Shown here one piece after another: positions 1 through 64,000 of a stretch of 64,000 bases of DNA. The stretch comes from an uncultured Rhodospirillaceae bacterium (GTDB lineage: Bacteria; Pseudomonadota; Alphaproteobacteria; UBA9219). The stretch is from assembly GCA_964626265.1 (NCBI GenBank), contig CAZVCG010000004.1, forward strand, positions 5,713 to 69,712. The letters run 5' to 3'. The translations under genes were made by a program, and so were the position numbers. How positions within the stretch are numbered: the first letter of the stretch is position 1; each line of letters starts with the position of its first letter. Under the pieces are notes generated by a model. It saw only the letters and a list, made by a program, of their open reading frames with translations. It did not search any database and was not told the DNA's origin.

Positions 1-763
1 CGACGGCGACCAACGTATCAATGACCTGGCGAAACATGCGTTCACGCCGCTCGCGTTCAATGATTAGACTTGTCAAGTCTTCTTCGCTAACGATCACCCC
101 GCCTTTAAGCTCGCCGAAAGGACGTATAGCTTCATAGCGAGACTGGATGAATCTCGTTTGTCCGATTGGATCTATAATTCGATCGATCAACAATATTGGC
201 TCAGCGGAAGCGCGCGCCTCGGCCAGCCGGACCTCCATCTGGCGCGCCTTCTCGTTTCCAAGGACGCGCGACAAAGTCTTGCCGACAATCTCCATGACCG
301 TCATGCCTAAATTCTCGGCGGCAGGCTGATTGACGAACCAGTAACGATTTTGTTGATCAAAGATAGAAATGGCCCCCGTACGATGATCGGCGACCAATCG
401 CAACAAATCTTCCCTGTAATTAAGGCGAGTCTGAAGCTTGTTCAGCCTCTCCATATAGCTCATCACGAGCCTCACGCGATCAAAATAGCGCGCGCCTGCG
501 CCTATCAGCACGCCCAAAAGCAGCAAGGGAATTACAAGCAGGTCGACGGCAAGAAAGAAATGCGTGGCCGCATCGGGCGAGTCTTTGCCGAACGTCAAAA
601 CAAGCTGATTAAGGCCAAAAATAGCAATCACAAATAAAGCCACAGCTATCGCAATAATCGTGATTTTCACCCAGAACGGACTTAAACCCGTCGAGAGCTG
701 GTTGCTCTTTTCGAGACTATGATTTGCTTCATCTTCGAGTTTACGGAGAGTGGCTAATTTCAT
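1..763 (-). CDS. Membrane-anchored PAS-domain sensor protein, N-terminal part only; the C-terminus is beyond the window start
   Basis: Reverse-strand ATG at 763..761. My own translation gives MKLATLRKLEDEANHSLEKSNQ..., then a TM helix (ITIIAIAVALFVIAIFGL) and a PAS-like block (ISIFDQQNRYWFVNQPAAENLGMTVMEIVGK). The ORF is open to position 1 and is absent from the ORF track because no stop lies in the window. Confidence 0.5.
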   Translation of the reverse strand, partial: MKLATLRKLEDEANHSLEKSNQLSTGLSPFWVKITIIAIAVALFVIAIFGLNQLVLTFGKDSPDAATHFFLAVDLLVIPLLLLGVLIGAGARYFDRVRLVMSYMERLNKLQTRLNYREDLLRLVADHRTGAISIFDQQNRYWFVNQPAAENLGMTVMEIVGKTLSRVLGNEKARQMEVRLAEARASAEPILLIDRIIDPIGQTRFIQSRYEAIRPFGELKGGVIVSEEDLTSLIIERERRERMFRQVIDTLVAV

Positions 764-963
764 CGGATACTAATTAAAGGAGGAGGTTTTTGTACTCGAA
801 GGAAGTACTTTATAGTCGAATTCTCAATCACTAGTTAACGGAACGTTCCGCTCTGGCCTCATAGGGGTCATGATTCAGAAGGCGGATCAATGTCAAAAAA
901 CCGTTACAGTAAAAAAAGAAAAAATATAACTCTTTTAAACGGTTACCATTAATTAACCATAAC

Positions 964-2235
964 GTGGTGAATCTCGTTAAGATTTTGATAACAACTCATA
1001 GCTGTATGCTTGATCCCTACCGCCCCAAAGCCCCGTCGCAGGAAATCGCCTTGCTGGACACTGTCCGGCGGCTGGGCAAAAGCCGTGCAAATCGAATCGG
1101 CGTCTGCATTCATCTATCTAATCTGACCCCCAACAACAAACGCGAACATTACATTCGCATCGCCACTGAAATATTCATTCACAGTGTCAGCGCTTTCGAA
1201 GGACAGTTTTTTCGCCTGCATAACGACGATCTCGTCTTTCTGGCAAAGGGTATATCCTTCGAACGCCTAGACAACGCCGTCAATCGCATCCGCGTCTTGT
1301 TCATCGAAGATCCCTTGACCCAGTATGAATCCTCAGCCGAAGGCGCAAAGAGATTTTGCACCTGGTACGATTTTGAGCACGATTACGAGCCTCTTCTTGA
1401 AAAGGCCTACAGTCTGCTGAATCTGGCGGAAGAATACGTCCGCAAGCAAGAACTGGATACGCCGATCGATTCAGATTTGCTTGTCGCGCCGATACGGCTA
1501 GAGATGCTGTTTAGACTAGAGCAAGCGCTCGAAAGGATCGACATCACTAACATCGTGCGCCGTCAAACGGTGTGCAGCGTCATTGACGGTCTATCGCCCG
1601 AGCCCCTATTCGATGAAATGTTCGTTTCCATAGAGGATTTGCAAACTATAACGACGCCCGGTTTCAATTTATGTTCAAATAAGTGGTTGTTCCAATATCT
1701 GACCTCCGCTCTCGACAAGCGAGTGATGGCGATGCTGATCAGGGACGGAATCCAGACCGAGAGACCCTTCAGCCTCAATCTTAACGTGGATACCGTTCTG
1801 TCGCCGGACTTTGGACGTTTCGAATCAGTCATCACGCCGCAGTTACGTGGACGCCTCGTCATCGAAATGAACAAAATCGACGTGTTTGCGGACATGGGCG
1901 CATTTCTTTTCGCGCGCGATTATCTGCACGATAAAGGCTTCCGCATATGCCTTGACGGCCTGACGCATCACACTTTGCCCTATTACGACCGCGAGCGCCT
2001 CGGCTTTGACCTTATCAAAATCTACTGGACGCCCGGCAGCATCGACGAAATGAAGCAAGAAATGATGCCAACCGTCCGCAACATCGTCATGGAAGCCGGA
2101 CAATCCCGCACGATTTTATGCCGTTGCGACAGCGAGCAAGCCATCAAGATCGGGCAAAGCCTCGGCATCGTGATGTTTCAGGGACGCCATGTGGAAGGGT
2201 TGCTCAACATAAACAAAAGACTATTGCTAAACTGA
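964..2235 (+). CDS. Protein with degenerate GGDEF and degenerate EAL domains, likely non-catalytic
   Basis: FRLHNDDLVFLAKGISFERLDNAVNRIRVLF aligns with the GGDEF block (RYGGDEFvvLLP...AERIR), but GGDEF reads HNDDL. LVIEMNKID...RICLDGLTHHTLPYYDRERLGFDLIKIYW aligns with the EAL block (LvLEITE...RiALDDFGTGYSSL..LK.LPvD.LKIDrsF), but DDFGTGYSS reads LDGLTHHTL. GTG start at 964; an ATG at 1006 is an alternative. Confidence 0.55.
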   Translation: MVNLVKILITTHSCMLDPYRPKAPSQEIALLDTVRRLGKSRANRIGVCIHLSNLTPNNKREHYIRIATEIFIHSVSAFEGQFFRLHNDDLVFLAKGISFERLDNAVNRIRVLFIEDPLTQYESSAEGAKRFCTWYDFEHDYEPLLEKAYSLLNLAEEYVRKQELDTPIDSDLLVAPIRLEMLFRLEQALERIDITNIVRRQTVCSVIDGLSPEPLFDEMFVSIEDLQTITTPGFNLCSNKWLFQYLTSALDKRVMAMLIRDGIQTERPFSLNLNVDTVLSPDFGRFESVITPQLRGRLVIEMNKIDVFADMGAFLFARDYLHDKGFRICLDGLTHHTLPYYDRERLGFDLIKIYWTPGSIDEMKQEMMPTVRNIVMEAGQSRTILCRCDSEQAIKIGQSLGIVMFQGRHVEGLLNINKRLLLN

Positions 2236-2238
2236 CGC

Positions 2239-2790
2239 TCAATCGCACGAGCAAGGCGGCGCTTTTTCCGCAAAAACACGTTTCAGGAGTATCATCATTG
2301 GGCATTGTCCCATAAAGCCACGAATAGTAAGCCCAAGACCCATTATGCCGCCAAGCGCGTAATAAGACGTATTGTCATAATGCGATCCCAAATATACTCC
2401 CAAAGACAGAACAAGCGGCGCAAACGCAAACGAAAACATGCAATAAGTTCGTTCGAAGCCGCCATCCCCTTCGGTTTCCGCACCTAGTTTTGCACATAAG
2501 ATCAACCCACCCTCAACAACAATGACTTTAGTGTAACCGCACTGTTCCAATATAGACGCGGCGGTTCGCGATCGAGCGCCGGAACGGCACATGATATAAA
2601 CTGGACGATCCTTGTCCGGCATCAATCGCTTCAGCGAGCAACAGTTCATTTGGTCCAGTGGAATATGAACGTTTTCCGTTTTCAGACGGGCTTTCTGGAA
2701 TTCCTCCGATGTGCGAACGTCAAGAATATACTTCTCGCCGTCTTGACCTGGTATTTTCAAAAAAACGTCAGCATTCATAATTTCTGTCAT
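2239..2790 (-). CDS. Rhodanese-domain membrane protein with C-terminal DUF2892 (YgaP-like)
   Basis: N-terminal rhodanese fold with a CX4R active-site loop (MCRSGARSR). The C-terminal hydrophobic domain carries the GQCPMM motif typical of DUF2892 (YgaP). Confidence 0.75.
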   Translation of the reverse strand: MTEIMNADVFLKIPGQDGEKYILDVRTSEEFQKARLKTENVHIPLDQMNCCSLKRLMPDKDRPVYIMCRSGARSRTAASILEQCGYTKVIVVEGGLILCAKLGAETEGDGGFERTYCMFSFAFAPLVLSLGVYLGSHYDNTSYYALGGIMGLGLTIRGFMGQCPMMILLKRVFAEKAPPCSCD

Positions 2791-2871
2791 GACTTGCCTC
2801 CGACATATTATGTGCTATAGTGCGATGACACAGTAGATATTAGTTTTTTTTAATATGCTAGGTTATTCCAG

Positions 2872-3192
2872 ATGGCAAGAAAAACTTTCCGCGAACACGA
2901 TCTGAAAAAGCTTAAAAAGGCCACAAAACTGCTCAAATTTTTGGCCCATCCCGTCAGGCTTTCGATCCTTTGTTACCTTAATCAGGCCCCGGAGATCAGC
3001 GTTGGCGACTTGGTCGAAAGAGAAAAAAAGTACGCAAGCCAGTCGCAGGTATCGCAATACCTTGCCCAATTACGCGCTATGGGCTTTGTCACGACACGCC
3101 GCGATAAACAGACGATTTTTTACCGTCTGACCTCTCAAGAGGCTAAATCCGTCCTTTCAACCCTCAAAAGCCTGTATTGCGGTAAGCCTTGA
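2872..3192 (+). CDS. ArsR/SmtB-family HTH transcriptional regulator (YgaV-like), divergent from the rhodanese gene
   Basis: LAHPVRLSILCYL...ISVGDL..........SQVSQYLAQLRAMGFV....D.QTIFYRL matches the ArsR wHTH signature. Confidence 0.8.
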   Translation: MARKTFREHDLKKLKKATKLLKFLAHPVRLSILCYLNQAPEISVGDLVEREKKYASQSQVSQYLAQLRAMGFVTTRRDKQTIFYRLTSQEAKSVLSTLKSLYCGKP

Positions 3193-3254
3193 AATATAAG
3201 TGAACCTATCCCATATAGTGATCAGGTTCACCATATTTTTCAGAGTCTTAACCC

Positions 3255-5114
3255 ATGACCGAAGAACGCATGGCCTTTAAGGCCGAAGTCAGCCGCCTGC
3301 TCGACATCGTCGTCCATTCGCTTTACAGCGAAAAAGAGATTTTTCTGCGCGAGTTGATCTCCAACGCCTCTGACGCCTGCGACAAGTTGCGATATGAGGC
3401 CCTCACCCGCCCCGAGCTTACGGACGATGATCCCGACTATAAAATAACCATAACGACCGACCGCAAAGCCCGTACCATTACGGTTTCCGACAACGGCATC
3501 GGCATGACAAAGGACGAGTTGGTGGAGAACCTAGGCACGATCGCGCGTTCCGGCACGCTCGATTTTCTGAAGAAACTTGAGGAGTCCAAACAAAAGCCGG
3601 ATATGAGCGTCATCGGGCAATTCGGCGTCGGCTTCTATGCGTCGTTCATGGTCGCTCAAATGGTCGAAGTCCGTTCGCGCAAGGCGGGGAGCGAAGAGTC
3701 ATGGGCTTGGGAATCCGATGGCCGGGGCGAATTCTCGGTCGAAGTTGATAGCAAAAAAACGCGCGGCACAGACGTTACGCTTTATCTCAAGCAAGGCGAA
3801 GACGAATTCCTGAAGGAAGACAGGCTTCGCGCTGTTATAACCCGCTATTCGGATCATCTCGCGCTACCGATCTATCTCAACGACGACCCGAAGCCCGTCA
3901 ACCGCGCTAGCGCCCTATGGATGCGGCCGAAAAGCGAGATCACATCCGAACAATATAATGAGTTTTATCATCATGTCGCGCATGCCTTCGAGGAACCTGC
4001 CCTGACGATGCACTGGAAGGCCGAAGGCAAGATCGAATATACGGGCCTGCTCTATGTTCCGGGCACGAAGCCTTACGACCTTTTCGATCCGCGCCGTCGT
4101 CACAGTGTCAAGCTCTACGTCAAACGGGTATTCATCACCGACCACGCCGATGGCCTTATCCCCCCCTACTTGCGCTTTCTGCGCGGTCTTGTGGACAGCG
4201 AAGATCTGCCGCTTAACGTCAGCCGCGAAATGCTGCAATATAGCCCGATGCTCGCCAAAATTCGCCAAGGCGTAGTGAGAAAGGTTCTGGGCGACTTCGC
4301 CAAACTGGCCGACGACAAGGAAAAGTTCAAAACATTCTGGATAAACTTTGGCGCAGTTATTAAGGAAGGCCTTTACGAAGACCAGGACCACCGAGACCTG
4401 CTTTTAAAAGTCGTCCATGCCCCTTCGACTCATGACGGTTCGCTAACATCGCTCGCCGATTACGTCTCCCGCATGAAGGATGGCCAGGACGCTATCTACT
4501 ATATCAACGGCGACAATCTGCAGGCGCTCGCCTGCAGCCCGCATCTTGAAGGCTTCCGCGCGCGTGGCATCGAAGTCTTGCTACTAACCGATCAAGTCGA
4601 CGATTTCTGGCCCACTTCAGTTAGCGAATATCAGGGTAAGAAGTTTAAATCCGTCACTCGCGCAGGGCAAGACCTCAGCAAATGGCCGCTCGAGGACGAA
4701 AAGAGCAAAAAGAAAGACACAGAAGAAACGCCTGCGGCCGACCTCGCCTCGCTCATCGCGCTGATGAAGCTGACCCTCGGCGAACATGTCAAGGATGTGC
4801 GCGAGTCCAAGCGTCTGACCGACAGCCCCGTTTGCCTTGCTGCCGACGAAGGTGACATCGACATTCACCTTGAGCGCTTTTTGAAACAGCACAATCAGTT
4901 GAACGTGCCAACCCAACGCATTCTGGAAATCAACCCGCGCCATGCGCTTATCCGCAAGATGGCGGAACGCGCGTCAAAAGACGGCGCAAAAACCGAACTT
5001 GAAGACCTGATCGTGCTCTTGCTGGATCAGGCTCGGCTGCTGGAAGGCGAAACCATCGCCGATCCTGCCGGCTTCGGAAAACGGTTGGGCAATCTTCTTT
5101 CGAAATTATTTTAG
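3255..5114 (+). CDS. htpG: Molecular chaperone HtpG (Hsp90)
   Basis: N-terminal [40 protein letters not shown] and [27 protein letters not shown] motifs; 619 aa. Confidence 0.95.
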
Positions 5115-6790
5115 GCCGCCCTTATCTTCGCGATAAATCCATCGACGATGGAGCGTAATGTTTCGGACTCGCGCGACAACTGGTTGGCAGCGCTAAGCAC
5201 CTGACTTGAAGACGCGCCAGCTTCATGGGCGGCTTTCGTCACCCCGCTGATATTCCGCGAAACCTCGTCCGTGCCTTGCGAGGCTTGCTGGACATTCCGC
5301 GTAATTTCCCGTGTCGCCGCCCCCTGCTCCTCGACAGCCGAAGCTATGGTTGTCGAAATCTCATTCACTTTTTTAATCGTTTCCGTGATGCCGACAATCG
5401 CTTCGACGGCGTTCTTGGTCTGCGTTTGCACATCGCCGATCTGGTTCGTGATGTCCTGAGCGGCGTTGGCCGCTTGATTGGCGAGGTTTTTGACTTCCGT
5501 CGCCACCACGGCGAACCCGCGCCCTGCTTCACCGGCTCTCGCGGCTTCGATCGTTGCGTTAAGGGCCAATAGATTGACCTGTCCCGCTATATCTTCGATC
5601 AATTTCACTACATTGCCGATGTTTTCGGCAGCCTTGTCTAGATTATGCATGACCTCGCTCGTGCCTTCGGCCTGTCGCACGCATTCCGATGCTACTCTGA
5701 CGGAATCCCCGATCTGGCGATTGATTTCGGCTATGGAGGCGTTTAATTCCTCAGCGGCTGAGGCAACAGTGTGGACATTTGACGAAGCCTGTTCGGTAGC
5801 GGCCGCGACAGCGGTTGCCTGCCGGCTGGTTTCCTCGGATATGGCGGCCATGGATTGCGCGTTGGATTGCATTTCCGTCGCGGCAGCCGATACGGTTGAA
5901 ACAACGCCCTTCACGCTCTGCTCGAATTCGTCGGCAGTTTTTAGCATTAGCGCACGTTGCTCTTGCTCCGCCCGAATCTTTTGGGCTTCGTTTTCTTTTT
6001 CCAGCCGCTCCATCTCTATCGCATTGGTTTTGAAGGTCCCCAAGGCTCGGGCCAAATCGCCGATTTCGTCACGATGATCCGTGTACTCGACCTCGATGGT
6101 CTTATCGCCCGTTGCCAAGCGTCCCATTGCGTTCGTTATCCTGTTCAAAGGCACAGTGATGCCACGGCTGACAAAAAGGGCTCCTCCCCCAATTAAAACC
6201 AGCAATAACAACGAAATGCTACCCACGAGGTAAAGATTTTCCATAAAAACTTCCTCGACATCATCGATATAGATGCCGGTTCCAATCACCCATCCCCAAG
6301 CCTTAAAAGGCTCGACATAGCTGATTTTCGGCGATGGTTTTGCATCCTTTGTTTTCGCCCAACGATAGTTCACATAACCACCGCCCTGTTGGGCAACCTC
6401 GATGATTTCCCGCATAAAATACTTGCCGTCTGGATCTTTTACGTCATAAAGCGATTTTCCGATGTTGGCAGAAACGGCATGCGCGAGAAGAACTCCCTGC
6501 TGGTCGTTGACCCAAATATAGTCTCCATTGCCATAGTCCATCTGGTTGATGGCATCCAGAGCCCTCTCCTGAGCCTCTTTCTCCGTTAACAGGCCTTCCT
6601 TTACGTGGGCGTAATAATCTTTGACGATGCCGTGCGCCACTTCGACGATATTTTTTGTCTTGTCTTGGCGGTCAAGGATCAAATTATCGTGAAGGTTGTG
6701 AAGGCCGATAACGCATACGGCAGCCATGCCAATAACCATAGCCACAACCACAAGCATTAAACGCTTTTCGATTTTCAACTGATGTAACAT
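5111..6790 (-). CDS. Methyl-accepting chemotaxis protein with periplasmic Cache-like sensor, HAMP and MCP signalling domains
   Basis: N-terminal TM, periplasmic domain, second TM, HAMP, then the MA domain with the highly conserved region ([30 protein letters not shown]). Overlaps the htpG stop by 4 nt, convergent. Confidence 0.9.
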
Positions 6791-7559
6791 GCTCAGGCTC
6801 CCATTGTTTTTATTGAAGCTGGTTTCGGGGATATCCGACAGCTGGCTTTACCGCCGGGAGAGCACTACAATTAAGTTAAAAACAAATTAACTCGCAATTA
6901 AAGTGACAATAGATTAAATATAGAGTGTTCGTTAATGAATTTATAAAAAATATCTAATCACGTCTATATTGTTAGAGTAACGTCATATTACATTGCTCGC
7001 GGCTTAGAAGGCTAATTATTAGTTCATTTTACATATAATTACTTTAATATTTCAATAATACTACAATTATTATTATATATGTTATTTATATCGTAATGCA
7101 TTAGCTTCGCGTAGTCACGATGGACAGAATAGACTCACTTAGGTCTGGACTCATAATTAACGCTAGGTTGCGTATGCGCTTTACACATAATTCTTTCATG
7201 GGTTTCAAGCAGCAATCGTAACGTACTTAATGAGCCCGTTAATAACGGGTTGTTTTATTCCCTCTCTTTCGCTTATTATCCGTCTCAGTTCTGCGGGCGT
7301 GATATATCCCATATCCCTCACGCCACCATGGTTTGTCAGGAAAATCAAACTGTTAGTATTTCCTGAACTGTGGTAGATGTTGAGCATCGATAGCGCCGTC
7401 GGCGGCCCGTACACATTAACCTTACGGGCCAGACAGGCAGCGGGACAACAAGGCTGGCAAGGGGCCAGCCATTAGTTAGAGGCAATGAATTTGCCGGCTC
7501 TGAGGCGCGCTAAGGGATCCGTTCACTCCCGGCGCGACGGGCAGGTAGGAGAGAAAAAT
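6791..7559 (+). promoter_or_regulatory. Divergent promoter region and long 5' leader of rne, with an extremely AT-rich block (~6840-7140)
   Basis: 770 bp without convincing coding potential between the divergent MCP and rne. rne leaders are characteristically long and structured (established for E. coli). An AGGAGA SD lies 6 nt upstream of ATG 7560. Confidence 0.4.
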
Positions 7560-10211
7560 ATGACGAAGCGCATGCTTGTGGATGCCACGCATCCAGAAGA
7601 GACACGCGTAGCCATTGTTGATAGCTACCGTGATACAAACCGGCTAGACGATCTGGATTTCGGTCTGGCCAGCAAACCTATACTCCGCGGCAACATATAC
7701 TTAGCCAAAGTGATGCGCATTGAGCCATCGCTTCAAGCGGCGTTCGTGGAATACGGCGGCAACCGTCACGGTTTCTTGCCATTTTCGGAAATCCACCCAG
7801 ACTACTTCCGCATTCCCATGGCCGACCGCTCGCAGGAAGAGCAAGAGGAAGAACTTGCGGAGGCCGAGGCGGAGGACATTGAACAAGATCACGACATTGA
7901 AGCACCTATCAATGAAGTGGATGCCGATAATGACTTAAACGGCGATATTGGCAATGAGCCTCAAAAGGATTTTCCTGATGAGGTTACTTCCTCTCTGGAA
8001 ACCCCGGTGTCTGAAGCCAATGAACAGGCAATGCCGGCTCTTGAGACTTCTAGCGTTTTTGCCGACATTGAAACCCATGACAGCCTGATTACCGATTTCG
8101 GTAACGCCCTCGTTACTCCCGCGAATATCAGCGAAGTGCCGATGGAATCCACGCCGCCCGAAAGCATCGGCGGCGACATGGCCGAACGTTTCGTTCGTCG
8201 CCACCGTCCGCGCTATAAAATCCAGGAAGTCCTGAAACGCGGCCAGATCATGCTGATTCAGGTCGTCAAGGAAGAGCGTGGCAACAAAGGCGCTGCCTTG
8301 ACCACTTTCCTTTCGCTGGCAGGGCGTTATTGCGTCCTTATGCCCAACACCGATCACGGTGGCGGCGTCTCGCGCAAAATCACCAATCACCAAGACCGGC
8401 GCCGAATGAAGGAAATCCTCGATCAGCTCGACCTTCCCGAAGGCATGGCGGTCATTTTGCGTACTGCTGGCTTGGAACAAGACCCGCCGGAAATCCAGCG
8501 CGATCTGGAGTACCTACTGCGCCTGTGGGACAGCATCCGCGAACAAACGCTTCAATCGACGGCACCCGCGCTCATCTATGAAGAAGCCAACCTGATTAAA
8601 CGCTCAGTCCGCGACCTGTTCACTAAGGACATCGCCGAGATATTGGTGGCCGGACAGGAGGGCTACAACCGCGCGCGTGAGTTCATGTCCGCGCTCATGC
8701 CGGATCAAGTCGAGAAGATTAAGCTTTACGAAGGCGCGATCCCCCTCTTCTTCCGCTATCATGTTGAAAGCCAGATCGACAAAATCCATAACCCTGTCGT
8801 CCAGCTGCGTTCCGGCGGTTATATCGTCATCAACCCGACAGAAGCTCTCGTCGCTATCGACGTTAACTCGGGCCGCGCCACGCGTGAAAGGCACATCGAG
8901 GAAACCGCGCTAAAAACCAACCTCGAAGCAGCCGACGAAATTGCGCGGCAATTGCGTCTGCGCGACCTGGCGGGCCTTATCGTCATCGATTTTATCGACA
9001 TGGAAGATGGCCGAAACAACGCAGCCGTCGAACGCCGTCTGAAAGAGGCGATGAAGAATGACCGGGCGCGTCTTCAAATAGGCCGGATCTCGCCGTTCGG
9101 CTTGCTGGAATTGTCGCGTCAACGTTTGCGGCCCAGTTTGCACGAAATCAACTTCGAGAAATGCGCGCATTGCGCCGGTTCAGGTTTCGTCCGTTCGGTT
9201 GATTCCGCAGCGTTCTCGATCCTCCGGGCTATCGAGGAGGAAGGCATTCGCCAGCGCAGCTCCGATCTTGTTTTCAACATCGCTACTCCGGTTGCGCTCT
9301 ATATTTTTAATCACAAGCGCGATGCTTTGCACGCAATTGAGCGACGTTACGACCTGCATGTCATGCTGAAAGCCGACGATTCGCTCATTCCGCCCGATTA
9401 TAAGCTCGACAAGTCTCGCGGCCGCTCGGGCGGACGACGTGTTGGCCCCGCTGTCAATGCCGATCAGGTTTTGGCAGAGACCGAACGCGATATGACCGCA
9501 CCCCACTTGACTGCCGAGGGAACGCCTGAAGAATTCTATGAAGAAACGCAGTCTCAAGTCTTGTTGGATGAAGGTTCCAGCGATCGAATTGATCGCGGTT
9601 CGCATCGTCGCCGTTTCCGGCAAGCAGGACGCCGCGACCAACGCAGAGGCGGCGGAAGCTTTAGCGGCAAACAAGATAATTCGCAGCAGAAATTTCAGCC
9701 GGAATTTGACGATCAGCCCGGCAACGTTCCCGAAAGCTCAATGTCTGACGAAGGCGCATTGGAATCCATCGGCAACGCTCAGGATTTTCAACATCAAGAA
9801 GGCGATTTCCATGGCCAGGGCGGCGCCAACCGCCGCCGCCGCCGTGGTCGGCGCGGTGGTCGTGGTCGTGGAAACGGCAACGAGGGCCGCATCCATGAGC
9901 ATGGAGGCAACCGCTGGGGACGCGAGCAGCAGCAACGCAGCGAGCATCAAGGATCATACAGACAAGAACAATCGCTCGTTGTGCCTGTTCACGATATCCC
10001 TGCCAGTATCCACGAAATCGACACGACTCCGCGCGATCCCTATCACCCTGCGCCGTCACTCATACGTGAACAGGCGCGCCAAGCCGAACCCCAGCATGAG
10101 TCAAGGCATGAGAACCATCAGCCAGCGCGCGATCCGGCGGAGTATGAAGTCATCAATCCTCCCACGGATAAACCTAAAGGCGGCTGGTGGCGCAAGCTGA
10201 CAGGACAGTAA
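7560..10211 (+). CDS. rne: Ribonuclease E
   Basis: S1/catalytic N-terminal half (MTKRMLVDATHPEETRVAIVD...GNIYLAKV..IEPSLQAAFVEYG), an acidic insertion in the S1 region, and an Arg-rich scaffold tail (RRRRRGRRGGRGRG). Start moved to ATG 7560, in frame with the track ORF from 7485, because of the SD. Confidence 0.9.
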   Translation: MTKRMLVDATHPEETRVAIVDSYRDTNRLDDLDFGLASKPILRGNIYLAKVMRIEPSLQAAFVEYGGNRHGFLPFSEIHPDYFRIPMADRSQEEQEEELAEAEAEDIEQDHDIEAPINEVDADNDLNGDIGNEPQKDFPDEVTSSLETPVSEANEQAMPALETSSVFADIETHDSLITDFGNALVTPANISEVPMESTPPESIGGDMAERFVRRHRPRYKIQEVLKRGQIMLIQVVKEERGNKGAALTTFLSLAGRYCVLMPNTDHGGGVSRKITNHQDRRRMKEILDQLDLPEGMAVILRTAGLEQDPPEIQRDLEYLLRLWDSIREQTLQSTAPALIYEEANLIKRSVRDLFTKDIAEILVAGQEGYNRAREFMSALMPDQVEKIKLYEGAIPLFFRYHVESQIDKIHNPVVQLRSGGYIVINPTEALVAIDVNSGRATRERHIEETALKTNLEAADEIARQLRLRDLAGLIVIDFIDMEDGRNNAAVERRLKEAMKNDRARLQIGRISPFGLLELSRQRLRPSLHEINFEKCAHCAGSGFVRSVDSAAFSILRAIEEEGIRQRSSDLVFNIATPVALYIFNHKRDALHAIERRYDLHVMLKADDSLIPPDYKLDKSRGRSGGRRVGPAVNADQVLAETERDMTAPHLTAEGTPEEFYEETQSQVLLDEGSSDRIDRGSHRRRFRQAGRRDQRRGGGSFSGKQDNSQQKFQPEFDDQPGNVPESSMSDEGALESIGNAQDFQHQEGDFHGQGGANRRRRRGRRGGRGRGNGNEGRIHEHGGNRWGREQQQRSEHQGSYRQEQSLVVPVHDIPASIHEIDTTPRDPYHPAPSLIREQARQAEPQHESRHENHQPARDPAEYEVINPPTDKPKGGWWRKLTGQ

Positions 10212-10263
10212 TTACCGTTCGGCTTGTCATGTTTTCGCCGCAAGATTAGGCTTACATCTTGAT

Positions 10264-11646
10264 ATGAAAAAGCGGCTTACGCTAATTGCGGCCTTTTTTG
10301 CCATTCTGTCGTTTGGCGCATTGTCGCCGCCTATACCACTGGCTGCGCAAAGTGGGACGCGTTTTTCATTCATCCGCGACGCCGAGATCGAACACTATCT
10401 GCGCACTCTTGCAACGCCGATATACCGCGCAGCCGACATCGACCCCCAATCTGTCAGAATCTATATAATCAATAGTCCTATCGTGAACGCTTTCGTCGCT
10501 GAAGGCATGAACCAGTTTTTTTTCACCGGACTTTTGCAGCTCGCCGATACGCCGGAACAATTGGCAGGCGTCATCGCGCACGAAACGGGCCACATCGCAG
10601 GCGGCCACTTGATCCGTGGCCGCGAAGCTATGGCCAACGCCTCGGCCGAAGCCATCCTTGGCATGTTGCTGGGCGTCGCTGCCGGTGTCGCGACGGGTAA
10701 AGGCGACGTGGCTATGGGAGCCATAAGCGGATCGCAGCAAATCGCCCAACGCAATCTTCTCAGCTTCAGTCGATCACAGGAGTCTTCGGCGGACGCAGCC
10801 GCCTTGTCCTATCTTGACCGCGCCGGGATTACCGCAAAGGGCATGAAGGAGTTCATGGAAAAGCTCGGCGCTCAGGACATTCTCCCGATTGATCGTCAAG
10901 TCGAATATGTCCGAACGCACCCGCTCAATCAAGATCGCGTGGACACCGTCGCGCACCATCTGGATACCAATAATCTCGCGACTGGCAATCTCGATCAGAA
11001 ATTTGCCGTCATGCACGAACGCATGAAAGCCAAGCTCATGGGTTATTTACAACCCGAAACGGCCTTGCTGCGCTATACCGACAAAGATCCTCGCGTCACT
11101 GCGCGATACGCGCGAGCCATCGCACTTTATCGCACAAACCAGCTGTCACGCGCCTTGTCCCTTATTGACGGTCTCATTAAGGAAGAACCCGCAAACCCGT
11201 TTTTCGTTGAACTCAAAGCGCAAATGTTATTCGAAAACGGACACGTTGACGAAGCCGCTGGCCTCTACAAGAAAGTCGTCGACGCTGTCCCGGATTCCGC
11301 CATACTCAAGCAGGCTTATGGCCACGCCTTGCTCGAAAGCAAAGACCCCACAGCGACCGACGAAGCCATCCGCCAGCTTACGGAGGCGAATCGGCTGGAA
11401 CCGCATTCGCCGGGATCATGGCGACTTTTGTCAGCGGCGTGGGGCCGGAAGGGCGAGGCCACGAAAGACCCCTGCTATACCGGCTACGCGGCTTATGCCC
11501 TTGCAGAGGAAGCCGCAGCTAGAGGCGCGCACCGCGAGGCCAAGCAATACGCCGAACGCGCCCTTAAAATCTTAACCAAAGGCTCGCCTTATTGGCTACG
11601 CGCACAGGACATCAAGCAAGATATGGAAAATATTAAGGATAAATAG
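10264..11646 (+). CDS. Periplasmic M48-family zinc metalloprotease with C-terminal TPR domain (BepA/YfgC-like)
   Basis: Signal peptide, HExxH (AHETGHIAGGH), and TPR-like C-terminus. Confidence 0.8.
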   Translation: MKKRLTLIAAFFAILSFGALSPPIPLAAQSGTRFSFIRDAEIEHYLRTLATPIYRAADIDPQSVRIYIINSPIVNAFVAEGMNQFFFTGLLQLADTPEQLAGVIAHETGHIAGGHLIRGREAMANASAEAILGMLLGVAAGVATGKGDVAMGAISGSQQIAQRNLLSFSRSQESSADAAALSYLDRAGITAKGMKEFMEKLGAQDILPIDRQVEYVRTHPLNQDRVDTVAHHLDTNNLATGNLDQKFAVMHERMKAKLMGYLQPETALLRYTDKDPRVTARYARAIALYRTNQLSRALSLIDGLIKEEPANPFFVELKAQMLFENGHVDEAAGLYKKVVDAVPDSAILKQAYGHALLESKDPTATDEAIRQLTEANRLEPHSPGSWRLLSAAWGRKGEATKDPCYTGYAAYALAEEAAARGAHREAKQYAERALKILTKGSPYWLRAQDIKQDMENIKDK

Positions 11647-11754
11647 CGTTTGAATATGCCCCGCTTTACCACGTAAAACCGTTAACGTTGACTTACCCTT
11701 GAAAACTTGGTTTTGTTGCGCTCCAAGCGAATTAACCATTATCGGGAGTATTCC

Positions 11755-12522
11755 ATGCGCGTAATTGCGAGTTTACTGAGCATCCTTGTTTTGGGCCTAG
11801 CGGCTTCATTGGCCATAGCCGCCGACCCGGCCCCTACCAGTCCTTCCCTTACGGATGCCCAAAAAGCCCAAGTCGAAGAAGTCGTACGTAACCTTTTGAC
11901 CAAAAAGGAACCTGACCTGATCATCAAGGCCGCCCAGGAAATGCAAGCCCGACATGAGTCTGAGTCGGCCGAAAAGAACCAGAAAGCCATCAAAGCCAAC
12001 AAAGGAAAACTATTTAATGATCCAAATTCATTTGTCGGCGGTAATCCCAAGGGCGACGTAACCGTCGTTCAGTTCTATGATTACCAGTGTGGCTACTGCA
12101 AAATGGCCAAGGAAACGGTCTCCAAAATTCTTGAGACCGACAAAAATGTCAGGTTTGTCTTTAAAGAATTTCCAGTGCTCGGACCAAATTCAGTTCAAGC
12201 CGCCAAAGCTTCGCTTGCCAGCGTCAAGCAAGGTAAGTTCATCAAGTTTCATGATGGTCTTCTCTCGCTCAAAGAACATCTGAGCGACGAGACTATTTTC
12301 AAGGTCGCGAAAGATACAGGACTTGACGTAGAAAAACTGAAAAAAGACATGGCCGATCCGGCCCTCGATAAAATAATACAAGAAAACGCGACATTAGGCA
12401 GCGAGATTGGAGCCGTTGGGACGCCTAGTTATGTGATCGGCGACCAGCTTTACCCCGGAGCCTTGCCTCTAGATCAGATGAAAAAAGCCATCGAAGACGT
12501 TAGAAAAGACCTGAAGAAGTAG
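11755..12522 (+). CDS. Periplasmic DsbA-family thiol:disulfide oxidoreductase
   Basis: Signal peptide (MRVIASLLSILVLGLAASLAIAA) and thioredoxin CxxC (YQCGYCK). Start set at ATG 11755 after GGGAG. Confidence 0.75.
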   Translation: MRVIASLLSILVLGLAASLAIAADPAPTSPSLTDAQKAQVEEVVRNLLTKKEPDLIIKAAQEMQARHESESAEKNQKAIKANKGKLFNDPNSFVGGNPKGDVTVVQFYDYQCGYCKMAKETVSKILETDKNVRFVFKEFPVLGPNSVQAAKASLASVKQGKFIKFHDGLLSLKEHLSDETIFKVAKDTGLDVEKLKKDMADPALDKIIQENATLGSEIGAVGTPSYVIGDQLYPGALPLDQMKKAIEDVRKDLKK

Positions 12523-12534
12523 TTGCGAAGGAAC

Positions 12535-12570
12535 AGCCTGTCCCCGCTTTGCGGGGACAGGCTTTATTAA
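12535..12570 (+). terminator. Rho-independent terminator after the dsbA-like gene
   Basis: agcctgtccccgc-ttt-gcggggacaggct (13-bp stem) followed by ttattaat. Confidence 0.7.
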
Positions 12571-12582
12571 TAGAGAGAAAAA

Positions 12583-13044
12583 ATGAAACAGCAACGCATT
12601 CTGGTCATCAACGGCCCCAACCTGAATATGCTGGGCAAGCGCGAGCCCGCTATCTACGGCACGGCCACGCTTAAGGACATCGAAAAGCTTTGCAAGGACA
12701 CGGCCGAGCAATTCGACATGACCGTTGACTGCCGCCAAAGCAATATCGAAGGCGACATCGTCACGTGGATTCAGGAAAGCCCGTCTAAGTATGCTGGCAT
12801 AGTCATCAACGCCGCAGCGTACAGCCACACATCGGTCGCTATTCTCGACGCTTTACGTCTGGCTGGTCTTCCTGCGGTGGAGGTCCACATTACGAACATT
12901 TTTGCCCGCGAATCCTTCCGCCAGCACTCATTCGTGTCTCAAGCGGTTCTGGGCGTTATCAGCGGACTCGGCATTTCAGGTTATTCGTACGCCATAGAAT
13001 ATTTAGCAGGTCATTTGGACACCAAAACCAGGAAAAAATCATGA
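12583..13044 (+). CDS. aroQ: 3-dehydroquinate dehydratase, type II
   Basis: ILVINGPNLNMLGKREP.IYG and HISNI-like HITNIF motifs; 153 aa. Confidence 0.9.
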   Translation: MKQQRILVINGPNLNMLGKREPAIYGTATLKDIEKLCKDTAEQFDMTVDCRQSNIEGDIVTWIQESPSKYAGIVINAAAYSHTSVAILDALRLAGLPAVEVHITNIFARESFRQHSFVSQAVLGVISGLGISGYSYAIEYLAGHLDTKTRKKS

Positions 13045-13490
13045 GTAAATTCGATATTGACGCCGATGCCGTACATAAGATGGCCGATCTTCTGAAAGAA
13101 ACCGGCCTGCATGAAATCGAATACGCCGAAGGCGATAAGCGTCTTCGTTGCGTCGCGGCACATGCCCCTGTCTCGCATCCCCCCCATGTCATCCCAATGG
13201 CCGCCCCCACTGTTGCGCACACTGAAGTTCAGGGAACGCAAAAACCCGTTCTCAACGGTACGCCTGTGGACGCCCCCATGGTCGGCACGGTTTATATGGC
13301 TCCCGAACCCGGCGCGCCCCACTTCGTGAATGTCGGCGACAAGGTCAAGCCCGGCGACACGCTTCTAATCATCGAAGCCATGAAAGTCATGAATCCCATC
13401 AAGGCTCCGGTAGCCGGGACAATTACCGAAATTTTCGTCAACGACGCCAAGCCCGTCGAATTCGGCGAAACTTTATTGTTGATTGCATAG
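13041..13490 (+). CDS. accB: Biotin carboxyl carrier protein of acetyl-CoA carboxylase
   Basis: C-terminal biotinyl domain with EAMKVMN. Overlaps aroQ by 4 nt and is followed by accC. Confidence 0.9.
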   Translation: MSKFDIDADAVHKMADLLKETGLHEIEYAEGDKRLRCVAAHAPVSHPPHVIPMAAPTVAHTEVQGTQKPVLNGTPVDAPMVGTVYMAPEPGAPHFVNVGDKVKPGDTLLIIEAMKVMNPIKAPVAGTITEIFVNDAKPVEFGETLLLIA

Positions 13491-13499
13491 GGTAAGGCC

Positions 13500-14843
13500 T
13501 TGTTCGAAAAAATTCTCATTGCCAACCGCGGCGAAATCGCCCTCCGCATTCATCGCGCCTGCCGCGAAATGGGCATCCATACGGTCGCCGTTCACTCGAC
13601 GGCGGATGCAGATGCTATGCACGTCCGGCTTGCAGATGAAAGCGTGTGCATAGGCCCTCCACCTGCAAAAGATAGCTATCTGAATATTCCGGCTATACTC
13701 ACAGCCGCTGCCATCACGGGAGCCGACGCGATACATCCGGGCATAGGCTTCATGTCGGAAAACGCCGCTTTCGCCGAAATGGTGGAAGAACACGGCTTCG
13801 TCTTCATCGGCCCCACGCCCGAGCATATCCGCATGATGGGCGACAAAATGACGGCGCGCACTACGGTTATGAATCTAGGCCTCCCGACAGTTCCGGGCTC
13901 CGAAGGCATCATAGCAAGCGAAGTCGAAGCCGCCAAGGTCGCTAAATCTATCGGCTATCCCGTCCTTATCAAGGCATCGGCAGGCGGGGGCGGCAAAGGC
14001 ATGAAAGTCGCGCATGACGCAGCATCGCTCGGCGAAGCTTATCGATTGGCACGAAACGAAGCGCGTGCGGCGTTCGGCAACGACGACGTTTATATGGAAA
14101 AATATCTGGCGACCCCGCGCCATATCGAAGTCCAGTTGCTTGGCGACACGCACGGCAACGCTGTCTATTTCGGCGAACGCGATTGCTCGTTGCAACGACG
14201 CCACCAGAAAGTCATCGAGGAAGCTCCCTCGCCTGGCCTCAACGACAACGAACGCAAATATATCGGCGAACTCGCGGCCAGCGTGGTGCAAAAACTCGGC
14301 TATCGCGGTGTCGGCACGATGGAGTTCCTCTATGAGAACGGCAAGTTCTATTTCATCGAAATGAATACTCGCCTTCAGATCGAACACACGGTGTCTGAAA
14401 TGATCACCGGCATCGATCTTGTGCGCGAGCAGATACGCGTAGCGTCAGGTCTGCCATTGGGTTTCAAACAGGAAGATATATCGTTTAGTGGCCATGCCAT
14501 CGAATGCCGCATCAACGCCGAAAATCCCGAAACGTTCATGCCCTCGCCCGGCACTATCAACGGTTTCCATGCCCCCGGCGGGCTTGGCGTACGCGTCGAT
14601 AGCGCGCTTTATGACGGCTACAAAGTGCCGCCGCATTATGACAGCATGATCGCCAAGCTGATTGTCCACGGCAAAACGCGCAACGAATGTCTCTTGCGTC
14701 TGCGCCGCAGCCTTGAAGAGTTCGTGATCGGTGGCGTCCACACGACGCTCCCCCTTCACCAGCGCATCATCAGCCAGAACGACTTTATCAACGGCGATTA
14801 CGACATCCACTGGCTGGAGTCGTTCTTGGGGATTAATTCTTAA
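13500..14843 (+). CDS. accC: Acetyl-CoA carboxylase biotin carboxylase subunit
   Basis: Near-colinear with E. coli AccC (KILIANRGEIALRI.RAC.E.GI.TVAVHS.AD ... YFIEMNTRLQIEHTVSEMITG). Confidence 0.95.
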   Translation: MFEKILIANRGEIALRIHRACREMGIHTVAVHSTADADAMHVRLADESVCIGPPPAKDSYLNIPAILTAAAITGADAIHPGIGFMSENAAFAEMVEEHGFVFIGPTPEHIRMMGDKMTARTTVMNLGLPTVPGSEGIIASEVEAAKVAKSIGYPVLIKASAGGGGKGMKVAHDAASLGEAYRLARNEARAAFGNDDVYMEKYLATPRHIEVQLLGDTHGNAVYFGERDCSLQRRHQKVIEEAPSPGLNDNERKYIGELAASVVQKLGYRGVGTMEFLYENGKFYFIEMNTRLQIEHTVSEMITGIDLVREQIRVASGLPLGFKQEDISFSGHAIECRINAENPETFMPSPGTINGFHAPGGLGVRVDSALYDGYKVPPHYDSMIAKLIVHGKTRNECLLRLRRSLEEFVIGGVHTTLPLHQRIISQNDFINGDYDIHWLESFLGINS

Positions 14844-15929
14844 TCAGTTTGCCGCCAAAATATCCAGACGGCTCGCTTTAGGATGCGTCGTATGCCGCTG
14901 GCTGCCGTTAAACTGAGCTTCCCGCCATACGAAACGCTGTATATCCGACATTTCTCCACACCCGAACTTGCTGACAACGGCGCCGTAATTTATCGTTCGC
15001 ATGATTTCGTTACCAGTAAAGAAATCACGCATGATCCGTTCATGGTTATGGCATTCTTCAGAAAAATGAGCCGCTCCGTAAGGAGAAATACCGCTTGGTC
15101 CTTCCTCTAAGCGGGTTTTGCCTGCATGCCACCATTCACCTTCGTAATTACGCAAACCTGCCTTGCGGGTGATGTAATAGTGGAGCCGCCGATTATAAAG
15201 TGCCTCGGTTTCTTTATCGGAAAGCTTATCGCCACGTTCAAGCTTCTCTTCATAAAATCGTGTGGAGGATTCTTTCATCGCCCAGTCGAAGGGTGTACCC
15301 ATATTAAGAGGCGCGCTATGCTCACGGACGAGTTGCATGCGCTCAAGTTCGGCAGAATATACATCATGCCAATCGTCCGACTCAAGCATCGGCTTGATGC
15401 GCAGTAATATTTCCTGAGCAACCTCGGAAAACCTGATGATCGTAAAATCGACACATCCGCCAGTATTATGGGGCGACGGCCTATGCTTACGGGCAGAAGG
15501 CATAGAAACGTAAACCTGTGCTGCTTCTAATGCTTCTTTGCGACTTAATCCACCCGATCTCATGAGCTTCCCAACATAATCTTTGAAAAGCCACGCCTGT
15601 TCCTGAAGGGTTCGGTATCCTTCCCAGACAAGTACCCCATAACCCTCAGGTAGTTCGTTAGTAGCCAAGGAAAAGCTTTCGGCAATACCCTCGCGCATGT
15701 AAGCTCCCCAAAGAGAGCCTTTGATTTCGCCTAGCGCGTAAGGTGAGCTATTCCAACGGATGCCTTTATAAATAGGGTCACAATAGAGCTTATCGTATTT
15801 TGTGAAGGGACCTACAGCGACAAGCCTTTCGCCATTTTCCTGTATTGGAATGCTGTATTGCGGCGGATCTAAAAAAGGAATGGGCTGTGCCCTTGGGTCT
15901 TTAAGGCTATATGGAAGAAGAAGTGACAT
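14844..15929 (-). CDS. M15-family D-Ala-D-Ala dipeptidase-like protein (VanX/DdpX-like), extended
   Basis: VLVWEGYRTLQEQAWLF, SPHNTGGCVDF (SxHxxGxAxD zinc site) and EWWH motifs align with E. coli DdpX. At 361 aa it is about twice the length of DdpX. Confidence 0.6.
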   Translation of the reverse strand: MSLLLPYSLKDPRAQPIPFLDPPQYSIPIQENGERLVAVGPFTKYDKLYCDPIYKGIRWNSSPYALGEIKGSLWGAYMREGIAESFSLATNELPEGYGVLVWEGYRTLQEQAWLFKDYVGKLMRSGGLSRKEALEAAQVYVSMPSARKHRPSPHNTGGCVDFTIIRFSEVAQEILLRIKPMLESDDWHDVYSAELERMQLVREHSAPLNMGTPFDWAMKESSTRFYEEKLERGDKLSDKETEALYNRRLHYYITRKAGLRNYEGEWWHAGKTRLEEGPSGISPYGAAHFSEECHNHERIMRDFFTGNEIMRTINYGAVVSKFGCGEMSDIQRFVWREAQFNGSQRHTTHPKASRLDILAAN

Positions 15930-16090
15930 TGTTTATCTCTCCTAAAATAATATCTCATCTTCAGTTGACAAATTTAATTGCGTCTACACTTGCATGTTCA
16001 TAAGCATTAAACAATTTTTTAACTCGACATTAACCATTTTTATCAATAAGTTAATTTCGTTCCGGTTCGTTATCTAAATAGCTGTAATCC

Positions 16091-16765
16091 ATGTCCCAAC
16101 GTAGAATTCTTCTTACTCCCGACATCCTTTTGCAGGCCTACGCAGCGGGAATATTCCCGATGGCTGAGCATGCCATGTCGCAGGAGTTGCGTTGGTTCGA
16201 CCCGCCTCTACGCGCCGTCATTCCGCTGGATCACCGATTTCACGTCCCTCGCAGGCTCCGCCGCACGATCCGCCAACAGCCCTATAATATCCGCTTGAAC
16301 ACGGCCTTTGGCGAAGTCATCCGCTGCTGCGCCGCGCCTACACAGGAACGTTCCGTGACATGGATCAACCGCGAGATTATAGGGCTTTATACGACGCTAC
16401 ATCACCGCGGATTCGCGCACAGCGTCGAAGTCTGGGATAGGCACGAACTCGTCGGCGGTCTTTACGGCGTCAGTCTCGGCAGCGCCTTTTTCGGCGAGAG
16501 CATGTTCAGCCGCCGACCGGACGCAAGCAAAATTGCTCTTGTATATTTGGTTGCGCTGCTGCGTGACTGTTCCTTCAAATTACTGGATACGCAATTCCAG
16601 ACGGATCATCTGGCGCAATTCGGGACATTGGAGATCACGCGCGCCAATTATCAGCATCAACTGTCCAAGGCGATCAAAACGCAAAACAAGCTTGCTTTGC
16701 CCGAAAATTCCGACTGGGATCACTTGGTGGCTTCGCTTTTGCAGCCCGTAACCCACAAATCGTAA
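16091..16765 (+). CDS. aat: Leucyl/phenylalanyl-tRNA--protein transferase
   Basis: GIFPM motif and L/F-transferase fold; 224 aa. Confidence 0.9.
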   Translation: MSQRRILLTPDILLQAYAAGIFPMAEHAMSQELRWFDPPLRAVIPLDHRFHVPRRLRRTIRQQPYNIRLNTAFGEVIRCCAAPTQERSVTWINREIIGLYTTLHHRGFAHSVEVWDRHELVGGLYGVSLGSAFFGESMFSRRPDASKIALVYLVALLRDCSFKLLDTQFQTDHLAQFGTLEITRANYQHQLSKAIKTQNKLALPENSDWDHLVASLLQPVTHKS

Positions 16766-17100
16766 ATCGGATGTTCCATCGCGGACAGGGCCGGACTGGA
16801 CGCGAACATCCATCCCTTGAAAACGCCGGATTCCACCGATCCGGGCTTTATTTCGCTTACTTCCAGAAACGCCGCTGCTTCCGGTGTTTCCTCGGGCGGC
16901 GCGACGCGACAGGCGCGAACCGTGATGATAAGCGTGCCGAACTTAAAAGGTTGCTCGATGGGAACGTTGATCTCTTCGACGCGTGCCGTGATTTTGTCCA
17001 ACACTCTCAATACAGCCAAAGGCCTATCTTCGGTCGGCGCAGAGGCGCGAACGTCTCCCGCAGCGATAGCCAGCAAAAATACGATGAGGATACGCCGCAT
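16720..17100 (-). CDS. DUF2155-family secreted protein
   Basis: Signal peptide; LAVLRVLDKITARVEEINVPIE..FKFGTLIITVRAC ... GWMFASSPALSAMEHPIYDLWV matches the alphaproteobacterial DUF2155 pattern. Its 3' end overlaps aat convergently by 46 nt. Confidence 0.6.
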   Translation of the reverse strand: MRRILIVFLLAIAAGDVRASAPTEDRPLAVLRVLDKITARVEEINVPIEQPFKFGTLIITVRACRVAPPEETPEAAAFLEVSEIKPGSVESGVFKGWMFASSPALSAMEHPIYDLWVTGCKSEATK

Positions 17101-18023
17101 TATGGCTTTGCCGGTTCCGGTGGGGTTGCCGTCGGATCGTGTGGCGCAGGCAAGGTTACAGGGGGCAAAACGGAGATATTCGGCGGCGGTAAGTTGTTAA
17201 TATCAGAAGGCGCTGCAGCGTTTTCGGAATCCGTTTTCTGGGATTCGCGGACGGGTTCTTGTTCAGGTTTTGGCGGCACAAGAATCTGTTTTTCTTCCAC
17301 GGGTTTGGAAGGCTGCAAAGTGGATATGATTCCGTCTAAAGATCCCGTTGATGTGGCGGGCGCTATCTTGGCTGGCGCAGGCGCGGCCTTAGCTGGCGCA
17401 GACGGAACAGGAGGTGCCGGCCTTGGCGCAGGCGCGATCGCAGGGGCAGGTTGAGGCGTCGGAACGAAGGATTCGGCGGGCGCTGGAGAAGCCGTAACGG
17501 CAGGCGGAGACGCCGCCCCTATTGAAGAGCCGCTTTTCGATTGCGCGCCATTCCCGTTCTCGGATTTTTTTGATCCGTAAATCAGCTGGCCGATCAAATC
17601 GTCGAGTCGCATCGGCGATTGCGTATGCGTTATTCTTCCCGTTCCGTCCGTTTTGATGTTCTCTTCGTCCACGCCTACTTCAAGCGACATGTACTTGCCG
17701 CCCAAAAGACTCTCGGACGCGACCATGGCAATCGTATCGAGCGGCAATATGATATTGGGCAACAAAGTCATGTGTACGTCGACTTTATATTGATTTGGGC
17801 CTGGTTTAGTGACAAGTTCCAGATTCGATATGGAACCGACTTTGACGCCGTTCATCTTTACGTCCGTTCCTTCTTTTAGACCATCGACCTTGGGAAAATA
17901 AGCGCTGACCGTATAGCCCTGCACTTTCTGCAAATCGGCGCTCGAATAAGCAAAAACAAGAAACACGCCGGCGACAATAAGCACGACTGCGCCGAGCACG
18001 GTTTCAATTGCATTGCGTCCCAT
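17100..18023 (-). CDS. MlaD-like MCE-domain protein with Pro/Ala-rich C-terminal extension
   Basis: N-terminal TM plus MCE domain (ETVLGAVVLIVAGVFLVFAY...YTVSAYFPKVDGLKEGTDVKMNGVKVGSI), followed by a long PAPAP low-complexity tail. Confidence 0.75.
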   Translation of the reverse strand: MGRNAIETVLGAVVLIVAGVFLVFAYSSADLQKVQGYTVSAYFPKVDGLKEGTDVKMNGVKVGSISNLELVTKPGPNQYKVDVHMTLLPNIILPLDTIAMVASESLLGGKYMSLEVGVDEENIKTDGTGRITHTQSPMRLDDLIGQLIYGSKKSENGNGAQSKSGSSIGAASPPAVTASPAPAESFVPTPQPAPAIAPAPRPAPPVPSAPAKAAPAPAKIAPATSTGSLDGIISTLQPSKPVEEKQILVPPKPEQEPVRESQKTDSENAAAPSDINNLPPPNISVLPPVTLPAPHDPTATPPEPAKP

Positions 18024-18525
18024 AGATCAGCTCCTCGAATGGCTTTGGCTTTAACAAGAATGAATCGTCATCTCCTATTTGCCACCAAACATGGTTAACG
18101 GCAAATCCTTTGGAGCCCCATGGGCTCTTTCGTCGCGCATTCTTTTTTCGTGGTGCGGATTCGATGAGGATTCGGTGACACAAGTTTGCCTTGATATTTT
18201 TCATTCGGCAAGATTCTGAAACAATCGGAACTGAAATAATCACAGGAATTATTCGATGTTCTTACGCGAATTCTCGGAAGCCCATAATTGCCCAAATATA
18301 CGAAAATTATAGGGATAGCCCATCAGTACCGTGCATGAAACGCCTCAAAAACGTTCATGAGCGACTTTAATAACTGCCAAGAATAAACCTGATTATTGTT
18401 ACGGAGAGGGAACAATGGGAGAGAATTTGGGGAGAGAAAGGTGTGGATTGTGAATAAGTAATTCTTTATGCATACCATATTTTGTGGCATATTCAGACGT
18501 AACCGCATGATCTTGTGGATAACTT

Positions 18526-20604
18526 ATGCCCATCGCCGCCCCCGAGTCCTGGTCCAACGAAGCCGTTGACGCGTTTTCCGACGCTTTTTATGATGCCAAG
18601 CCATTGAAATTACAGCCTGTTGAAGAAAACACGCTTCCATCTTGGCTATGGTTAAAGCGACCTGCTGATAATCGCGTTGTTAACGAATCAAGTATTTACC
18701 AAGTTATCGAACGCGTCGCCGCCTCGGCCGCTTATCTCGGCTGGAAAAAAGGCCTCTGGCAGGACGAATCCGAAGCCCGCGCCTTTTACGACGACGTCAG
18801 CTATATGCTCACGCACCGCATGATCGCGCTTGAGCCAAAGGATATGAAATTGTTGGGCGTTGACTGGGCGTATGGAACGACAACCCATTCACCATCACAA
18901 ACAAAAACTTCGCATTTCTCTGCAACCCACACCATCACCAACACCGCAATAGACGCCATCATCAGCGGCACGGAACCTGAGCAGAGGACCAATTGGCAGA
19001 GGTTTCTGCGCGGCTCCAAAGAGGCCAAGCCGCTAACATTGAAATTCGCGGATACGGCACAGGAATGGGGAACAGCGGGCGCTTCGGCGACGCAGGCCTC
19101 CGGTGATAATGCTCCCCGGCTTGCCATCGATCTGTTCAAATTCCTGCGCGAGGACGGCTCTCTGGCCCTCACGGTGCTTCAACATGCCGTACGGCTCTCC
19201 GTTCTACTTCTTGAATTGCATTATGAAGCTCTTTCGATCTCGAACGATCCCGAGCGCAAGCTAGCCATCGGTTATGTCAACCTCTCCCCGCTCCTTATGG
19301 CCATGGGCCATCCCTACGACAGCGCCATCGCCCGCTCTACGGCCGCCGCCTTAAGCGCTATCATCACCGCAGAAGCAGTCATTACGTCATCGGAAATCGC
19401 CGCGACGTTCGGTCCTTGTCACGCCTTTGCCGACAACCGCGAAGCCGCGCTGCGCGCCCTGCGCAACCGCCACCGCGCCGTCTATGGTGAGCGCAACGAC
19501 TATGAACACCTCTCCATCCTCCCCTCCCCCCTCGACGTTGACGACGGCGCCGACCTTGTTCTTCTTGCGGCAGCGCGACGTTCTTGGGACGAAGCCATCG
19601 CCGAAGTCCAGAACCACGGACTGCGCCATTTGCAGCTGACCGCGCTCTTTAATGCGCAGGTTTTCATACCCTTGCTGGATTGTTCATCGCAGGGCATCGA
19701 GCCGGAACGCCACCTCGTTCGTCAGCAATCCTTGGGACCCGAAACGTTCCGGCGCGTGTTGAACCCGGCTGTGGCCAAAGCTTTGCGTATCGCCAAACTC
19801 GATGTCGCCGATATCAAGGCCATTACCGATTATGCCGTCGGCTATCACACGCTTGTAGGAGCGCCAGCTATCAGCCATGACGCTTTGCGCGCCAAAGGTT
19901 TCGATGGCCCATCACTTGAACGTTTGGAATCCTATCTGCCGCATGTCAGCCATATCCGTCAGGCCTTTACGGTATGGATTTTGGGTGACGCATTCTGTCG
20001 CGAGAGCCTGAATATCGACTCCCCCGATTTGCTCGACCCGCGCTTCGACCTTTTGAAGCACATAGGTTTCAGCGAAAAAGACATCGCCGTGGCCAACGCT
20101 TTCTGCTGCGGCAAAGGAACTGTGGCAGGCGCGCTTGAGTTACCCGAAAGACTAGCAAAAGCGTTGGATCTTTCTCTCCTTACGCCAGACGCCATGATCC
20201 GCATGGCGGCGGCCGTGCAAAGCATGATTATGGGCGACGTTGGCTTGACGATTGCGCTGCCTGCGACGGCCTCCATGGACGATCGCGAAAACCTGTTCCT
20301 GTCGGCATGGATGCAGGGATTGAAAAGCGTTACGTTGACGTTCGAGCGCAAGTTCGCGTTGCAAGGACATGCACACGATCATGCGATGGACAAGCACGAA
20401 CGCCGCGTTCAGCAGCGCAAACTTTTACAAAGGAAAATATTGCAGCCGCCCGTGCCGATTCCTTCGCACAAACGCGCATCGCTGCACATGAAAGTTCCCG
20501 CCCACGCATCAAAGCCCCTCGCAAAACACAAAGAAAGAGCGCATACCCGAGCCGTGAGCCTCAAACGCAGCGCGGCGAAGGTGATGCAGACACGGGTGAA
20601 GTGA
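18526..20604 (+). CDS. Class II ribonucleotide reductase (NrdJ) paralogue lacking recognisable catalytic-cysteine motifs; possible pseudo-enzyme
   Basis: Several blocks align with NrdJ/RNR: IAAPESWSNEAVDAFSDAFYDAK, ERVAASAAYLGW...FYDDVSYML, AVRLSVLLLE, KLAIGYVNLSPLLMAMGHPYDS, GLKSVTLTFERK. The NPCGE/SNLCxE thiyl-radical motif is not found; the aligned site reads DNAPRLAID. Confidence 0.6.
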   Translation: MPIAAPESWSNEAVDAFSDAFYDAKPLKLQPVEENTLPSWLWLKRPADNRVVNESSIYQVIERVAASAAYLGWKKGLWQDESEARAFYDDVSYMLTHRMIALEPKDMKLLGVDWAYGTTTHSPSQTKTSHFSATHTITNTAIDAIISGTEPEQRTNWQRFLRGSKEAKPLTLKFADTAQEWGTAGASATQASGDNAPRLAIDLFKFLREDGSLALTVLQHAVRLSVLLLELHYEALSISNDPERKLAIGYVNLSPLLMAMGHPYDSAIARSTAAALSAIITAEAVITSSEIAATFGPCHAFADNREAALRALRNRHRAVYGERNDYEHLSILPSPLDVDDGADLVLLAAARRSWDEAIAEVQNHGLRHLQLTALFNAQVFIPLLDCSSQGIEPERHLVRQQSLGPETFRRVLNPAVAKALRIAKLDVADIKAITDYAVGYHTLVGAPAISHDALRAKGFDGPSLERLESYLPHVSHIRQAFTVWILGDAFCRESLNIDSPDLLDPRFDLLKHIGFSEKDIAVANAFCCGKGTVAGALELPERLAKALDLSLLTPDAMIRMAAAVQSMIMGDVGLTIALPATASMDDRENLFLSAWMQGLKSVTLTFERKFALQGHAHDHAMDKHERRVQQRKLLQRKILQPPVPIPSHKRASLHMKVPAHASKPLAKHKERAHTRAVSLKRSAAKVMQTRVK

Positions 20605-20635
20605 GATTCGAAACGCCGGATAGCCTTGCAAGGCA

Positions 20636-21301
20636 TCAAACCGAGTTCTCAAGCAGTTTCGAGCTGACGGCGGGAGATTTTACGTCCTCTCTCGACGGTC
20701 CTTTTTTGCATTTCGTTTGCGCGCCCCTGCGGCGGAAAAAGGCGCCGGAACGGCTATCGGGATAATTGTCTTCATGCTTTTGAGGAAAAGGTATTACGTT
20801 TGCGCCATGTCCGGACTTTAGCGAGTCATCAGGCTTATTCAAGGTTTCAGGATGACGAAAATCATGGATAATTTCCTTGAGGACGGCATAGTTTTCCCGA
20901 AAAGAGATGCTTGCAGAACTATATGCCGCTTTGGCGCTTGCGGTAAGATTGCGGCCAGCCTGAATGAACGACCGGATCGTTTTTATGCGCCGATTAGTCA
21001 GGGCATCGGAGAAACCATGAACCATGCCGCCGATCTCTTCTATATTGTGCGGAAGACGGCCGATTTTCTCATGAACGCTTTTTTTAAGATTGTGGACATG
21101 AAGCGGCAGATTTTGGGTAAATTCCACTGCCGCAAATGCCGGATCTTCCAGACCCTTCATAAAAAAATGCATAGCTACTAAACCCGCGAGGGGATTCTCC
21201 CCCCTTGCTGCGGCATAAATGCAACCGCAACCGAGGGCTGTGTAGGCTGCGTGCTTGAAAATTTTAACTATAAGCGGTGTGTTCTTCCGCTGCTTCTCCA
21301 T
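20636..21301 (-). CDS. Hypothetical protein
   Basis: 222-aa ORF from ATG 21301 (MEKQRKNTPLIV...). No recognisable motifs. The track ORF extends to 21355. Confidence 0.4.
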   Translation of the reverse strand: MEKQRKNTPLIVKIFKHAAYTALGCGCIYAAARGENPLAGLVAMHFFMKGLEDPAFAAVEFTQNLPLHVHNLKKSVHEKIGRLPHNIEEIGGMVHGFSDALTNRRIKTIRSFIQAGRNLTASAKAAYSSASISFRENYAVLKEIIHDFRHPETLNKPDDSLKSGHGANVIPFPQKHEDNYPDSRSGAFFRRRGAQTKCKKGPSREDVKSPAVSSKLLENSV

Positions 21302-21520
21302 GGCCCTTCCCTTCAATTTCAATAAGTTACTAAAAAAAAGAACTAACTCTTGCATTCAGGACATACCCTAAATCACAAAAGCGGCAAAAAAATGGTTCCA
21401 TCTATGGTTTTTTCATGAATCTATTAATTAAATCATAAGATTAATTTCAGTCTTTCCCAAAAAGCATTTTTTGAACGGGTATACCTGAAAGTAACAATGG
21501 GTGTGTTCGTAAAAACACAA

Positions 21521-21733
21521 TTAATCGAGCTTACTTGACTTATATGGAAACGTTAAGTCGTTCGGGTCGAAAAACGCGCGGTAACGTTTATAGGCCTCTA
21601 CCAATTCCGGCATGTAATTAACGAGTGGCCTCAACCGGCAGAGTCCGATCAGGTACAATGGCGGGTTGTAACCGCCATGGTTAAACATGCTTTGTTTGCT
21701 GTATTTCTTGTAAGATATGTTGCGTAAGATCAT
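21521..21733 (-). CDS. Putative BrnA-like (ribbon-helix-helix) antitoxin
   Basis: Small ORF immediately downstream of BrnT, overlapping it by 53 nt. RLRPLVNYMPELVEAYKRYRA resembles the RHH strand-helix of BrnA. Start uncertain. Confidence 0.4.
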   Translation of the reverse strand: MILRNISYKKYSKQSMFNHGGYNPPLYLIGLCRLRPLVNYMPELVEAYKRYRAFFDPNDLTFPYKSSKLD

Positions 21734-21989
21734 ATAAATAATCTTCTCCCTTCATTAGCCGTCTAAGGCCAAATACGATGACGGTCTCGCCTTCGAGTTG
21801 AAAGACAAGCTGGTACAAACGCCCACGAATTTTGCCTACGGCCCTATAATATTGGCTGCCTCCATGCATATACGCCTTTGTGCACAGTGAGGCATTCGTC
21901 CAGTCGAACTCCCACGCCATATTGAAATTCAATCCCGTTTCGGCAATGTTTTTGGCATTTATTTTTGGATCGTAATCGATGTGAAACAC
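21681..21989 (-). CDS. brnT: BrnT-family toxin (DUF497, RelE-like ribonuclease)
   Basis: FHIDYDPKINAKNIAETGLNFNMAWEF ... YRAVGKIRGRLYQLVFQLEGETVIVFGLRRLMKGE matches the BrnT pattern (F.WD..K...N..KHG..F.EA...F......R....G...G.L..VV.T.R....RIIS.R). Confidence 0.6.
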   Translation of the reverse strand: MFHIDYDPKINAKNIAETGLNFNMAWEFDWTNASLCTKAYMHGGSQYYRAVGKIRGRLYQLVFQLEGETVIVFGLRRLMKGEDYLYDLTQHILQEIQQTKHV

Positions 21990-22110
21990 ATTTCCCCTTA
22001 TGCATTGCCGGTTACGTTGCGCTTACAATATTAGGAATATAATTCTATCTTGCGGAAAAGTCACGCGTTTTGTTTGGTTAATGGGGGATTTTCAAAAATG
22101 CCTTCAATAT

Positions 22111-22243
22111 GTCATCCCGACTAAAGTCGGGATCCAGTAGATATGGACAATATATTTCACTGTAATTGACACGTTGAACCGCCCAGACAAGGGCCAGTAA
22201 TTAATGGATGCTCCCTCTGGACCCCGACTTTCGTCGGGATGAC
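22111..22243. mobile_element. 133-bp palindromic repeat element (MITE/RPE-like), intergenic copy
   Basis: 25-nt palindromes in inverted orientation at both ends: 22111-22135 gtcatcccgactaaagtcgggatcc and 22219-22243 ggaccccgactttcgtcgggatgac. The internal sequence is related to the copy inside yejF. Confidence 0.55.
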
Positions 22244-22267
22244 GCCAATGGCAGCGCCTCCCTAGAC

Positions 22268-23905
22268 TTACTCGGCCAGTTTCTTCGCGACGTAGGCGCG
22301 GACTTTGTCAAGCGTGACGCGTTCCTGCTGCGCCGTGTCGCGGTCGCGGATCGTGACGGCCTGATCCTTGAGCGTGTCGCCGTCGATGGTGACGCAATAC
22401 GGCGTGCCGCATTCGTCCATACGGGCGTAGCGCTTGCCGATGGATTGCTTGGCGTCGTACTGGCACATGTAATCCTTGCGCAAGTCCATATAAAGCTTTT
22501 CGGCGACTTCGGGCATCCCGTCCTTGTTGACGAGCGGGAAGATGCCCATCTTGACCGGCGCGAGGGACGGCTTGATCTTGAGCCATTCCGGCGACGGACG
22601 GCTTTCGTCGTATTGATAAGCTTCGCACAGCAAGACCAGCACGCCGCGCGTCAGGCCGCTCGACGGCTCGACGACATGCGGCACATAGCGGCGGTTCGCT
22701 TCCTGATCGAAGTAGTCCAGCTTTTGCTTGCTGAACGTCTGGTGCTGCGTAAGGTCGTAATCGGTGCGATACGCCACGCCTTCCAGTTCGCCGAAGCCCG
22801 GCGACGTGAACGGGTATTTGTATTCGATGTCGGATGTGCCTTTGGAATAATGCGCGAGGTCTTGCGGCGCAATAATATGGCGGAACAGGTTTTCCGCCTT
22901 GACGCCGCAGCTTTCCCACCATTTCATGCGCAAGGCCACCCAGAACTCGTACCATGACAGGCCGTCTTCGGGCGCGCAGAAGAACTCGATCTCCATCTGC
23001 TCGAACTCGCGCACGCGGAAGATGAAGTTGCGCGGCGTGACTTCGTTGCGGAACGCCTTGCCGATTTGCGCGACGCCGAACGGGATCTTCACGCGGCAGG
23101 TATCGACGATATTCTTGTATTGCAGAAAGATGCCCTGCGCCGTTTCGGGCCGGAGATAGACTTTGCTGGCCTCGTCCTGAAGAACGCCCACGTGCGATTC
23201 AAACATCAGGTTGAACATGCGCGGCTCTGTCAAATCGCCGCCGCATTCGGGACAAGGCATGATAAGGCCCGTTTGCGCTTTTTGTTCCGTGGCCAGATAA
23301 CGTAGCAACTCAATTAAAGGCAGCGGCGACGGCGTATCCTTCTTATCCTCAACCAGCCATGACAGCGTGACCTGGGGATTTCTGACTAGCGCAAGACCGG
23401 GAGCCAGTTTTTTGCCTTTCTTCTGCGCCCATTGCAGGGCGGCTCCGGAGTCAAAAACGACTATGCTTCTCAATAAGGCGCCAAGCTCCAGAGAGTCCAC
23501 GGCAGCAACCTTCATGGCATCCGCAAACGATTTGACCCACTCGGCTTCATGAAGCATGTCCTCGACATGATCGGCGCGGAAAAGCTTTTTGCACTTGCGG
23601 CATGTTTGCATCGGATCGGCAAAACCGCCGACGTGGCCCGAGGCGTGCCACGTGGTCGGGTGCTGGATGATCGTGCTGTCGAGGCCGAGGATCGACATCG
23701 GCTTGCCGTCAGGGCCAAGCGGCGGACATTCCACCGTTTCGCGCCACCACTTGTCGCGCAGGTGGTTCTTGAGCTGCGTGCCGAGCGGGCCGAAATCCCA
23801 GAAACCGTTCAAACCGCCGTAAATCTCCGAGGCGGGATAAATAAACCCGCGGCGTTTGCACAAGGAGACAATGCGGTTCATGAGAGGCGTTTCGGGGGCG
23901 GCCAT
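22268..23905 (-). CDS. glyQS: Glycine--tRNA ligase, homodimeric alpha2 type
   Basis: N-terminal IVSLCKRRGFIYPASEIYGG..G.WD.GPLG is the class II alpha2 GlyRS signature, with an anticodon-binding C-terminus. Start set at ATG 23905; the track ORF is 105 nt longer. Confidence 0.85.
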   Translation of the reverse strand: MAAPETPLMNRIVSLCKRRGFIYPASEIYGGLNGFWDFGPLGTQLKNHLRDKWWRETVECPPLGPDGKPMSILGLDSTIIQHPTTWHASGHVGGFADPMQTCRKCKKLFRADHVEDMLHEAEWVKSFADAMKVAAVDSLELGALLRSIVVFDSGAALQWAQKKGKKLAPGLALVRNPQVTLSWLVEDKKDTPSPLPLIELLRYLATEQKAQTGLIMPCPECGGDLTEPRMFNLMFESHVGVLQDEASKVYLRPETAQGIFLQYKNIVDTCRVKIPFGVAQIGKAFRNEVTPRNFIFRVREFEQMEIEFFCAPEDGLSWYEFWVALRMKWWESCGVKAENLFRHIIAPQDLAHYSKGTSDIEYKYPFTSPGFGELEGVAYRTDYDLTQHQTFSKQKLDYFDQEANRRYVPHVVEPSSGLTRGVLVLLCEAYQYDESRPSPEWLKIKPSLAPVKMGIFPLVNKDGMPEVAEKLYMDLRKDYMCQYDAKQSIGKRYARMDECGTPYCVTIDGDTLKDQAVTIRDRDTAQQERVTLDKVRAYVAKKLAE

Positions 23906-24002
23906 ATGATGTCCTTTACATAAGTGCGTGTTAGAAACGCCCAGCTTATCAAGACTTTGGGCCCAAGCCAATGGGGGTTTTAGCGTTGAAAAAGCCTTAA
24001 AA

Positions 24003-24827
24003 TCAAGCAAGGCGGGCGTCGGCTTCCTTGATTTGCTTTTGCAGGGCGCGCCACGCGATGCTGCTCACGATGCCGTGCCAGAAATAATGGCCGATGAAGC
24101 CGCAGGCTTTCAGGATCATGGCGACGATGCGGTCCATGTCCTGCCGCGTGTAAGGCGTGAACGCGCGCGTGAGATAAGCGTCGGCGCAGGCCTGGCGTTT
24201 ATAGGGATAGCCGTCCGGCGCATTGGAGGCGTGATAGGCGAACGCCAGCTCATCGTCGCCGGACTCCTTAATGCGTTCGATAGCGACCCGGAAACGTTTC
24301 AGGCGGCTCATTTTCTCATGTTTTACGTAGCCCGTGAGGTGGCTGTAGAACATAGCATAGTGCTTGAACTCGTCGCCCGCGATGTTATGGCAGATCGCTT
24401 TCAGGAGCGGCTCGTCCGTCGCGCGGCCAAGCGCAGTGTAATAGGAACTTGTTCCGACCTCGACAACGCAGCGGGAAACTAACTCGCCTGCGCGTGAACC
24501 GCGCGAGGATTGGCTGGCCGCAACGTCGATTTTGTGCCCGTCCTTGTATCGCGCGAAAGCCTTGCCGAATTTGAACGACGGATCGGCGATCTGCGCGTAG
24601 CGGCCCAGCGTTTCGCCGTGCTGGCGTTCTTCCGCCGCCCAGTAGCTGACGGCGCGCTGAAAGATGGGGTCGTCGGCGAAAACGTGATTAAGGTATTGCT
24701 CATAGTCGTCCGCGCCGTATTCGACCATGGCGGCGGCTTTGACGATCATCAAATGGTCGGAATTGAGTCTTTTGGGATCAAAAGAGTCCCATGGCAGGTC
24801 GTCGATGGTCCAGCGTTCTTTCTTCAT
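24003..24827 (-). CDS. Ferritin-like diiron-carboxylate protein (acyl-ACP-desaturase-like)
   Basis: Two ExxH-type motifs, AAEERQHGE and AGDEFKHYA, reminiscent of the EENRHG / DExRHE motifs of soluble diiron desaturases and oxygenases. Confidence 0.5.
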   Translation of the reverse strand: MKKERWTIDDLPWDSFDPKRLNSDHLMIVKAAAMVEYGADDYEQYLNHVFADDPIFQRAVSYWAAEERQHGETLGRYAQIADPSFKFGKAFARYKDGHKIDVAASQSSRGSRAGELVSRCVVEVGTSSYYTALGRATDEPLLKAICHNIAGDEFKHYAMFYSHLTGYVKHEKMSRLKRFRVAIERIKESGDDELAFAYHASNAPDGYPYKRQACADAYLTRAFTPYTRQDMDRIVAMILKACGFIGHYFWHGIVSSIAWRALQKQIKEADARLA

Positions 24828-25043
24828 GGCAGTGCACCGTGAATAAGCGGACAGCCCAGTCTTGTCGAGATCAAATCAATGGTTATAGCGACCTTTGCTT
24901 GCCGCCCTTGATGTCATCTTCCATAAAATACTGATATTTTTGCGGTTTGCTAATGCAGTTAACCATACCCGTTCATGAAATCTTTAGAAAAGTCTTTGCA
25001 TATTATCGTTGTATGCTAGCAAGTTCATTGTGGAATCGAAATT

Positions 25044-25910
25044 ATGAACGATAAGCCTCCTATCATTATCCTCGGCGGACGTAGCCTCGTCGCGCCTTAT
25101 CTTATCAAACGGCTTGCTAATGAAAATTTGCGCGCCGATGTCATTTCACGCGGTAAAGTGGATTTGCCGGAAGGTTTCCGATCCATCTCTCTCGAATTGG
25201 GCCAGACCGTAGACTGGCACGCGCCGGAAAAAGCGATTGTAATTAGCTTGCTTCCCCTCGGCGTTCTGACGACCAATCTCGCGAGGTTTTCCAAGGCCCA
25301 GGCAATCGTCGCGCTCGGCTCCACAAGCCGTTTCAGCAAATGCGCTAGCGGCGATCCCTTTGAACGCGCCATCGCCGAAAATCTGGAAATGGCCGAAAAC
25401 ATTCTCAAACCTTGGTGCGTGAAGAACAAGATCGTTTACACGCTCTTGCGCCCAACGCTGATTTATGACGGCATGAACGACCAAAACATCGCCCGCATCG
25501 CGCGTATAATCATGAAGTCGGGATTTTTCCCCGTGGCTGCGCCCGCCAAAGGACTGCGCCAGCCTATTCATGCCGACGACGTGGCCAAGGCCATCATGAA
25601 TGCGCTCGGCAACGCAAGCGTTTATAACAAATGCCTGAATATCGCCGGCGGACAGGTTCTGCCCTACCGGACGATGGTTGAAACAGTATTTCAGTCGATG
25701 GGCAAAAAACCGCGTATCGTGGCTTTGCCTACGCCCGTCCTGCAACGGCTGTTTCAGATGGCCACAAAACTTGGCCTGTTAAATGAATCCGGCTTTGGCT
25801 TCGAAGTCTTCAAGCGCATGAACGACGATCTGGTCTTCGATAACGACGAAGGCATGAAGCTTCTGAACTACGCGCCGCGCGAGTTCGAGCCGAAAGTGAA
25901 GGTTTCGTAA
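25044..25910 (+). CDS. NAD(P)-binding Rossmann-fold protein, atypical SDR / epimerase-dehydratase family
   Basis: N-terminal IIILGGRSLVAPYLIKRL Rossmann-like start; overall SDR-extended architecture; 288 aa. Confidence 0.55.
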   Translation: MNDKPPIIILGGRSLVAPYLIKRLANENLRADVISRGKVDLPEGFRSISLELGQTVDWHAPEKAIVISLLPLGVLTTNLARFSKAQAIVALGSTSRFSKCASGDPFERAIAENLEMAENILKPWCVKNKIVYTLLRPTLIYDGMNDQNIARIARIIMKSGFFPVAAPAKGLRQPIHADDVAKAIMNALGNASVYNKCLNIAGGQVLPYRTMVETVFQSMGKKPRIVALPTPVLQRLFQMATKLGLLNESGFGFEVFKRMNDDLVFDNDEGMKLLNYAPREFEPKVKVS

Positions 25911-25913
25911 CGC

Positions 25914-27434
25914 TTAACTCTGCAGCAACCTGCGCAACAATTCCACGTCTTCGCGGAACGTAGCGTCGTAAGCCGACAATTCCTCGATCTTCTTGACGGC
26001 GTGGATCACCGTTGTGTGGTCGCGGCCGCCGAATTTGCGGCCGATTTCCGGCAAGCTGCGCGGCGTAAGCTGCTTGGCCAAATACATGGCAACCTGACGC
26101 GGGCGCGCCACGGCCCGAGCGCGTCGCGCGGAATGCATATCCGTCAGGCGGACGTTGTAGTGTTCGGCGACCTTTTTCTGGATTTCGTCGATCGTGATGC
26201 GGCGTTCTGTCGAGCGCAATAAATCCGCCAGAACTTCATGCGTCATCTCAATGGATATTGTGCGTCCGACGAGTTGGGCGTGCGCCACGATGCGGTTGAG
26301 CGCGCCTTCAAGCTCGCGGATGTTCGACGTGATCTTGTGCGCGAGGAATTCGATGACTTTGTCCGGCACCGGACAGCCAAGTTTCTCTGCTTTTGCCGCT
26401 AGAATGCCGAGACGCAATTCGTAATTCGCAGGATGCAGGTCGGCCACGAGGCCCCAGCCGAGGCGCGAACGCAAGCGTTCTTCCATGCGGTCGAGATCCT
26501 GAGGCGATTTATCCGCCGAGACGATGACCTGACGGTTGCGGTCGACGAGCGAGTTAAAAGTATGGAAGAACTCTTCCTGCGTCGTGTCCTTGCCGCCGAT
26601 GAACTGAACGTCGTCGATCATCAGAACGTCGACCGAGCGGAATTGCTCCTTGAAGGAAACGGTGTCCTTGAAACGCAAAGCGCGCACAAACTGGTACATG
26701 AACTTTTCCGCCGACATATAAATGACGCGGCGGTGCGGATAGGTATTGCGGATGTGCCACGCGATGGCGTGCATCAAGTGCGTCTTGCCCAGCCCTACCC
26801 CGCCATAGAGAAACAGAGGGTTAAAGGACGGCGTTTCCGTGTCCGCGACGCGGCGTGCGGCGGCATAGGCCAGTTCGTTAGGTTTGCCGACGACGAAATT
26901 CTCGAACGTAAAGCGCGGATCAAGCGGCGCTTCCATGGACGGCGAAGAATTAGCGGGATCTGAAGAACCGGCGCTAATAAATGATGGCTTGGGCGCCGAA
27001 ACGACAGGCTGCGGCTCCCTAAATTCGGTAACCGTGGGTTGCTCTACCCGGGCATCCGCAACCACGCTCACGGCGGGTTTTGCGATGGGCGAGACGACCT
27101 TAAGCTCAACCTGTCCGTTCTTGACGAATTGCATCCACATCGTGCGGATCGTGTCGCCGTAATGCGCTTCGACCCAGTCGCGCATGAAGCGTGTCGGAAG
27201 CGACAGCTGCAGCAAGGTCACTCCGCCTTGCTCTGATATTTCTCCGGCAACAGGCTCTAGCCATCGGCGAAAAGCCGTTTCGCCTAATTGCGCTCTCAGA
27301 CGTTCGCGCAGTTGCCGCCAAGCCGCTTCTGACTCCGTTGCCGATGCCGACATTGCTGCGCCCTTTTCATCTCCGTCAAAACCACTTTCCTTAGCTTGAT
27401 GCGCGAGAGCTAAATTTGACACCATAGTCTCCAT
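25914..27434 (-). CDS. dnaA: Chromosomal replication initiator DnaA
   Basis: AAA+ Walker A (LFLYGGVGLGKTHL), box VII, and C-terminal DNA-binding domain (TTVIHAVKKIEEL). Several in-frame start candidates at the N-terminus. Confidence 0.95.
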   Translation of the reverse strand: METMVSNLALAHQAKESGFDGDEKGAAMSASATESEAAWRQLRERLRAQLGETAFRRWLEPVAGEISEQGGVTLLQLSLPTRFMRDWVEAHYGDTIRTMWMQFVKNGQVELKVVSPIAKPAVSVVADARVEQPTVTEFREPQPVVSAPKPSFISAGSSDPANSSPSMEAPLDPRFTFENFVVGKPNELAYAAARRVADTETPSFNPLFLYGGVGLGKTHLMHAIAWHIRNTYPHRRVIYMSAEKFMYQFVRALRFKDTVSFKEQFRSVDVLMIDDVQFIGGKDTTQEEFFHTFNSLVDRNRQVIVSADKSPQDLDRMEERLRSRLGWGLVADLHPANYELRLGILAAKAEKLGCPVPDKVIEFLAHKITSNIRELEGALNRIVAHAQLVGRTISIEMTHEVLADLLRSTERRITIDEIQKKVAEHYNVRLTDMHSARRARAVARPRQVAMYLAKQLTPRSLPEIGRKFGGRDHTTVIHAVKKIEELSAYDATFREDVELLRRLLQS

Positions 27435-27895
27435 ACATGACTTGATCAGGGCTTACTCGGGACACAACTACTGCATAGCGGCGCAAAATGTTACGCCGCA
27501 GTTATCAACCTGACTAACTTGACGACTTTAAAAAAAAAGGCGGGAAACCTTGTGAAGGAATGAGGCTCATCTTGTTTGTTTTCGATGAAAAATCCATGTC
27601 CTCAACACCATCTCACACTGTTTGTTCAAGAGGTGCGCACAATAATACGAATGATTCGGTTTTGACAATGGGCATAAAGCGAGAACAACCAAAAAAGCAA
27701 AAATCGTGCGTGAAACCTATGCAACGATTTTAACTAAAAAATATTTCTCTCTTGACTCTCGCGCATAAAAAAACGCGCACCGATTAAAGATCAATGCGCG
27801 TATAATTTTTTAATCATCTATTGGGATAAAACTATAGGGTTATTCCAGCATAATATGTGCGTTCGATTACACTGACACACAATAGATTGTGGCTC

Positions 27896-28180
27896 TTAGG
27901 CCTTGGCCTTCTTTCCAACTTCCATCGCCTTAACGCGCTTTGCCAAACGCGATGTCTTGCGCGCCGCGGTTTTCCAATGCACGGTGCCGCGATTAGCCGC
28001 GCGGGCCAGATTGGATTCCGCCGCGCGCAAGGCCGTCTTGGCGGCGATTTGATCTTTTGACGCGACGGCTTTTTCTACGGCTTTCGTTAGTGTATGGACT
28101 TTAGCGCGGCGCGAACGGTTAAGAGCGTTGCGTTTGATTGTTTGGCGGGCGCGTTTCGCGGCGGATTTATGCGTAGCCAT
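27896..28180 (-). CDS. rpsT: 30S ribosomal protein S20
   Basis: MATHKSAAKRARQTIKRNALNRSRR... is the typical S20. Divergent from dnaA, as in many alphaproteobacteria. Confidence 0.9.
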   Translation of the reverse strand: MATHKSAAKRARQTIKRNALNRSRRAKVHTLTKAVEKAVASKDQIAAKTALRAAESNLARAANRGTVHWKTAARKTSRLAKRVKAMEVGKKAKA

Positions 28181-28426
28181 ATTCTTAATTTCCTCGTCTC
28201 GTTACGTTTTCATGTCGGAAGGCGCGATTAATACGCGGGGCTATCTTGCGGGTCAAGTGTTTAGCCGAGCGACAAGCGTCAAGGATACCAATTTATGGGA
28301 GTTTCTTAACCGAAAATGACAGGACTTCGGCTTTAATGGTTAATATATAACCCGAAAACGGTTTAACTTGAATTTTTCATACGCGAGTGATTAAATTCGA
28401 GCGCTGATCAGGAGCGATGGCGCAAC

Positions 28427-29224
28427 ATGGCCAAAAAATCTCTACCAACCCAATCCGCCAAAGAGGCGAACGTCCATATGTTAGGCAACGCCGTGCGCGA
28501 CATCGCCGGCGAGGGTTTGCGTCCGGACGATCAGGTGTTGTCCGAAGAAAACGGCAGGATTAAATACCGCGCCGTGAAGCAAAATGATGAGGCGGTAGAT
28601 TCATATAGGCCCACCCCTACAGAAAACAGAGCGTTCGCGCATGAACTTGGCGGGAAAGAAATCGAACTTTTACTTTATAGAGCCATCAAATCCCCGCACT
28701 TAATACAGGGCCCCCGAAGAAGAATGCTTTTGGGTGAACTTCAAGCATGGGCCTTTGAGGGAAAGAAAACGAAGCGTCTAGCTCCACATACGGCAAAGCG
28801 CGGATTTATATTCGATCCAAAAACACACTCGATATCCAGCCTGTCGCTTTACCGGCAAATTAAAAAGACCAATCCGAGGCTGGAACAGTTGCTCGGTTTC
28901 AGGCAGTTAAGGCCTTCGCGCAACTATAATGCCGTTCGCACGACGCAGATCGCCGCCGATGGGTACGATCAGGTCGAAACAGAAGGCGTTCTTAAGGGCG
29001 AGCAAGTTAATAAGGTGGCCGATTACGCCGCCGCCGTTCAGCCGATGGCTCCTTTATTTACGCCCACCAAACGCCGCCTCAGGGACAATAACAGTCTGAA
29101 ATTGGAAAACGCCATCCTGAGCGAACAGGCGCCTGACGCGTCACAAGGCCGTAAGACGGTAGATTTAGAACTCCTCCTTTTGGCCGCACACGCCGCAAGG
29201 TTTCCTGTGCCTTTTGCTGCGTAA
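28427..29224 (+). CDS. Hypothetical protein (ORFan)
   Basis: 265-aa ORF, charged and hydrophilic, with no recognisable motifs. Confidence 0.4.
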   Translation: MAKKSLPTQSAKEANVHMLGNAVRDIAGEGLRPDDQVLSEENGRIKYRAVKQNDEAVDSYRPTPTENRAFAHELGGKEIELLLYRAIKSPHLIQGPRRRMLLGELQAWAFEGKKTKRLAPHTAKRGFIFDPKTHSISSLSLYRQIKKTNPRLEQLLGFRQLRPSRNYNAVRTTQIAADGYDQVETEGVLKGEQVNKVADYAAAVQPMAPLFTPTKRRLRDNNSLKLENAILSEQAPDASQGRKTVDLELLLLAAHAARFPVPFAA

Positions 29225-29495
29225 AGCCGGCTGCCCAATGCACAAACTCTCAGATAAGCGCTGTCAAATTCCCCGCCCCTCTGCGGGAGTGGGAGGGAAT
29301 TTTACCGTACCCTGTCGATCATGCGCACTATCATTGGACTTTGTATAAATTTTCCTTTTTTTTAGTTCCACGCATCCGTTTCACAAGCGGAACTATGAAA
29401 GCATTTAACCTCATTTACAGCCCCATTGGAGGCTGATATACCCACGCCGTAATTCCGCCTCAATTGTGAGGCTCATGCGGCAAGGGATTATTATT

Positions 29496-30455
29496 ATGCC
29501 AAACAGCATTAAGCTTATCGCAGGAAACAACAACCGTCCGCTTGCCGAAGCCATGGCCCAATATTTGGGCGTCAATCTCACCCAAGCCAACATCAAATGT
29601 TTTTCCGATAAAGAAATTTTCGTCGAGATCCTCGAAAACGTGCGCGGCGAAGACACGTTCGTCGTTCAACCGACAAGCTGCCCCGCCAATGATAGCCTGA
29701 TGGAGCTTCTTGTTTCCATCGACACGTTGCGCCGCAGTTCGGCCCGCCGCATCACCGCCGTGATGCCCTATTACGGGTACGCGAGGCAGGACCGAAAGAC
29801 CAGTCCGCGTTCGCCCATCACCGCCAAGCTGGTCGCAAACCTGATCACCCGCGCCGGCGCCGACCGTGTGTTGACGCTCGATCTGCATGCCGGACAGATA
29901 CAGGGCTTTTTCGATATTCCTCTCGACAACCTTTATGCCGCGCCCGTTTTTGCGCGTGACATTCGCGACTCCATGCTCTCGAACGGCAAAATGCCGAAGT
30001 GCCTCACTATCGTATCGCCAGATACCGGCGGCGTGGTGCGCGCGCGCGCGCTGGCCAAACGGGTTGACGCCGACCTCGCCATCATCGACAAGCGCCGCGA
30101 AAGAGCCGGTGAATCCGAAGTGATGAACATTATTGGCGAAGTCAAAGACCGCACCTGCATTCTCTTCGACGATATCGTGGACAGCGCGGGAACCTTGTGC
30201 AACGCCGCCGACGCAATTCTGAACAAGGGCGCAAAAACCGTTATTGCCTATTGCACACACGGCGTTTTTTCCGGCAAGGCCGTCGAAAAGATCACGGCTT
30301 CAGGAATCCAGAGCATTACCGTGACCGACAGCATCGCCGCGTCGCCGGAAGTGGCTGCCTGCAAGAAAATCCGCTATCTGAGCGTCGCCCCGCTCCTCGC
30401 CGAAGCCGTAGCGCGCATCAGCCAGGAACGCTCGGTGTCGAGCTTGTTTACGTGA
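29496..30455 (+). CDS. prs: Ribose-phosphate pyrophosphokinase
   Basis: [18 protein letters not shown], the PRPP-binding loop [14 protein letters not shown], and DDIVDSAGT. Start set at ATG 29496. Confidence 0.95.
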
Positions 30456-30676
30456 TTGAAGTAATGTAATAATGAAATACTTGCTTCACTCGTAAGGTTA
30501 TGGCTCTATTTACATTTCACGTACAAAATTTCTTTTGGCTGCAGCACTGCAAAAAATGGGTAGATAATTACCCATAAACACAAGTTAACACCTCATAAAC
30601 CATTGATTTTCCTAATTACTTTCGTGGCCTCCCTGTAAAATGGCTTCGTATTTAAGCAATTTTACGGACGGTCATT

Positions 30677-31357
30677 ATGACGGACAACAAAAAATCGCCT
30701 TCTGATTTTGAAGCACAGTTTGATGATGCAGAAAGAGACCTTATCAAACAACAGAAAATAGTATCGAGATTTGTCATTCAGACAGGTCACGGTGCAAAAG
30801 CAGTTAGAAAACATCTGCAAAAGGTTTGCGATCAAGAAACATGGATAAACGACGCCATGGATGAGCTATTAAAACTCAAGAATACGTCTGAAGAATTTAA
30901 AGCCGAGGCCCCTGCTTTATGCCTAAGGGCCAGAGATTTGAAACAGTATACACGGGATATGAATAATGCCCTTTATCTCGATCTGGCGCGTCATAAGTAT
31001 GATCTTCCTACAAAAGTAAGTTTTCTGACTAGCATGATTTTCGGACCTTGGGTCGCTGTGCAAAAAGGTTTTGGGAATGGCACAATCACTCCCGATTATG
31101 CGGCAGGGGCTGGTGGTCTTCTGGGCCTTGGGGTCATTTTTTTAAGCAAGATTGATGCTGGATTCAGAGCGGCGGGCAAAGCTATTTGCTCAACTCCAAA
31201 ACAAATCAGAGCCGAATTCCGGGCCGCAAGCAAAGCTGTTTATGAAGCGCCGCAGCAAATCTGGGACAGCAACTCGTTCATTTATGTGCGGGAAACGATC
31301 AAGGAAAAGCGCCGCGTTGCGCAAAAAGCACTGAATACGTGGAAACTCAAAGTGTGA
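30677..31357 (+). CDS. Hypothetical protein with central TM segment (ORFan)
   Basis: 226-aa ORF flanked by AT-rich DNA. One hydrophobic segment (AGAGGLLGLGVIFLSKI). No family recognised. Confidence 0.4.
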   Translation: MTDNKKSPSDFEAQFDDAERDLIKQQKIVSRFVIQTGHGAKAVRKHLQKVCDQETWINDAMDELLKLKNTSEEFKAEAPALCLRARDLKQYTRDMNNALYLDLARHKYDLPTKVSFLTSMIFGPWVAVQKGFGNGTITPDYAAGAGGLLGLGVIFLSKIDAGFRAAGKAICSTPKQIRAEFRAASKAVYEAPQQIWDSNSFIYVRETIKEKRRVAQKALNTWKLKV

Positions 31358-31583
31358 GGTTGTCTTTTTCTGGCATTTTTTTGTACTTGCCAATGCCAAG
31401 AGCTTTCGCCCTTGCGTCGCGATTTTTTTCCATTTCCTCAAAAAACTTCTGATCGTCTTTACTAAACCCTCTAGGCAAAAAATTTTTATCCCACCATGCC
31501 GTGGCCAACTTATAGAGCTTTGCCATGCCAGCTCCGACAATTACGAGTCCAGCAGCCGCGAAGCCATATTCGATATTAGTCAT
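31347..31583 (-). CDS. Small membrane protein (ORFan), convergent with the preceding gene
   Basis: 78 aa; N-terminal TM (YGFAAAGLVIVGAGMAKLY) and charged C-terminus. Confidence 0.3.
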   Translation of the reverse strand: MTNIEYGFAAAGLVIVGAGMAKLYKLATAWWDKNFLPRGFSKDDQKFFEEMEKNRDARAKALGIGKYKKMPEKDNLTL

Positions 31584-31842
31584 TGGAATACCTTCTCATT
31601 TACGCCTCCCTTATTCTGCCTTTTTTGCCTGTGTCCCTCAAGCATGTTAGGCAATGGTTAATACTTTCGGGTTGAACGGAAAGGCATAATTAGCCACATA
31701 ATTAATATGATGAAACTTAAGGCAAAATAGCCGTAGTGTCTTAACACGAAGAAAAATATTTGTTATCCCTGCCATCGCGTAGTAAGTAATCCCCACCCCG
31801 GCACCCCTGGAGGCCGGATTTACCACCTAATGGAGAAACAAA

Positions 31843-32589
31843 ATGACGCAAGTTGAAACGCTTGCGGCGGAAATTCGCGAACGCGCTGGCAAGGGAGCCT
31901 CGCACGCCATCCGCCGTACTGAGAAACTGCCTGCCGTAATCTATGGCGACAAGCAACCGCCCCTTTTAATTACCATGGAAATGAAACTGGCCATTCGCTA
32001 CGTGAACAAAGCCAATTTCTTTACCAATCTTTTCGACATCGACGTCGGCGGCAAAAAGCACCGCGTGTTGCCCCGCGACGTTCAATTCGATCCGGTATCG
32101 GACCGTCCGCTTCACATCGATTTTATGCGCGTTTCTCCCAAGACGAAAGTGCGCGTCTATGTGCCCGTGTCGTTCATCAATGCCGATAAATCGCCCGGCA
32201 TCAAGCGCGGCGGCACGCTTAACGTCGTGCATCACGAAATCGAAGTCACGTGCGCGCCCGACAAGATCCCCGGCAAGTTCGAAGTCAGCCTCGAAGGCCT
32301 GGCCATCGGCGACGCCGTGCATCTATCCGCGATCACGTTCCCCGAAGGCGTTCACCCGACATCGAAGGACAAAGCGTACACCATCGCCTCGATCGCGGTG
32401 CCCTCGGCCATTCGTTCGGAAGCCAAGGAAGCTGCTGCCGCTTCTGCTGCCGCCGCTGCCGCACCTGTTGCGGATGCTGCGGCTCCTGCTGCCGGCGCTG
32501 CGCCTGCTGCCGGCGCTGCGACTCCTGCTGCCGGCGCAAAGGCTGCGGCCCCTGCTGCTGGCGCGAAGCCAGCTGCGGGCAAGAAGTAA
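31843..32589 (+). CDS. rplY: 50S ribosomal protein L25 / general stress protein Ctc, with Ala/Pro-rich tail
   Basis: L25 N-domain (AEIRERAGKGASHAIRRTEKLPAVIYG) and beta-barrel C-domain, then AAAPAAGA repeats. Confidence 0.9.
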   Translation: MTQVETLAAEIRERAGKGASHAIRRTEKLPAVIYGDKQPPLLITMEMKLAIRYVNKANFFTNLFDIDVGGKKHRVLPRDVQFDPVSDRPLHIDFMRVSPKTKVRVYVPVSFINADKSPGIKRGGTLNVVHHEIEVTCAPDKIPGKFEVSLEGLAIGDAVHLSAITFPEGVHPTSKDKAYTIASIAVPSAIRSEAKEAAAASAAAAAAPVADAAAPAAGAAPAAGAATPAAGAKAAAPAAGAKPAAGKK

Positions 32590-32605
32590 GACGTGAGAGG
32601 CGGTC

Positions 32606-33187
32606 GTGGCTCAACCCGAACGCCTTATCGTCGGACTTGGCAATCCCGGGCCGGAATACGCCCAGACACGCCACAACATCGGCTTTATGGCGCTGGATGC
32701 GCTTGCGTCCAGCGTCCGCGCCGCGCCGTGGCAGCGTAAATACAAGGCCCAGATTGCCGCCGCCGAGATCGACGGCCATGACGTTTTGTTGATCAAGCCG
32801 ATGACGTTCATGAACCTCTCAGGCGAGAGCGTTGGCGAGGCCATGCGCTTTTACAAACTTGAAGCCAAAGACGTGATCGTCTTTCACGACGACATCGATC
32901 TCGCCTCCGGCAAAGTGAAAGTGAAGCAAGGCGGCGGTAACGCCGGCCATAACGGACTGAAATCTCTGGATGCGCACATCGGCAACGATTACTGGCGCGT
33001 GAGGCTCGGCATCGGGCGGCCCGAGAACAAGGATATGGTGCACGATTATGTGCTGAACGGCTTTGCCAAGGCGGACAAGGCCTGGCTGGAGCCTTTGATG
33101 GCCGCCATTACGGGCAACGTTGCAAAGCTGTTAGGCAACAAACCCGACGAGTTCATGAGCCGGATTGCCGATATAATTAAATCATAG
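32606..33187 (+). CDS. pth: Peptidyl-tRNA hydrolase
   Basis: LIVGLGNPGPEYAQTRHNIGF and GHNGLKS motifs. Confidence 0.95.
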   Translation: MAQPERLIVGLGNPGPEYAQTRHNIGFMALDALASSVRAAPWQRKYKAQIAAAEIDGHDVLLIKPMTFMNLSGESVGEAMRFYKLEAKDVIVFHDDIDLASGKVKVKQGGGNAGHNGLKSLDAHIGNDYWRVRLGIGRPENKDMVHDYVLNGFAKADKAWLEPLMAAITGNVAKLLGNKPDEFMSRIADIIKS

Positions 33188-33196
33188 GAATTAACA

Positions 33197-34303
33197 ATGG
33201 GTTTTAATTGCGGGATTGTGGGACTGCCGAACGTCGGCAAATCGACGTTGTTCAACGCGTTGACGGCGACAGCGGCGGCGCAAGCAGCGAATTATCCGTT
33301 TTGCACGATCGAGCCGAACGTAGGCCGCGTCAGTGTGCCGGACGAACGTTTGGACAAACTCGCGGCAATTGCCAATTCGGCCAAGATCATCCCGACGCAG
33401 CTTGAGTTCGTGGACATCGCTGGGTTGGTGCGCGGAGCTTCCAAGGGCGAAGGGCTGGGCAACCAGTTCCTTGCCAACATCCGCGAAGTGGACGCGATTA
33501 TCCATCTGCTCCGCTGTTTCGAGAATTCCGACATCACGCATGTGGAAGGCAACATCGATCCCATCCGCGATGCCGAGGTCGTCGAGACAGAATTGATGAT
33601 CGCCGACATGGAGAGCCTCGAGAAACGCCTGTCGAACGCGCAGAAGAAAGCCAAAGGCGGCGATCAGGAGTCCAGGGAACAGATTACGGTGATGGAACCC
33701 GCCCTCGCCGCTTTGCAGGCAGGCAAGCCCGCGCGTACTATCTTGCCTTCTCTGTCAGCCGAACAAAAAAAGATTTTCAAGCAGTTACAATTGATCACCT
33801 CGAAGCCTGTATTATATGTGGCGAACGTTTCCGAGGCCGAGGCTGCGACCGGCAATTCATACTCCGAAGCTGTCGCCGCCAAGGCCAAGGCCGAAGGCAC
33901 GCAGAGCGTCGTCATCGCCGCCGCGATCGAATCCGAAGTCGCCGTCTTGCCGAGCGAAGAGGACAAGAAAGAGTTTCTGGAGTCGTTGGGATTGAGCGAA
34001 CCTGGCCTCAACCGCGTCATCCGCGCGGGATACAAGCTACTTGATTTGGTGACGTTCTTCACCGTCGGCCCCAAGGAAGCGCGAGCATGGACGGTGCGGC
34101 GCGGCGCGTCGGCTCCGGAAGCGGCGGGCGTTATCCATACGGATTTCGAGCGCGGATTCATCAAGGCCGAAACCATAGATTACGCAAGCTATGTCGCCTA
34201 CAAGGGCGAAGCGGGCGCGCGCGAGGCTGGAAAGCTGCGTCAGGAGGGCAAAGATTACATTGTGCAGGACGGCGATATATTCCACTTCAGATTTAATGTG
34301 TGA
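33197..34303 (+). CDS. ychF: Ribosome-binding ATPase YchF
   Basis: GIVGLPNVGKSTLFNALT G1 motif, TGS C-terminal domain; 368 aa. Confidence 0.95.
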   Translation: MGFNCGIVGLPNVGKSTLFNALTATAAAQAANYPFCTIEPNVGRVSVPDERLDKLAAIANSAKIIPTQLEFVDIAGLVRGASKGEGLGNQFLANIREVDAIIHLLRCFENSDITHVEGNIDPIRDAEVVETELMIADMESLEKRLSNAQKKAKGGDQESREQITVMEPALAALQAGKPARTILPSLSAEQKKIFKQLQLITSKPVLYVANVSEAEAATGNSYSEAVAAKAKAEGTQSVVIAAAIESEVAVLPSEEDKKEFLESLGLSEPGLNRVIRAGYKLLDLVTFFTVGPKEARAWTVRRGASAPEAAGVIHTDFERGFIKAETIDYASYVAYKGEAGAREAGKLRQEGKDYIVQDGDIFHFRFNV

Positions 34304-34310
34304 CCGCCAG

Positions 34311-35150
34311 CTAAAGAGAGTGTTCTTGGCCTTTTCTCAATTTATGAATTGTAGCGTTATTAATGTCGTTGCGGTTCAACGTCTGTTCGCGCACAGCGTC
34401 TTCGAAATCCGACCAGTGATTGAGTAGCGTATGTTCCTCAAGCTTGAATTTCTCGAATATTCCCCTTAAGACCATGCCCATATCGTACGTTTTAAAGTAA
34501 TCCCCAAGCGTATAATTTTCTGGCAAAGGCTCCAACGCCAATCTGTTTTCGGGTTTGTCTTTTATTCTGTGGCCGATCCGGCTTTCAAAAAAAAGGCCTT
34601 CCACGCATTTTTCTAACGGTATGATCACCTTATAAGTGCGACTCTCAACATCGGCCCATTTCAATTCATGTTCGGGAGAGTACCCTTGCCCTTCGTTTTT
34701 CAGCCAGCGAAAGGCCTCCTCCTCCTTGTCCGTGAAGTGCCCTACATAAGCTTTGATTTCCAATCCGCTTTCCGAAAAGCCCTCTTCGAGAAAGGTCACA
34801 AGCCTGAAACGGCGGCCTTTCTCCTGATCTGAATATTCCTGATTCAAGGCGTTTATGACGGGCGAAAAAGCGACTTCAACCTCATCCATAAGGGACAGGA
34901 CGCTTGTCTGCGTAAATTCGGATTCGTCCTGTTCTTTCTTTTCTTTTCCGCGGAAAGACAAAGCGGTTGCGGCGCGCTTGAACAGATTGGAAACGGCTTT
35001 CTTAACCCCCGCGAAAAGCGGCAATGGATCTATGGTATCATGATTTTTATCTTCTTCCTTGACGCGTTCCGGTTCGTCCGGGCCGACGGCTTGAGCCGCC
35101 AGCCTAATATTTTCCTGAAGAATCTCTCTGGCGACTTTCATTATCATCAT
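34311..35150 (-). CDS. Hypothetical protein (ORFan)
   Basis: Long ORF with no recognisable motifs. Start uncertain; the track ORF extends to 35198. Confidence 0.4.
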   Translation of the reverse strand: MMIMKVAREILQENIRLAAQAVGPDEPERVKEEDKNHDTIDPLPLFAGVKKAVSNLFKRAATALSFRGKEKKEQDESEFTQTSVLSLMDEVEVAFSPVINALNQEYSDQEKGRRFRLVTFLEEGFSESGLEIKAYVGHFTDKEEEAFRWLKNEGQGYSPEHELKWADVESRTYKVIIPLEKCVEGLFFESRIGHRIKDKPENRLALEPLPENYTLGDYFKTYDMGMVLRGIFEKFKLEEHTLLNHWSDFEDAVREQTLNRNDINNATIHKLRKGQEHSL

Positions 35151-35275
35151 CGCGATCAGCCTTTCACCAAGCCAGCTATAAAGAATACAATTGTTCAAAA
35201 CCCTAAAATAAGTTATCCAAAAAGCGGCTTCACGTACAGCCTTTACCCGTTAACCTTGTTTAGTGTTGGTTTGCA

Positions 35276-36028
35276 ATGGCCGGTCATTCCCACGCCAAAA
35301 ACGTCATGCATCAGAAAAACGCTTCTGACGCGAAAAAAGCGAAAATCTTTAATAAAATCGCCCGAGAAATCATGGTCTCGGTGAAGCTCGGCTCGCCCGA
35401 CCCTGCGCATAACCCTCGCTTGCGCTCGGCGATAGCCGAGGCGCGCAGCGCGAACATGACGCGCGACAGGATCGAACGCGCCATCAAAGCCGCCCTGCCC
35501 GACTCCGGCGATAAAACGCAATATGACGCCATTCGCTATGAAGGTTATGGACCCGGCGGCGTTGCGCTCATCATCGAAGCCTTGACCGACAACCGTAACC
35601 GCACCGCCGCCGAATTGCGCGCCGCGCTTAGCAAAAACGGCGGCGCGCTCGGCGAAATGAACTCAGTAAGCTTTATGTTCAATCGCGTTGGAGAAATCAT
35701 CTATCCTGTCGCCAAGGCTACAGCAGATGCCATGCTGGAAGCCGTCATCGAAGCCGGTGGAGACAACGTAGAATCCGACGAATCGCAGCATGTCGTCACA
35801 TGCAGCGTCGAAGACTTTGGGGCTGTGCGCGACGCGTTGGAAAAACGCTTTGGCGAGCCGTCCAGCGCAAAGCTTAGCTGGCTGCCGAACACGCTCACGC
35901 CTGTCAGAGGCGAAACGGCCCAAAGCCTTATGAAACTGCTCGATGTGCTAGAGGATAACGACGATGTGCAAAATGTCGTAGGCAATTACGACATTTCCGA
36001 AGAAGATCTACAAAAACTGGCTTCGTAG
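35276..36028 (+). CDS. yebC: YebC/PmpR-family transcriptional regulator
   Basis: MAGHSHAKNVMHQKNASDAKKAKIFNKIAREI is the hallmark N-terminus. Confidence 0.9.
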   Translation: MAGHSHAKNVMHQKNASDAKKAKIFNKIAREIMVSVKLGSPDPAHNPRLRSAIAEARSANMTRDRIERAIKAALPDSGDKTQYDAIRYEGYGPGGVALIIEALTDNRNRTAAELRAALSKNGGALGEMNSVSFMFNRVGEIIYPVAKATADAMLEAVIEAGGDNVESDESQHVVTCSVEDFGAVRDALEKRFGEPSSAKLSWLPNTLTPVRGETAQSLMKLLDVLEDNDDVQNVVGNYDISEEDLQKLAS

Positions 36029-36030
36029 CT

Positions 36031-36489
36031 TTAACCGACGCGATTATAGTTGATCATCGACGTCCAGAAACGCTCAAGTTTCTTGAGCGTATCGTTGCAC
36101 TTCGAAATCTCGTCAGCAGTCAGGTTCGAAGCCTCAAGCATCCCCACCTGCTTTTCGAAATATTCGTGCAGTTGCTTGTGCAGCGCCAAACCCTTTTCGG
36201 ACAATTTCACGCGCACCGAGCGGCGGTCATGAGGCGAACGCTCTTGCGAAAGATAGCCGTTCTCGAACATTTTTTTGACGTTATAGGACACGTTTGAGCC
36301 AAGGTAATAACCGCGCGCCGTCAATTCGCCCACCGTCATCTCTTCCTGGGCCAGGTTGTAAAGGATCAAGGCCTGCACGTTATTGATGTCCTGTACGCCT
36401 TTTAGGTCCAGTTCGACCTTGACGACCTCGAGAAAATGACGGTGAAGCCTTTCTACCAACAGGATGGCTTCGTAATAGGAATGACTCAC
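36031..36489 (-). CDS. MarR-family transcriptional regulator
   Basis: wHTH with LTARGYYLGSNVSYNVKKMFENGYLSQERSPHDRRSVRVKLSEKG. Confidence 0.85.
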   Translation of the reverse strand: MSHSYYEAILLVERLHRHFLEVVKVELDLKGVQDINNVQALILYNLAQEEMTVGELTARGYYLGSNVSYNVKKMFENGYLSQERSPHDRRSVRVKLSEKGLALHKQLHEYFEKQVGMLEASNLTADEISKCNDTLKKLERFWTSMINYNRVG

Positions 36490-36603
36490 GGCAGTACCTC
36501 ACGGCCAAATGTGTTGCCCATATAGATAAGGCGGAAGAATCGGCGTTCTCCGTCCTGCGTGAAAAATACGTGGAAAACCGTGACTTGTCTATCCGTAAGG
36601 CTT

Positions 36604-38001
36604 TTAAGCCTTAGGCGGTTTAACGCCGCAGGCTTCCAGTTGAGATTTTAGTTGAGCCATCAGGCGTGATAAGCCGGCCTCGTCCCGCGCTTCCGCGCGC
36701 GCCGCCAATACGGCTTGCGTGTTCGAGGCTCGTAAAACCCACCATCCGTCTTTCGTCGTAACGCGAACGCCGTCGATGTCGTTCAACTCAGCCTTTTCCT
36801 GAAGAAGCCGTTGCTTGACTTCTTCGACAACTTTGAACTTGCGAGACTCTTCGATTTCAAAGCGCATTTCCGGCGACGTTACCATGACGGGCAACGCTTC
36901 CCTGTACGACGACAAGGCGCGGCCTGACTGGCTCAGGAGCGAAAGCAAACGAATTGCGGCGTAAATGCCGTCGTCAATTCCGTAATAGATGTCGTTGAAG
37001 AAAATATGGCCCGACATTTCGCCGGCAAGGAGGGCTTTCGTCTCCAGCATCTTCACTTTAATAAGCGGATTTCCCGTTTTCCACATCAGGGGCTTGCCGC
37101 CATTGGCGGCCACGAAGTCGAAAAGAACCTGAGAGGCCTTCACATCGGCGATTATCGTAGCTCCCGGATTTTTTTTCAGCACCTCGCCCGCATAGATCGC
37201 CAGAACCTGATCGCCCGCGAGAAGATGTCCCATATCGTCCACGGCGCCGATGCGATCGGCGTCGCCGTCGAACGCCACGCCGACATCGGCTTTATGTTTT
37301 TGCAAAGCAGCCTGTAAATCGAGCAAATTTTCGGGAACGGAAGGATCGGGATGATGGTTGGGAAAACGTCCGTCGATTTCGGGATAAAGCAGAATATGTT
37401 CGCCCGGCAGTTGTTGGGTCAGTCTTGTAACGATTTCGCCTGCCGCGCCGTTGCCGATATCCCAAACAACCTTTAGTTTTTTATCTCCCTTGTAATCCTG
37501 CAAGAGACGCGTCACGTAGGCATCGCGGATATCCAGTTTTTCGGAACGTCCTTGTCCAACGACAAAATCGCCGGCCAACGCCAGTTTGGAAAGTTCCTTT
37601 ATTTTTTCACCGTAAAATGGCCCGCCATCTTTGAGGTGATTGGCCATCAACATCTTAAAGCCGTTCTGGTCGGCGGGGTTGTGCGAACCCGTCACCATGA
37701 CGCCTGCGTCCGCATGGCGGTGAAACACGGAGAAATAGAGCATTGGCGTCGGTCCCAAGCCTATCCTTTCGACATGTAGTCCCGTGGACATAAGCCCATC
37801 GACCAGAGCGGCTTCAAATCCAGGCGAATGCGTGCGGCCATCATAGCCTACGACGACTCTCTGCCCTCCGGCTCGCACAACCATTGTTCCAAAGGCTCTT
37901 CCGATAGCGGATGCATCGGGAACGTTGAGATTTTTCCCGACCACGCCCCGGATGTCATATTCGCGGATAATGACGGGATCAAAACGGTGGGCGCCGGACA
38001 T
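36604..38001 (-). CDS. Phosphomannomutase/phosphoglucomutase (alpha-D-phosphohexomutase, AlgC-type)
   Basis: Active-site GVMVTGSHNPADQNGFK, Mg loop FDGDADR, sugar-binding GEMSGH. Start set at ATG 38001. Confidence 0.9.
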   Translation of the reverse strand: MSGAHRFDPVIIREYDIRGVVGKNLNVPDASAIGRAFGTMVVRAGGQRVVVGYDGRTHSPGFEAALVDGLMSTGLHVERIGLGPTPMLYFSVFHRHADAGVMVTGSHNPADQNGFKMLMANHLKDGGPFYGEKIKELSKLALAGDFVVGQGRSEKLDIRDAYVTRLLQDYKGDKKLKVVWDIGNGAAGEIVTRLTQQLPGEHILLYPEIDGRFPNHHPDPSVPENLLDLQAALQKHKADVGVAFDGDADRIGAVDDMGHLLAGDQVLAIYAGEVLKKNPGATIIADVKASQVLFDFVAANGGKPLMWKTGNPLIKVKMLETKALLAGEMSGHIFFNDIYYGIDDGIYAAIRLLSLLSQSGRALSSYREALPVMVTSPEMRFEIEESRKFKVVEEVKQRLLQEKAELNDIDGVRVTTKDGWWVLRASNTQAVLAARAEARDEAGLSRLMAQLKSQLEACGVKPPKA

Positions 38002-38186
38002 GCTAAAGCCTTTCTTGCTTACCCGTGATCGGGTTGAGGTTGAAAATATTTTGCCTGTTATATGTGGCTTTATGGCGAATTTTAGTTTCATTTTCAAACT
38101 ATCTTCTCATTTTTCGTCCATAAATCCTTAAGTAAACAAATCATTTTGGGATTGCTCCAGTTTCGTTTGATTTTCGAAACAACAGA

Positions 38187-38798
38187 ATGTCTCAAAAATC
38201 CAAGGATTTCTTAAGCTTGCATAAACATTGCCGTGTCAAAATAGGTATATCTGAAAGGATGTTCAGGCTGACGGCTATGTTCAGGCTAATTTCGCGCATA
38301 CGTGCCACGAGCGGCACGGCTTCGATTCACAAACGATACCGCAAGGGTTTGGCGGCCATCGAGTTTGCCTTGATCGCTCCCGTCTTCTTTATGCTGTTCA
38401 TTGGGCTTATGGAAATGTCGTTGATGCTCTTGGCGCAGCACTTGCTGGAGAACGCGACCTACAACGCCTCGCGTTTGGCCAAAACGGGCTTTGTCGCCGA
38501 AGGAAAAACTCAACTCGAAACCGTGATGGACGTCCTGAACAACGAACTCGGCAGTCTCGCTCCGCTCATCAATATATCAAAGCTCTCCTTTACCTCCACG
38601 TCTTACGGAAAGCTCAGCGATATCGGACAGCCTGGGCAAGGCGCTAACAACCTCGGCGCGGCTAACGAGGTTGTGGTTTATACCGTTACTTATCCATGGC
38701 AGGTATTCACGCCGCTTATGAACGACATCATCGGCGATGAAAACGGGATCATCCGTCTGACATCGCGCATTGTGGTGAAAAATGAGCCTTATAACTAA
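38187..38798 (+). CDS. TadE/TadG-family pilus-assembly (pseudopilin-like) protein
   Basis: N-terminal GLAAIEFALIAPVFFMLFIGLMEMS is the TadE-like motif. Start ambiguous; ATGs at 38259 and 38277 are alternatives. Confidence 0.6.
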   Translation: MSQKSKDFLSLHKHCRVKIGISERMFRLTAMFRLISRIRATSGTASIHKRYRKGLAAIEFALIAPVFFMLFIGLMEMSLMLLAQHLLENATYNASRLAKTGFVAEGKTQLETVMDVLNNELGSLAPLINISKLSFTSTSYGKLSDIGQPGQGANNLGAANEVVVYTVTYPWQVFTPLMNDIIGDENGIIRLTSRIVVKNEPYN

Positions 38799-39372
38799 CT
38801 TATCGCGCCTGAGCGCTTGCCCTTCGTCCTATTTGCGCCGCTGCAAACGGCGGGCGATATCGGCGGTGGAATTCGCCCTGACGTTGCCTATCTGGATCGC
38901 CCTGCTCATAGGCACCACTGACGGGGCCTATATGATGCTGCTGGCTCAGCGCGTCGACCGCATATCTTATACTGTCACCGACATCGTGACGCAGCAGGAA
39001 GCCGTCACGATCGCGGATCTCAATACCATCATGTTGGCCGCTGGACAGCTTATGCAGCCGTTCGATTTCGGGGCTGACGGCATTGTTATCGTGACGTCGA
39101 TTTATAAGCCCGCAGGACAGCCGACAAAAATTTGCTGGCAGCATATTGGCGGCGGGTCGCTGGCCCGCGTCAGTAAAATCGGGACGGTGGGAGCCACGCC
39201 GCAAATGCCGGGCGGGCTGACGCTCAATGACAACGAAAACATCATCGTTTCCGAAGTTTATTACGCTTACAGGCCGATGTTTATTAACGCGGGAATATTC
39301 ACGGCTGACGACATCTATCGTGTCGCCATATACAAACCCCGTTTGAACTCGTTAATTGCAGTGCCTACGTAA
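38782..39372 (+). CDS. TadE/TadG-family pilus-assembly protein
   Basis: AISAVEFALTLPIWIALLIGTTDGAYMM is the TadE-like N-terminus. Confidence 0.65.
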   Translation: MSLITNLSRLSACPSSYLRRCKRRAISAVEFALTLPIWIALLIGTTDGAYMMLLAQRVDRISYTVTDIVTQQEAVTIADLNTIMLAAGQLMQPFDFGADGIVIVTSIYKPAGQPTKICWQHIGGGSLARVSKIGTVGATPQMPGGLTLNDNENIIVSEVYYAYRPMFINAGIFTADDIYRVAIYKPRLNSLIAVPT

Positions 39373-39383
39373 AGGAGAGTGCT

Positions 39384-40826
39384 ATGTTTACGCGCCAATT
39401 CAAAACATTCAAGAATTTGCTCCGGTCCTTCCGTAGCGATGAATCCGGCATGACCTTGCCTATGCTGGCCTTGTCGTTCTTCACGATCGCGGGTTTTGTG
39501 GGCGTCGCCGTCGATATCGCGCGCGTACAGCTTGTGCAATCGCGCCTTTCCTTCTCGCTCGACGCGGCCGGCCTTGCTGCCGGTTCAACGATGAACTCGT
39601 CGAACTATTTGACGGAAGTTAACAAATATCTACGCGCCAACTTCCCTCAAGGGTATCTTGGTTCGACGCAGCCGAGCGCGACCGTCGTTATGAGCGGCGA
39701 CAACATGATTATGAACCTTGTCGCCGTGACGTCCGTTCCCACGACTTTTATGAACGCTTTCGGGATCAGCGACGTTACCATAACCTCCAGCTCGGAAATC
39801 ACGCGAACGGCTTCCGGTCTTGAACTTATACTCGCGCTTGACAACACGGGGTCTATGACCTCCAACAACAAGCTGCAGGCTCTTAAAACCGCCGCGAATA
39901 CGCTGATCAATATTCTCTTCGGCGGACGCGAAACGGTGAAAGATCTATGGGTTGGCATCGTGCCGTTTTCCCAGACCGTTAACATCGGCACGACGCATAC
40001 GGGATGGATGGACACCGCTTTCAACAATACGTTGAACTGGGGTCCGACAAGCTGGATGGGCTGCGTCGACGCTCACGAATTGAACAATCGCGACGTGACG
40101 GACGATCCTCCTTCGGTGCTGCCTTTCCGCGCCTATTATTCGCCCAGTACGGACAACAGACCAGCGCCGAATAACACCACCTCGCAACTTAACGCCAACA
40201 AGTGGGTGACATCGCGTTACGCTGACGGCACGCCAAAAACCTACGCGTCGGGCATTGGCGTGACGCTTGGGCCAAACAAATACTGTCCGCAGATTGTTAC
40301 GCCGATGACGGCAAGCCGCACGAAGCTTGTCAGCGCGGTCAATAACATGCAGGCGCGAGGCAATACCCACATAGGCCTCGGTCTGGCTTGGGCGTGGCGC
40401 ATGATCTCGCCGCGTTGGCGCGGCTTGTGGGGCGGAGAAATGGATACGAACGCCCTCCCGCTCGATTACAACACGCCGCGCATGAACAAGGCGATCATCC
40501 TGCTCACCGACGGTGAAAACACGATGGATACAACAAACTTCACCGCCTATGGCTACCTCAGCGATGGACGTCTTGGAACGACAAACGCTTCGACAGCCGT
40601 AGCCCAGCTCGACGCCCGCATGATGACGATGTGTTCGTCGCTGAAAGCGCAGAACGTGTACGTTTACACGATCGCGCTGGGCAACCCGGGCACGAACATT
40701 CAAAACAAGCTGAAACAATGCGCGTCGGGCGAGAACTATTACTTCAACTCGCCTTCGTCGACCGATTTGATGGCGATATTCAGCGCCATCGGCGACTCTC
40801 TGTCGAACTTGCGCGTAAGTCAGTAA
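39384..40826 (+). CDS. TadG-like protein with von Willebrand factor A domain
   Basis: N-terminal TadE-like TM (LPMLALSFFTIAGFVGVAVDIARV) plus vWA MIDAS motif (LILALDNTGSM). Confidence 0.7.
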   Translation: MFTRQFKTFKNLLRSFRSDESGMTLPMLALSFFTIAGFVGVAVDIARVQLVQSRLSFSLDAAGLAAGSTMNSSNYLTEVNKYLRANFPQGYLGSTQPSATVVMSGDNMIMNLVAVTSVPTTFMNAFGISDVTITSSSEITRTASGLELILALDNTGSMTSNNKLQALKTAANTLINILFGGRETVKDLWVGIVPFSQTVNIGTTHTGWMDTAFNNTLNWGPTSWMGCVDAHELNNRDVTDDPPSVLPFRAYYSPSTDNRPAPNNTTSQLNANKWVTSRYADGTPKTYASGIGVTLGPNKYCPQIVTPMTASRTKLVSAVNNMQARGNTHIGLGLAWAWRMISPRWRGLWGGEMDTNALPLDYNTPRMNKAIILLTDGENTMDTTNFTAYGYLSDGRLGTTNASTAVAQLDARMMTMCSSLKAQNVYVYTIALGNPGTNIQNKLKQCASGENYYFNSPSSTDLMAIFSAIGDSLSNLRVSQ

Positions 40827-40848
40827 GCGTAATAAAGCGGTCGTACAG

Positions 40849-40890
40849 CCCCTTCCGTCCCTCAAAACAAGGACGGAAGGGGTTTTCTGT
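40849..40890 (+). terminator. Rho-independent terminator after the tadG-like gene
   Basis: ccccttccgtcc-ctcaaaacaa-ggacggaagggg (12-bp stem) plus ttttctgtt. Confidence 0.75.
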
Positions 40891-41054
40891 TAACTAACTT
40901 CTTAACAAACGCCCTGAATTTTGCAGCATTACGGACACGTTTATCCCATGAAAGTAAATTAACCTTAATATTAGCCGATTTTTAAACGGAATTGGTGTAT
41001 TGTTGGGGTGCATTTCAGAACCAGTCATTTTTAATCATATTTGGAGTTTTTACC

Positions 41055-41372
41055 ATGACGCATACTACAGGTTCATTTTCCACGTCAGGCGAACAAGTGA
41101 AGATCGTTCGCTTGTCTGACCGTCAAAGAGAACTGGACAAGCTGCCGCCCGTGACTACGCGCCGTTGGGTCACCAGCCGCAAGGCGCAGGTCGTGACGGC
41201 CGTCAGAACGGGCCTCCTGAGCCTTTCGGAAGCCTGTGAGCGTTATCACCTCTCGACGGAAGAGTTTCGCTCGTGGGCGCGCTTGTTCGACGAACATGGG
41301 ATGCGCGGCTTGCGCGCTACGCGGGTTCAGGAATATCGCGTTCCTGAAGAGAGCAACGGAGCCGCATCTTAA
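41055..41372 (+). CDS. DUF1153-family small protein
   Basis: RRWVTSRKAQVVTAVRTGLLSLSEACERYHLSTEEFRSWARLFDEHGMRGLRATRVQEYR matches the conserved alphaproteobacterial DUF1153 pattern. Start at ATG 41055 after GGAG. Confidence 0.7.
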   Translation: MTHTTGSFSTSGEQVKIVRLSDRQRELDKLPPVTTRRWVTSRKAQVVTAVRTGLLSLSEACERYHLSTEEFRSWARLFDEHGMRGLRATRVQEYRVPEESNGAAS

Positions 41373-41408
41373 GGTTAAATTTACGATACCCCAATTGCCA
41401 TCTGACAA

Positions 41409-41437
41409 GGGGCTTGCTTCGGCGAGCCCCTTTTTTT
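41409..41437 (+). terminator. Rho-independent terminator (UUCG tetraloop) after the DUF1153 gene
   Basis: ggggcttgc-ttcg-gcgagcccc followed by ttttttt. Confidence 0.75.
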
Positions 41438-41447
41438 GCGTATAAGG

Positions 41448-42094
41448 TTAATCGGTTTCCGGCAGCGACAGTTCCCATACCCACGCAGGGCGCGTATCGG
41501 CCTCTTCCAGTTCGCGCCTTACGGGAATGACGTATTCGGCTAGCTGTTTTATGCCTGTTTTAGGCGCGTAGGCGCGCGCCGGATCGCCCAGCAGCGCGGG
41601 AACGCCCGCGTAGATGCAGTAATATAGCCAGCGCATGATTTTCGTGGTCATGGCTTGGTTGTAACAGATGTCGCCCGTCAGAATGATGTCGGCCCCCGTA
41701 AACGCCTTTTCCAGCGATAGCCTGTGCAGGTTTTCGATGATGACGTTGTTGCGCGAGGCGTTGACTTGCGTAGCGGCCTTGGCCACGGGATCGATGTCGT
41801 AGGCATAGACTTTGGCAGCTCCGGCTTTCATAGCCGCTATGCCGATCAGGCCGCTTCCCGAGGCGAAATCCAGAACGCGCTTGCCCCTCACCCATGTAGG
41901 ATTGTCGAGGATAAAACGCGCCATGGCCTGACCCCCGGGCCAAGGGAAAGCCCAGTAGGGAGTAGGGTCGATGGAACAGTCCACCCATGCCTGCGCGACT
42001 TCATCAGTGGCCTGATGGAGCAGAATTTCCGGCACGAAGGGAATGGGGGCTAACGTCGTATAGGCCCTGATTTGCTGGATAGCCGAAAGCGTCA
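41448..42094 (-). CDS. Class I SAM-dependent methyltransferase (PrmA/METTL-like small MTase)
   Basis: Motif I VLDFASGSGLIGIAAMKAGAAKVYAYDIDP. Probable TTG start overlapping the ubiA stop (cTTGA). The track ORF extends further upstream into ubiA. Confidence 0.55.
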
Positions 42095-42994
42095 AAGGAA
42101 TTTTCCAATCATAATCGCCAATAAAACAATCAATCCGAAGTCGCGGTTGGCGCGAAAGCGTTTCAGGCAATTGGCCGGATCGTCCGGGTTCCATACCGTC
42201 AGCATCCACACCGCATGGGCCGCCGCGATACCTAGCAAAACAAGGAAACTCTTGCCAAGTCCTGCCGTTAGGCCCGCCAAGGCAATTAGAACGAGAGCGG
42301 CGGCATAAAATAGGGCGATCCATGGGCGCGACCTCTCGCCTAGTTTCAAAGCTAGCGATTTAACGCCGATCAGGGCGTCATCGCGTTTATCCTGATGTGC
42401 GTAGATTGTATCATACGCAAGAGTCCAGAACACGCCGCCGACATAAAGCAGGAAAGCAGGAATTCCGATGCCGCCATGGATGGCGGTCCAACCCATTAGT
42501 GCGCCCAAGTTGAACGCCAGTCCCAGGACGAGTTGAGGCCACCACGTCACGCGCTTGGCCAACGGGTACGTAAAAACCAGCAACAGCGACGCTATGCCAA
42601 GACCTATGGTAAAGCGGTTAAAGAGCAATAGAACGCCCAGGCCGATCAATAATAATAGGGCCAATAGTATGAGCGCTTGCCAAAGTTTAATATCGCCGCT
42701 AGCCAGTGGACGCGACCGTGTACGCTCGACCTTACGGTCGATGTCGCGGTCGTAAATGTCGTTGATTACGCTCCCTGCCCCGCGCATGACGACCGCGCCC
42801 AGAGCGAAGAGCATCAGATACCAAATGTCCGCTAAGGAACCACGCGCAAGCACAACGCCCCACCAGCAGGGCAAAAGAAGCAGCCATGTGCCGATGGGCC
42901 TGTCGAGCCGCATGAGCCGCGCATAAGGCCGGAGCCACGGGGAAAGCTGGCGTTCGACCCAGTCGTCGGCGGGAATGTCGGTGTGCATGGGCAT
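42092..42994 (-). CDS. ubiA: 4-hydroxybenzoate polyprenyltransferase
   Basis: UbiA-superfamily NDIYDRDID motif and multiple TM helices; 300 aa. Confidence 0.9.
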
Positions 42995-43052
42995 AATGAA
43001 GGTTTATACGACACCTTCTCTTTACCCGCTACCACGGCTATCATCCCGATTC

Positions 43053-44171
43053 ATGGCTGCCTATATCATCCGACGCTTACTCCTCATGATCCCGACGTTG
43101 TTCGGGATTATGGTGTTGAACTTTTTAATCGTTCAGGCCGCCCCCGGCGGTCCGATCGAGCAGATCGTGGCGCGTCTGCAAGGCACGGCGGTTGAAGCCA
43201 CAGCCCGCGTTTCAGGCAGCGCAGGCGGCGAAGCCGCCGCGCCCGGACAGCATATGCGCGAAAACAATGCCAGCGCTACGGCCTCTTCTCGCTATCGCGG
43301 CGCGCAAGGCGTCGATCCTGAACTGATCAAGGAACTGGAAAAGCAATTCGGGTTCGACCAGCCGTTGCACGTGCGCTTTTTCAAGATGATCGGCAATTAT
43401 CTGCGCTTCGACTTCGGCAAATCCTATTTCCGAGATCAAAAGGTCTTGGACCTTGTCATCAGCAAGATGCCAGTGTCGATGTCGCTGGGAATATGGACCA
43501 CGTTGATCATCTATCTTGTTTCCATACCGCTCGGCATCCGCAAGGCCGTCAAGGACGGCAGCAAGTTCGACATCTGGACAAGCGCGGCGATTATCGCGGG
43601 CTATGCCATCCCCAGTTTTCTGTTTGCCGTTTTATTGATCGTCTTATTCGCGGGCGGAAGGTACCTCGAATGGTTTCCGTTGCGTGGACTGACATCGGAC
43701 AATTGGGACGCGCTTAGCTGGCCTGCGCGAATAGCGGATTACTTCTGGCATATCACATTGCCTATCACGGCCATGGTCATAGGCGGGTTCGCCAGCCTGA
43801 CGATGCTCACGAAGAACTCGTTCCTTGACGAAATCAACAAGCAATACGTTTTGACGGCGCGGGCAAAGGGGCTTTCCGAAAACCGCGTGCTTTACGGGCA
43901 TGTGTTCCGCAACGCTATGCTTTTGGTGATTGCCGGATTCCCCAGCGCATTTATTGCCATTCTCTTTACTGGATCGTTATTGATAGAGGTTATTTTTTCG
44001 CTCGACGGGATGGGTCTTTTGGGTTTTGAGGCCGCGATAAACCGCGACTACCCCGTCATGTTCGGCACGCTGTATTTCTTTACGTTGTTAGGGTTAATTT
44101 TGAACCTTATCGGTGATTTAATGTATGTCGCCGTCGATCCGCGCATAGATTTCGAGACGCGCAGCACATGA
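43053..44171 (+). CDS. yejB: Peptide ABC transporter permease YejB
   Basis: Near-colinear with E. coli YejB ([29 protein letters not shown] ... [10 protein letters not shown]). Start at ATG 43053. Confidence 0.9.
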
Positions 44172-45220
44172 AACTATCCCCGTCAACATGGTCTCCTATC
44201 GCTCAGCGCCGCTGGAACAATTTCCGGGCGAATAAACGCGGGTTTTGGTCGTTTTGGATTTTCCTTTTCCTTTTCTTTCTTACGTTGGGGGCGGAGTTCG
44301 TCGCGAACGACAAGCCGCTTATCATTCACGTCGATCAAAGATATTACTTTCCAATTTTCAAATCCTATCCCGAAACGGCTTTCGGCGGCGATTTTGAAAC
44401 CGAAACGCGTTACCGCGATCCGTTCGTTAAAAAGCTGATCGAGGATAAAGGCGGGTGGATGGTTTGGCCGCTTATCCCCTATTCCTACAACACGATCAAT
44501 TACGAATTACAGCAACCAGCGCCTTCGCCGCCTTCATCCGAAAACTGGTTCGGCACGGACGATCAGGGCCGCGACGTTCTGGCGCGGATGATCTACGGCT
44601 ATCGTATTTCCATCCTCTTCGGCCTTACGCTTACGCTATTTTCGTCGCTTATCGGCATTTCCGCTGGCGCGGCGCAAGGCTATTTCGGCGGAAAGACCGA
44701 CCTGTTTTTGCAGCGTTTCATCGAAATCTGGCATGGAATGCCGGTGCTTTATCTGCTCATCATCATGGCGTCTCTCGTTCAGCCGAACTTTTGGTGGCTG
44801 CTGTGCCTGATGCTTTTGTTTTCATGGATGGAGCTTGTGAACGTCGTCCGCGCAGAGTTTCTGCGCGCGCGCAATCTGGATTTCGTCCGTGCAGCGAAAG
44901 CGTTGGGCGCGAAAGACGGCCTTATCATCTTTAAGCATGTCCTGCCCAACGCAATGGTGGCGACGATTACGTTTTTACCGTTTGTCACTAAGGCTTCCAT
45001 CACGACGCTGACAGCTCTGGATTTTCTAGGATTCGGATTGCCCCCGGGGTCGCCTTCGCTTGGCGAGTTGCTCAATCAAGGTAAAAACAACCTTCATGCG
45101 CCTTGGCTGGGCATAAGTGCGTTCGCCGTACTTGCGGTGATGTTAACCCTTTTGATCTTTATGGGCGAAGCCGTACGCGACGCGTTCGACGCACGGAAAG
45201 TGTTCGGGAAGCGGCAATGA
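44168..45220 (+). CDS. yejE: Peptide ABC transporter permease YejE
   Basis: RLSP..Q.RW..FR.N.RG.WS.WIFL.LF.L.L..E..ANDKPL matches the E. coli YejE N-terminus. Overlaps yejB by 4 nt. Confidence 0.9.
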
Positions 45221-46935
45221 CCCTACTCACCGTCGACAACCTGAGCGTGACGTTCGGACAAGGAAGCCAAGCCGTTCAGGCCGTGCGCAACATCAGCTTT
45301 TCGATGCAGCGCGGGGAAACGATGGCTTTGGTTGGCGAGTCCGGCTCCGGTAAATCGGTGACGGCGTTGTCGATCCTGCAACTCCTGCCCTACCCGCACG
45401 CGTGGCATCCCTCGGGGGCAATAACGTTTGATGAAAAGCTTCTCTTCAACGCTGACATGCCTAACGTGTCATTCCCGCGAAAGCGGGAATCAAGGGCGAG
45501 CGATAGCGAGCATGTGAGTCCACAAGAATTGACTCATATGGCCCGCCGACGCGGGCCACTGGATTCCCGCTTTCGCGGGAATGACATAGTAAATATAGAA
45601 ACCATCCGCGGGAACAGGATTGCGATGATCTTTCAGGAGCCGATGACGTCGCTTAACCCGCTTCACACGATCGAAAAACAGATCAACGAAGTCTTGTTCC
45701 TGCACAAGAACATGAATAAGGAACAGGCGCGAGCGCGGACGCTGGAGCTGCTTAAGCTTGTGGCTTTGCCAGACGCCGAAAAACGCCTGACAGCCTATCC
45801 TCATGAACTTTCTGGCGGCCAACGCCAACGCGTGATGATCGCGATGGCCTTGGCGAACGATCCGGACTTGCTCATCGCCGACGAGCCGACGACGGCGCTC
45901 GACGTGACGATACAGGCCCAAATTCTCGCTTTGCTGAAAGACCTTCAAAAGAAGCTTGGGATGGCGTTACTGCTCATTACGCATGACCTCGGCATTGTGC
46001 GTCATATGGCCGACAAGGTTTGCGTTATGCAACATGGCGAAATTGTCGAGCAAGGCGATGCAAATGAAGTATTCACACGACCGCGTCATCCCTACACGCA
46101 AATGCTATTGGCGGCGGAACCAAAGGGCCAAGCGTTGCCTGTTGACGCCGATGCTCCGGAAGTTTTCAGCGGCACGAATGTCAAAGTCCACTTTCCGATC
46201 AAGAAGGGCGTGTTGCGTAAGACGGTCGATTTTGTCCGCGCCGTGGACGGCGTTACGCTTAAGGTCCGGGCCGGAGAAACTGTCGGCGTGGTGGGCGAGT
46301 CAGGCTCCGGCAAAACGACGTTAGGGCTGGCGTTGTTGCGGTTGACGTCTTCGCAAGGCGCACTGGTTTTTTCGGGGCAGAATATCTCCGCATTGAATAA
46401 CGCGGACGTAAGACCGCTGCGCAAATCCATGCAAATGGTGTTTCAAGACCCCTATGGCAGCCTTAGTCCACGCATGACCATCGGCGACATTGTAGCCGAA
46501 GGCCTGGATATACATAAACTTTATCAGTCAGCTACGGATCGAGCTCAACGCATAGAAAATGCGTTGCAGGAAGTGGGGCTCGATTCCTCCATGCGCGACA
46601 GATATCCGCACGAGTTTTCCGGCGGCCAGCGCCAACGCATCGCCATCGCGCGCGCGATGATTTTGAATCCCAAGTTTGTAGTGCTGGACGAACCGACTTC
46701 CGCGCTCGATATGTCGGTGCAAGCGCAAATCGTGGACTTGCTGCGCGACCTGCAACAACGGCACGGCCTCGCCTATCTCTTCATCAGCCACGATTTGCGC
46801 GTGGTGAAGGCATTGTCGAACCACATCATCGTGATGAAAGCGGGCAAGGTCGTCGAACAGGGGCCTGCGAACGATGTGTTCACCTCGCCCAAGGAAGAGT
46901 ATACGCAGACGTTGCTGAAAGCAGCGCTTAGTTAG
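45217..46935 (+). CDS. yejF: Peptide ABC transporter ATP-binding protein YejF (tandem ATPase domains), carrying an in-frame ~40-aa insertion
   Basis: Two Walker A motifs (GESGSGKS twice), two LSGGQRQR signatures, and ATGA overlap with yejE. It is 572 aa, about 43 aa longer than E. coli YejF. Confidence 0.9.
45455..45600. mobile_element. ~118-bp palindromic repeat element (MITE/RPE-like) inserted in frame within yejF
   Basis: Inverted 25-nt palindromic termini at 45468-45492 gtcattcccgcgaaagcgggaatca and 45561-45585 ggattcccgctttcgcgggaatgac. The internal sequence is similar to the intergenic copy at 22111-22243. Translated as ...[39 protein letters not shown]... Confidence 0.55.
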
Positions 46936-47680
46936 GCTTCCTGATTACCAAACGCTGATAGTACCCGCCGAAGAAGCTTTCGCGGTCGATGGGCAGACCC
47001 AGCCACTCCTTGGGCAGCCACGCCGTCATGTCGTGCCCCCAGATGTCAGGCGCGAAGGGTTCCAGAAACTTCAGGAACGGCAGATAGAAGTATTTAAGCG
47101 GATGCCACCACTTGGGCTTGCCGAACTCGACGATCAACAACTGGCCGCCGGGCTTGAGCACGCGCCACGCTTCGGCGAATGAGTTGGCGCGAACGTCTTT
47201 TGGTTGCTCATGCGGCAGGAAAAACAGGATTACGCGGTCATAGCTTGTATCGGGGAGTTTCAGGTCTTCCGAGTTGCGCAGCATGATGCGCGCGGGTGAA
47301 TCCGTCCCAAGCTTACGGCGCAGGTTCTTGAGCTGTTCCGGCGAGACGTCGATAACGTCCAGCGTACCGCCCGAAGCGTTCACGCGTTGCATCAACGTGG
47401 GCGTAAAGCTGCCATAGCAGCAGGAGACTTGAAGCGTTCTGCCCGGCAGGTCATGCCCCAACGCCGCCAATCCTGCATCGCGGAGTTGCTTGTACCAGCC
47501 GATGAGAATGAGATTGATGAGCCACTCACGCTCAAAAATGCGCATGGACCACGGCCGGACATACGCCCACCAGTAATACTTTTCCAGATAGTCGGGAATG
47601 GGGAGCAATTCCCCTTCGTAAGCAGGCTTGGCTGAAGAAGCGCCGATCGTCGCGGCGTAATCGGGCGGAGGAGCCGTCAT
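46928..47680 (-). CDS. Methyltransferase-fold protein with degenerate SAM motif I (UbiE/UbiG-like; RquA-like candidate)
   Basis: Class I MTase-like layout (GGTLDVIDVSPEQL, LKPGGQLLIVEF), but the Gly-rich motif I reads TLQVSCCYGSF rather than vLDvGcGtG. Confidence 0.5.
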   Translation of the reverse strand: MTAPPPDYAATIGASSAKPAYEGELLPIPDYLEKYYWWAYVRPWSMRIFEREWLINLILIGWYKQLRDAGLAALGHDLPGRTLQVSCCYGSFTPTLMQRVNASGGTLDVIDVSPEQLKNLRRKLGTDSPARIMLRNSEDLKLPDTSYDRVILFFLPHEQPKDVRANSFAEAWRVLKPGGQLLIVEFGKPKWWHPLKYFYLPFLKFLEPFAPDIWGHDMTAWLPKEWLGLPIDRESFFGGYYQRLVIRKPN

Positions 47681-47700
47681 GGATCAACTACGCCCCTAGA

Positions 47701-47877
47701 TTACGACTTCTTGCTTTCCTTGATCTTGCCTTCCTTGAAGGTAACGTGCTTGCGCACGCGCGGATCGTACTTTTTCAATTCGAGCTTGGTCGTGTTCTTG
47801 GGATTCTTTTTCGTGACGTAAAATACGCCGGTGCCAGCCGAGCTGACGAGCTTAATATCGTTTTTGGCCTTTGCCAT
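47701..47877 (-). CDS. rpmG: 50S ribosomal protein L33
   Basis: [53 protein letters not shown], compared with E. coli L33. Start at ATG 47877; the track ORF is longer. Confidence 0.85.
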
Positions 47878-48078
47878 GATCGTAACCACCTGAATGTTAT
47901 GGCCCAATGGATAAGTCCCCCTGAATGGGCACCGTCCCGAGGCCGAAATGGGCTGCAAGCGCGGCAATGTCACGGAAGAGCGCCTTTTTGTCAAGTTTTC
48001 TTCCCAATCCGGCTATAATAGACATTAAGCCCCGAATGGGTTAATCGGAAAAGATCAACATGCATAAAGGTTAACATC

Positions 48079-49902
48079 GTGAATCTGCGGCAAATTCTCC
48101 TCCGTGTACTGGCCGGTATCGGCGCTTTGGCCATCCTCGTCTCTTTGTTGGGAAGCTATGCATTTTACCGCTGGCTGAATGCGCCCGTTACGGTTCCCGA
48201 TGCCCCGGCCAACATGGTTCTGGAACTGGATTTCACGAAACCAGTCGTTGAGCAAACAAAAGGCTTTTCGTTGGCTCTTGGTTCGTTGTTACAGGCAAAG
48301 GAAGAAACGCCGCTTATGGACATCGTGCGCGCGCTCGACCGCGGGAAAGACGATCCGCACGTTAAAGGCGTCGTCGCAAGAATGGGATCTGAAGTCCCCA
48401 GCCTCGTTCACGTTCAGGAAATCCGCTCTGCCATGGAGAGATTCCGCCAAAGCGGCAAGTTCTCCTACATTTTCGCAGTGAGTTATGGAAGTTTCGGGCA
48501 AGGCAATCGGGCCTATTATCTCGCCAGCGCATTCGAGAATATTTGGCTTCAGCCCGTCGGCACGGTCGGCCTCACAGGATTGGGCGTCGAAACGCCCTTC
48601 GCCAAAACCGCGCTCAACAACATCGGCGTGACCGCGGATTTTATGCGCCGCGAGGAATATAAGTCAGTTATGGAAAACGTGACGCGCGACGATTTCTCGC
48701 CGTTCGTGCGCGACAATATGGAAAACTTGCTCAAGAACCTTAGCGAGCAACTCGTGGCGGGCATCGCCGAGAGCCGCAAGCTTGCTCCTGCTAAAGTCCG
48801 CGAATGGATGATGCGCGGTCCTTTCACAGCCAGCGAGGCCTTGCGCGAAGGAATAGTGACGAATATCGGTTATGCCAACGAAATGCTTGAAGTCGCGAAA
48901 GTGATGGGTACCGCTCCTGCCAAAAACAAACCTCTCGTGTCGCCTGTGCGCGTAGATCCTTCTCAATACCTCGCCTTTGCCTATAAAACGCCTGAACCCA
49001 AAGCTAAAGTCGCCTTGATCAACGGGACGGGCCTTATCACTGACGCTCCTTCCGGGCCATCAAGTTTCTCCGAAGACCAAGTCATCGACACGGATAAAAT
49101 CGTGCAAGCGTTCAGCCAAGCCGCGAGTGATGACGATATCGATGCAATCCTCTTTCGCGTAAACAGCCCCGGCGGCTCGCCCGACGCTTCGGAAACCATC
49201 CGCCATGCCATCGTTAAAGCCAAGAAAGCGAACAAGCCCGTTTTCGTTTCCATGGGAGACGTCGCGGCTTCCGGCGGTTACTGGATCGTCATGAACGCCG
49301 ATCACATCGTCGCTCAGCCCGGCACGATCACCGGCTCAATCGGCGTTGTAGCCGGCAAGTTTGTCATCGACGGCCTGTCACAAAAAGTCGGGGTCAAGTG
49401 GGACAGTCTTTCGACGAACGCCAACGCTCTTATGTGGTCGCCGTTGCATCCCTTTACCGAACGCGAACGTGAACGCATGAACGCGCTTCTTGACGATACA
49501 TATACGACGTTCGTGAAAAACGTCGCGGAGGCGCGTAAAATTCCCATGAAAAAGATGCCTGACATCGCCAAAGGCCGCGTATGGACGGGACACCAGGCTA
49601 TCAACGTTGGGCTGGTCGATGAGCTTGGCGGAATGCATACGGCCATAGCCGCCATTAAAAAGCGGCTTAAACTGGAACCTACCGACCTTATCCAGCTTAA
49701 GCTTTTTCCTCCGCCGGAAACGCCCGCCACGCTGTTGATAAAGATTCTGCGTAACCTTGGTGTGGAAGCCGCCCTGTTGGGCAAAGGCCTTGGCATTTTA
49801 CAGCAAACGCGCGAGGTTCTTGGGCCGCTTTGGAATAGCGTGGAATCGCACGGCGCGGTCGCAACACGACTGCCCGCCCATTACATGAGGGTTGTTAAAT
49901 AA
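48079..49902 (+). CDS. sppA: Signal peptide peptidase SppA (67K type, tandem S49 domains)
   Basis: N-terminal TM plus two S49/ClpP-like domains (GSFGQGNRAYYLASAFENIWLQP ... FVSMGDVAASGGYWI). Confidence 0.85.
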   Translation: MNLRQILLRVLAGIGALAILVSLLGSYAFYRWLNAPVTVPDAPANMVLELDFTKPVVEQTKGFSLALGSLLQAKEETPLMDIVRALDRGKDDPHVKGVVARMGSEVPSLVHVQEIRSAMERFRQSGKFSYIFAVSYGSFGQGNRAYYLASAFENIWLQPVGTVGLTGLGVETPFAKTALNNIGVTADFMRREEYKSVMENVTRDDFSPFVRDNMENLLKNLSEQLVAGIAESRKLAPAKVREWMMRGPFTASEALREGIVTNIGYANEMLEVAKVMGTAPAKNKPLVSPVRVDPSQYLAFAYKTPEPKAKVALINGTGLITDAPSGPSSFSEDQVIDTDKIVQAFSQAASDDDIDAILFRVNSPGGSPDASETIRHAIVKAKKANKPVFVSMGDVAASGGYWIVMNADHIVAQPGTITGSIGVVAGKFVIDGLSQKVGVKWDSLSTNANALMWSPLHPFTERERERMNALLDDTYTTFVKNVAEARKIPMKKMPDIAKGRVWTGHQAINVGLVDELGGMHTAIAAIKKRLKLEPTDLIQLKLFPPPETPATLLIKILRNLGVEAALLGKGLGILQQTREVLGPLWNSVESHGAVATRLPAHYMRVVK

Positions 49903-49921
49903 TGTAAATCCTTAGTTCTTT

Positions 49922-50248
49922 CTAAGGGTTATTAATGCACATGCAGGCATCGTGTTCCTTGCAGGGGCACGTGACCGTCGTCGTCTTTTGGGGATCGATG
50001 CATTTTACGTATTTGAATGTTCTAGCGCCATCACTCACAGTAAATTGTCTGATCACAAGGCCTTTTGCGCATGACAACATTATGCCTGTGGAAGTCAGCG
50101 AGCAGGATACGTTGTTGTCCCAGCGTGTGCCCAATTCATTACTGCCGCTTTGGCACGATACCGGAACCTGTTGCGGAGCGGCCATGGCAGGCATCGACGT
50201 AAAACAGATTACAAATAAAAAGGCGAAGAGTATGCTTGTGGAGCGCAT
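49922..50248 (-). CDS. Small secreted cysteine-rich protein (ORFan)
   Basis: Signal peptide (MRSTSILFAFLFVICFTSMPAMAAP); ~85-aa mature chain with 10 Cys, including CPCKEHDACMC. Confidence 0.4.
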   Translation of the reverse strand: MRSTSILFAFLFVICFTSMPAMAAPQQVPVSCQSGSNELGTRWDNNVSCSLTSTGIMLSCAKGLVIRQFTVSDGARTFKYVKCIDPQKTTTVTCPCKEHDACMCINNP

Positions 50249-50334
50249 GTCGGACCTCAGGGTTAAAGAATTTAGCCTTCTATAACTCAAATTTCATACC
50301 AAACTGCCTAACAATCCGTTAATTTCTAAATTTG

Positions 50335-50886
50335 TCAATCCTCGAAATGCCTTTGGCTGGCCCGCCAATAGTCATAGCCGGTGATTACGGTAAACCCACC
50401 GGCTATCCACAGCATAATATCGCCGATCATTGTCGAGGGGATAGACTCCGGCGCATATCTCCCAACGATCAAAAAACCCAAGGCAAAAATTTGGACTACG
50501 GTTTTCCACTTGGCCAATTTGCTCACGGGCACGCTAATCCGTAGCCCTGCAAGGTATTCGCGCAACCCGGAAACGGCTACCTCGCGCAACAGGATGATCA
50601 CGGCAGGCAAAATGGACAGGCCGCTGATCTGCTCATTGAAGACAAGAAGCAATATTACAGAAGCGACCAAAAGCTTGTCGGCAATGGGATCGAGAAATTG
50701 TCCGATACGTGACACCTGATTGTCGCGCCGCGCCAGATAACCATCAAAAAAATCCGTTATGCCGGCAAGCGAATACAGGAACAATGCCGTCCATGCCGCC
50801 CAAGCATAAGGTATAACCAATAGTATAAGGATGGCCGGAATGGCAAGAATGCGGGAAACGGTAAGTTTGTTAGCGAGGGAACTGAA
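50335..50886 (-). CDS. pgsA: CDP-diacylglycerol--glycerol-3-phosphate 3-phosphatidyltransferase
   Basis: CDP-alcohol phosphatidyltransferase motif DFFDGYLAR...G...DPIADK. Immediately downstream of uvrC, as in E. coli. Confidence 0.85.
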   Translation of the reverse strand, partial: FSSLANKLTVSRILAIPAILILLVIPYAWAAWTALFLYSLAGITDFFDGYLARRDNQVSRIGQFLDPIADKLLVASVILLLVFNEQISGLSILPAVIILLREVAVSGLREYLAGLRISVPVSKLAKWKTVVQIFALGFLIVGRYAPESIPSTMIGDIMLWIAGGFTVITGYDYWRASQRHFED

Positions 50887-50931
50887 CATCGTTACAAGCC
50901 GATAGCTAAATGCCAAATATGTTAGGCTACC

Positions 50932-52821
50932 CTACTCCCCTGCGTGAAAATAATCATATATTTTTTTCGCCATAGCCGCGTTGATGCCCGGCGCGCGCCT
51001 AAGCTCGTCCAGACCCGCCCCGGCCACGGCTTTGGCCGAGCCAAAATGGTGCAAAAGCGACCTTTTCCGGCTTGCGCCTATGCCCGGCACATCCTCCAGC
51101 GCCGACCGGCCTATAGCTTTAACCCTTCGTGCCCGGTGCGTCCCTATGGCAAAACGGTGAGCCTCGTCCCTGAGCCTTTGGAGGAAATAGAGAGCGGAGT
51201 CTTCGTGAGGCAGGCTTAAGGGAGCCTTTCCTGCCATAAAAAACCTCTCGCGGCCCGCGTCGCGATCGGGCCCTTTGGCGATAGCGACTACGGCGACATC
51301 AGTTATGCCCAGTTCATGCAAAACGTTCACTGCCTTGTTGAGTTGCCCTTGTCCGCCGTCGATAAGTATAAGATCCGGCCACATGCCGGATTGACGTTCG
51401 GGATCGTCGTCGATCAAACGGCGGAAACGACGCGTCAGAACCTCTTTCATCATCGCGACGTCGTCGCCGCCTTTAGCCTCGCGAATGTTGAACTTGCGGT
51501 AGGTCTTTTTCAAAAAACCTTCCGGCCCGGCCGCGATCATCGCGCCGACCGGAAATCCGCCTTGAATATGCGAGTTGTCGTATACTTCGATGCGTCGGGG
51601 CGGCTCAGCCATACCGAACGTTTCGGCTACGCGTTTGAGGAGGTTTTTCTGCTCGTCGCTTTCAGCCATCTTGCGGCTTAACGCCGATTTGGCGTTTTGG
51701 CGAGCGTGATTAATCAGCCTTTTCTTCTCTCCAAGCTTTGGCACGAACAACGCAACCTTATGTCCCGCTTTTTCCTCAAGAGCCGCCGATAACAAGCGCG
51801 ACTCTGACGGCAGATGGCTTAGCAGCAATTTCGGCGGCACGGGTTTATCGGCGTAAAACTGGCCAATGAAGGCGTTCAACACTTCGGAAACGGGTCTTTG
51901 CCTGTCATGCGTCATAAAATAAGAGCGCGTGCCGTAATTCCGGTCCGCACGAAAAAAGAAAAGCTGAATCGCCGTCCGCCCGCCTTCCTGATGCGCAGCT
52001 ATGACGTCTGCATCACCCAAACCCGTACGGTGAATATCCTGACGTGCCTGCATACTTGTCAGCACCTTGATACGGTCGCGCAAAACGGCGGCTCGTTCGT
52101 AAGCCTGCGCATCGCTGGCCCGTTGCATTTCGGCGGCGAGCTTCTTTTGCACCTGTTGGCTTTTCCCACGCAGGAAATCTCGCGCTTCATCGACCTGAAG
52201 AGCGTAGGCCTCTTTCGTGACCTTTGAGACGCACGGGGCAGTGCAACGCTTGATGTGAAATTGCAGACAAGGCCGCGTCCGCGCCTCGAAGAAGGAATTG
52301 GAGCAGTTACGCAGCATGAAAGCGCGTTGCATCAGCGCAATCGTCTCATCCACCGATCCTCCGGAAGCGAATGGCCCGAAATACCAACCTTTGCGCGTTT
52401 GAGCCCCGCGATGCTTCAAAAGCTGCGGAAAATCATGATCGCGGGTGATGACTATATACGGATAGCTCTTGTCGTCGCGGAACAGAATATTGAACGGCGG
52501 CATGAAACGCTGGATCAGGCTGGCTTCCAGCAACAGGGCTTCGGCTTCGGTGCGCGTGACGACGATTTCCATTCCGCCCGTCTGCGCCACCATGCGCTGA
52601 ATACGGTTCGGCAAGCGCGCGCGTTGCGTATACGAAGTTACGCGCTTTTTAAGGTTTTTAGCCTTGCCGACGTAAAGCACCGCGCCTTTGTCGCTCAGCA
52701 TCCGATACACGCCCGGCTGCTCCGGCATGGTTTTTAATTGGCCGCGTATAACCTCCGCGCCGACGTCGAATCCGCCGCGTTTATTTTTTTTAGACTTTGT
52801 TGTGTTCTCACTCATGCTCAT
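50932..52821 (-). CDS. uvrC: Excinuclease ABC subunit C
   Basis: GIY-YIG N-terminus (GVYRMLSDKGAVLYVGKAKNLKKRVTSY), UvrBC-interaction region, RNase-H-like endonuclease domain, HhH; 629 aa. Confidence 0.95.
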   Translation of the reverse strand: MSMSENTTKSKKNKRGGFDVGAEVIRGQLKTMPEQPGVYRMLSDKGAVLYVGKAKNLKKRVTSYTQRARLPNRIQRMVAQTGGMEIVVTRTEAEALLLEASLIQRFMPPFNILFRDDKSYPYIVITRDHDFPQLLKHRGAQTRKGWYFGPFASGGSVDETIALMQRAFMLRNCSNSFFEARTRPCLQFHIKRCTAPCVSKVTKEAYALQVDEARDFLRGKSQQVQKKLAAEMQRASDAQAYERAAVLRDRIKVLTSMQARQDIHRTGLGDADVIAAHQEGGRTAIQLFFFRADRNYGTRSYFMTHDRQRPVSEVLNAFIGQFYADKPVPPKLLLSHLPSESRLLSAALEEKAGHKVALFVPKLGEKKRLINHARQNAKSALSRKMAESDEQKNLLKRVAETFGMAEPPRRIEVYDNSHIQGGFPVGAMIAAGPEGFLKKTYRKFNIREAKGGDDVAMMKEVLTRRFRRLIDDDPERQSGMWPDLILIDGGQGQLNKAVNVLHELGITDVAVVAIAKGPDRDAGRERFFMAGKAPLSLPHEDSALYFLQRLRDEAHRFAIGTHRARRVKAIGRSALEDVPGIGASRKRSLLHHFGSAKAVAGAGLDELRRAPGINAAMAKKIYDYFHAGE

Positions 52822-53029
52822 GCTTCGTCTTGCAGGGTGTTCTTATCGGGCTTTCTAACACACAACGAGAGTTCAATAAAAACATAGACCTATAAATAAC
52901 CGTTTTAAATATTGTTACCGCCGAATGAACCCAAAAAATTACAGTTATTCCTTGTCTGCATTTTACATAAGGTGTAATATTACGGCTTGCGTCCCTTATC
53001 ATCGTTCAACAGACAGAAAGGGATTTCGT

Positions 53030-53503
53030 ATGCCTATCGTTCGTTTTTTCTCGAATCCTCTTATGGCTGTTATCGTTCTAGGCGCGCTCGCAAGTTGCGG
53101 CGAGCCACGGGCGGTTATGCTTCCTCTGCAATATCCCAACGGAGCATCCGTGACGACGACAACCGGCGAGCCTCTCATGGCGGGCTTTCAAACGTACGGT
53201 TCGCCGATGCACGCAAACGCAACGGCTCTTTACGAACAGGCCAAAGCTCCATCGTGCGCGACGTGCGCAAGGATAGGCGCCGTCGTTTCCGAGCCAAGCA
53301 ACGTCCGGCAAATTACGGGAGTCGTCGGTACCGCAGCTATTGGATCCGGCGCGGTCATGACGGGGATCGGAGTCATGGAATATGGTCACGCCGCGGCAGA
53401 CGGCAAACTCAAGGATAATATAACTCAAAATTCAACATCAACCTCAGGGGCTTCGTCGAAATCTTCTTCCAAGTCATCCGCTTTAGCTATCGCGGACGAT
53501 TGA
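53030..53503 (+). CDS. Hypothetical lipoprotein
   Basis: Lipobox (LGALASC) after the signal peptide; Ser/Thr-rich C-terminus. Start at ATG 53030 after AAAGGGA. Confidence 0.45.
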   Translation: MPIVRFFSNPLMAVIVLGALASCGEPRAVMLPLQYPNGASVTTTTGEPLMAGFQTYGSPMHANATALYEQAKAPSCATCARIGAVVSEPSNVRQITGVVGTAAIGSGAVMTGIGVMEYGHAAADGKLKDNITQNSTSTSGASSKSSSKSSALAIADD

Positions 53504-53625
53504 TTTCAAAAAGAGAGCCCTTAAGGCACGGACATAATGTTGCCTTAGACTCACTATTACTGATTAACGCTATATCAAGCATAGAAGGAGTATCCGGACT
53601 TTCCTAAATCAGGGGGAAATTATCA

Positions 53626-55437
53626 ATGTTTCGTCTTCAATCATGGATCGACAAGGTTATGGCCTCTGTCTGGGGACAGGACGAGGAAGTAATATACGAT
53701 CCCTTTTGGGAAGACATGCAGCGCTTTGGGGAGCCGAAGCCTCGAAACGGCGAATTTGAGCCTGATATTCAGGAAACATTCACGGCGTTAACGGCAGCTA
53801 TCGACGCCTATGTTCAGGAATCCATAGCGGCAGTTGGCGCGACGTGGAACAAGACCATCGTTCGCGGCGAAGCGCGCTTTTTGCGCAGATTACGGCATCG
53901 CCCGGTTAAATATTCCGCTATACGCGAAAATCGAATCTTTGCGGCTTCAAATGCCATACATGCCACATCGAAAGACCGCATCTTACCCCAGGCTAAAAGT
54001 GACAATAAAACTTCACCTACGGTACAGCCAAAGCATAGCGCAATTCGTGTTATCGCTTCGCGTCTCCAGCACCATTTGACCTCTGCGGAGTTCTGGCTGG
54101 GCGTTGTTTTCGGCGCAGCGACGCGCATAAGCACAAGAATGCTCATATTCGCCGCTTTTCAGGACTCCCCCGGTCTTGGCGCCGCAGTCGGGTTTCTGGC
54201 CTGCGCCGTCGCGGGCGTATTGGCGGGCATGGTGACCTATCTCGTTCGAACGCGTTACCGTAATGCGCGCGCCAAGGGCATCGAGCTGGAGCCTTATTGG
54301 TGTAAAGGGCTGTTCGAAAGCGCTCTTATAGGTTTATTTGGCGGGATGATCGGCGGATATGCCGTCAATGCGAGTGCCGTTATTTCACAGTCCAGCGGGC
54401 TAGCCATTGGCGCTACTGCCGGTGTTGCGGCTGGCGTAATCCATGCAGGCGTAAAGATATATGGAGCGGCGCCATCACAGCGCAGCAAGATGCGCTGGAG
54501 CAAATTTGTTTTTCAAAGCGCGTTGTTCGGCGTTTTCGGAGGAGCGTTAGGCGTTACGTTTGGCGAGCTTTTGGGCACGAACGCTTCCGTGGCGGCTTCG
54601 GTTCCGGTGGGAGAAGCTGGATCTGTTATTTACGTCCCTCCTGCGTCCCCGACACAGCCTGTATCTGATTTCTGCCGCGACTGCGGCCATCCTCCGCCTC
54701 CGCCGCAACAGCCCATAGCGGCACCAGTACAAACAGTTCACGTCGCTCCTGTCGAGCCGCAGGATGCCGGGCACAAGCTGGTCGAAAAACAGGCTCCTCA
54801 GCCAAAACATCAGCCATCGCGACCACATGCGCACAAGCATTTGAAGACTCATACAAAAACTCACACGCATGAACATACGCACCGGCACACGCACGCGCAT
54901 AAGCACCCGCATCACGTAGAGTCTCATGCGAAAAAAATCACGAAAGTCCGGCATCTAAAAAAGCTCAGGCCCGCCATAAAAATGGACGACAGATACATCG
55001 TTCTGGACAAGCCAAAATACCTGACCCCGCCGCCGCAAGCCGTTCAGCCGCCGCCACCCGTCAAAGTAATTATGCCGCCCCCGCCGCCTGTCGATCCTTG
55101 CGACGTGGGTCATTGCGCGCCTTCGTGCGACACTGTCAAAATCGACGTGAAAGGTCCTTGCAGCGATCCAAGCGTGCCCTGCGTGCAAAAGGTTGTATTC
55201 AATGCGGACGGCGAGGCGACGAAAGTTGTGCTTGAATCGCGCGTCATGCACGCCGCAGAACCTTATTATGAAATAGAATCCCCCAAAGGGGTCACCGCGG
55301 TGAACTGGCGGCACGCAGGACAAAGCGTCGCTAACGCCATGCGAGCCAATGACGAGAATATCAAGGTCTCGCTGCTGATGCCGATAGCCAACAATGCGAC
55401 TCTGGCCCTCGCGAACGCCGGCCCTATGCCAGTGTAA
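53626..55437 (+). CDS. Large hypothetical membrane protein with glycine-zipper TM segments and His-rich/Pro-rich low-complexity regions (ORFan)
   Basis: 603 aa; TM segments (GLFGGMIGGYAV, ALFGVFGGALGVTFG); HAHKHLKTHTKTHTHEHTHRHTHAHKHPHH; PPPPQQP and PPPPV tracts; Cys-rich CAPSCDTVKIDVKGPCSDPSVPC. Confidence 0.45.
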   Translation: MFRLQSWIDKVMASVWGQDEEVIYDPFWEDMQRFGEPKPRNGEFEPDIQETFTALTAAIDAYVQESIAAVGATWNKTIVRGEARFLRRLRHRPVKYSAIRENRIFAASNAIHATSKDRILPQAKSDNKTSPTVQPKHSAIRVIASRLQHHLTSAEFWLGVVFGAATRISTRMLIFAAFQDSPGLGAAVGFLACAVAGVLAGMVTYLVRTRYRNARAKGIELEPYWCKGLFESALIGLFGGMIGGYAVNASAVISQSSGLAIGATAGVAAGVIHAGVKIYGAAPSQRSKMRWSKFVFQSALFGVFGGALGVTFGELLGTNASVAASVPVGEAGSVIYVPPASPTQPVSDFCRDCGHPPPPPQQPIAAPVQTVHVAPVEPQDAGHKLVEKQAPQPKHQPSRPHAHKHLKTHTKTHTHEHTHRHTHAHKHPHHVESHAKKITKVRHLKKLRPAIKMDDRYIVLDKPKYLTPPPQAVQPPPPVKVIMPPPPPVDPCDVGHCAPSCDTVKIDVKGPCSDPSVPCVQKVVFNADGEATKVVLESRVMHAAEPYYEIESPKGVTAVNWRHAGQSVANAMRANDENIKVSLLMPIANNATLALANAGPMPV

Positions 55438-55499
55438 CTTATTTAGACGCATAGAATATTGGTTGGCTTGCCAGCCGAAGCGGCTATTGCCGCAAAGGC

Positions 55500-55576
55500 T
55501 GGTCGGGGCGCCGAGATTCGAACTCGGGACCTCTAGTACCCAAAACTAGCGCGCTACCAGACTGCGCTACGCCCCG
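55500..55576 (-). tRNA. tRNA-Pro (anticodon UGG)
   Basis: Reverse complement folds as a cloverleaf: acceptor CGGGGCG/CGCCCCG, D-arm GCGC-AGTCTGGTA-GCGC, anticodon arm CTAGT-TTTGGGT-ACTAG (UGG), T-arm CCGAG-TTCGAATC-TCGG, and an encoded CCA. Confidence 0.85.
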
Positions 55577-55892
55577 CCATGTCTTTAGGATCATGAAACC
55601 TAGCGGAACGAAGGCGTTTGTTCAAATGTTTCGCTTAAACCATTATTTATACACAAGCCATTGAAATAATGAAAAAAAGCCCGGCTTATAGCCGGGCAAG
55701 TTTGGGCCTTACAAGAATAAGGAGACTATCGCATATAAGCGCCCGGAAACGGCCCCAAGCTTATCCGCTAGAAAACCTCAAAGCGTTTCCGGACAATATG
55801 AGTAATATTCTGTGTTTTTGTTTTCGGATTGACCGTACTATGGCTAACGCATGGCAAATTCTTGCGCCATATTTCCGACATCTCAACACGCT

Positions 55893-56540
55893 ATGCGGAT
55901 TATCATGCTGAAAAAATTACTTTGGTTATTACACATCGTTTCCTTACCGGCTTCGGCTTTCGCAGCGGATTTTGGGCCAACGCAAAAACTCGACGCGCAA
56001 CACATATTGCGCGGCAGATTTATCCAGACGCATCAGCGGCGGTTGCCAAATAAACCTGTCCGTTCGGAGGGCCGTTTCGTCGTTGCTCCAAAATTGGGAT
56101 TGATATTCGCCTATGAGAAGCCGATTCCACTCACGCTTATAGTTACGCCGACGAACATGGTTCAGTCCATCGGCGGTATGACGCTCGCTTCGCAGACCAT
56201 AATAAACGAGCAGTTCTTCAACCGCTTGCCGGGCATGATGATTTACGCGCTATCGGGCGACTTCAACAATCTGGGGAAATATTTCGAGATATCGAAGGAT
56301 CAGGACAAGACCACCTCTAAATGGCGAGTCCACATGACCCCAAAAGGTCCGGAGTGCGGCAGCAATCTTTTTAAATCAATATCGGCGAGCGGCGATAAAT
56401 TCGTGGATCAGGCGGAAGTCCAGCGGCTCGACAATCTCTATGACTTTTTCATTTTTCACGATCAAACTATCGGCGATGACGCTTTAACAAGCGATGAACT
56501 CGCCGATTTCAGAAAAACGCTTCCCAAGGCCACGCATTAA
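55893..56540 (+). CDS. LolA-like periplasmic lipoprotein-carrier family protein
   Basis: Signal peptide (MRIIMLKKLLWLLHIVSLPASAFAA). The LRGRFIQTHQ...SEGRFVVAP..GLIFAYEKP pattern resembles LolA/LolA-like proteins. Start uncertain. Confidence 0.5.
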   Translation: MRIIMLKKLLWLLHIVSLPASAFAADFGPTQKLDAQHILRGRFIQTHQRRLPNKPVRSEGRFVVAPKLGLIFAYEKPIPLTLIVTPTNMVQSIGGMTLASQTIINEQFFNRLPGMMIYALSGDFNNLGKYFEISKDQDKTTSKWRVHMTPKGPECGSNLFKSISASGDKFVDQAEVQRLDNLYDFFIFHDQTIGDDALTSDELADFRKTLPKATH

Positions 56541-56590
56541 AAGGGCCGGGGTTGTCGCCCCAGCCCTTTCATGCATAATTATGCCGAAGA

Positions 56591-57460
56591 TTATTTATCG
56601 AACGGCGCGACCTTCAGCTCTTTCAAAACCTTGGAGAGAGGCGCCAAGTCTATGGCCGGCACAAAGCCTTTTATCGAGGCTTTTTGGGCGGCAGGGCTAT
56701 CGGCTTTCGTGTTTAGCAACGAAGCCTTGACCTTGTCCTCAACGGCAGCGTCAAGGCCATCGCGCGCAATGACAAACCATTCGGGATATAGAGCCGTTGA
56801 ATGGACCTCAGGGAAGTTGTCGTTGACTTTGTCGACGATGATGAAGTCGTCCAGTTTCAAAAGGCCTTTCTTTTGCATCCCTTCAAGCACGCCAGTACGA
56901 ACGAAACCTGCATCATACAAACCCGTTTTGACGGCCATAGGGATGTCATCCTGTTTTTTGGCCTGCGAAAACGAAGCAAAGTCCGATTTGGCGTCGATGC
57001 CTTTTTGTTTCAGGTGATAAACCTGGAAGAGATAGCCGCCGGCTGAGTCCGTCCCATAGGACATGACTTTTTTGCCCTTAAGATCGGAGGACTTCGAGAT
57101 GCCGCTGGCTTTCGAGGCGAATATAACGCCGCCGAATTCAGACCCCTTGTCCGTATTGACTGTGGCCAACGGCTTGCCTTTGTGTTTCTCGACGATCATC
57201 GCGGACATCGCGGGATTTGTCAGGATCAGATCAACTTCCTTATTGGCGACTGCGCCGTCGATTTTTTCCATGGCGAGCGGTATGAGCTTGACGGGCTGGC
57301 CGACATCTTTTTCGAGCTGGTCGGCAAGCTCGGAATATTCTTCGCGCACTTTGACATCGCCCCGATTTGCGAGCACGCCTAAACTGATGTCGGCTTTCGC
57401 ATGTGTGGGAATGATGAGCGTCATCAGGGAGAAGACGATTACCGCGGATCGTTTTAACAT
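56591..57460 (-). CDS. Periplasmic substrate-binding protein, PhnD/SsuA-like (phosphonate/phosphite-type ABC SBP)
   Basis: Signal peptide plus type-2 SBP fold (ISLGVLANRG ... VMSYGTDSAGGYLFQ). No adjacent permease or ATPase genes. Confidence 0.6.
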   Translation of the reverse strand: MLKRSAVIVFSLMTLIIPTHAKADISLGVLANRGDVKVREEYSELADQLEKDVGQPVKLIPLAMEKIDGAVANKEVDLILTNPAMSAMIVEKHKGKPLATVNTDKGSEFGGVIFASKASGISKSSDLKGKKVMSYGTDSAGGYLFQVYHLKQKGIDAKSDFASFSQAKKQDDIPMAVKTGLYDAGFVRTGVLEGMQKKGLLKLDDFIIVDKVNDNFPEVHSTALYPEWFVIARDGLDAAVEDKVKASLLNTKADSPAAQKASIKGFVPAIDLAPLSKVLKELKVAPFDK

Positions 57461-57603
57461 TGGAATCCTCTTGGCTTTGGTTGAACTGATTGCCAGAGGC
57501 ATAAATATAAACACGTTAACTAATGATTAACCTTATATATATTTGGTTATTATGGTGGGTTGCGGTTCTTTATTAGTTTATTTTGATATTACCGTTCCAT
57601 ATT

Positions 57604-57807
57604 TCAGCGGAACGCTTCGCCAGCCCTGCAACCTAACTTCTTGAGGAATATGGCAAGAGGGCAGAAACCCGTAAATGCCGCCTGAAGCATGTTGGCGCCG
57701 ACAAAAGCCGTGAGCCATAGCCACATAGGCGAATGGATTTGGGAAAACGCTAAACTAATCAGAATGACCGAGCCTGCGAACGCAAATACGATTTTGTCGA
57801 TTGTCAT
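57604..57807 (-). CDS. DUF2892 (YgaP-C-like) small inner-membrane protein
   Basis: 67 aa, two TM helices, FTGFCPLAIFLKKLG motif. Start codon overlaps the stop of the upstream ArsR gene. Confidence 0.65.
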   Translation of the reverse strand: MTIDKIVFAFAGSVILISLAFSQIHSPMWLWLTAFVGANMLQAAFTGFCPLAIFLKKLGCRAGEAFR

Positions 57808-58140
57808 TTATGGACTCCTCTTGTTATCGCCCGTTGCGCAGTAGATGCGGCTTAGCACGTTAACGACTTCCATCACTTCTGGACGTTTAATGCGATAATA
57901 TATCGTTTGCGCGTCGCGACGGGTCGAAACTATATCCGAAGACCTCAGCCGCGCCAAATGTTGCGATAAAGCGGATTGCGACATGCGCGTCCTCTTTATC
58001 AATTCGCTGACGCAATATTCTTTTTCGGCTAAAGCACATAATACTTGCAACCTGCAAGGATGGGAAAGCGCGCGCAAAAGACTTGCAGCTTTGCGGGACG
58101 CAACCGATTTGCCTTCAAAGGATGCTTCTTTCATATTCAT
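57808..58140 (-). CDS. ArsR/SmtB-family transcriptional regulator
   Basis: LLRALSHPCRLQVLCALAEKEYCVSELIKRTRMSQSALSQHLARLRSSDIVSTRRDAQTIYYRI wHTH. Confidence 0.8.
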   Translation of the reverse strand: MNMKEASFEGKSVASRKAASLLRALSHPCRLQVLCALAEKEYCVSELIKRTRMSQSALSQHLARLRSSDIVSTRRDAQTIYYRIKRPEVMEVVNVLSRIYCATGDNKRSP

Positions 58141-58203
58141 GCTTGTATATTAGCGTTATCTGATATATATAGTCAAGCATCCATTCGGTTGCCGAGGTGA
58201 GTC

Positions 58204-59175
58204 ATGAGAATTTTTATTTACCTAGCACTCCCCTTAACCCTTTTATTTGTAAAGCCTTTATCCGCGCAAGAACTTAAAGTGCAGCCCGTGACGGTTACGG
58301 ATCAAAAGGCCGTATACGGGACAGTGGAGAGCGTCAAAACCGTACCTGCTCGCGCCCGCGTTGAAGGGACAATCGAAAGTTTGGAAATAAAAGAAGGCGA
58401 CGAAGTCCAATCAGGCCAAATTTTGGCCAAGGTTTACGACGCCAAACTCAAATTGAAGCTTGATGCCCTTGATTCAAAAATAAAATCACTGAAAACCGAA
58501 CAGGATCTGGCGCAAACGGAATTAAACCGCACACAAGCCCTGATCCGCAGCGGCGCAGAGTCCCAAGCTATACTTGATAAAGCCAAAGCGCGATATGAAT
58601 CCGTGACAAGCGCATTGAACGGCGCAATAGCGGAACGCGGGGTCACGGCGGAACAGCAAAACGAAGCCGACGTTCTTGCTCCCACCTCCGGCCGAATTCT
58701 GAAGGTGAATGTCGTCAATGGCGCAATCGTCCGTCCGGGCGAAAGCGTCGCTGAAATAGCGACGAACAACAGCGTGTTGCGTTTAATGCTTCCCGAACGC
58801 CATGCGCGGTTTATCAAAACGGGCGATAAGGTCATGATCGCCACACGAGGCGATACTGAAGAGAATACGCCGCCCAAATACGAAGGCCGAGTCAGCCTCG
58901 TGTATCCTGAACTCCAGCAGGGTCGCGTTATAGCCGACATAGAGGCCGACGGTTTGGGCGGCTATTTCGTCGGCGAGCGGGCCCGAGTCTATGTCGGGAC
59001 GGGAACCCGCTCCACGTATATCGTTCCCAATGACTATCTTTTCAGACGCTTTGGCTTGACTTTCGTCCGTCTTAACAACGGTCAGGAACTTCCTGTGCAG
59101 ACGGGCCAAGAACATAAGGAAGGCATTGAGATACTTTCAGGTCTACGCGCAGGCGACATCCTGGTGAAGCCATGA
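58204..59175 (+). CDS. RND efflux periplasmic adaptor (membrane fusion protein, HlyD family)
   Basis: Signal/TM, coiled-coil (KLKLKLDALDSKIKSLKTEQDLAQTELNRTQAL), lipoyl and beta-barrel domains. ATGA overlap with the downstream RND permease. Confidence 0.85.
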   Translation: MRIFIYLALPLTLLFVKPLSAQELKVQPVTVTDQKAVYGTVESVKTVPARARVEGTIESLEIKEGDEVQSGQILAKVYDAKLKLKLDALDSKIKSLKTEQDLAQTELNRTQALIRSGAESQAILDKAKARYESVTSALNGAIAERGVTAEQQNEADVLAPTSGRILKVNVVNGAIVRPGESVAEIATNNSVLRLMLPERHARFIKTGDKVMIATRGDTEENTPPKYEGRVSLVYPELQQGRVIADIEADGLGGYFVGERARVYVGTGTRSTYIVPNDYLFRRFGLTFVRLNNGQELPVQTGQEHKEGIEILSGLRAGDILVKP

Positions 59176-62100
59176 AGCTGACGATTTCCGGCAAGCTCAC
59201 GCGGATATTCATTACGTCGAAGATTACGCCTCTCTTGCTACTGGCTTCGCTTTTCATCGGCTTTCTGGCTTTGTCTGCCTTGCCGCGCGAGGAAGAACCG
59301 CAGATCAGCGTGCCTATGGTCGACATCCTCGTATCGGCCAATGGATATAACGCAAACGAAGCAGTCGAATTGATTACGCGTCCGCTTGAGGATATTGTGA
59401 AGGGCATCGACGGCGTCGAGCATGTTTATTCCCGCACGGAAGACGATCATGTCGTCACGACTGCGCGCTTTTATACAGGAACGGATCAAGACGCCGCCAT
59501 TTTGAGGGTGCATGAGAAAATCCGGGCCAATATCCGCGATCTTCCCAAAGGAATTCCGGAACCCGTCATTATCGGGCGGGGCATCAACGATGTCGCTATC
59601 CTGAACGTCACGTTATCCCCTTCGCCTGACAGTAAAGGCAATTGGAACGATAATGCCCTTTATCAACTGGCGCTTGAACTTCAACATGAACTCGCGAAAG
59701 CCGATAACATCGGTCTCAATTACATCGTCGGCGGCAGCCCTAACCAGATCCGTGTGGAGCCAGACACTGAACGTCTGGCGCAATATGGCATAACGCTCAA
59801 CCAACTTGTCGATAAATTGACGAACGCCAACCGTTCTTTTCAGGTTGGTTCACTGCAACAACTCGATAAGGCCTACCCTGTCGTCGCGGGACAAACGTTG
59901 CAGGGAGTGCCGGATATTGACCTGCTTCTAATAACTTCACGTGACGGTCGTCCTGTATATGTGAAAGACGTCGCGAAAGTAGTTGTCGGTGGCGCGCAGG
60001 CGGATGCGCGAGTTTGGAACTTTACGCGCCTGGATTCCGGTAAACTGGATAGACAGCCCGCCGTCACGATTGCTTTCGCAAAACGCAAGGGCGCCAACGC
60101 CGTCACAGTCGCCGACGATATTTTGAATAGACTTGAAGCCGTCAAATCCAGACTCATCCCGCCGGATATTGATATAAGCGTCACGCGCAATTACGGACAA
60201 ACCGCGCTCGAGAAATCCGACGAGCTGATGTTCCATCTGTTGTTCGCCACTATTTCTATCGTTCTTTTGATAACGTGGGCCATAGGATGGCGGGAGGGCG
60301 TCGTCGTTCTTGTCGTCATTCCCACGACAATCTTGCTCACGCTCTTTGCCGCATGGCAGATGGGTTACACGATCAATCGCGTCAGCCTATTTGCGCTGAT
60401 CTTCTCCATCGGCATTCTTGTGGACGATGCCATCGTTATCGTCGAAAATATTGTGCGCCGCTGGAGGTTAGATAAAAACGCCAATATAATAGATACCGCC
60501 GTCGATGCCGTGTCCGAAGTCGGCAATCCGACGATCGTCGCTACGCTTACGATCGTTGCCGCCCTCCTTCCCATGATGTTCGTCAGCGGCATGATGGGCC
60601 CCTATATGAGTCCCATTCCGGCCAACGCCTCTATGGCCATGCTGTTTTCCTTTTTTGTGGCTGAGATCATCACGCCTTGGCTCCTTCTGAAAGTATCAGG
60701 CCACACCTATACGCAAAGCACAGACGAAGATGAGCATGAAGACGGCGGCAAGCTGGGCGCGCTATATAAACGCATCGCGGCGCCGATGCTTGAGAACAGC
60801 AATAAGGCGAAGCGCTTTGTTTTATACGTTGCGCTGGCGACGATGCTTTCCGTTCTATTTTTTCCGTTAAAGCTGGTGACGGTTAAGCTACTGCCGTTTG
60901 ACAACAAATCAGAACTGCAAGTAGTTGTCGATTTACCCAAGGGATCGACCATGGAGTCAACGGACAAAGCTCTTTATGCGCTGGCCGAAAAGCTCAAAGA
61001 CTTGCCCGAACTGACTTCCATTCAATCCTATGTCGGCACGTCGATGCCGTTTAACTTCAACGGTCTCGTGCGCCATTACTATCTGAGATCCTTTCCGGAA
61101 CAAGGCGACCTGCAAATTAATCTTAAACCGAAAGAAGAGAGGAGCCGCAGCAGTCACGAAATTGCCCTCGAAATTCGCAAGCTTCTTAAGGACATTCAAT
61201 TGCCCCATGGCTCTGCATTGAAAGTCGTCGAAGTTCCGCCCGGGCCGCCCGTTCTTTCGACTTTGCTGGCGGAAATTTACGGGCCGGATGCCGCAACGCG
61301 GCGTGATGTCGCTACGAAAGTCCGAGAAGCCTTTTCACAGCAGGATTTCATCACAGACATCGACGACAGTTTCACGCGGCCCGGCGAACGTCTGCGTTTT
61401 TCTATCAATCAGGAAAATCTGGAATATTTCGGCGTGGATGAACAGGCCGTTTATGACACGCTGGCCGCCATCACGGGCGGCATCAAGATCGGCTATTCCC
61501 AACGCTCCGAAGGCATCAAGCCTGTCGATATAACGATCAAGCTGTCTAAGAGCGATTTAACTTTAGGCGAAAAAATCCTTTCCACGCCTGTTCCCGCAGG
61601 AGGAACCAAGCGATCCGGCGACAATGTTGAGCTTGGTGATGTTGTGACAGTGAAGAAAGAATTGGCCTCGTACCCCCTCTTCCGCCGCGACGGGCGTTAT
61701 GTGGAAATGGTCACAGCCGAGCTTGCAGGGCGTTACGAAGCCCCCATCTACGGCATGATGGCCGTCGAAAAAGCGCTCAAGAATATGGATTGGGGCAATC
61801 TGGAACGCCCCGTAGTTCATTACCACGGACAACCGCTTGACGAAGCCAAGCCATCCCTTCTTTGGGATGGCGAATGGGAGGTTACTTATGTGACCTTCCG
61901 TGATATGGGCATTGCTTTTGCAATCGCTATTTTAGGTATCTACCTATTGGTTCTGGCCCAATTCGGTTCATTCCTTGTGCCGCTCATCGTGCTTGTGCCT
62001 GTGCCTCTCACGCTCATAGGCATTGTCATCGGTCACGCTCTTTTCGGCGCGCCGTTTACGGCCACATCCATGATCGGGTTTATCGCGCTGGCCGGCATTA

Positions 62101-62366
62101 TCGTTCGCAACTCGATTTTGCTCATCGACTTTATCCGTAGCCGCCAAGGCGAAGGCCGCGATTTGAAAAGCGTGTTGCTGGAAGCGGGAGCCGTGCGTTT
62201 CAAGCCGATTATGCTCACCGCGCTCGCCGCCATGATCGGCGCGGTCTTTATTCTGGCCGATCCCATTTTTCAAGGACTGGCCATATCTCTGTTGTTCGGC
62301 CTCGCGTCATCGACGTTGCTAACGGTATTGGTAATACCTGCCATTTATATATGGAAAAAAAGCTAA
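59172..62366 (+). CDS. RND-family efflux permease (AcrB/HAE-type, 12 TM)
   Basis: 1064 aa with two large periplasmic loops and conserved TM4/TM10 regions (ALIFSIGILVDDAIVIVENI; GFIALAGIIVRNSILLIDF). Confidence 0.9.
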   Translation: MKLTISGKLTRIFITSKITPLLLLASLFIGFLALSALPREEEPQISVPMVDILVSANGYNANEAVELITRPLEDIVKGIDGVEHVYSRTEDDHVVTTARFYTGTDQDAAILRVHEKIRANIRDLPKGIPEPVIIGRGINDVAILNVTLSPSPDSKGNWNDNALYQLALELQHELAKADNIGLNYIVGGSPNQIRVEPDTERLAQYGITLNQLVDKLTNANRSFQVGSLQQLDKAYPVVAGQTLQGVPDIDLLLITSRDGRPVYVKDVAKVVVGGAQADARVWNFTRLDSGKLDRQPAVTIAFAKRKGANAVTVADDILNRLEAVKSRLIPPDIDISVTRNYGQTALEKSDELMFHLLFATISIVLLITWAIGWREGVVVLVVIPTTILLTLFAAWQMGYTINRVSLFALIFSIGILVDDAIVIVENIVRRWRLDKNANIIDTAVDAVSEVGNPTIVATLTIVAALLPMMFVSGMMGPYMSPIPANASMAMLFSFFVAEIITPWLLLKVSGHTYTQSTDEDEHEDGGKLGALYKRIAAPMLENSNKAKRFVLYVALATMLSVLFFPLKLVTVKLLPFDNKSELQVVVDLPKGSTMESTDKALYALAEKLKDLPELTSIQSYVGTSMPFNFNGLVRHYYLRSFPEQGDLQINLKPKEERSRSSHEIALEIRKLLKDIQLPHGSALKVVEVPPGPPVLSTLLAEIYGPDAATRRDVATKVREAFSQQDFITDIDDSFTRPGERLRFSINQENLEYFGVDEQAVYDTLAAITGGIKIGYSQRSEGIKPVDITIKLSKSDLTLGEKILSTPVPAGGTKRSGDNVELGDVVTVKKELASYPLFRRDGRYVEMVTAELAGRYEAPIYGMMAVEKALKNMDWGNLERPVVHYHGQPLDEAKPSLLWDGEWEVTYVTFRDMGIAFAIAILGIYLLVLAQFGSFLVPLIVLVPVPLTLIGIVIGHALFGAPFTATSMIGFIALAGIIVRNSILLIDFIRSRQGEGRDLKSVLLEAGAVRFKPIMLTALAAMIGAVFILADPIFQGLAISLLFGLASSTLLTVLVIPAIYIWKKS

Positions 62367-62428
62367 TAAATGTTAATTCTTCGTTGTAGTCTGCTTTCAT
62401 CCGAAGTGAATCGCCCCACGAAGCAGCC

Positions 62429-64000
62429 ATGTCACAAAACGCCACTGCTGAGATCCTTGTCGAAGCGCTCAATCACCATCAATCCGGCAGGTTGAACGAC
62501 GCCGAAAAGTTATACCGTAAAATCTTGTCCATTGATCCACATCACGCTGACAGTTTCCATTTATTAGGATTGATTGCCCATCAAGTCGGGAAAAACGACA
62601 TTGGAATTGAATTGATCAACCAGGCCATTCAGTACAGAAACACCGTTCCTACCTATTATTACAATCTTGGTTGCATCCATAAATCCCTAAATCATTTGGA
62701 CGACGCGAAAACCTCCTTTGAACAAGCGCTAGCCCTTAAACCCGACTATGCCGAAGTCATATTGAATTTGGGGAACATTTCTCTCGACATAGGTATGCTC
62801 GACGACGCCAAGTCCCGCTTTGAAAAGGTCATCTCCATCAACCCAAATTTCGCCGAAGCGCACAACAATCTCGGAAACGTATTCCTCAAACAGAGAAAAA
62901 TGGACGAAGCGTTAGTTTGTTATCAACGCGCGTGTAGCCTTGCTCCACACTTTGCCATGGCCTTCAATAATTATGGGAACGCCTTGATGAAAAAAGAGAG
63001 GTTTGACGAGGCAATCCATAATCTTCAACGCGCAAGCGAGCTGAACCCAAATTACGCCGAACCAAGATTCAATTTGGGCCTTACCTATTACCTTGTGGGC
63101 AAACCCCTTGAGGCTTTCAATTCCCTCCGCGCAGCCGTACGTCTGGATCCAGGCAATAGTATGGCGTGGACGCATATGTCCACGTCAATCCAGAAATTGC
63201 GCTTTAGCACGGTTGATCCGATGCTTATTGCCGATCTGGAGAACATGCTGGACCAAAGATCCATTCGCATTGACAATATTGTGCTGCCTGTTCTCAGCGC
63301 CCTGCGTTGTGTTCCTGATTTATCTTCTATATTGGATCAACCCCTTAAATCACAGTTATCTTTTGAAATCGCTTCAGAAAAGCTCACTAGCTATCCTCTA
63401 TTTACAAAACTCTTACAACTCGTTCCTATCAGCGATGCTGAAATCGAAAGATTGCTTACATTCGTTCGCCGTGAACTGATCATGGCGATTGATAAAGGAC
63501 TTGAAACATCAAAAAATCTTCCCTTTTTTGTCGCATTGGCCACGCAGTGTTTCATCAATGAATATGTATATTCAGAAACGGCAGAGGAAAATGAAGCTGT
63601 TGAGCGGCTTGAAGACAATATCAAAATCCGCCTGAATAATGATCATGATATACCCGCCACGTGGTTGGCCTGCCTTGCATCGTATTGTCCGCTCTACCGG
63701 TTTGAATGGGCTGAAAAACTAGCCTCAAAAACATGGCCTGACGAACTCGCTCCTTTAATAGCCCAGCAAATATTAGAACCATTAGAAGAAAAACGCATAC
63801 GCGGCTCCATCCCATGCCTAACCGGTACGACCGATGCTATATCCCAGGCCGTTCGCAACCAATACGAAGAGAACCCTTATCCGCGTTGGATACGCAAAGA
63901 ACTTTTGTCCAAGACTTGGGCGTTTCGCGATTTTCTGTACGACCTATTCCCTGATGAAGACTTTGATGATTATGCGTTTCAGGAAAATACGGACATATTG
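62429..64000 (+). CDS. TPR-repeat protein, N-terminal part; runs off the window end
   Basis: ATG at 62429. I translated by eye to position 64000 without a stop, and the ORF is absent from the track because it has no stop. At least seven TPR units (AEAHNNLGNVFLKQRKMDEAL.CYQRA..L.P), then a non-TPR C-terminal region. Confidence 0.7.
   Translation, partial: MSQNATAEILVEALNHHQSGRLNDAEKLYRKILSIDPHHADSFHLLGLIAHQVGKNDIGIELINQAIQYRNTVPTYYYNLGCIHKSLNHLDDAKTSFEQALALKPDYAEVILNLGNISLDIGMLDDAKSRFEKVISINPNFAEAHNNLGNVFLKQRKMDEALVCYQRACSLAPHFAMAFNNYGNALMKKERFDEAIHNLQRASELNPNYAEPRFNLGLTYYLVGKPLEAFNSLRAAVRLDPGNSMAWTHMSTSIQKLRFSTVDPMLIADLENMLDQRSIRIDNIVLPVLSALRCVPDLSSILDQPLKSQLSFEIASEKLTSYPLFTKLLQLVPISDAEIERLLTFVRRELIMAIDKGLETSKNLPFFVALATQCFINEYVYSETAEENEAVERLEDNIKIRLNNDHDIPATWLACLASYCPLYRFEWAEKLASKTWPDELAPLIAQQILEPLEEKRIRGSIPCLTGTTDAISQAVRNQYEENPYPRWIRKELLSKTWAFRDFLYDLFPDEDFDDYAFQENTDIL

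What the first reader, a model, noticed from the sequence alone, without database searches (positions are those of the whole stretch)
18526..20604. Full-length but apparently catalytically dead paralogue of B12-dependent ribonucleotide reductase (NrdJ-like pseudo-enzyme)
The 692-aa product aligns block by block with class II RNR: N-terminus IAAPESWSNEAVDAFSDAFYDAK versus NrdJ IEVPAGWSQVATDVLAQKYFRK; ERVAASAAYLGW...FYDDVSYMLTHRMIAL versus the RNR F.RVA.AIA...GW...FY.L....KFLPNSPTL block; AVRLSVLLLE; KLAIGYVNLSPLLMAMGHPYDS versus R.IGLGVMG.ADALI.LGIPYDSEEA; and the C-terminal GLKSVTLTFERK versus GLKGVTVYRDGS. These consensus strings are recalled from memory, not taken from a database. At the position expected for the thiyl-radical cysteine motif (NPCGE in class II, SNLCLE in class I) the sequence reads DNAPRLAID, and no C-terminal CxxC redox pair is evident. 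It is far shorter than the ~1200-aa alphaproteobacterial NrdJ. A conserved-fold RNR relative without the radical chemistry would be a regulatory or structural pseudo-enzyme, possibly a nucleotide sensor. Its function would be new.
Basis: partly seen in the sequence, partly recalled or inferred. Interest (0 to 1): 0.7.

Follow-up and report, generated by a model that had tools for sequence, protein, structure and literature searches.

The report
Dead B12 ribonucleotide reductase, still kept
This gene descends from the vitamin-B12-dependent enzyme that makes DNA building blocks, has lost every part needed for that chemistry, and yet has been kept intact and under the same regulator in dozens of predatory-type bacterial species, so the old enzyme probably had a second, non-catalytic job that is still unknown.

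Summary
The ORF (window 18526-20604, +, 692 aa) is real and is homologous to class II RNR (NrdJ). Its best structural match is the Rhodobacter sphaeroides NrdJ, 7b9p. It is not full-length. About 200 aa of the first half-barrel, the NxCxE finger loop, both redox cysteines and the TSCPD/Zn-finger C-terminus are gone, and the APTGT and SKTIN motifs are degenerate. It is the only NrdJ-like gene in a 99.8%-complete genome and sits in the ancestral nrdJ slot, so it is an orthologue-derived relic, not an extra paralogue. Real dNTP synthesis falls to a class III NrdD with an NrdG-like ORF downstream. It is not a pseudogene. Forty species representatives of a Micavibrio-like clade keep it intact, core dN/dS is 0.19 or less, and a canonical tandem NrdR operator precedes it in 34 of the 40. 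Sixty-seven positions stay conserved with true NrdJ, 136 lost constraint and only 8 gained it, which points to retention of an ancestral non-catalytic role. Dead NrdJ genes arose independently at least three times, and the Haematobacter copy is also under purifying selection. The function is unknown. A nucleotide-sensor role is unsupported.

The parts
18472..18487 (+). NrdR box 1 (ATACCATATTTTGTGG)
   Evidence: 6 of 6 published conserved positions (C4 A6 A8 T9 T11 G13; PMC13584703). Conserved at the same place in orthologues of other genera.
18503..18518 (+). NrdR box 2 (CCGCATGATCTTGTGG), 15-bp linker after box 1
   Evidence: 5 of 6 conserved positions. The 31-bp box-to-box spacing matches the published 15-16 bp linker. 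Only 17 such pairs occur in the 1.93 Mb genome, and 34 of 40 species representatives have one here.
18526..20604 (+). CDS of the non-catalytic NrdJ derivative (692 aa plus stop)
   Evidence: ORF; Pfam, NCBIfam and PDB homology; AF2 model with pLDDT 86.9.
18532..18885 (+). N-terminal class II RNR domain (aa 3-120), including the invariant EENTLPSWLW (aa 33-42, nt 18622-18651)
   Evidence: PF08471 match. The motif is invariant in the dead family and is also present in true alphaproteobacterial NrdJs.
18916..18921 (+). Junction of the ~199-aa deletion (between aa 131 and 132), which removes the first barrel strands, the first redox Cys and the allosteric-loop region
   Evidence: Alignment blocks P0001 124-131 = P0026 184-191 and 132-152 = 391-411.
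18919..19104 (+). Remnant of the first half-barrel (aa 132-193; two predicted strands, aligned with NrdJ 'NNSVRI' and 'GLQFDTTINEW')
19105..19131 (+). DNAPRLAID (aa 194-202). It follows the site of the deleted NPCSE finger loop and aligns with NrdJ DTACNLAS, with P197 in place of the second redox Cys
19117..19764 (+). Second half-barrel with its helices (aa 198-413). The APTGT motif is replaced by FNAQV
   Evidence: Pfam barrel match to profile 255-458; motif table; model.
19765..20184 (+). Large helical insert shared with R. sphaeroides NrdJ (aa ~414-553). It may correspond to the published 'HUG' domain, but the boundaries were not verified
   Evidence: Continuous alignment to 7b9p residues ~710-860. 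Absent from the ~950-aa NrdJ type. Conserved in dead forms.
20185..20352 (+). Last two barrel strands (aa 554-609). SKTIN is replaced by GLTIA and YRDGS by TFERK
20353..20601 (+). Disordered polybasic C-terminal tail (aa 610-692, pI ~11.9), standing in place of the TSCPD domain and Zn finger
   Evidence: pLDDT below 50; pI; 11-21 K/R in the last 70 aa of every family member; faster evolution than the core.

Best explanation
SHOWN. The gene is the lineage's own nrdJ (class II, B12-dependent RNR of the alphaproteobacterial NrdJd type) after an ancient loss of catalysis. It has lost the first barrel strands with the allosteric-loop region, the NxCxE thiyl-radical finger loop, both active-site redox cysteines, the APTGT and SKTIN substrate motifs and the C-terminal TSCPD/Zn-finger reductant shuttle, so it cannot reduce ribonucleotides. 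In this genome dNTPs are made by a class III NrdD with an NrdG-like ORF downstream, and the genome shows no sign of B12 use. The dead gene is nevertheless kept intact under purifying selection in about 40 species of a Micavibrio-like clade. It still carries a canonical tandem NrdR operator, so by the published behaviour of NrdR it should be repressed when dATP is plentiful and expressed together with the real RNR genes when dNTPs are needed. INFERRED. The protein works non-catalytically, as a binding or scaffolding protein that continues a second, catalysis-independent role which alphaproteobacterial NrdJ already had. That role would reside in the retained N-terminal domain (invariant EENTxPSWLW), the second half-barrel helices and the large helical insert. 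In this family the lost TSCPD domain is replaced by a disordered polybasic tail that could tether it to nucleic acid or an acidic partner. The partner and the cellular process, most plausibly dNTP supply or DNA replication given the NrdR control, are not identified.
For: Loss of catalysis: no NxCxE or CxxC in any of 25+ family members, whereas all true NrdJ hits have both. Alignments show the deletions and substitutions. The signature table reads CNCEC/APTGT/SKT[IV]N in every full-length true NrdJ and none of these in dead forms. NCBIfam NrdJ equivalog score is 351 against a cutoff of 1737. Not split: no other RNR barrel match, R2, missing half or TSCPD in the 99.8%-complete genome. Real RNR: NrdD at 572 bits with a TRVMGYFRP glycyl motif and a downstream radical-SAM ORF. 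No B12 riboswitch and no B12-binding domain over cutoff. Orthology by position: the same aat-DUF2155-MlaD-NDUFA12 slot holds a true nrdJ elsewhere. Selection: intact frames in 21 of 24 family genomes and in 40 species representatives; core pN 0.24-0.36 against pS 0.72-0.86, giving dN/dS of 0.19 or less. Fold: pLDDT 86.9, TM 0.71 to 7b9p. NrdR control: NrdR gene present; box 1 6/6 and box 2 5/6 of the published key positions with a 15-bp linker; 34 of 40 species have such a pair against ~0.2 expected; nrdD has one too. Ancestral sub-function: 67 sites conserved identically in dead and true forms, 136 lost constraint, only 8 gained; EENTxPSWL also occurs in true NrdJs of Azospirillum, Stella and Kordiimonas. 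Recurrence: the Haematobacter dead NrdJ nests inside Rhodobacterales true NrdJs and has dN/dS 0.12; P0108/P0163 are a further separate origin.
Against: No partner, ligand or phenotype is known, so the functional part is inference from conservation and regulation only. There is no expression evidence. Three of 24 family genomes (G006, G010, G014) lack the gene, so it is dispensable in some lineages. Retention of the operator could simply tune the cost of an unrelated function. Other dead lineages (P0144, P0108, Haematobacter) show no clear tandem NrdR boxes. The canonical RNR dimer interface lies in the deleted region, so even the oligomeric state is unknown. The basic tail is specific to this family; sister families keep the TSCPD domain instead. 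The tail therefore cannot be the core of the shared function.
Confidence: 0.6

Rival explanations
1. Accessory or regulatory subunit of the dNTP-supply machinery. The dead NrdJ binds the functional RNR (NrdD or NrdAB), its activase or reductant, or NrdR itself, and modulates their activity or localisation. This is a specific version of the best explanation.
For: It is co-regulated with nrdD through NrdR operators. It retains protein-protein-type modules: the N-terminal domain and the helical insert.
Against: It co-occurs indifferently with NrdD only, NrdAB only or both, so it cannot be a class-specific partner. No interaction was tested.
Confidence: 0.2
2. Nucleoid or nucleic-acid-associated protein. 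The acquired polybasic disordered tail binds DNA or RNA, and the RNR-like core is a bulky scaffold, for example one linked to replication.
For: Tail pI is ~11.9 and it is disordered. Every family member has 11-21 K/R in its last 70 residues. The acidic core (pI 5.6) with a basic tail recalls histone-like tails (own knowledge).
Against: The tail is poorly conserved and fast-evolving. Sister dead families keep a TSCPD domain and have no such tail. True NrdJ has a linker at the same place. No DNA-binding domain was detected.
Confidence: 0.12
3. Nucleotide or cofactor sensor. The dead barrel still binds a (deoxy)nucleotide or adenosylcobalamin and signals its level.
For: RNRs are rich in nucleotide sites. 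NrdR control ties the gene to nucleotide status.
Against: The stretch that carries loops 1 and 2 and the specificity site in RNRs is deleted (site location from established T. maritima NrdJ structures and PMC9669993 Fig. 1). The APTGT and SKTIN motifs are degenerate. The protein has no ATP-cone; the genome's only one is NrdR. The cobalamin site sits over the deleted active site (own knowledge), and the genome shows no B12 riboswitch or B12 enzymes.
Confidence: 0.07
4. Slowly decaying relic with no function, open only by chance or through recent inactivation.
For: It evolves 3-5 times faster than true NrdJ. There are lineage-specific deletions. It is lost in 3 of 24 family genomes.
Against: Open frames persist in 40 species although synonymous sites are saturated. 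dN/dS is 0.19 or less. There are 67 invariant or near-invariant sites. The operator is conserved. The AF2 fold is confident.
Confidence: 0.03
5. Still a reductase, through a trans-supplied catalytic half (split gene as in NrdJa/NrdJb) or migrated catalytic residues.
For: Split class II RNRs exist (PMC5704485, PMC9669993). Two or three cysteines are conserved in the helical insert.
Against: tblastn with three true NrdJs finds no second fragment, and Pfam finds no other barrel match in a 99.8%-complete genome. Three barrel strands and the whole finger loop are missing. The substrate motifs are gone.
Confidence: 0.02

Closest known systems
Class II (adenosylcobalamin-dependent) ribonucleotide reductase NrdJ, alphaproteobacterial NrdJd type (Rhodobacter sphaeroides structure 7B9P/7B9Q; NCBIfam NF005736)
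   Same: Clear homologue and evolutionary descendant. It has the same N-terminal domain (PF08471), second half-barrel and large helical insert, sits at the same genomic slot, and has the same NrdR operator architecture.
   Different: It lacks the first barrel strands, the NxCxE finger loop, both redox Cys, the APTGT and SKTIN motifs and the TSCPD/Zn-finger domain. It scores 351 bits against the equivalog cutoff of 1737, is 692 aa rather than ~1200 aa, and evolves 3-5 times faster.
Catalytically inactive R1 homologues of betaherpesviruses (for example MCMV M45, HCMV UL45); from my own knowledge, not tested here
   Same: An RNR large-subunit homologue that has lost catalytic residues and is retained for a non-enzymatic role.
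   Different: Those are viral, class I-derived, keep the whole barrel, and act on host cell-death signalling through added motifs. This protein is bacterial, class II-derived, has large deletions in the barrel, and remains under the RNR regulator.
Split class II RNR NrdJa + NrdJb (Pseudomonas aeruginosa type; PMC5704485, PMC9669993)
   Same: A class II RNR whose polypeptide lacks part of the canonical NrdJ.
   Different: In NrdJa/b the missing C-terminal module is encoded by a second gene and the enzyme is active. Here no complementary fragment exists in the genome, and the missing part is the catalytic core.
Other dead NrdJ-like proteins found here: 811-1089-aa forms in sister families of the same order, Haematobacter missouriensis/massiliensis (915 aa, WP_051930301.1, annotated 'vitamin B12-dependent ribonucleotide reductase'), and ~70 further metagenomic clusters
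   Same: They show the same loss of CNCEC/APTGT/SKTIN and the same retention of the N-terminal domain and helical insert. The Haematobacter copy is under purifying selection.
   Different: Most keep a finger loop of normal length without the Cys, and often keep the TSCPD domain. Haematobacter and P0108/P0163 are independent inactivations. No clear tandem NrdR boxes were seen in the three examined.
NCBIfam NF005401 (PRK06948) 'ribonucleotide reductase-like protein'
   Same: An annotated family of RNR-like proteins of uncertain activity and similar size (~600 aa).
   Different: Only a 49-bit local match against a cutoff of 906, so it is not a member.

Membership tests
Class II RNR (NrdJ) as an enzyme | Finger loop with an NxCxE motif carrying the thiyl-radical cysteine (PMC9669993: classes O, I and II share NXCXE) | tested here: not met
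   No NxC[GSAT]E in the protein or in any family member. The loop (NPCSEYNFLD of P0026) is deleted.
Class II RNR (NrdJ) as an enzyme | Ten-stranded alpha/beta barrel of two five-stranded halves (betaA-E and betaF-J) | tested here: not met
   About 199 aa of the first half are deleted. Pfam matches only profile positions 255-522 of 523. The model has about 7 strands at aligned positions.
Class II RNR (NrdJ) as an enzyme | Active-site redox cysteine pair | tested here: not met
   The first Cys (PHACF) lies in the deleted stretch, and the second (TACNLAS) is replaced by Pro197.
Class II RNR (NrdJ) as an enzyme | Conserved second-half motifs APTGT and SKT[IV]N, invariant in all 40+ true NrdJs examined | tested here: not met
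   The protein has FNAQV and GLTIA instead. 136 sites conserved in true NrdJ have lost constraint.
Class II RNR (NrdJ) as an enzyme | C-terminal reductant-shuttle module (TSCPD/IscU-like domain plus Cys-rich Zn finger; PMC5704485) | tested here: not met
   No PF12637 match and no CxxC. The module is replaced by a basic disordered tail.
Class II RNR (NrdJ) as an enzyme | Curated equivalog score (NF005736 cutoff 1737; TIGR02504 cutoff 400) | tested here: not met
   351.5 and 93.9 bits respectively.
Class II RNR (NrdJ) as an enzyme | Adenosylcobalamin binding and ribonucleotide reduction | not testable with these tools
   Needs biochemistry. Indirectly unlikely: the active site is deleted and the genome has no B12 riboswitch or B12 domain.
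RNR large-subunit superfamily (homology only) | Significant sequence and fold similarity to RNR catalytic subunits | tested here: met
   Pfam PF02867 at 91 bits (cutoff 23.9) and PF08471 at 47 bits (cutoff 27); 7b9p at E 5e-80; Foldseek TM 0.71.
NrdR regulon | [quoted passage not shown] | tested here: met
   Boxes at 18472-18487 (6/6) and 18503-18518 (5/6) with a 15-bp linker. NrdR is at G000:C11:16217-16477. The pair is conserved in 34 of 40 species against a genome background of 17 pairs per 1.93 Mb. Binding itself was not tested.
Pseudogene | Disrupted frame or neutral evolution (dN/dS near 1) | tested here: not met
   No stops in 40 species. dN/dS is 0.19 or less.
Split NrdJa/NrdJb | Complementary fragment encoded elsewhere in the genome | tested here: not met
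   tblastn and Pfam searches of the own genome found none.
NF005401 ribonucleotide reductase-like protein | Curated cutoff of 906 bits | tested here: not met
   49.3 bits.

The most novel reading that the evidence does not exclude
Alphaproteobacterial NrdJ is a moonlighting protein. Its N-terminal domain (EENTxPSWLW) and helical insert carry a catalysis-independent function important enough that, whenever a lineage switches to another RNR class or stops using B12, the gene is hollowed out rather than lost. This has happened repeatedly and independently (Micavibrio-like order, Haematobacter, small-genome symbiont-like lineages). It has produced a large, unrecognised family of bacterial pseudo-RNRs, about 120 clusters at 50% identity, that current pipelines call either 'hypothetical protein' or, wrongly, 'B12-dependent ribonucleotide reductase'.
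Probability: 0.35. Interest if true: 0.8.

Novelty: new variant of a known kind. Interest (0 to 1): 0.68.

Why it matters
RNR is among the best-studied essential enzymes, and its catalytic cysteine is treated as universal. A bacterial RNR homologue that has discarded the whole active site, yet stays under selection and under the RNR-specific repressor in dozens of species, would be the first bacterial counterpart I know of to the viral dead R1 proteins. Independent repeats of the same outcome in other alphaproteobacteria argue that NrdJ has a hidden second role, and these natural separation-of-function alleles make that role directly testable. Micavibrio aeruginosavorus and Haematobacter are cultivable. 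There is also a practical side. Genome annotation and metabolic reconstruction currently count some of these genes as functional B12-dependent RNRs (the Haematobacter records) and miss others as 'hypothetical'. Both errors distort inferences about B12 dependence and oxygen lifestyle.

Tried and rejected
Homodimer prediction (two copies of aa 112-609 with the family alignment) gave no verdict, score 0.00; this is no evidence either way.
Search for RNA-seq runs: no RNA holder is listed. Only DNA holders were found (two hot-spring metagenome runs of one study with 0.64 or more of the words, possibly the source sample).
Rfam scan of 16500-22500: no riboswitch or leader; only a sub-threshold WsnRNA46 hit.
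Sigma-70 promoter and terminator scan: nothing above the shuffle expectation upstream of the gene.
PADLOC: no defence-system match. PHROGs: only RNR large-subunit families.
Protein atlas: only RNR or hypothetical clusters.
Literature searches for bacterial dead or degenerate RNR or NrdJ, and for Micavibrio RNR, found nothing relevant.
The paper describing the HUG domain is not held. Only its title was verified, so the HUG-domain boundaries are unverified.
'EENTxPSWLW is a new constraint of the dead family': rejected, because true NrdJs of Azospirillum, Stella, Kordiimonas and others carry it.
'All dead NrdJ-like proteins are one ancient paralogue family': suggested by FastTree and largely by IQ-TREE C20. 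Rejected as long-branch attraction, because the Haematobacter copy nests inside Rhodobacterales true NrdJs once other long branches are removed, and it is most similar to them.
First tree contained four antisense-ORF artefacts from my own ORF picker; it was redone.
Genomes with two strong NrdJ matches in the class sample were single true genes split over contigs, not true-plus-dead pairs.
A tandem-box hit at G000:C7:3449 lies inside a coding region and is probably chance.
Model coordinates are not exposed, so surface or contact mapping of conserved residues could not be done.
Full report
OBSERVATION. The window holds an ATG-to-stop ORF at 18526-20604 (+) encoding 692 aa. A TAA at 18520-18522 closes the frame upstream. 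Pfam finds the class II RNR N-terminal domain (PF08471, aa 3-97, E 3e-12). It also finds the RNR barrel domain (PF02867, E 8e-26), but only profile positions 255-458 and 470-522 of 523. The NCBIfam equivalog for the ~1200-aa NrdJ (NF005736) scores 351 bits against a cutoff of 1737. The best solved relative is the Rhodobacter sphaeroides RNR 7b9p (E 5e-80). Query residues 3-134 align to chain residues 41-178 and query 221-589 to chain 518-895, so about 340 residues of the enzyme correspond to about 87 residues here.

WHAT IS MISSING. I aligned the protein with family members and with true NrdJs that a search returned. Relative to the closest true NrdJ (P0026, 1195 aa) it lacks the following:
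- Residues 192-390. This stretch holds the first redox cysteine in 'PHACF', the GSGTGSNFS...TTRRAAKM region, and a helical insert.
- Residues 412-425.
- Residues 467-476, which are the finger-loop sequence NPCSEYNFLD.
- A 9-residue Cys-containing loop.
- The last ~208 residues, comprising the TSCPD/IscU-like domain and the CxxC...CxxC zinc finger.
The thiyl-radical motif itself is deleted just before it.
A motif table over 164 sequences is unambiguous. Every full-length true NrdJ reads C-N-C-E-C at the five catalytic positions and has APTGT and SKT[IV]N. This protein has FNAQV and GLTIA, and no dead form has any of the motifs. Published work defines the RNR barrel as two five-stranded halves joined by the finger loop, with NXCXE shared by classes O, I and II (PMC9669993). 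The Cys-rich C-terminal domain is described as the electron shuttle (PMC5704485). The protein therefore fails every enzymatic membership criterion I could test while remaining a clear homologue.
An AlphaFold2 model built on a 46-sequence family alignment is confident (pLDDT 86.9, pTM 0.84) for residues 1-609 and disordered for 610-692. Foldseek places it with 7b9p (TM 0.71 by query), then T. maritima NrdJ and class I R1 proteins.

THE GENOME.
- The assembly (1.93 Mb, 99.8% complete) has no other RNR barrel match and no R2 subunit.
- tblastn with three true NrdJs finds neither the missing half nor a TSCPD domain. This is therefore not a split gene.
- A class III NrdD is present (572 bits). It has the C-terminal ...TRVMGYFRP... 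glycyl-radical motif, a zinc-site CxxC pair and a radical-SAM NrdG-like ORF directly downstream.
- There is no cobalamin riboswitch and no B12-binding domain above cutoff. This fits a lineage that has abandoned B12 chemistry.

NOT A PSEUDOGENE.
- Of the 24 other genomes of the same family searched, 21 have an intact 680-740-aa frame with the same gaps.
- A species-representative scan returned 40 such genes, from MAGs labelled uncultured Rhodospirillaceae, Alphaproteobacteria, Micavibrio sp., Micavibrio aeruginosavorus and 'Bdellovibrionales'. It also returned 40 true NrdJs. The split was perfect: no dead gene has NxCxE or a C-terminal CxxC, every true gene has NPCSE, and 38 of the 40 also have a C-terminal CxxC pair.
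- Same-genus pairs give core pN of 0.24-0.36 against saturated pS of 0.72-0.86, so dN/dS is 0.13-0.19 or lower. The tail evolves faster.
- The family spans about 30 clusters even at 50% identity.

ORIGIN. In a relative's long contig the gene lies in the order accBC-aat-DUF2155-MlaD-NDUFA12-[gene]-...-glyS-...-dnaA, as it does in the window. The closest true NrdJ, P0026, lies in the same aat-DUF2155-MlaD-NDUFA12 slot. The gene is therefore the positional descendant of the ancestral nrdJ, not an extra paralogue.
Sister families of the same order hold longer dead forms. One of 1089 aa has a full-length finger loop reading QQNGF. There are also forms of 1019 aa, 882 aa and 811-845 aa. Each has different deletions, and most still carry the TSCPD domain but no Zn finger.
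On an IQ-TREE (LG+C20) tree all dead forms of the order are one clade (SH-aLRT 100, stem 0.63), sister to 20 true alphaproteobacterial NrdJs, with branches 3-5 times longer. The simplest reading is one ancient loss of catalysis at the base of the order, followed by piecemeal erosion of the now useless parts.

REGULATION. The genome encodes NrdR (a 159-aa ATP-cone ORF). Upstream of the gene lie two boxes, ATACCATATTTTGTGG (18472-18487) and CCGCATGATCTTGTGG (18503-18518). They are followed by ATAACTT and the ATG.
The published operator definition is two partially palindromic 16-bp boxes, a 15-16-bp linker, and conserved C4, A6, A8, T9, T11 and G13 (PMC13584703). Box 1 meets 6/6 and box 2 meets 5/6, and the linker is 15 bp.
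Only 17 such pairs exist in the whole genome, and another of them precedes nrdD. Thirty-four of the 40 species representatives carry such a pair upstream of the dead gene, where about 0.2 would be expected by chance. Related species are not independent samples, but synonymous sites are saturated, so unselected intergenic DNA should have randomised.
NrdR binds DNA as a tetramer loaded with ATP plus dATP and is released with ATP alone (PMC9110341; 10.1101/2024.05.27.596032). The dead gene should therefore be co-expressed with the real RNR when dNTPs are scarce. Binding and expression were not tested.

WHERE CONSTRAINT REMAINS. I compared 39 dead with 40 true sequences site by site:
- 67 positions are at least 90% conserved with the same residue in both. 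They include EENTxPSWLW, the W-A-Y-G motif, the PYDS/RNxRRA helices, many positions of the helical insert, and M560, Q565 and W595.
- 136 positions that are at least 95% conserved in true NrdJ have lost constraint. They include the HTCP, CNLAS, APTGT, DCDTTG...KFKKL, SKTIN and YRDGSKLSQPL elements.
- Only 8 positions gained constraint, and 10 carry a different conserved residue.
This is the signature of sub-function retention rather than invention of a new site. The EENTxPSWL motif, which I first took for a novelty, also occurs in true NrdJs of Azospirillum, Stella, Kordiimonas, Kiloniellaceae and Hyphomicrobiales.
The C-terminal tail (pI ~11.9; 11-21 K/R in the last 70 residues of every member) is specific to this family. 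It replaces the TSCPD domain that sister families keep.

A WIDER PHENOMENON. Among the 50%-identity representatives, about 70 further clusters of 780-1270-aa NrdJ-like proteins lack all the catalytic signatures. Many keep a finger loop of normal length without Cys, Asn or Glu.
One is from the cultured Haematobacter missouriensis and H. massiliensis (WP_051930301.1 and others), annotated as 'vitamin B12-dependent ribonucleotide reductase'.
Two others (P0144, and P0108 on a 1.47-Mb chromosome, GCA_964277385.1) sit in the same DUF2155-MlaD-NDUFA12 slot.
In a class-wide sample of 251 genomes, 154 have a true NrdJ over the equivalog cutoff. About 16, mostly small genomes from several families, have only a sub-cutoff gene.
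Trees containing all dead forms put nearly all of them in one clade, but this is long-branch attraction:
- The Haematobacter protein is most similar to all 11 Rhodobacterales true NrdJs tested (785-819 bits, against 683-724 for other alphaproteobacteria).
- With the other long branches left out, it nests inside the Rhodobacterales NrdJ clade (SH-aLRT 100; 99 for a sub-clade).
- P0108 and P0163 separate even in the joint C20 tree.
At least three independent inactivations are therefore supported. The Haematobacter pair has dN/dS of 0.12 at an unsaturated dS of 0.72, so an independently dead copy is also maintained. Loderer et al. noted that 'a few Alphaproteobacteria' have two NrdJd enzymes of which only one contains the Cys-rich domain (PMC5704485). 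Some of those second copies may be such dead forms, but I did not verify co-occurrence in any genome.

INTERPRETATION. Shown:
- Homology to NrdJ.
- Loss of all tested catalytic determinants.
- Absence of a complementing fragment.
- Presence of a class III system.
- Positional orthology with nrdJ.
- Purifying selection.
- A conserved canonical NrdR operator.
- Recurrence of the same outcome in other lineages.
Inferred: the protein acts non-catalytically and continues a second role that alphaproteobacterial NrdJ already had, located in the N-terminal domain, the second half-barrel and the helical insert, and probably connected with dNTP supply or replication because of the NrdR control. The partner is unknown.
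The dead gene co-occurs with NrdD only, with NrdAB only, or with both, and three family genomes lack it. It is therefore not a class-specific subunit and is not universally indispensable.

NOVELTY. I found no description of a bacterial catalytically dead RNR family in the searchable literature. The nearest concept I know of is the inactive R1 homologues of betaherpesviruses (own knowledge). I rate this a new variant of a known kind: a pseudo-enzyme derived from a known enzyme family.

USE OF UNPUBLISHED GENOMES. G024 contributes one row to the family tallies and one row (L015) to the series alignment. G072 contributes one true-NrdJ row. No conclusion depends on either.

Noticed in passing
window 18503-18528: In this genus (G000 and G001) the N-terminal ~35 aa found in other family members (MxxERLFT...PYD..F) and the ~50-nt 5' leader are missing. 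The ATG lies 7 nt after NrdR box 2, with an in-frame TAA just before it and no visible Shine-Dalgarno sequence. The mRNA may be leaderless, or the promoter may be rearranged.
   Followed up: partly
G000:C38:1415-1524 (L116), outside the window: Two adjacent NrdR-like box pairs (each 6/6 + 5/6, 32-bp spacing) lie about 170-270 bp upstream of a GcrA cell-cycle-regulator gene. This may link NrdR to cell-cycle control in this genome, or it may be chance.
   Followed up: partly
window 18024-18525: Relatives and other alphaproteobacteria have an NDUFA12-like gene between MlaD and (dead) nrdJ (L016, L019, L114, L115). The window has a 500-bp gap there with no ORF of 80 aa or more, so the gene seems to have been lost in this genus.
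   Followed up: no
window 17100-18023 (-): The MlaD homologue is 307 aa, with a long Pro/Ala-rich low-complexity C-terminal extension. Relatives have 150-200 aa.
   Followed up: no
window 24003-24827 (-): A 274-aa ferritin-like di-iron protein (weak FA_desaturase_2 and rubrerythrin matches; EERQHG and GDEFKH motifs) overlaps the start of glyS by 8 nt. A syntenic 269-aa ORF without a Pfam match occurs in a relative (L016).
   Followed up: no
window 22090-22262 (+): A sub-threshold Rfam match to Wolbachia sRNA 46 (WsnRNA46; 32.5 bits against a gathering score of 65.3; E 9e-4) lies next to glyS.
   Followed up: no
G000 contigs C6:39887, C11:27556, C33:19626 and 20274, C34:7517, 8340 and 17126: A recurring 18-bp palindrome-like element, ACACAATAACTATTGTGT (and variants), appears at several places in the genome. 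It could be a repeat element or the site of another regulator.
   Followed up: no
L113:9001-11748 and L131:3001-5748 (Haematobacter): Public records annotate the catalytically dead 915-aa Haematobacter protein as 'vitamin B12-dependent ribonucleotide reductase', and one record calls it a 'YebC/PmpR family DNA-binding transcriptional regulator'. The latter apparently comes from a TACO1_YebC_N-like Pfam hit in a helical insert that true NrdJs (for example P0026) also carry.
   Followed up: partly
window 14844-15929 (-): A 361-aa protein with a weak D-Ala-D-Ala dipeptidase (Peptidase_M15/VanX-like) match lies between accC and aat. It is absent from that position in the relative's contig L016.
   Followed up: no

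What the first reader, a model, noticed from the sequence alone, without database searches (positions are those of the whole stretch)
18526..20604. Full-length but apparently catalytically dead paralogue of B12-dependent ribonucleotide reductase (NrdJ-like pseudo-enzyme)
The 692-aa product aligns block by block with class II RNR: N-terminus IAAPESWSNEAVDAFSDAFYDAK versus NrdJ IEVPAGWSQVATDVLAQKYFRK; ERVAASAAYLGW...FYDDVSYMLTHRMIAL versus the RNR F.RVA.AIA...GW...FY.L....KFLPNSPTL block; AVRLSVLLLE; KLAIGYVNLSPLLMAMGHPYDS versus R.IGLGVMG.ADALI.LGIPYDSEEA; and the C-terminal GLKSVTLTFERK versus GLKGVTVYRDGS. These consensus strings are recalled from memory, not taken from a database. At the position expected for the thiyl-radical cysteine motif (NPCGE in class II, SNLCLE in class I) the sequence reads DNAPRLAID, and no C-terminal CxxC redox pair is evident. 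It is far shorter than the ~1200-aa alphaproteobacterial NrdJ. A conserved-fold RNR relative without the radical chemistry would be a regulatory or structural pseudo-enzyme, possibly a nucleotide sensor. Its function would be new.
Basis: partly seen in the sequence, partly recalled or inferred. Interest (0 to 1): 0.7.

Follow-up and report, generated by a model that had tools for sequence, protein, structure and literature searches.

The report
Conserved catalytically dead class II RNR
This gene makes a shortened copy of a vitamin B12-dependent ribonucleotide reductase, the enzyme that makes DNA building blocks. The copy has lost every part needed for the reaction, yet a whole bacterial family has kept it for a long time, so it probably does a non-enzymatic job. 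Meanwhile these cells make their DNA building blocks with other reductases.

Summary
Confirmed: window 18526-20604 (+) is an intact 692-aa open reading frame. It is clearly a relative of class II (AdoCbl-dependent) ribonucleotide reductase (RNR). Pfam finds the class II N-terminal and barrel domains, NCBIfam finds the vitamin B12-dependent RNR family PRK07562 (E 9e-105), and the AlphaFold model matches Rhodobacter sphaeroides NrdJ (7b9p) at Z 33 over 593 residues. All 25 members of its family lack the finger loop that carries the radical cysteine and the glutamate (NPCSE in full-length relatives). They also lack the beta-A strand region with the first redox cysteine, carry Ala where the beta-F redox cysteine should be, and have lost the C-terminal zinc-finger/cysteine-pair region. 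So the protein cannot carry out ribonucleotide reduction. It is not a pseudogene:
- 21 of 24 genomes in the organism's family keep it as an intact ORF.
- Family members share the deletion boundaries, invariant family-specific residues and a basic C-terminal tail, even though synonymous sites are saturated.
- pN/pS is about 0.4-0.6.
- It sits where sister families keep a full-length NrdJ, so it is that gene, degraded in place, not a paralogue.
The genome makes deoxyribonucleotides with a complete class III NrdD and its NrdG activase; related genomes use NrdD and/or a class I alpha subunit. Its real job is unknown. A non-catalytic binding or regulatory role is the best guess, but it is untested.

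The parts
18526..20604 (+). Compact NrdJ-like pseudo-RNR gene (692 aa incl. stop codon)
   Evidence: ORF; Pfam/NCBIfam; structure
18532..18816 (+). Class II RNR N-terminal domain (Ribonuc_red_2_N), residues 3-97; aligns to 7b9p residues 41-178
18907..19107 (+). Family-specific segment (about residues 128-194) replacing roughly 340 residues of the NrdJ N-terminal barrel half; ends where the finger loop is deleted
19105..19131 (+). 'DNAPRLAID' (residues 194-202): site of the deleted finger loop (NxCxE) and of strand beta-F, where the invariant redox Cys of class II is replaced by Ala196
19186..20346 (+). Kept C-terminal half of the RNR barrel (residues 221-607; Ribonuc_red_lgC profile 255-458; aligns to 7b9p 518-895); carries family-invariant Cys298, Cys491 and the CC pair 527-528
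20425..20604 (+). Disordered, conserved basic C-terminal tail (residues 634-692) with a family motif like 'SxRxA-KP-KATxRxVSLKR'; replaces the C-terminal Zn-finger/Cys-pair region of NrdJ
   Evidence: pLDDT <50; alignment; cols 1365-1392
17100..18023 (-). MlaD-domain protein; part of the conserved neighbourhood (aat-DUF2155-MlaD-[NDUFA12]-nrdJ-like) shared with homolog loci and with the full-length NrdJ locus of sister families
16720..17100 (-). DUF2155 protein, conserved neighbour
16091..16765 (+). Leucyl/phenylalanyl-tRNA-protein transferase (aat), conserved neighbour

Best explanation
The gene encodes a conserved, catalytically inactive RNR-fold protein (a pseudo-NrdJ). One family of bacteria, probably Alphaproteobacteria, derived it from its ancestral long class II (AdoCbl-dependent) NrdJ, in place in the genome.

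What it lost: the finger loop carrying the thiyl-radical Cys and catalytic Glu, the beta-A region with one redox Cys, the beta-F redox Cys (now Ala), and the C-terminal zinc-finger/Cys-pair re-reduction region.

What it kept or gained: the class II N-terminal domain, the C-terminal half of the barrel with its surrounding helices, a new ~70-residue segment, and a conserved basic disordered tail.

It does not make deoxyribonucleotides; the cell uses class III NrdD and/or a class I RNR for that. It has been kept under strong purifying selection, so it has a non-catalytic job. My best guess is a binding or scaffolding role (a partner protein, a nucleic acid through the basic tail, or a small ligand at a remnant pocket), possibly linked to nucleotide metabolism.

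Shown: fold, homology, loss of catalytic residues, conservation and selection, in-place origin, other RNRs present. Inferred: that it is non-catalytic in vivo and that it binds something. Untested: what it binds.
For: - RNR/class II homology: (Z 33.2 vs R. sphaeroides NrdJ 7b9p, 593 residues aligned, rmsd 2.7).
- Catalytic elements missing: the finger loop (NxCxE, with the radical Cys and Glu) is absent in all 25 family members (columns 562-571). The beta-F Cys (29/29 in full-length relatives) is Ala/Gly/Val/Met in the compact family. The beta-A Cys region is deleted (column 253, P0026 199-311). The C-terminal Cys/Zn cluster is absent (columns 1365-1392; no PF12637 in precomputed Pfam).
- A conserved family, not a pseudogene: 24 homologs of 669-746 aa share the architecture. 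It is monophyletic (SH-aLRT 100). It is present in 21 of 24 sampled genomes of its family. Invariant family-specific residues, e.g. Cys298 where full-length relatives have Tyr/Phe, and a conserved tail motif. pN/pS about 0.4-0.6 with saturated dS. Confident fold (pLDDT 83, pTM 0.82).
- Positional ortholog: sister families in the same order carry full-length NrdJ at the same MlaD-NDUFA12 locus. No full NrdJ or separate N-half gene exists in G000.
- Other RNRs do the catalysis: a complete NrdD with MCCR finger loop and RVMGY glycyl motif, an NrdG-like protein, and a class I alpha (PRK09102 type) in related genomes.
Against: - No experiment shows loss of activity or any function; inactivity is inferred from residues that are invariant in the family.
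- The AlphaFold model cannot show whether the retained half-barrel forms a pocket or how the missing strands are compensated.
- One relative genome (G011, 92% complete) shows no RNR other than this protein. If that absence is real rather than an assembly gap, it would be awkward for a purely non-catalytic reading. I think an assembly gap is more likely.
Confidence: 0.78

Rival explanations
1. A recently broken, decaying remnant of NrdJ (pseudogene) with no function.
For: All catalytic residues and large parts of the enzyme are lost.
Against: - The ORF is intact in 21 of 24 family genomes over distances where synonymous sites are saturated.
- Deletion boundaries are shared by all members, and the clade is monophyletic.
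- Family-specific invariant residues and a conserved tail motif.
- pN/pS about 0.4-0.6.
Confidence: 0.05
2. A nucleotide (NTP/dNTP) sensor that keeps an allosteric site and regulates dNTP supply, for example by binding NrdD, a class I RNR or a regulator.
For: - RNR large subunits carry allosteric nucleotide sites.
- The protein is conserved and co-occurs with working RNRs.
Against: - There is no ATP-cone.
- The beta-A-to-beta-C stretch, expected from RNR structural knowledge to hold loop 2 of the specificity site, is deleted. That site location is inference, not tested.
- The conserved gene neighbourhood shows no RNR-related neighbours.
Confidence: 0.2
3. A cobalamin (AdoCbl) binding or sequestering protein that keeps the NrdJ B12 site.
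For: It descends from a B12-dependent enzyme.
Against: - G000 has no cobalamin riboswitch and only sub-threshold B12-binding domains, so it is probably not B12-reliant.
- From known class II RNR mechanism, the AdoCbl site must sit next to the finger-loop Cys, and that region is deleted.
Confidence: 0.05
4. Still catalytic, through trans-complementation by a separately encoded half (like split NrdJa/NrdJb) or by an unknown chemistry.
For: Split class II RNRs exist (PMC9669993).
Against: - No N-half-barrel or finger-loop gene anywhere in G000.
- All radical and redox cysteines are gone.
- A working class III NrdD is present.
Confidence: 0.02

Closest known systems
Long alphaproteobacterial class II NrdJ (NCBIfam PRK07562; e.g. 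Rhodobacter sphaeroides NrdJ, PDB 7b9p/7b9q)
   Same: Same fold: the class II N-terminal domain plus the C-terminal half of the barrel superpose (Z 33.2). Best sequence hits. Likely its ancestor.
   Different: About 500 residues shorter. It lacks the beta-A region, the finger loop, the beta-F Cys and the C-terminal Zn-finger/Cys region. It has a new segment and a basic tail. Not an enzyme.
Thermotoga maritima class II NrdJ (1XJE/3O0N) and class I R1s (E. coli NrdA, human RRM1)
   Same: Same RNR alpha/beta barrel superfamily (Z about 27).
   Different: Those are catalytically active and keep the full barrel, finger loop and redox pairs.
Herpesvirus catalytically inactive RNR large-subunit homologs (HCMV UL45; MCMV M45/vIRA)
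   Same: An RNR large-subunit homolog that lost catalytic residues but is kept for a non-enzymatic role (PMC5469499, PMC12845177).
   Different: Those are viral class I R1 homologs working in host signalling (RHIM, RIP1/RIPK3). This is a bacterial class II-derived protein of unknown role, and the resemblance is only in kind.
Split class II RNR (NrdJa/NrdJb)
   Same: Class II chain missing parts of the canonical single polypeptide.
   Different: In split NrdJ the two chains together form a working enzyme. Here no complementing chain exists, and the catalytic loop itself is gone.

Membership tests
Class II AdoCbl-dependent RNR (NrdJ), as an enzyme | RNR alpha/beta barrel fold with the class II N-terminal domain | tested here: met
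   Pfam PF02867 + PF08471; VIA Z 33.2 vs 7b9p
Class II AdoCbl-dependent RNR (NrdJ), as an enzyme | Finger loop with thiyl-radical Cys and catalytic Glu (N-x-C-x-E; NPCSE in relatives) | tested here: not met
   Columns 562-571 have no residue in any of the 25 compact members
Class II AdoCbl-dependent RNR (NrdJ), as an enzyme | Redox-active Cys pair on strands beta-A and beta-F | tested here: not met
   beta-A Cys column deleted (col 253); beta-F Cys (29/29 in full-length) is Ala in the query and A/G/V/M in the family
Class II AdoCbl-dependent RNR (NrdJ), as an enzyme | C-terminal re-reduction Cys pair / TSCPD zinc finger | tested here: not met
   Columns 1365-1392 absent in the compact family; no Cys in the tail
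Class II AdoCbl-dependent RNR (NrdJ), as an enzyme | AdoCbl binding and NDP/NTP reduction activity | not testable with these tools
   Needs purified protein
RNR large-subunit pseudo-enzymes (e.g. HCMV UL45) | Homology to an RNR large subunit with catalytic residues lost, yet kept under selection | tested here: met
RNR large-subunit pseudo-enzymes (e.g. HCMV UL45) | Defined non-catalytic function (binding partner or signalling) | not testable with these tools
   No interaction data; binding prediction not run
Split class II RNR (NrdJa/NrdJb) | A second chain supplies the missing catalytic parts | tested here: not met
   No further NrdJ-homologous region in G000 at E<=1

The most novel reading that the evidence does not exclude
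The compact pseudo-NrdJ is a dedicated regulator of the cell's working RNRs or of dNTP homeostasis. It would act by binding a working RNR (NrdD or a class I alpha) or a nucleotide through its kept half-barrel or its basic tail. That would make it the first described bacterial RNR-derived pseudo-enzyme with a regulatory role.
Probability: 0.2. Interest if true: 0.8.

Novelty: new variant of a known kind. Interest (0 to 1): 0.5.

Why it matters
RNR is the only de novo route to DNA precursors, and its large subunit is one of the most conserved enzymes known. A lineage-wide family of bacterial RNR large subunits that has lost the radical chemistry, yet is kept under strong selection at the ancestral locus, is an example of an essential enzyme turning into a pseudo-enzyme inside a cell. 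Such cases are well known in kinases and in herpesvirus RNR homologs, but I found none described for bacterial class II RNR (paper searches). If it regulates the remaining class III or class I RNRs, it would be a new layer of dNTP control. If it binds something else, it would be a new use for the RNR fold.

Tried and rejected
Considered and rejected:
- An ordinary compact NrdJ: the catalytic triad and redox pairs were checked and are absent.
- A split NrdJ with a partner elsewhere: the genome holds no second piece.
- A pseudogene: rejected by conservation and pN/pS.
- Frameshift or misread as the cause of the basic C-terminal tail: the tail is conserved across the family.
- A riboswitch or cobalamin-control element upstream: none found.

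Searches that found nothing useful:
- No RNA-seq holder was found: this is not evidence on expression.
- Papers: no description of a catalytically dead bacterial class II RNR family. Class II C-termini and split NrdJ are discussed in PMC9669993, and the RNR phylogeny in PMC9531940.
- The ESM Atlas search returned NrdJ clusters plus 585-aa and 321-aa barrel-only clusters, not followed.

Not run:
- Binding prediction (complex prediction), because no binding is claimed.
- Cys298/491/527/528 proximity, which could not be measured without model coordinates.

Other checks:
- An NDUFA12 gene, present next to the gene in homolog loci, is absent in the window. This is minor.
- The organism's taxonomy is not named by the tools. 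'Probably Alphaproteobacteria' rests on the MAG names of homologs and on the class-wide long NrdJ.
- Claims about G024 and G080 (unpublished genomes) are not used beyond tallies.

Full report
What is there. Window 18526-20604 (+) is an intact 692-aa ORF.
- Pfam finds Ribonuc_red_2_N (residues 3-97) and Ribonuc_red_lgC (224-451, profile 255-458/523).
- NCBIfam's best hit is PRK07562, the long (about 1222-aa) vitamin B12-dependent RNR typical of Alphaproteobacteria (E 8.8e-105, protein 194-607).
- In PDB, R. sphaeroides NrdJ (7b9p) aligns over residues 41-178 and 518-895 of its chain, leaving about 340 NrdJ residues without a counterpart.
- An AlphaFold model built with a 25-sequence family alignment is confident (pLDDT 83.4, pTM 0.82; C-terminal 634-692 disordered). 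It superposes on 7b9p at Foldseek TMq 0.72 and at VIA Z 33.2, rmsd 2.7 Å over 593 residues. It also matches T. maritima NrdJ and human/yeast/E. coli R1 at Z about 25-27.

What is missing. I aligned the query, 24 homologs of the same length and 30 full-length class II RNRs.
- Full-length class II members carry an invariant finger-loop motif N-x-C-x-E (NPCSE; the thiyl-radical Cys and catalytic Glu). That whole loop is absent from all 25 compact proteins (columns 562-571; one search shows 'HTCPxxGRINASNPCSEYMFLDDTAC' in full-length versus 'SGD-NAPRLAID' in the compact family).
- The beta-F redox Cys, 11 columns after the loop Cys and invariant in full-length proteins (29/29), is Ala196 in the query and A/G/V/M elsewhere in the family.
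- The beta-A region carrying the other redox Cys (column 253) is deleted, together with most of P0026 residues 199-311.
- The C-terminal region that in NrdJ carries the Zn finger and Cys pair used for re-reduction (P0026 ~978-1195; PMC5704485, PMC9669993) is replaced by a short, conserved, basic, disordered tail.
The protein cannot do radical ribonucleotide reduction (inference from the established class I/II mechanism).

A conserved family, not a pseudogene.
- The search for homologous proteins returns 24 proteins of 669-746 aa at 42-57% identity with the same architecture, from metagenome-assembled genomes named as Alphaproteobacteria.
- They form one clade (SH-aLRT 100) with shared deletion boundaries.
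- They carry family-specific invariant residues, e.g. Cys298 where full-length relatives have Tyr/Phe, plus invariant Cys491 and a near-invariant CC pair at 527-528.
- They share a C-terminal motif of the form 'KP-KATxRxVSLKR'.
- Among 41 relatives of the window's genome, the compact ORF is intact in 21 of 24 genomes of its family.
- Between the window gene and homologs, synonymous sites are saturated (dS >2.8, even within the genus), while pN/pS is about 0.4-0.6 and a whole ~700-codon ORF persists. This is long-term purifying selection.
- The three loci examined share a gene neighbourhood: DsbA, AroQ, AccB, AccC, Aat, DUF2155, MlaD, NDUFA12 and then the compact gene.

Origin. In sister families of the same order, the full-length NrdJ (811-1089 aa) sits at the same place, right after NDUFA12 (G031) or near MlaD (G026). 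In a class-wide sample of 301 genomes, the long 1200-1380-aa NrdJ is common (over 160 genomes), and the compact form appears only in the window's family. The compact gene is therefore the positional ortholog of the lineage's class II NrdJ, cut down in place in one family. It is not a paralogue: the window's genome (G000, 1.93 Mb, 99.8% complete) has no other class II or class I large subunit, and no fragment anywhere that could supply the missing half in trans.

Who makes dNTPs.
- G000 encodes a complete class III NrdD (670 aa; MCCR finger loop, RVMGY glycyl-radical motif, Zn-binding CxxC cluster) with an NrdG-like activase beside it.
- Other members of the family carry NrdD and/or a 613-632-aa class I alpha subunit of type PRK09102.
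- G000 also lacks a heme-copper oxidase, has no cobalamin riboswitch and only sub-threshold B12-binding domains. This hints at an anaerobic, B12-independent lifestyle, which would remove the need for a B12-dependent RNR (inference).
- One exception: G011 (92% complete, 320 contigs) shows no RNR other than the compact protein. I treat this as an assembly gap until shown otherwise.
- DNA matching the gene is found in hot-spring metagenome runs.

How it most likely works. The direct evidence goes as far as this: a constrained, non-catalytic protein with the RNR class II N-terminal domain and half of the barrel. The best-supported reading is that it has become a pseudo-enzyme with a binding role. 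The kept barrel half, the new segment with invariant residues, and the basic tail are candidate interaction surfaces. Possible partners are a protein (conceivably a working RNR), a nucleic acid, or a small ligand. This binding role is inference.

From RNR structural knowledge (not tested here), the specificity site's loop 2 lies in the N-terminal barrel half that is deleted, and there is no ATP-cone. A cobalamin-binding role is unlikely, because the AdoCbl site must lie next to the lost finger loop and the genome shows little B12 use.

Comparison and novelty. The protein shares the fold of class II NrdJ (closest: R. sphaeroides NrdJ) but fails every defining catalytic feature tested. It is therefore an RNR-superfamily member, not an NrdJ enzyme. 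By kind it resembles herpesvirus RNR large-subunit pseudo-enzymes such as HCMV UL45 (PMC5469499), which kept the fold for a non-enzymatic role, but it is bacterial and class II-derived. My paper searches found no description of this bacterial family. I rate it a new variant of a known kind (pseudo-enzyme from an essential enzyme), of moderate interest. The decisive tests are biochemical: activity, ligand binding and partner pull-downs. A knockout needs a cultured member of the family.

Noticed in passing
window 18526 (start of ORF); family profile positions 1-29: The window protein lacks about 29 N-terminal residues present in most family members (the 'xRxFT' start shared with full NrdJ); a same-genus homolog also starts late. 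This may be a lineage trait or a start-codon issue.
   Followed up: partly
genome G011 (same family): A 92%-complete MAG in the same family shows no NrdD, no NrdB and no class I alpha, only the compact pseudo-NrdJ. Either this is an assembly gap or the organism lacks a recognisable RNR.
   Followed up: partly
G000:C32:4651-6465 (L003): A complete class III NrdD (MCCR finger loop, RVMGY glycyl motif, C-terminal Zn CxxC cluster) with an NrdG-like activase next to it; no heme-copper oxidase in the genome.
   Followed up: yes
window 17100-18023 (-): MlaD-domain protein with a long Pro/Ala-rich C-terminal extension; a conserved neighbour of the pseudo-NrdJ.
   Followed up: no
window 17950-18525: The NDUFA12-family gene found between MlaD and the compact gene in homolog loci (L007, L009) is absent here (tblastn).
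   Followed up: yes
window 55503-55576 (-): tRNA gene (Rfam RF00005).
   Followed up: no
ESM Atlas search: Clusters of 585-aa and 321-aa 'RNR barrel domain-only' proteins in Pseudomonadota are structurally close. They may be other truncated RNR-derived families.
   Followed up: no
class-wide sample: Long 1200-1380-aa NrdJ (PRK07562 type) is present in more than half of the sampled genomes of the class, which shows how common that long form is.
   Followed up: no

What the first reader, a model, noticed from the sequence alone, without database searches (positions are those of the whole stretch)
22111..22243. Intergenic copy of the same ~130-bp palindromic element between the brnTA pair and the glyQS 3' end
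Two 25-nt hairpin-forming palindromes, 22111-22135 gtcatcccgactaaagtcgggatcc and 22219-22243 ggaccccgactttcgtcgggatgac, are near-perfect reverse complements of each other with 2 mismatches and flank 83 bp. The whole unit can fold into a long stem-loop. It lies 25 bp downstream of the glyQS stop and next to a toxin-antitoxin pair. The termini and parts of the interior match the element inside yejF, so the two define a repeat family. Elements of this kind can act as terminators, insulators, or recombination or integration sites.
Basis: seen in the sequence. Interest (0 to 1): 0.55.

Follow-up and report, generated by a model that had tools for sequence, protein, structure and literature searches.

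The report
CGTC-type palindromic repeat dimer copy
The 133-bp segment after the glycyl-tRNA synthetase gene is one copy of a widespread, already described bacterial repeat made of two small DNA hairpins in mirror orientation, a type recently linked to a single-strand DNA nuclease, so it is real but ordinary.

Summary
Window 22111-22243 holds two 27-nt hairpin motifs in inverted orientation around a 79-nt spacer, 24 nt after the glyS stop. A second unit, 45467-45586, sits in frame inside yejF. All four arms share one design: (C/T)GTC tag, 8-bp stem starting A-T/T-A, 4-nt NAAA loop, then C and a CAG tail. That is the definition of CGTC-1 tagged REPs arranged as head-to-head dimers (Di Nocera 2013, PMC3733652). 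This family includes Neisseria dRS3 and Rickettsia RPE-6. The same hairpin is the NTS/SRM motif bound and cut, as single-stranded DNA, by Ssn GIY-YIG nucleases (Chenal 2025, PMC11893778). A model built from 87 independent hairpins scores the four arms at 34.7-42 bits; the next best hit is 15.5. The A-type hairpin occurs in at least 119 stretches from many genomes, and 88 of 113 neighbouring pairs have tags outside. There are no target-site duplications and no terminator U-tract. No GIY-YIG gene lies in the window. The nearest relatives lack both insertions. The interiors of A and B are at most weakly related. Verdict: a new copy of a known repeat kind. Mobilisation or recognition by an Ssn-type nuclease is inferred, not shown.

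The parts
22110..22137 (+). Left CGTC-1 hairpin of element A. Tag TGTC 22110-22113; stem 22114-22121 / 22126-22133 (ATCCCGAC/GTCGGGAT); loop TAAA 22122-22125; C 22134; tail CAG 22135-22137.
   Evidence: DNA fold -7.5 kcal/mol. CM R1 34.8 bits, E 5e-7.
22138..22216 (.). 79-nt spacer of element A. It is AT-rich with one small internal GCCC/GGGC hairpin. No convincing relative was found.
   Evidence: The only relations found are weak: to the B spacer (p about 0.01) and to the Ga0265331 spacer modules (44/2000 and 263/2000 shuffles).
22217..22244 (-). Right CGTC-1 hairpin of element A, read on the minus strand: CGTC-ATCCCGAC-GAAA-GTCGGGGT-C-CAG. It has one T.G pair at stem position 2, which is a wobble pair in the glyS-sense RNA.
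   Evidence: CM R1 38.9 bits, E 4e-8.
22268..23908 (-). glyS (dimeric glycine--tRNA ligase). Its stop TAA at 22268-22270 lies 24 nt upstream, in transcript sense, of element A.
21681..21989 (-). BrnT-like ORF, 121 nt downstream of element A on the same strand. Weakly supported.
45467..45586 (+). Element B, a 120-bp CGTC-1 head-to-head dimer with NTS/dRS3-type stems (ATTCCCGC). It is inserted in frame (40 codons, ...VSFPRKRES...LDSRFRGND...) in the loop between Walker A and the Q-loop of YejF. Its spacer carries an exact GCGAGCGATAGCGAGCAT module, also found in metagenome dimers.

Best explanation
Element A is one copy of a CGTC-tagged REP of family CGTC-1, arranged as a head-to-head dimer with the tags on the outside. 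The same hairpin type is called dRS3/NTS in Neisseria, Ssn-related motif (SRM) elsewhere, and RPE-6 in Rickettsia. Shown here: each arm has the defining anatomy, namely a (C/T)GTC tag, an 8-bp stem starting AT, a 4-nt loop, a C right after the palindrome and a CCA(G) tail. The dimer architecture is the rule for this hairpin in other genomes. The unit is absent from the orthologous sites of the nearest relatives. Inferred: the unit is a non-autonomous selfish repeat that exists as a hairpin in single-stranded DNA. There it would be bound, and nicked a few nucleotides 5' of the GTC, by a small single-domain GIY-YIG nuclease of the Ssn family encoded elsewhere in the genome. In a head-to-head dimer the two recognition strands are opposite, so the predicted nicks lie just outside each end of the unit. 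That geometry suits spread or removal of the whole dimer. Secondary consequence, also inferred: the element lies 24 nt after the glyS stop on the transcribed strand, so it gives the glyS mRNA a very stable 3' stem-loop. This could protect the 3' end or dampen read-through into the BrnT-like gene.
For: Anatomy. The family definition is quoted from PMC3733652: 8-bp stem with AT first, 4-nt loop, CCA tail, tag CGTC or TGTC, HH dimers predominant, spacers 20-100 bp. That paper also places uni-directional REPs close to the 3' end of the upstream ORF. Independent model: CM R1 was built from 87 hairpins that did not match my search pattern. It gives 34.7-42 bits for the four window arms, and the next hit is 15.5 bits. 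Spread: at least 119 stretches in GTDB species genomes, mostly Alphaproteobacteria. Architecture: 88 of 113 neighbouring hairpin pairs have tags outside, with spacers of 6-155 nt. Within one MAG the 44-nt spacer is conserved. A and B differ only at stem positions 3, 6 and 7, which are among the family's variable positions (2, 3, 6, 7). Ssn determinants come from PMC11893778: the C after the palindrome is needed for binding, the three nt upstream for cleavage, and the cut falls a few nt upstream. All are present in both arms. Association with the nuclease was reproduced: 5 single-domain GIY-YIG ORFs of about 95 aa occur among the fetched loci, and 4 of them lie within 100 bp of a hairpin or dimer. 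Insertion polymorphism: L122/L123 (GlyRS 83% identical, syntenic) and L124 (77%) have no element after glyS. The closest YejF (83%) lacks the 120-bp insert. No TSD. RNA stability.
Against: No GIY-YIG ORF exists in the 64-kb window. The rest of the genome could not be fetched, so a cognate nuclease is not shown. The A-type stem does not fit the published NTS consensus or the SRM search expression. The Neisseria enzyme lost activity when the palindrome sequence was changed. No paper shows that Ssn enzymes move these repeats; the 2025 authors only raise the idea. Only two units were seen in 64 kb, so multi-copy status in this genome is unproven. The covariation count is circular, because the hairpins were selected for pairing.
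Confidence: 0.75

Rival explanations
1. The unit is mainly an RNA-level cis element of glyS. It would be a 3' stem-loop that stabilises the mRNA or terminates or attenuates transcription before the BrnT-like gene, retained for that reason.
For: It lies 24 nt after the glyS stop on the transcribed strand. The glyS-sense RNA folds more stably than the other strand, -64 against -57.1 kcal/mol. The one stem mismatch is a G.U wobble only in that strand. PMC3733652 argues from the same placement and from G.T pairs that many such repeats act as RNA. The Rfam models WsnRNA46 and FtrB, both expressed sRNAs, contain the same hairpin type.
Against: There is no U-tract and no terminator-like site. Relatives with 83% and 77% identical GlyRS have no such structure after glyS. 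The same kind of unit sits inside a coding region in yejF, where it cannot serve this role. This is more likely a side effect than the reason the unit exists.
Confidence: 0.3
2. It is a classical MITE: a deleted insertion sequence with terminal inverted repeats, moved by a DDE transposase.
For: 27-nt inverted termini, small size and intergenic position.
Against: No target-site duplication was found at A, at B, or at 91 dimers from other genomes beyond chance. The termini are themselves hairpins with an oriented tag. Partners in one dimer often carry different stems. Interiors are unrelated between genomes.
Confidence: 0.05
3. It is a recombination or integration target. It would be a site used by an IS110/Piv-type recombinase or a filamentous prophage, as dRS3 is in Neisseria, rather than a mobile unit itself.
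For: PMC11893778 and PMC3733652 report dRS3 as a phage recombinase target and REPs as IS targets. NTS-type hairpins occur in at least 120 IMG/VR contigs.
Against: The A-type hairpin has no match in 2.9 million viral contigs. Nothing is integrated at A or B. This role would not explain the dimer architecture. It is compatible with the main explanation as an extra role.
Confidence: 0.1
4. It is a chance or gene-specific pair of hairpins unrelated to any family.
For: Only two units are visible in the 64 kb.
Confidence: 0.01

Closest known systems
CGTC-tagged REPs, family CGTC-1, head-to-head dimers (Di Nocera, De Gregorio, Rocco 2013, BMC Genomics 14:522; PMC3733652)
   Same: The tag is CGTC/TGTC. 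The stem is 8 bp and starts AT. The loop is 4 nt and the tail is CCA. Tags are outside, and the spacer falls in the 20-100 bp range. The host is alphaproteobacterial. The position is just after the 3' end of the upstream ORF. In-frame intragenic copies exist.
   Different: Nothing structural differs. I could not check whether the stem variant ATCCCGAC is among the published consensus variants, because the figures are not held. Copy number in this genome is unknown.
Neisseria dRS3 / NTS and Ssn-related motifs (SRM) with SsnA GIY-YIG ssDNA nucleases (Chenal et al. 2025, Nat Commun 16:2388; PMC11893778)
   Same: The right arm of element B fits the NTS with one mismatch and fits the SRM expression. 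All arms carry GTC before the palindrome and C after it, the bases that matter for cleavage and binding.
   Different: Element A's stems do not fit the NTS or the SRM expression. No ssn gene is in the window. In Neisseria the repeats form large mosaic clusters and modulate transformation, and nothing here speaks to that.
Rickettsia palindromic elements RPE-6 and RPE-4 (equated with CGTC-1 and CGTC-4 in PMC3733652)
   Same: A palindromic repeat inserted in frame in a protein-coding gene that stays intact (element B in yejF).
   Different: Element A is intergenic. Sequence identity to RPE-6 was not tested here.
REPINs / GTAG REPs with RAYT transposases
   Same: Two REP hairpins in inverted orientation form the replicating unit. 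There is no target duplication. An ssDNA hairpin is recognised by a small dedicated enzyme.
   Different: The tag is CGTC, not GTAG. The associated protein is GIY-YIG, not a HUH tyrosine transposase. Mobilisation has not been demonstrated.
Rfam WsnRNA46 (RF02625, Wolbachia sRNA 46) and FtrB (RF02748, Francisella sRNA B)
   Same: The WsnRNA46 consensus is itself a GTCAT-hairpin dimer of about 150 nt, and A aligns to it end to end. The FtrB consensus contains an NTS-type hairpin.
   Different: Scores are 32.5 against a gathering score of 65.3, and 23.8 against 66. These are not members. The Wolbachia hairpin is the longer CGTC-4 type.

Membership tests
CGTC-1 tagged REP (PMC3733652) | Unpaired terminal tag CGTC (TGTC or CCTC allowed) at one end of the hairpin | tested here: met
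   TGTC at 22110-22113 (+). CGTC at 22244-22241 (-). TGTC on both arms of B.
CGTC-1 tagged REP (PMC3733652) | 8-bp stem with complementary A-T and T-A at positions 1 and 2, and a 4-nt loop | tested here: met
   ATCCCGAC-TAAA-GTCGGGAT and ATCCCGAC-GAAA-GTCGGGGT, with one T.G at position 2.
CGTC-1 tagged REP (PMC3733652) | Short unpaired tail fitting CCA | tested here: met
   CCA(G) follows the stem in both arms of A and the right arm of B. The left arm of B has CAA.
CGTC-1 tagged REP (PMC3733652) | Head-to-head dimer (tags outside) with a 20-100 bp spacer as the predominant organisation | tested here: met
   A has a 79-nt spacer and B a 64-nt spacer. 88 of 113 neighbouring pairs in other genomes have tags outside.
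CGTC-1 tagged REP (PMC3733652) | Repeated many times in the host genome | tested here: inconclusive
   The 64 kb holds four hairpins, forming two dimers, and nothing else above 15.5 bits. The rest of the genome could not be fetched. Relatives carry further copies at other sites.
NTS / SRM, target of Ssn nucleases (PMC11893778) | Fits CGTCATTCCCGCGMAVGCGGGAATCYRG (one mismatch) or the SRM expression HGTCWYN(0-2)YYVSBRHN(0-5)WNVSBRGN(0-2)RNCYNB | tested here: not met
   Only the right arm of B (45559-45586, -) matches the SRM expression. Neither arm of A does.
NTS / SRM, target of Ssn nucleases (PMC11893778) | GTC directly before the palindrome and C directly after it, the bases critical for cleavage and binding | tested here: met
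   Present in all four arms. GTC is invariant, by selection on GTC, and the C after the palindrome is nearly invariant in 87 independent hairpins.
NTS / SRM, target of Ssn nucleases (PMC11893778) | A cd10448-type single-domain GIY-YIG gene in the same genome, often flanked by the repeat | tested here: inconclusive
   None in the window, and the genome is not available. In other genomes, 4 of 5 such genes found lie within 100 bp of a hairpin.
NTS / SRM, target of Ssn nucleases (PMC11893778) | Strand-specific binding and cleavage of the single-stranded form by the cognate enzyme | not testable with these tools
   Needs protein and oligonucleotide assays.
REPIN / GTAG REP with RAYT | GTAG tag at the hairpin end | tested here: not met
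   The tag is (C/T)GTC.
Classical MITE | Target-site duplication flanking the terminal inverted repeats | tested here: not met
   None at A or B. In 91 dimers the count of 2-3-nt or longer duplications equals the shuffled control.
Intrinsic terminator | GC-rich stem directly followed by a U-run | tested here: not met
   0 terminator-like sites in 21400-22400.
Rfam WsnRNA46 (RF02625) | Score at or above the gathering threshold of 65.3 bits | tested here: not met
   32.5 bits, E 4e-5, full-length alignment.

The most novel reading that the evidence does not exclude
Head-to-head CGTC dimers may be the non-autonomous mobile partners of Ssn GIY-YIG nucleases. They would be the GIY-YIG counterpart of REPINs and RAYTs, moving as single-stranded DNA without target duplication. 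In one subfamily, two conserved sub-terminal modules frame an exchangeable centre. That subfamily comprises element B and the Ga0265331 dimers next to a GIY-YIG gene. Its centre differs completely between copies of the same size, and it might be cargo or a specificity-bearing segment rather than drift.
Probability: 0.15. Interest if true: 0.7.

Novelty: new member of a known kind. Interest (0 to 1): 0.2.

Why it matters
For annotating this genome, the segment should be labelled as a CGTC-type REP dimer. It should not be called a gene-specific regulator, and the 40 extra residues in YejF should be read as a repeat-derived insert. More broadly, the published Ssn search expression misses this common stem variant, so surveys based on it undercount the family. 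The strict tags-outside pairing places the predicted nuclease nicks just outside each unit. That is the arrangement one would want to test if asking whether Ssn enzymes spread these repeats.

Tried and rejected
Full-text search for the repeat-encoded peptides ([14 protein letters not shown] and others) found nothing. So the organism remains an unnamed alphaproteobacterial MAG relative, and genome-wide copy number is unknown. A GIY-YIG regular expression found nothing in the window, and neither did phmmer. Rfam at gathering threshold found only a tRNA. blastn of element A against plasmids gave no match. None of the 119 genome loci shares more than the hairpin with the window, so none is the source genome. 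Interior relatedness of A to B, and to the spacer modules of the Ga0265331 dimers, is weak: 20/2000, 44/2000 and 263/2000 shuffles. I therefore do not claim it. The target-site duplication and terminator ideas were tested and dropped. The stem covariation count is not used as evidence of selection, because the hairpins were chosen for pairing.

Full report
**Observation.** The inverted arms extend to 27 nt: 22111-22137 and 22217-22243, 93% complementary, 79 nt apart. A degenerate arm pattern matches exactly twice in the window, against 0.01 expected. Each arm is a small hairpin on its own. The whole unit also folds into one long stem-loop. It gives -64 kcal/mol (z -6.3) on the minus strand and -57.1 on the plus strand.

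The upstream gene is a dimeric-type glycine--tRNA ligase. Its TAA stop is at 22268-22270, 24 nt from the element. The downstream ORF is only weakly BrnT-like, and its partner is unsupported. A second unit lies at 45467-45586 inside the YejF-type ABC ATPase gene. It is 120 bp long, in frame, and encodes ...VSFPRKRES...LDSRFRGND....

**Anatomy.** The four arms align base for base:
- (C/T)GTC tag;
- an 8-bp stem that begins A-T, T-A;
- a 4-nt loop, TAAA or GAAA;
- a C directly after the stem;
- a CAG tail (AAG in the left arm of B).

A has the stem ATCCCGAC and B has ATTCCCGC. They differ at stem positions 3, 6 and 7, each change compensated on the other side. In both units the tags face outward.

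**What it is.** A full-text search on the B stem led to two papers.

Di Nocera et al. 2013 (PMC3733652) define CGTC-tagged REPs:
- Family CGTC-1 has an 8-bp stem that almost always starts with complementary AT residues, a 4-nt loop and a tail fitting CCA.
- The tag is often changed to TGTC.
- The elements live mostly in Alphaproteobacteria.
- They are predominantly organised as HH dimers, defined as tags outside, with spacers mostly of 20-100 bp.
- Between co-directional genes they sit close to the 3' end of the upstream ORF.
- They occur in frame inside genes.
- CGTC-1 corresponds to Neisseria dRS3 and to Rickettsia conorii RPE-6.

Every one of these features is met by element A, and by B for the intragenic case.

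Chenal et al. 2025 (PMC11893778) show that the same hairpin is the target of SsnA. In Neisseria it is the NTS, CGTCATTCCCGCGMAVGCGGGAATCYRG; elsewhere it is the degenerate SRM. SsnA is a 94-aa single-domain GIY-YIG nuclease.
- It binds and cuts only the single-stranded form, and only one strand.
- It cuts a few nucleotides upstream of the motif.
- The C after the palindrome is most important for binding, and the three bases before it for cleavage.
- ssn genes are often flanked by the repeat.

**Tests with outside data.** Most are from Alphaproteobacteria (Sphingomonadaceae, Hyphomicrobium and others). Some are from Beta- and Gammaproteobacteria and other phyla. None shares more than the hairpin with the window.

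Scanning these loci for any GTC-tagged 8-bp hairpin gave 277 hairpins with many stem variants. Of 113 neighbouring pairs closer than 400 bp, 88 had tags outside, 15 had tags inside and 10 were tandem. Spacers were 6-155 nt. Partners often carry different stems. Within one Sphingomonadaceae MAG the 44-nt spacer is conserved between copies.

I built a covariance model from 87 hairpins that did not match my search pattern. It scores the four window arms at 34.7-42 bits (E 7e-9 to 6e-7), and the next best window hit is 15.5 bits. So the window holds exactly two dimers.

The family-variable stem positions are 2, 3, 6 and 7. A and B differ only at three of these. GTC is fixed by my selection rule (hairpins were chosen on GTC), so its invariance is not independent evidence; stem position 5 is invariant and the C after the stem is nearly invariant. 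The pairing statistics are circular, because I selected paired hairpins, and I do not lean on them.

**Mobility signs.**
- The closest YejF homologue (83% identical, syntenic locus L120) lacks the 120 bp.
- Without the insert, the window's loop has the usual length. The whole unit, spacer included, is therefore the insertion.
- The closest GlyRS loci lack any hairpin after glyS. These are L122/L123 (83%, syntenic, 207-bp AT-rich spacer, no BrnT) and L124 (77%, glyS followed 42 bp later by BrnT-BrnA).
- The same relatives carry CGTC-1 hairpins at other places.
- No target-site duplication is present at A, at B, or beyond chance at 91 dimers from other genomes.
- The base before GTC is C in 77% and T in 19% of ends, and the outer flank is C-rich.

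**Link to the nuclease.** The window has no GIY-YIG ORF. Among the fetched loci, phmmer found five single-domain GIY-YIG ORFs of about 95 aa, all Pfam PF01541. Four of them lie within 100 bp of a hairpin or dimer. This repeats the published association on an independent sample, but it does not show that this genome has such a gene. Neither arm of A fits the published NTS or SRM expressions; only the right arm of B does.

**Interiors.** A scan of metagenome contigs for A-type homodimers of similar size gave four loci from one sample, Ga0265331. Their spacers have two conserved sub-terminal modules, CCGCGCGTCTGCGCGGCAT and ATGCTCGCTATCGCTCGCG, around unrelated centres of about 41 nt. One further copy has a centre of about 9 nt. 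One of these dimers lies 41 bp from a GIY-YIG gene.

Element B carries the second module exactly: 18 nt, reached by 0 of 2000 shuffles. It also carries an analogous small GC hairpin in place of the first module. Element A shows only weak similarity to these modules (44/2000 and 263/2000) and to B (20/2000). A and B are therefore two members of one family, not two copies of one sequence.

**Function.** I found no terminator-like site. The stable stem-loop just after glyS, stronger on the sense strand, could protect the mRNA 3' end or reduce read-through, as the 2013 paper proposes for such placements. I regard this as a side effect.

Rfam gives sub-threshold, full-length similarity of A to WsnRNA46, whose consensus is itself a GTCAT-hairpin dimer. 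It also gives sub-threshold similarity of B's arm to FtrB. Units of this type are thus known to be expressed as small RNAs in other bacteria.

The most likely mechanism for the family is recognition of the extruded hairpin in single-stranded DNA by an Ssn-type nuclease. With tags outside, the two predicted nicks fall just beyond each end of the unit on opposite strands. That step, and any role in spreading the repeat, is inference.

**Verdict.** The finding is real and correctly read as a repeat family. It belongs to a kind that was described in 2013 and tied to a nuclease in 2025. Interest is low.

Noticed in passing
window 45440-45610; proteins P0004, P0007, P0009, P0011, P0021, P0047, P0054, P0058, P0093, P0116 (alignment A2): The YejF loop between Walker A and the Q-loop carries independent repeat-derived inserts of different types in many homologues. 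Examples are IPACAGMT, MPAQAGIQ...LDSRLRGSD, RHCE.../VIASAAKQSS and PSPLAGE.... P0024 has another insert further downstream. This loop looks like a permissive hot spot for palindromic repeats.
   Followed up: partly
L125 2107-2242, L126 7074-7208 and 11995-12095, L127 7344-7478, L128 2754-2890; window 45495-45558: A subfamily of dimers has two conserved sub-terminal spacer modules and completely different centres of equal length (about 41 nt; one copy has about 9 nt). Element B shares one module exactly although its terminal stems differ. One copy abuts a 96-aa GIY-YIG gene (L125 2283-2585, minus strand). Why the centres differ while the size is kept is unexplained.
   Followed up: partly
window 22090-22262 (+) and 45515-45605 (-): Sub-threshold Rfam matches were found: WsnRNA46 (32.5 bits, gathering 65.3, full length) and FtrB (23.8 bits, E 0.063). 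The consensus of both sRNA families contains the GTCAT-tagged hairpin, so these curated sRNAs appear to be built on CGTC-type repeats.
   Followed up: partly
window 22111-22137, 22217-22243: The SRM search expression published with the Ssn family does not match the ATCCCGAC stem variant. That variant is nevertheless common, with at least 119 stretches in species-representative genomes. Surveys using the expression would undercount.
   Followed up: yes
Viral-contig scans (L129-L208 and beyond): The NTS-type hairpin GTCATTCCCGCGNNNGCGGGAATC occurs in at least 120 IMG/VR contigs, some with arrays of up to 13 copies. The A-type hairpin has none.
   Followed up: no
window 22088-22115 (-): The left terminus of element A supplies a -35-like ATGACA, followed 16 nt later by GAAAAT, reading towards the BrnT-like ORF. 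A second promoter-like site lies at 22036-22064 (-). These are consensus matches only: 3 found against 1.6 expected.
   Followed up: no
window 21521-21989 (-); L124 7657-8179; L122 7642-7848: glyS is followed by a BrnT/BrnA pair in a 77%-identical relative, without the repeat. The 83%-identical syntenic relative has neither toxin nor repeat. The window's 'antitoxin' ORF has no family support.
   Followed up: partly
window 55503-55576 (-): A tRNA gene is the only Rfam match at gathering threshold in the window.
   Followed up: no

Follow-up and report, generated by a model that had tools for sequence, protein, structure and literature searches.

A horizontally acquired pair of convergent genes for predicted membrane proteins, with conserved CtrA-type promoter boxes, in the prs-rplY spacer of an uncultured alphaproteobacterium

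In a stretch of 64,000 nt from an uncultured Rhodospirillaceae bacterium (the window), the junction of prs and rplY is split by horizontally acquired DNA. The inserted segment carries two convergent genes, ORF226 and ORF78, and the same pair is found elsewhere as accessory cargo on integrase-/relaxase-bearing integrative mobilisable elements and on plasmid-like contigs. It is proposed that the pair forms a self-contained cassette in a short prs-rplY spacer, timed by CtrA and serving a conflict role. Taken as a whole, this explanation is judged to be about evenly balanced between right and wrong.

The insertion in the prs-rplY spacer

The gene coordinates given in the original prediction hold against Pfam matches and open reading frames (Table 1), with an 11-nt overlap between ORF226 and ORF78. 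The interval had been called AT-rich, and a GC check against its flanks agrees: GC is 0.426 over 30456-31842, compared with 0.524 in the window and 0.57-0.60 in the flanking genes. ORF226 and ORF78 have GC3 values of 0.414 and 0.456, respectively, compared with 0.608 (sd 0.08) for 51 window ORFs, and ORF226 has the lowest GC3 among the window's credible genes.

The assumption that prs and rplY are usually contiguous stands in part. The junction is mostly tight in alphaproteobacteria, with exceptions; the distance is below 400 nt in only 28 of the 47 alphaproteobacterial loci in which the two genes are still linked. The synteny comparison suggested at the outset was made with two relatives, and both have prs followed by rplY without the cassette. 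The spacer measures 66 nt in the closest relative found (L091/L092; prs 93% identical) and 139 nt in the second (80%). In a blastn comparison of the window with L091, homology ends at 30455 and restarts at 31798, and L091 holds only 22 nt in between. The nearest homologue (65% amino acid identity, ~78% mean column identity over the aligned stretch) lies on a contig bearing a relaxase and a recombinase. The empty site in the closest relatives, the atypical composition and this mobile context together bear out the horizontal insertion originally suspected, and the insertion and mobile origin of the interval are regarded as close to certain.

Table 1. Coordinates of the genes and features at the prs-rplY junction of the window.
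Feature	Position	Strand	Basis or remark
prs	29496-30455		Pfam
Inserted segment absent from the closest relative	30456-31797		blastn against L091; ~1.32 kb with the 22-nt native spacer deducted
Left copy of candidate target-site duplication or microhomology, AGTAATGTAAT	30460-30470	+	junction local alignment; suggestive
Far-upstream conserved block, left edge of the conserved unit	30500-30535	+	seven-locus alignment; elsewhere ATGGTTAA..ATCTTCACTATAAAAAC, degenerate in the window
7-bp hairpin ATGGGTAATTATCTACCCAT with a T-run behind it (minus strand)	30556-30575	-	terminator scan
CtrA-type full box TTAACACCTCATAAACCAT (TTAA-N7-TAAAC + CAT)	30585-30603	+	~75-92 nt upstream of ORF226
ORF226 promoter and 5' leader: TTGATTT, AATTACTTTCG, GTAAAATG..TTC..ATTT	30604-30676	+	multi-locus alignments
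ORF226 Shine-Dalgarno sequence GGACGG	30666-30671		
ORF226; proteins of its unnamed family measure 210-260 aa	30677-31357	+	full-length family alignment
N-terminal three-helix bundle, predicted cytoplasmic, residues 8-107; near-invariant H38, L81, L99, D102	30698-30997	+	
Hydrophobic helical hairpin, residues ~111-160; conserved K-G-x-G loop and AA-x-AG motif	31007-31156	+	family hydropathy
Duplicated 17-aa amphipathic motif, FRAAGKAICSTPKQIRA / FRAASKAVYEAPQQIWD, residues 163-196	31163-31264	+	family alignments
ORF78, predicted small single-pass membrane protein, convergent partner	31347-31583	-	recurrent ORF, alignment, hydropathy
ORF78 promoter and leader, right edge of the conserved unit: TGAAAGTATTAACCAT, TTGAG, AAAAAAGGCAGAATA	31584-31672	-	multi-locus alignments
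Exact CtrA 8-mer TTAACCAT	31654-31661	-	71 nt upstream of ORF78
Unique AT-rich DNA in the insertion, outside the conserved unit	31673-31780		dissimilar to fetched loci and to the rest of the window
Right copy of candidate duplication, AGTAAGTAAT	31781-31790	+	junction local alignment
rplY (L25/TL5)	31843-32589		Pfam
pth	32606-33187		Pfam
ychF	33197-34303		Pfam

Near the ends of the insertion, a candidate duplication of 10-11 nt is found, and the empty site of L091 reads AGTATTAAAT at the corresponding place. The alignment score is reached by 21 of 2000 shuffles, which makes the repeat weakly significant. Terminal inverted repeats were not found at the insertion ends, and with the duplication being suggestive at best, an insertion sequence or MITE was rejected. 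The insertion holds only the two genes: no integrase, relaxase or transposase accompanies the window copy, and no tRNA lies near it. With just the weak 10-11-nt repeat at its ends, it was not classed as an integrative mobilisable element or genomic island either. Homologues elsewhere do lie inside such elements and islands. Two neighbouring genes, ORF265 and ORF295, were excluded from the insertion, as the relative has an orthologue of each at the matching position. No second copy of the cassette was found elsewhere in the window, and an Rfam search returned only a spurious isrG match in the rplY tail.

The AT-rich stretch between the ORF78 promoter and the right repeat copy resembled none of the fetched loci and no other part of the window. 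It is possibly a flank carried over from the donor, and it may now serve as the promoter of rplY.

A recurrent convergent gene pair

The two genes were originally read as one module, and their pairing is repeated across genomic contexts. In eight of ten independent contexts, the ORF226 homologue is followed tail-to-tail by a gene for a 70-78-aa single-pass membrane protein, and in a ninth the convergent ORF encodes 124 aa. Besides the window, convergent ORFs of the same length and build as ORF78 follow the large gene in L081, L083, L084, L088, L089, L090 and the P0004 contig, with a gap between the two genes that ranges from -11 to +26 nt. This recurrence identifies a genuine two-gene module, and the pair is very probably a conserved unit. 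The pair is not obligate, since in one locus (L086/L087) the large gene occurs without its small partner, with the upstream blocks intact; this argues against a simple scheme of large toxin and small antidote.

Carriers of the pair are so far alphaproteobacterial or unassigned contigs. L081 encodes a MobA/MobL relaxase and a tyrosine recombinase, and L083 a P4-type integrase, a relaxase and NikA. The cassette lies in an integrase island in L084 and in a primase/PriCT_2 island in L089. It is directly adjacent to the defence system Hachiman (HamAB) in L089 and to IetAS in L090, a defence adjacency seen in only two of the seven loci with available DNA. Both the window and the P0004 contig have it as a solo insert between housekeeping genes, and several copies are flanked by ordinary metabolic genes. 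Cassette GC is 0.39-0.45 in all eight loci, each time lower than the surroundings. For a broader harvest of loci by pattern scan the 61-sequence alignment was too diverse; a three-sequence alignment yielded one extra metagenome locus.

A phage or plasmid origin of the cassette was considered and discarded: tblastn in phage and plasmid collections gave no match to the family, viral contigs held no relatives of it, and the promoter motif had no match in viral sequences. A small gene adjoining the cassette in L081 was considered as a Lar-type anti-restriction gene and dismissed, as Pfam lends this no support.

The two proteins

Both genes had been called ORFans. This does not stand: homologues of the large protein form 103 or more clusters at E<=1e-3, 87 of them at E<=1e-10, and ORF226 matches its family over its full length (E=3e-73). 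The single central transmembrane segment initially assigned to ORF226 is replaced by two hydrophobic helices forming a hairpin. Averaged over the family, hydropathy has its maxima at residues ~115-127 and 145-155, with a Gly-rich loop in between, and KD19 reaches 1.6 or more in 35 of 61 family members. In the window copies, hydropathy is borderline for true transmembrane helices (KD19 maxima of 1.51 and 1.46), and membrane insertion is therefore counted as predicted. Family members carry either one or two copies of the 17-aa amphipathic motif, a difference that appears as an indel in the alignments. Modelling with AlphaFold2 gave a pLDDT of 39 with three sequences, while 61 sequences yielded a confident N-terminal bundle and a pLDDT of only ~50-75 in the hairpin region. 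The predicted architecture is a cytoplasmic three-helix bundle, followed by a hydrophobic hairpin and amphipathic C-terminal helices.

ORF78 consists of a short N-terminal flank, a transmembrane segment at residues ~7-25 and a basic C-terminal tail, as judged from hydropathy and tail charge. The predicted topology is N-out/C-in, placing the basic tail in the cytoplasm. The gene has a conserved Shine-Dalgarno sequence, GGAAGG, and the protein matches the partner profile over its full length (E=7e-26).

Searches of Pfam, NCBIfam, PADLOC and PHROG with both proteins and 61 family members returned only scattered sub-threshold coiled-coil noise. None of the 5027 models of PADLOC-DB 2.0 matched the window proteins, and the 61 members gave scattered single weak matches only; a known anti-phage defence system was rejected on this basis. 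A profile search of PDB sequences with the ORF226 family found nothing below E=0.3, and neither cassette protein showed homology or a significant fold match to toxin, immunity, holin, exclusion or defence proteins. An exact look-up of the window's own proteins returned no record.

Regulatory DNA and CtrA-type boxes

For both genes, conservation is higher in the upstream non-coding DNA than in the gene itself. Over the 180 nt 5' of ORF226, pairwise identity is 56% and near-invariant columns make up 30%, compared with 49% and 22% in the coding sequence. Upstream of ORF78 the values are 54% and 23%, compared with 38% and 7% in the ORF78 coding sequence. Conservation drops to background beyond about -180 on the ORF226 side (38% identity, 2% near-invariant columns) and beyond -100 on the ORF78 side. 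The conserved unit has sharp boundaries and spans ~1.2 kb inside the 1.32-kb insertion. RNAalifold predicted no consensus structure for either conserved leader, and the conservation is therefore read as acting at the DNA level.

The consensus site of CtrA is TTAA-N7-TTAAC or TTAACCAT (PMC4426382, PMC6180460), and sequences of this type, by which members of the CtrA regulon are recognised, occur in the promoter regions of both genes and are conserved across loci. The box of the large gene is present at the aligned position in seven of eight loci, always with one mismatch to TTAA-N7-TTAAC (TAAAC for TTAAC). The box of the small gene is found in all seven loci: it is exact in the window, L081, L083 and L090, the L081 site being a perfect TTAA-N7-TTAAC, and carries one mismatch in L084, L088 and L089. 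Across the window, TTAACCAT occurs nine times compared with 1.6 expected (5.7-fold enrichment), ranks joint first among 560 8-mers of equal composition, and is located in 5' regions in eight of the nine cases. Judged from these sites, CtrA control of the cassette is given slight preference. AT-rich promoter DNA could also resemble the CtrA consensus by itself. Co-option of CtrA has been documented in alphaproteobacterial phages (PMC9437464).

The minus-strand hairpin upstream of the ORF226 box could terminate antisense transcripts that run leftward. L084 and L089 have a similar hairpin (TACC...GGTA), but it is not shared by all loci.

Comparison with known systems

In pore-forming colicins (for example A, E1 and Ia), the colicin gene is followed by an oppositely oriented immunity gene that has a separate promoter. 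The cassette is similar in that a larger helical protein with a hydrophobic hairpin is followed by an opposite-strand gene for a small inner-membrane protein, and in that it is borne on plasmid-like or mobile elements. It differs in that ORF226 has no sequence or significant fold relationship to colicins, and at 226 aa contains neither a pore-forming domain of that family nor receptor or translocation domains, SOS control or a lysis gene. Colicin immunity proteins have three or four transmembrane helices, whereas ORF78 has one predicted, and the large gene of the cassette can stand alone.

Type I toxin-antitoxin systems (fst/RNAII of par, bsrG/SR4, txpA/RatA) share with the cassette a small, poorly conserved single-pass membrane protein with a charged tail. 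As in convergent type I loci, the partner transcript must overlap the 3' end of the small gene, given the narrow gap. In contrast to these systems, the cassette has as partner not a small RNA but a gene for a well-conserved protein of 226 aa, and ORF78 and its relatives, with one transmembrane segment and a basic tail, measure 70-78 aa, whereas type I toxins are usually below 60 aa. A non-coding antisense antitoxin, as in type I modules, was rejected, as the partner is protein-coding and without an Rfam match. A type II toxin-antitoxin system was rejected as well: the genes are convergent in all loci and not co-directional, and neither protein has a DNA-binding or toxin domain in Pfam, NCBIfam or PADLOC.

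Clusters of CtrA-binding sites in alphaproteobacterial phages have been described under the term 'lytic deferment' (Mascolo et al. 2022, PMC9437464). The cassette resembles these phages as a mobile entity with host-type CtrA boxes in its promoters that appears to read the host cell cycle. Unlike them, it is not a phage but a pair of genes carried by integrative or mobilisable elements and by chromosomes, and its CtrA binding is putative. Similar to the cargo of defence islands and hotspots, it occupies the accessory region of integrase- or relaxase-bearing islands, beside HamAB and IetAS in two loci; unlike catalogued defence cargo, it matches no PADLOC model across the 61 members. In architecture, ORF226 is also reminiscent of CorA/ZntB/Mrs2-type channels, which recur among the top structural matches and likewise combine a helical domain in the cytoplasm with a subsequent membrane hairpin of two helices. 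The resemblance is generic, with Foldseek E>0.1 and a TM-score of ~0.3. Membership of the CorA family was rejected, as there is no CorA Pfam match, Foldseek gives E>=0.2 and the loop reads KGFGNG instead of GMN.

Proposed function and rival explanations

The cassette consists of a convergent pair of genes, and a conserved promoter precedes each of them. In the proposed mechanism, since CtrA-type boxes lie in both promoters, this host cell-cycle regulator probably times expression from both. The two transcripts would have to run into each other, because the tail-to-tail arrangement leaves no room for a terminator, and they may damp one another. The most speculative step is that both proteins may form an inner-membrane complex that serves the carrier element in a conflict role, which could be addiction, the exclusion of DNA entering the cell, or defence or abortive infection. 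The small protein would be the membrane-active part and the large protein a regulator or sensor. The conflict role is argued from the adjacency to Hachiman and IetAS and from the persistence of the cassette as a solo insert between housekeeping genes. The addiction, immunity or abortive-infection role suggested at the outset would fit the neighbourhoods of mobile elements and defence islands, with neither homology nor fold matches nor defence models in its favour. A CtrA-timed, membrane-acting module for defence, exclusion or addiction is put forward as a tentative best guess. In its most specific form, namely an undescribed mobile device of two inner-membrane proteins for one of these purposes, with both convergent promoters wired to CtrA, activity limited to one cell-cycle stage and head-on transcripts providing mutual control, the proposal is rather unlikely.

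A narrower reading holds that the pair is a superinfection or entry-exclusion module, in which two inner-membrane proteins block incoming phage, GTA or conjugative DNA and leave the cell unharmed. CtrA would then switch the genes on when pili and flagella, which are phage receptors, are made, in keeping with the ties between CtrA and the biology of pili- and flagella-tropic phages (PMC9437464). Carriage as mobile-element cargo, the prediction of small inner-membrane proteins without enzymatic domains and the tolerance of the large gene on its own, as expected of a non-toxic function, fit this reading. It is nevertheless considered improbable: the proteins are unlike any known exclusion protein, the family is found in no phage or prophage, and the mobilisable elements that carry it do not themselves encode a mating pore that would need protection. 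Comparably low probability is assigned to a neutral accessory pair with an envelope or stress function, or acting as a host-interaction effector, that hitch-hikes on mobile elements without any conflict role. No toxin or defence signature is detectable, several copies reside among ordinary metabolic genes, and CtrA regulons include many envelope genes. However, repeated gain as a tight ~1.2-kb unit with its own regulatory DNA, and as cargo beside defence systems, would be more usual for selfish or defensive elements.

A classical toxin-immunity pair, with ORF226 as a colicin-like pore-forming toxin and ORF78 as its immunity factor, would account for the convergent arrangement of a large gene and a small membrane gene with separate promoters. 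Yet neither Colicin nor another toxin Pfam family matches any of the 61 members; export signal, receptor-binding or translocation domain, lysis gene and SOS box are all missing; and L086/L087 retain the large gene alone with an intact promoter, leaving this explanation quite improbable. Scarcely credible is the reading of the segment as ancestral and deleted in relatives, or of the ORFs as chance non-coding frames in an AT-rich spacer. Only two relatives were inspected, which leaves some room for it, but both lack the cassette, the composition is foreign, the closest homologue is located on a relaxase-bearing contig, and both proteins match their profiles over the full length. The size of the family, together with the empty sites in the relatives, effectively refutes it.

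Implications

If the proposed conflict function and CtrA timing are correct, the cassette would represent a compact mobile unit of ~1.2 kb carrying its own cell-cycle-timed regulation. Accessory cargo would then plug directly into CtrA, a connection so far documented for phages. Furthermore, an unnamed family of more than 100 clusters would join the catalogue of conflict systems together with its cognate small partner; membrane-acting systems without enzymatic domains are under-represented in this catalogue. At the least, what looked like an orphan insertion into a ribosome-associated cluster is a portable gene pair that recurs elsewhere and whose regulatory DNA is more constrained than its proteins, and the prs-rplY spacer can accept foreign DNA without disruption of an essential cluster.

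The insertion between prs and rplY

The prs-to-rplY interval (1387 nt) holds a two-gene cassette of ORF226 and its small partner ORF78, which overlap by 11 nt and are each single-copy within the window. The original prediction had located both ORFs, prs, rplY/ctc, pth and ychF correctly. It had also described the interval as AT-rich, and the composition bears this out: its GC content is 0.426, compared with a window average of 0.524 and 0.57-0.60 in the flanking genes, while GC3 is 0.414 in ORF226 and 0.456 in ORF78 against a mean of 0.608 (sd 0.08) over 51 window ORFs.

Features of the locus (window coordinates)
Feature	Position	Strand	Remarks
TTAACCAT copies	953, 11732, 16030, 18091, 18648, 21677, 24959, 28336, 31654		
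dnaA	25914-27434		~3 kb from insertion
AT-rich stretch	27350-27950		600 nt, GC 0.39; after dnaA, ahead of rpsT
265-aa gene	28427-29224	+	low GC, no family match
prs	29496-30455		Pfam
Hairpin with T-run	30556-30575		
ORF226	30677-31357	+	226 aa
Duplicated 17-aa motif of ORF226	31163-31264		residues 163-196
ORF78	31347-31583	-	78 aa, convergent to ORF226
Right end of insert, through to rplY	31673-31842		insert end unique, AT-rich; candidate rplY promoter region
rplY/ctc	31843-32589		Pfam
rplY 3' end	32433-32564		Ala/Pro-rich tail encoded by overlapping 9-21-nt repeats
pth	32606-33187		Pfam
ychF	33197-34303		Pfam
295-aa gene	34311-35198	-	low GC, no family match

A search with prs yielded one relative at 93% prs identity (L091/L092) and a second at 80%. 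Both lack the insert, with prs-rplY gaps of 66 nt and 139 nt, respectively. In L091/L092 the order is dnaA, rpsT, 261-aa gene, prs, rplY, pth, HAD hydrolase, ychF, 278-aa gene, yebC. Aligned by blastn, the window loses homology to L091 precisely at 30455 and regains it at 31798; because the equivalent positions in L091 are 22 nt apart, the window carries ~1.32 kb of extra DNA. The interval is an insertion. An imperfect direct repeat, AGTAATGTAAT (30460-30470) and AGTAAGTAAT (31781-31790), lies at the junctions, where the empty site reads AGTATTAAAT. Its score was reached in only 21 of 2000 shuffles, and it may represent microhomology or a duplicated target site. The window insertion has neither terminal inverted repeats nor an integrase, and no tRNA lies nearby.

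The premise that prs and rplY are normally contiguous holds only in part. Among 47 more distant alphaproteobacterial loci with prs-rplY linkage, the gap is below 400 nt in 28, but 0.7-6.9 kb in the other 19; the junction is usually tight, yet repeatedly invaded. In the closest relative found, prs and rplY are probably co-transcribed across their 66 nt. As the insertion parts the two genes, rplY-pth-ychF needs either read-through across the antisense ORF78 or a promoter in the right end of the insert.

The 265-aa and 295-aa genes flanking the cluster were rejected as recent insertions, since they have positional orthologues in L091. These share 29% and 38% identity, respectively, compared with 75-93% for the genes around them; both are fast-evolving, lineage-specific genes. 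In both relatives, pth and ychF are separated by a HAD-family hydrolase gene on the opposite strand (L091 8386-9057). The window has 9 nt at this position (33187-33197) and no such gene, which would have been either lost here or gained in the relatives. The AT-rich stretch after dnaA could be promoter or origin-related DNA. An Rfam isrG match in the rplY tail is spurious (sub-threshold, 21.8 bits against a gathering score of 100 bits).

A conserved convergent pair

A word-indexed search with ORF226 returned only two homologues, of 65% and 36% identity; an exhaustive profile search returned 103 clusters, of which 87 reach E<=1e-10. Almost all members are 210-260 aa long, ORF226 aligns with them over its full length, and every named cluster is 'hypothetical'. 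With these homologues and a recurring small partner, the cassette genes are not ORFans. The ORF226 family is absent from the phage, viral-contig and plasmid-database records searched, and curated-family and defence models gave no match to the cassette proteins.

Ten independent contexts are readable, including the window. Homologues are carried by mobile elements and occur with a MobA/MobL relaxase and a small tyrosine recombinase (L081/L082), with a P4-type integrase, relaxase and NikA (L083), and in an integrase island with an HTH_17 gene (L084/L085). Another lies beside Hachiman and a primase/PriCT_2 gene (L089), and another beside IetAS (L090). PADLOC confirmed HamA/HamB and IetA/IetS among these neighbours: complete Hachiman (L089 9044-13337) is <=0.2 kb and complete IetA/IetS (L090 3388-6864) <=1.3 kb from the cassette homologue. 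Defence systems adjoin the cassette in two of seven loci with DNA. L088 holds a convergent pair, and the P0004 contig a solo pair with a 12-nt overlap between an SbmA-like ABC gene and ybeY.

A convergent ORF of 70-78 aa follows the large gene in eight of the ten contexts and a longer one in a ninth (P0005 contig, 124 aa). In the seven paired loci for which DNA is available, the two genes end -11 to +26 nt apart; the convergent pair is conserved without inter-gene space. The large gene stands by itself in L086 (5164-5880; also L087), between aldehyde dehydrogenase and acyltransferase genes. This most divergent member lacks the small gene and retains the conserved upstream blocks, including TTAA-N7-TAAAC.

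Regulatory DNA and CtrA-type boxes

Between the window and L081, the non-coding DNA 5' of ORF78 is more alike than the ORF78 coding sequence. The comparison was then widened to seven or eight loci. Pairwise identity (near-invariant columns in brackets) is 56% (30%) over the 180 nt preceding the large gene, 54% (23%) over the 100 nt preceding the small gene, 49% (22%) in the large and 38% (7%) in the small coding sequence. As these values drop to 38% (2%) just past either edge, the conserved unit, ~30497 to 31683 in the window, is sharply bounded. RNAalifold gave no consensus structure in either leader, so their conservation is taken to reflect promoter DNA or sites bound by protein. Ahead of the large gene, the blocks are ATGGTTAA..ATCTTCACTATAAAAAC, CAAGTTAAC-N6-GTAAACCATTGATTT-N5-AATTAGTTTCG, GTAAAATG..TTCA.ATTTT and GGAYGG-N5-ATG; upstream of the small gene they are, in order, TGAAAGYATTAACCAT, TTGAG, AAAAAGTGCATTA and a GGAAGG Shine-Dalgarno.

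The published alphaproteobacterial motifs for the cell-cycle regulator CtrA are TTAACCAT and TTAA-N7-TTAAC (PMC4426382, PMC6180460). Judged by this consensus, the conserved promoter blocks hold putative CtrA sites. The large-gene box reads TTAA-N7-TAAAC-CAT in seven of eight loci; the small-gene box matches exactly in four loci and with one mismatch in three, and in L081 it is a perfect full site. In the window, TTAACCAT occurs nine times (1.6 expected; none of 100 shuffles reached nine) and shares the top rank among the 560 8-mers that have its base composition. Eight copies lie in 5' regions, namely of an EAL-domain gene, a DsbA-like gene, aat, an MlaD gene, two unnamed genes, rpsT and ORF78. 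Full-box near-matches number 27 (10.9 expected). The pattern of 8-mer copies points to a CtrA regulon that can be read from this genome; by its motif statistics TTAACCAT is clearly used by the host, and the cassette bears putative host-type box copies ahead of both genes. CtrA co-option is known for phages of Alphaproteobacteria (PMC9437464); no report of it by a small non-phage cassette was found in the literature searched.

Predicted proteins

AlphaFold2, run on a 61-sequence alignment, models ORF226 residues 8-107 as a three-helix bundle (pLDDT 94-98). Helices 111-129 and 139-172 hold hydrophobic segments (pLDDT ~50-75), and C-terminal helices lie beyond. In place of the one central TM originally predicted, family-mean hydropathy has two peaks, residues 115-127 and 145-155, flanking a Gly-rich loop. 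The hydropathy score KD19 exceeds 1.6 in 35 of 61 members; as the window copy peaks at 1.51, its membrane insertion is only predicted. Judging by how its charges are distributed, the hairpin would be N-in, C-in. Residues H38, L81, L99, D102 and G146 are near-invariant. An amphipathic motif of 17 aa (F-x2-[AG]-K-x2-C-x2-P-x2-I), in which Cys-x2-Pro is conserved, is tandemly duplicated in ORF226 and some relatives, and single in others. The small partners share little sequence (21-34% identity) and are built alike: a single hydrophobic helix follows a short N-flank, neutral or acidic, and leads into a basic tail with a net charge of +2 to +7.

Possible function

Going by the boxes, CtrA would drive both cassette promoters. 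The two transcripts would overlap or run into each other. Terminator scanning detected none between the two genes, a weak minus-strand terminator within the ORF226 3' end, and a hairpin with a T-run. The two proteins may form an inner-membrane complex, for which a conflict function (defence/abortive infection, exclusion or addiction) is speculative. The small protein would be the one that acts on the membrane, with the large protein as its regulator or sensor. This scheme is favoured over a large toxin with a small antidote because in L086/L087 the large gene persists by itself and its upstream blocks are intact. Defence adjacency and solo persistence between housekeeping genes weakly back a conflict role.

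The layout is akin to that of pore-forming colicin-immunity pairs and convergent type I toxin-antitoxin loci, and the regulatory logic to that of CtrA-reading phages. Of the features compared, one of layout and the presence of the CtrA motif are clearly shared with known systems. The small protein has a single TM, as type I toxins do, and a basic tail, but at 70-78 aa is longer than their usual <60 aa; the other features compared do not match, so the cassette is placed as accessory or conflict cargo of mobile elements, outside any named family. The insertion event itself is ordinary. What merits experiments is a portable gene pair whose regulatory DNA is more conserved than its proteins and carries putative CtrA boxes.
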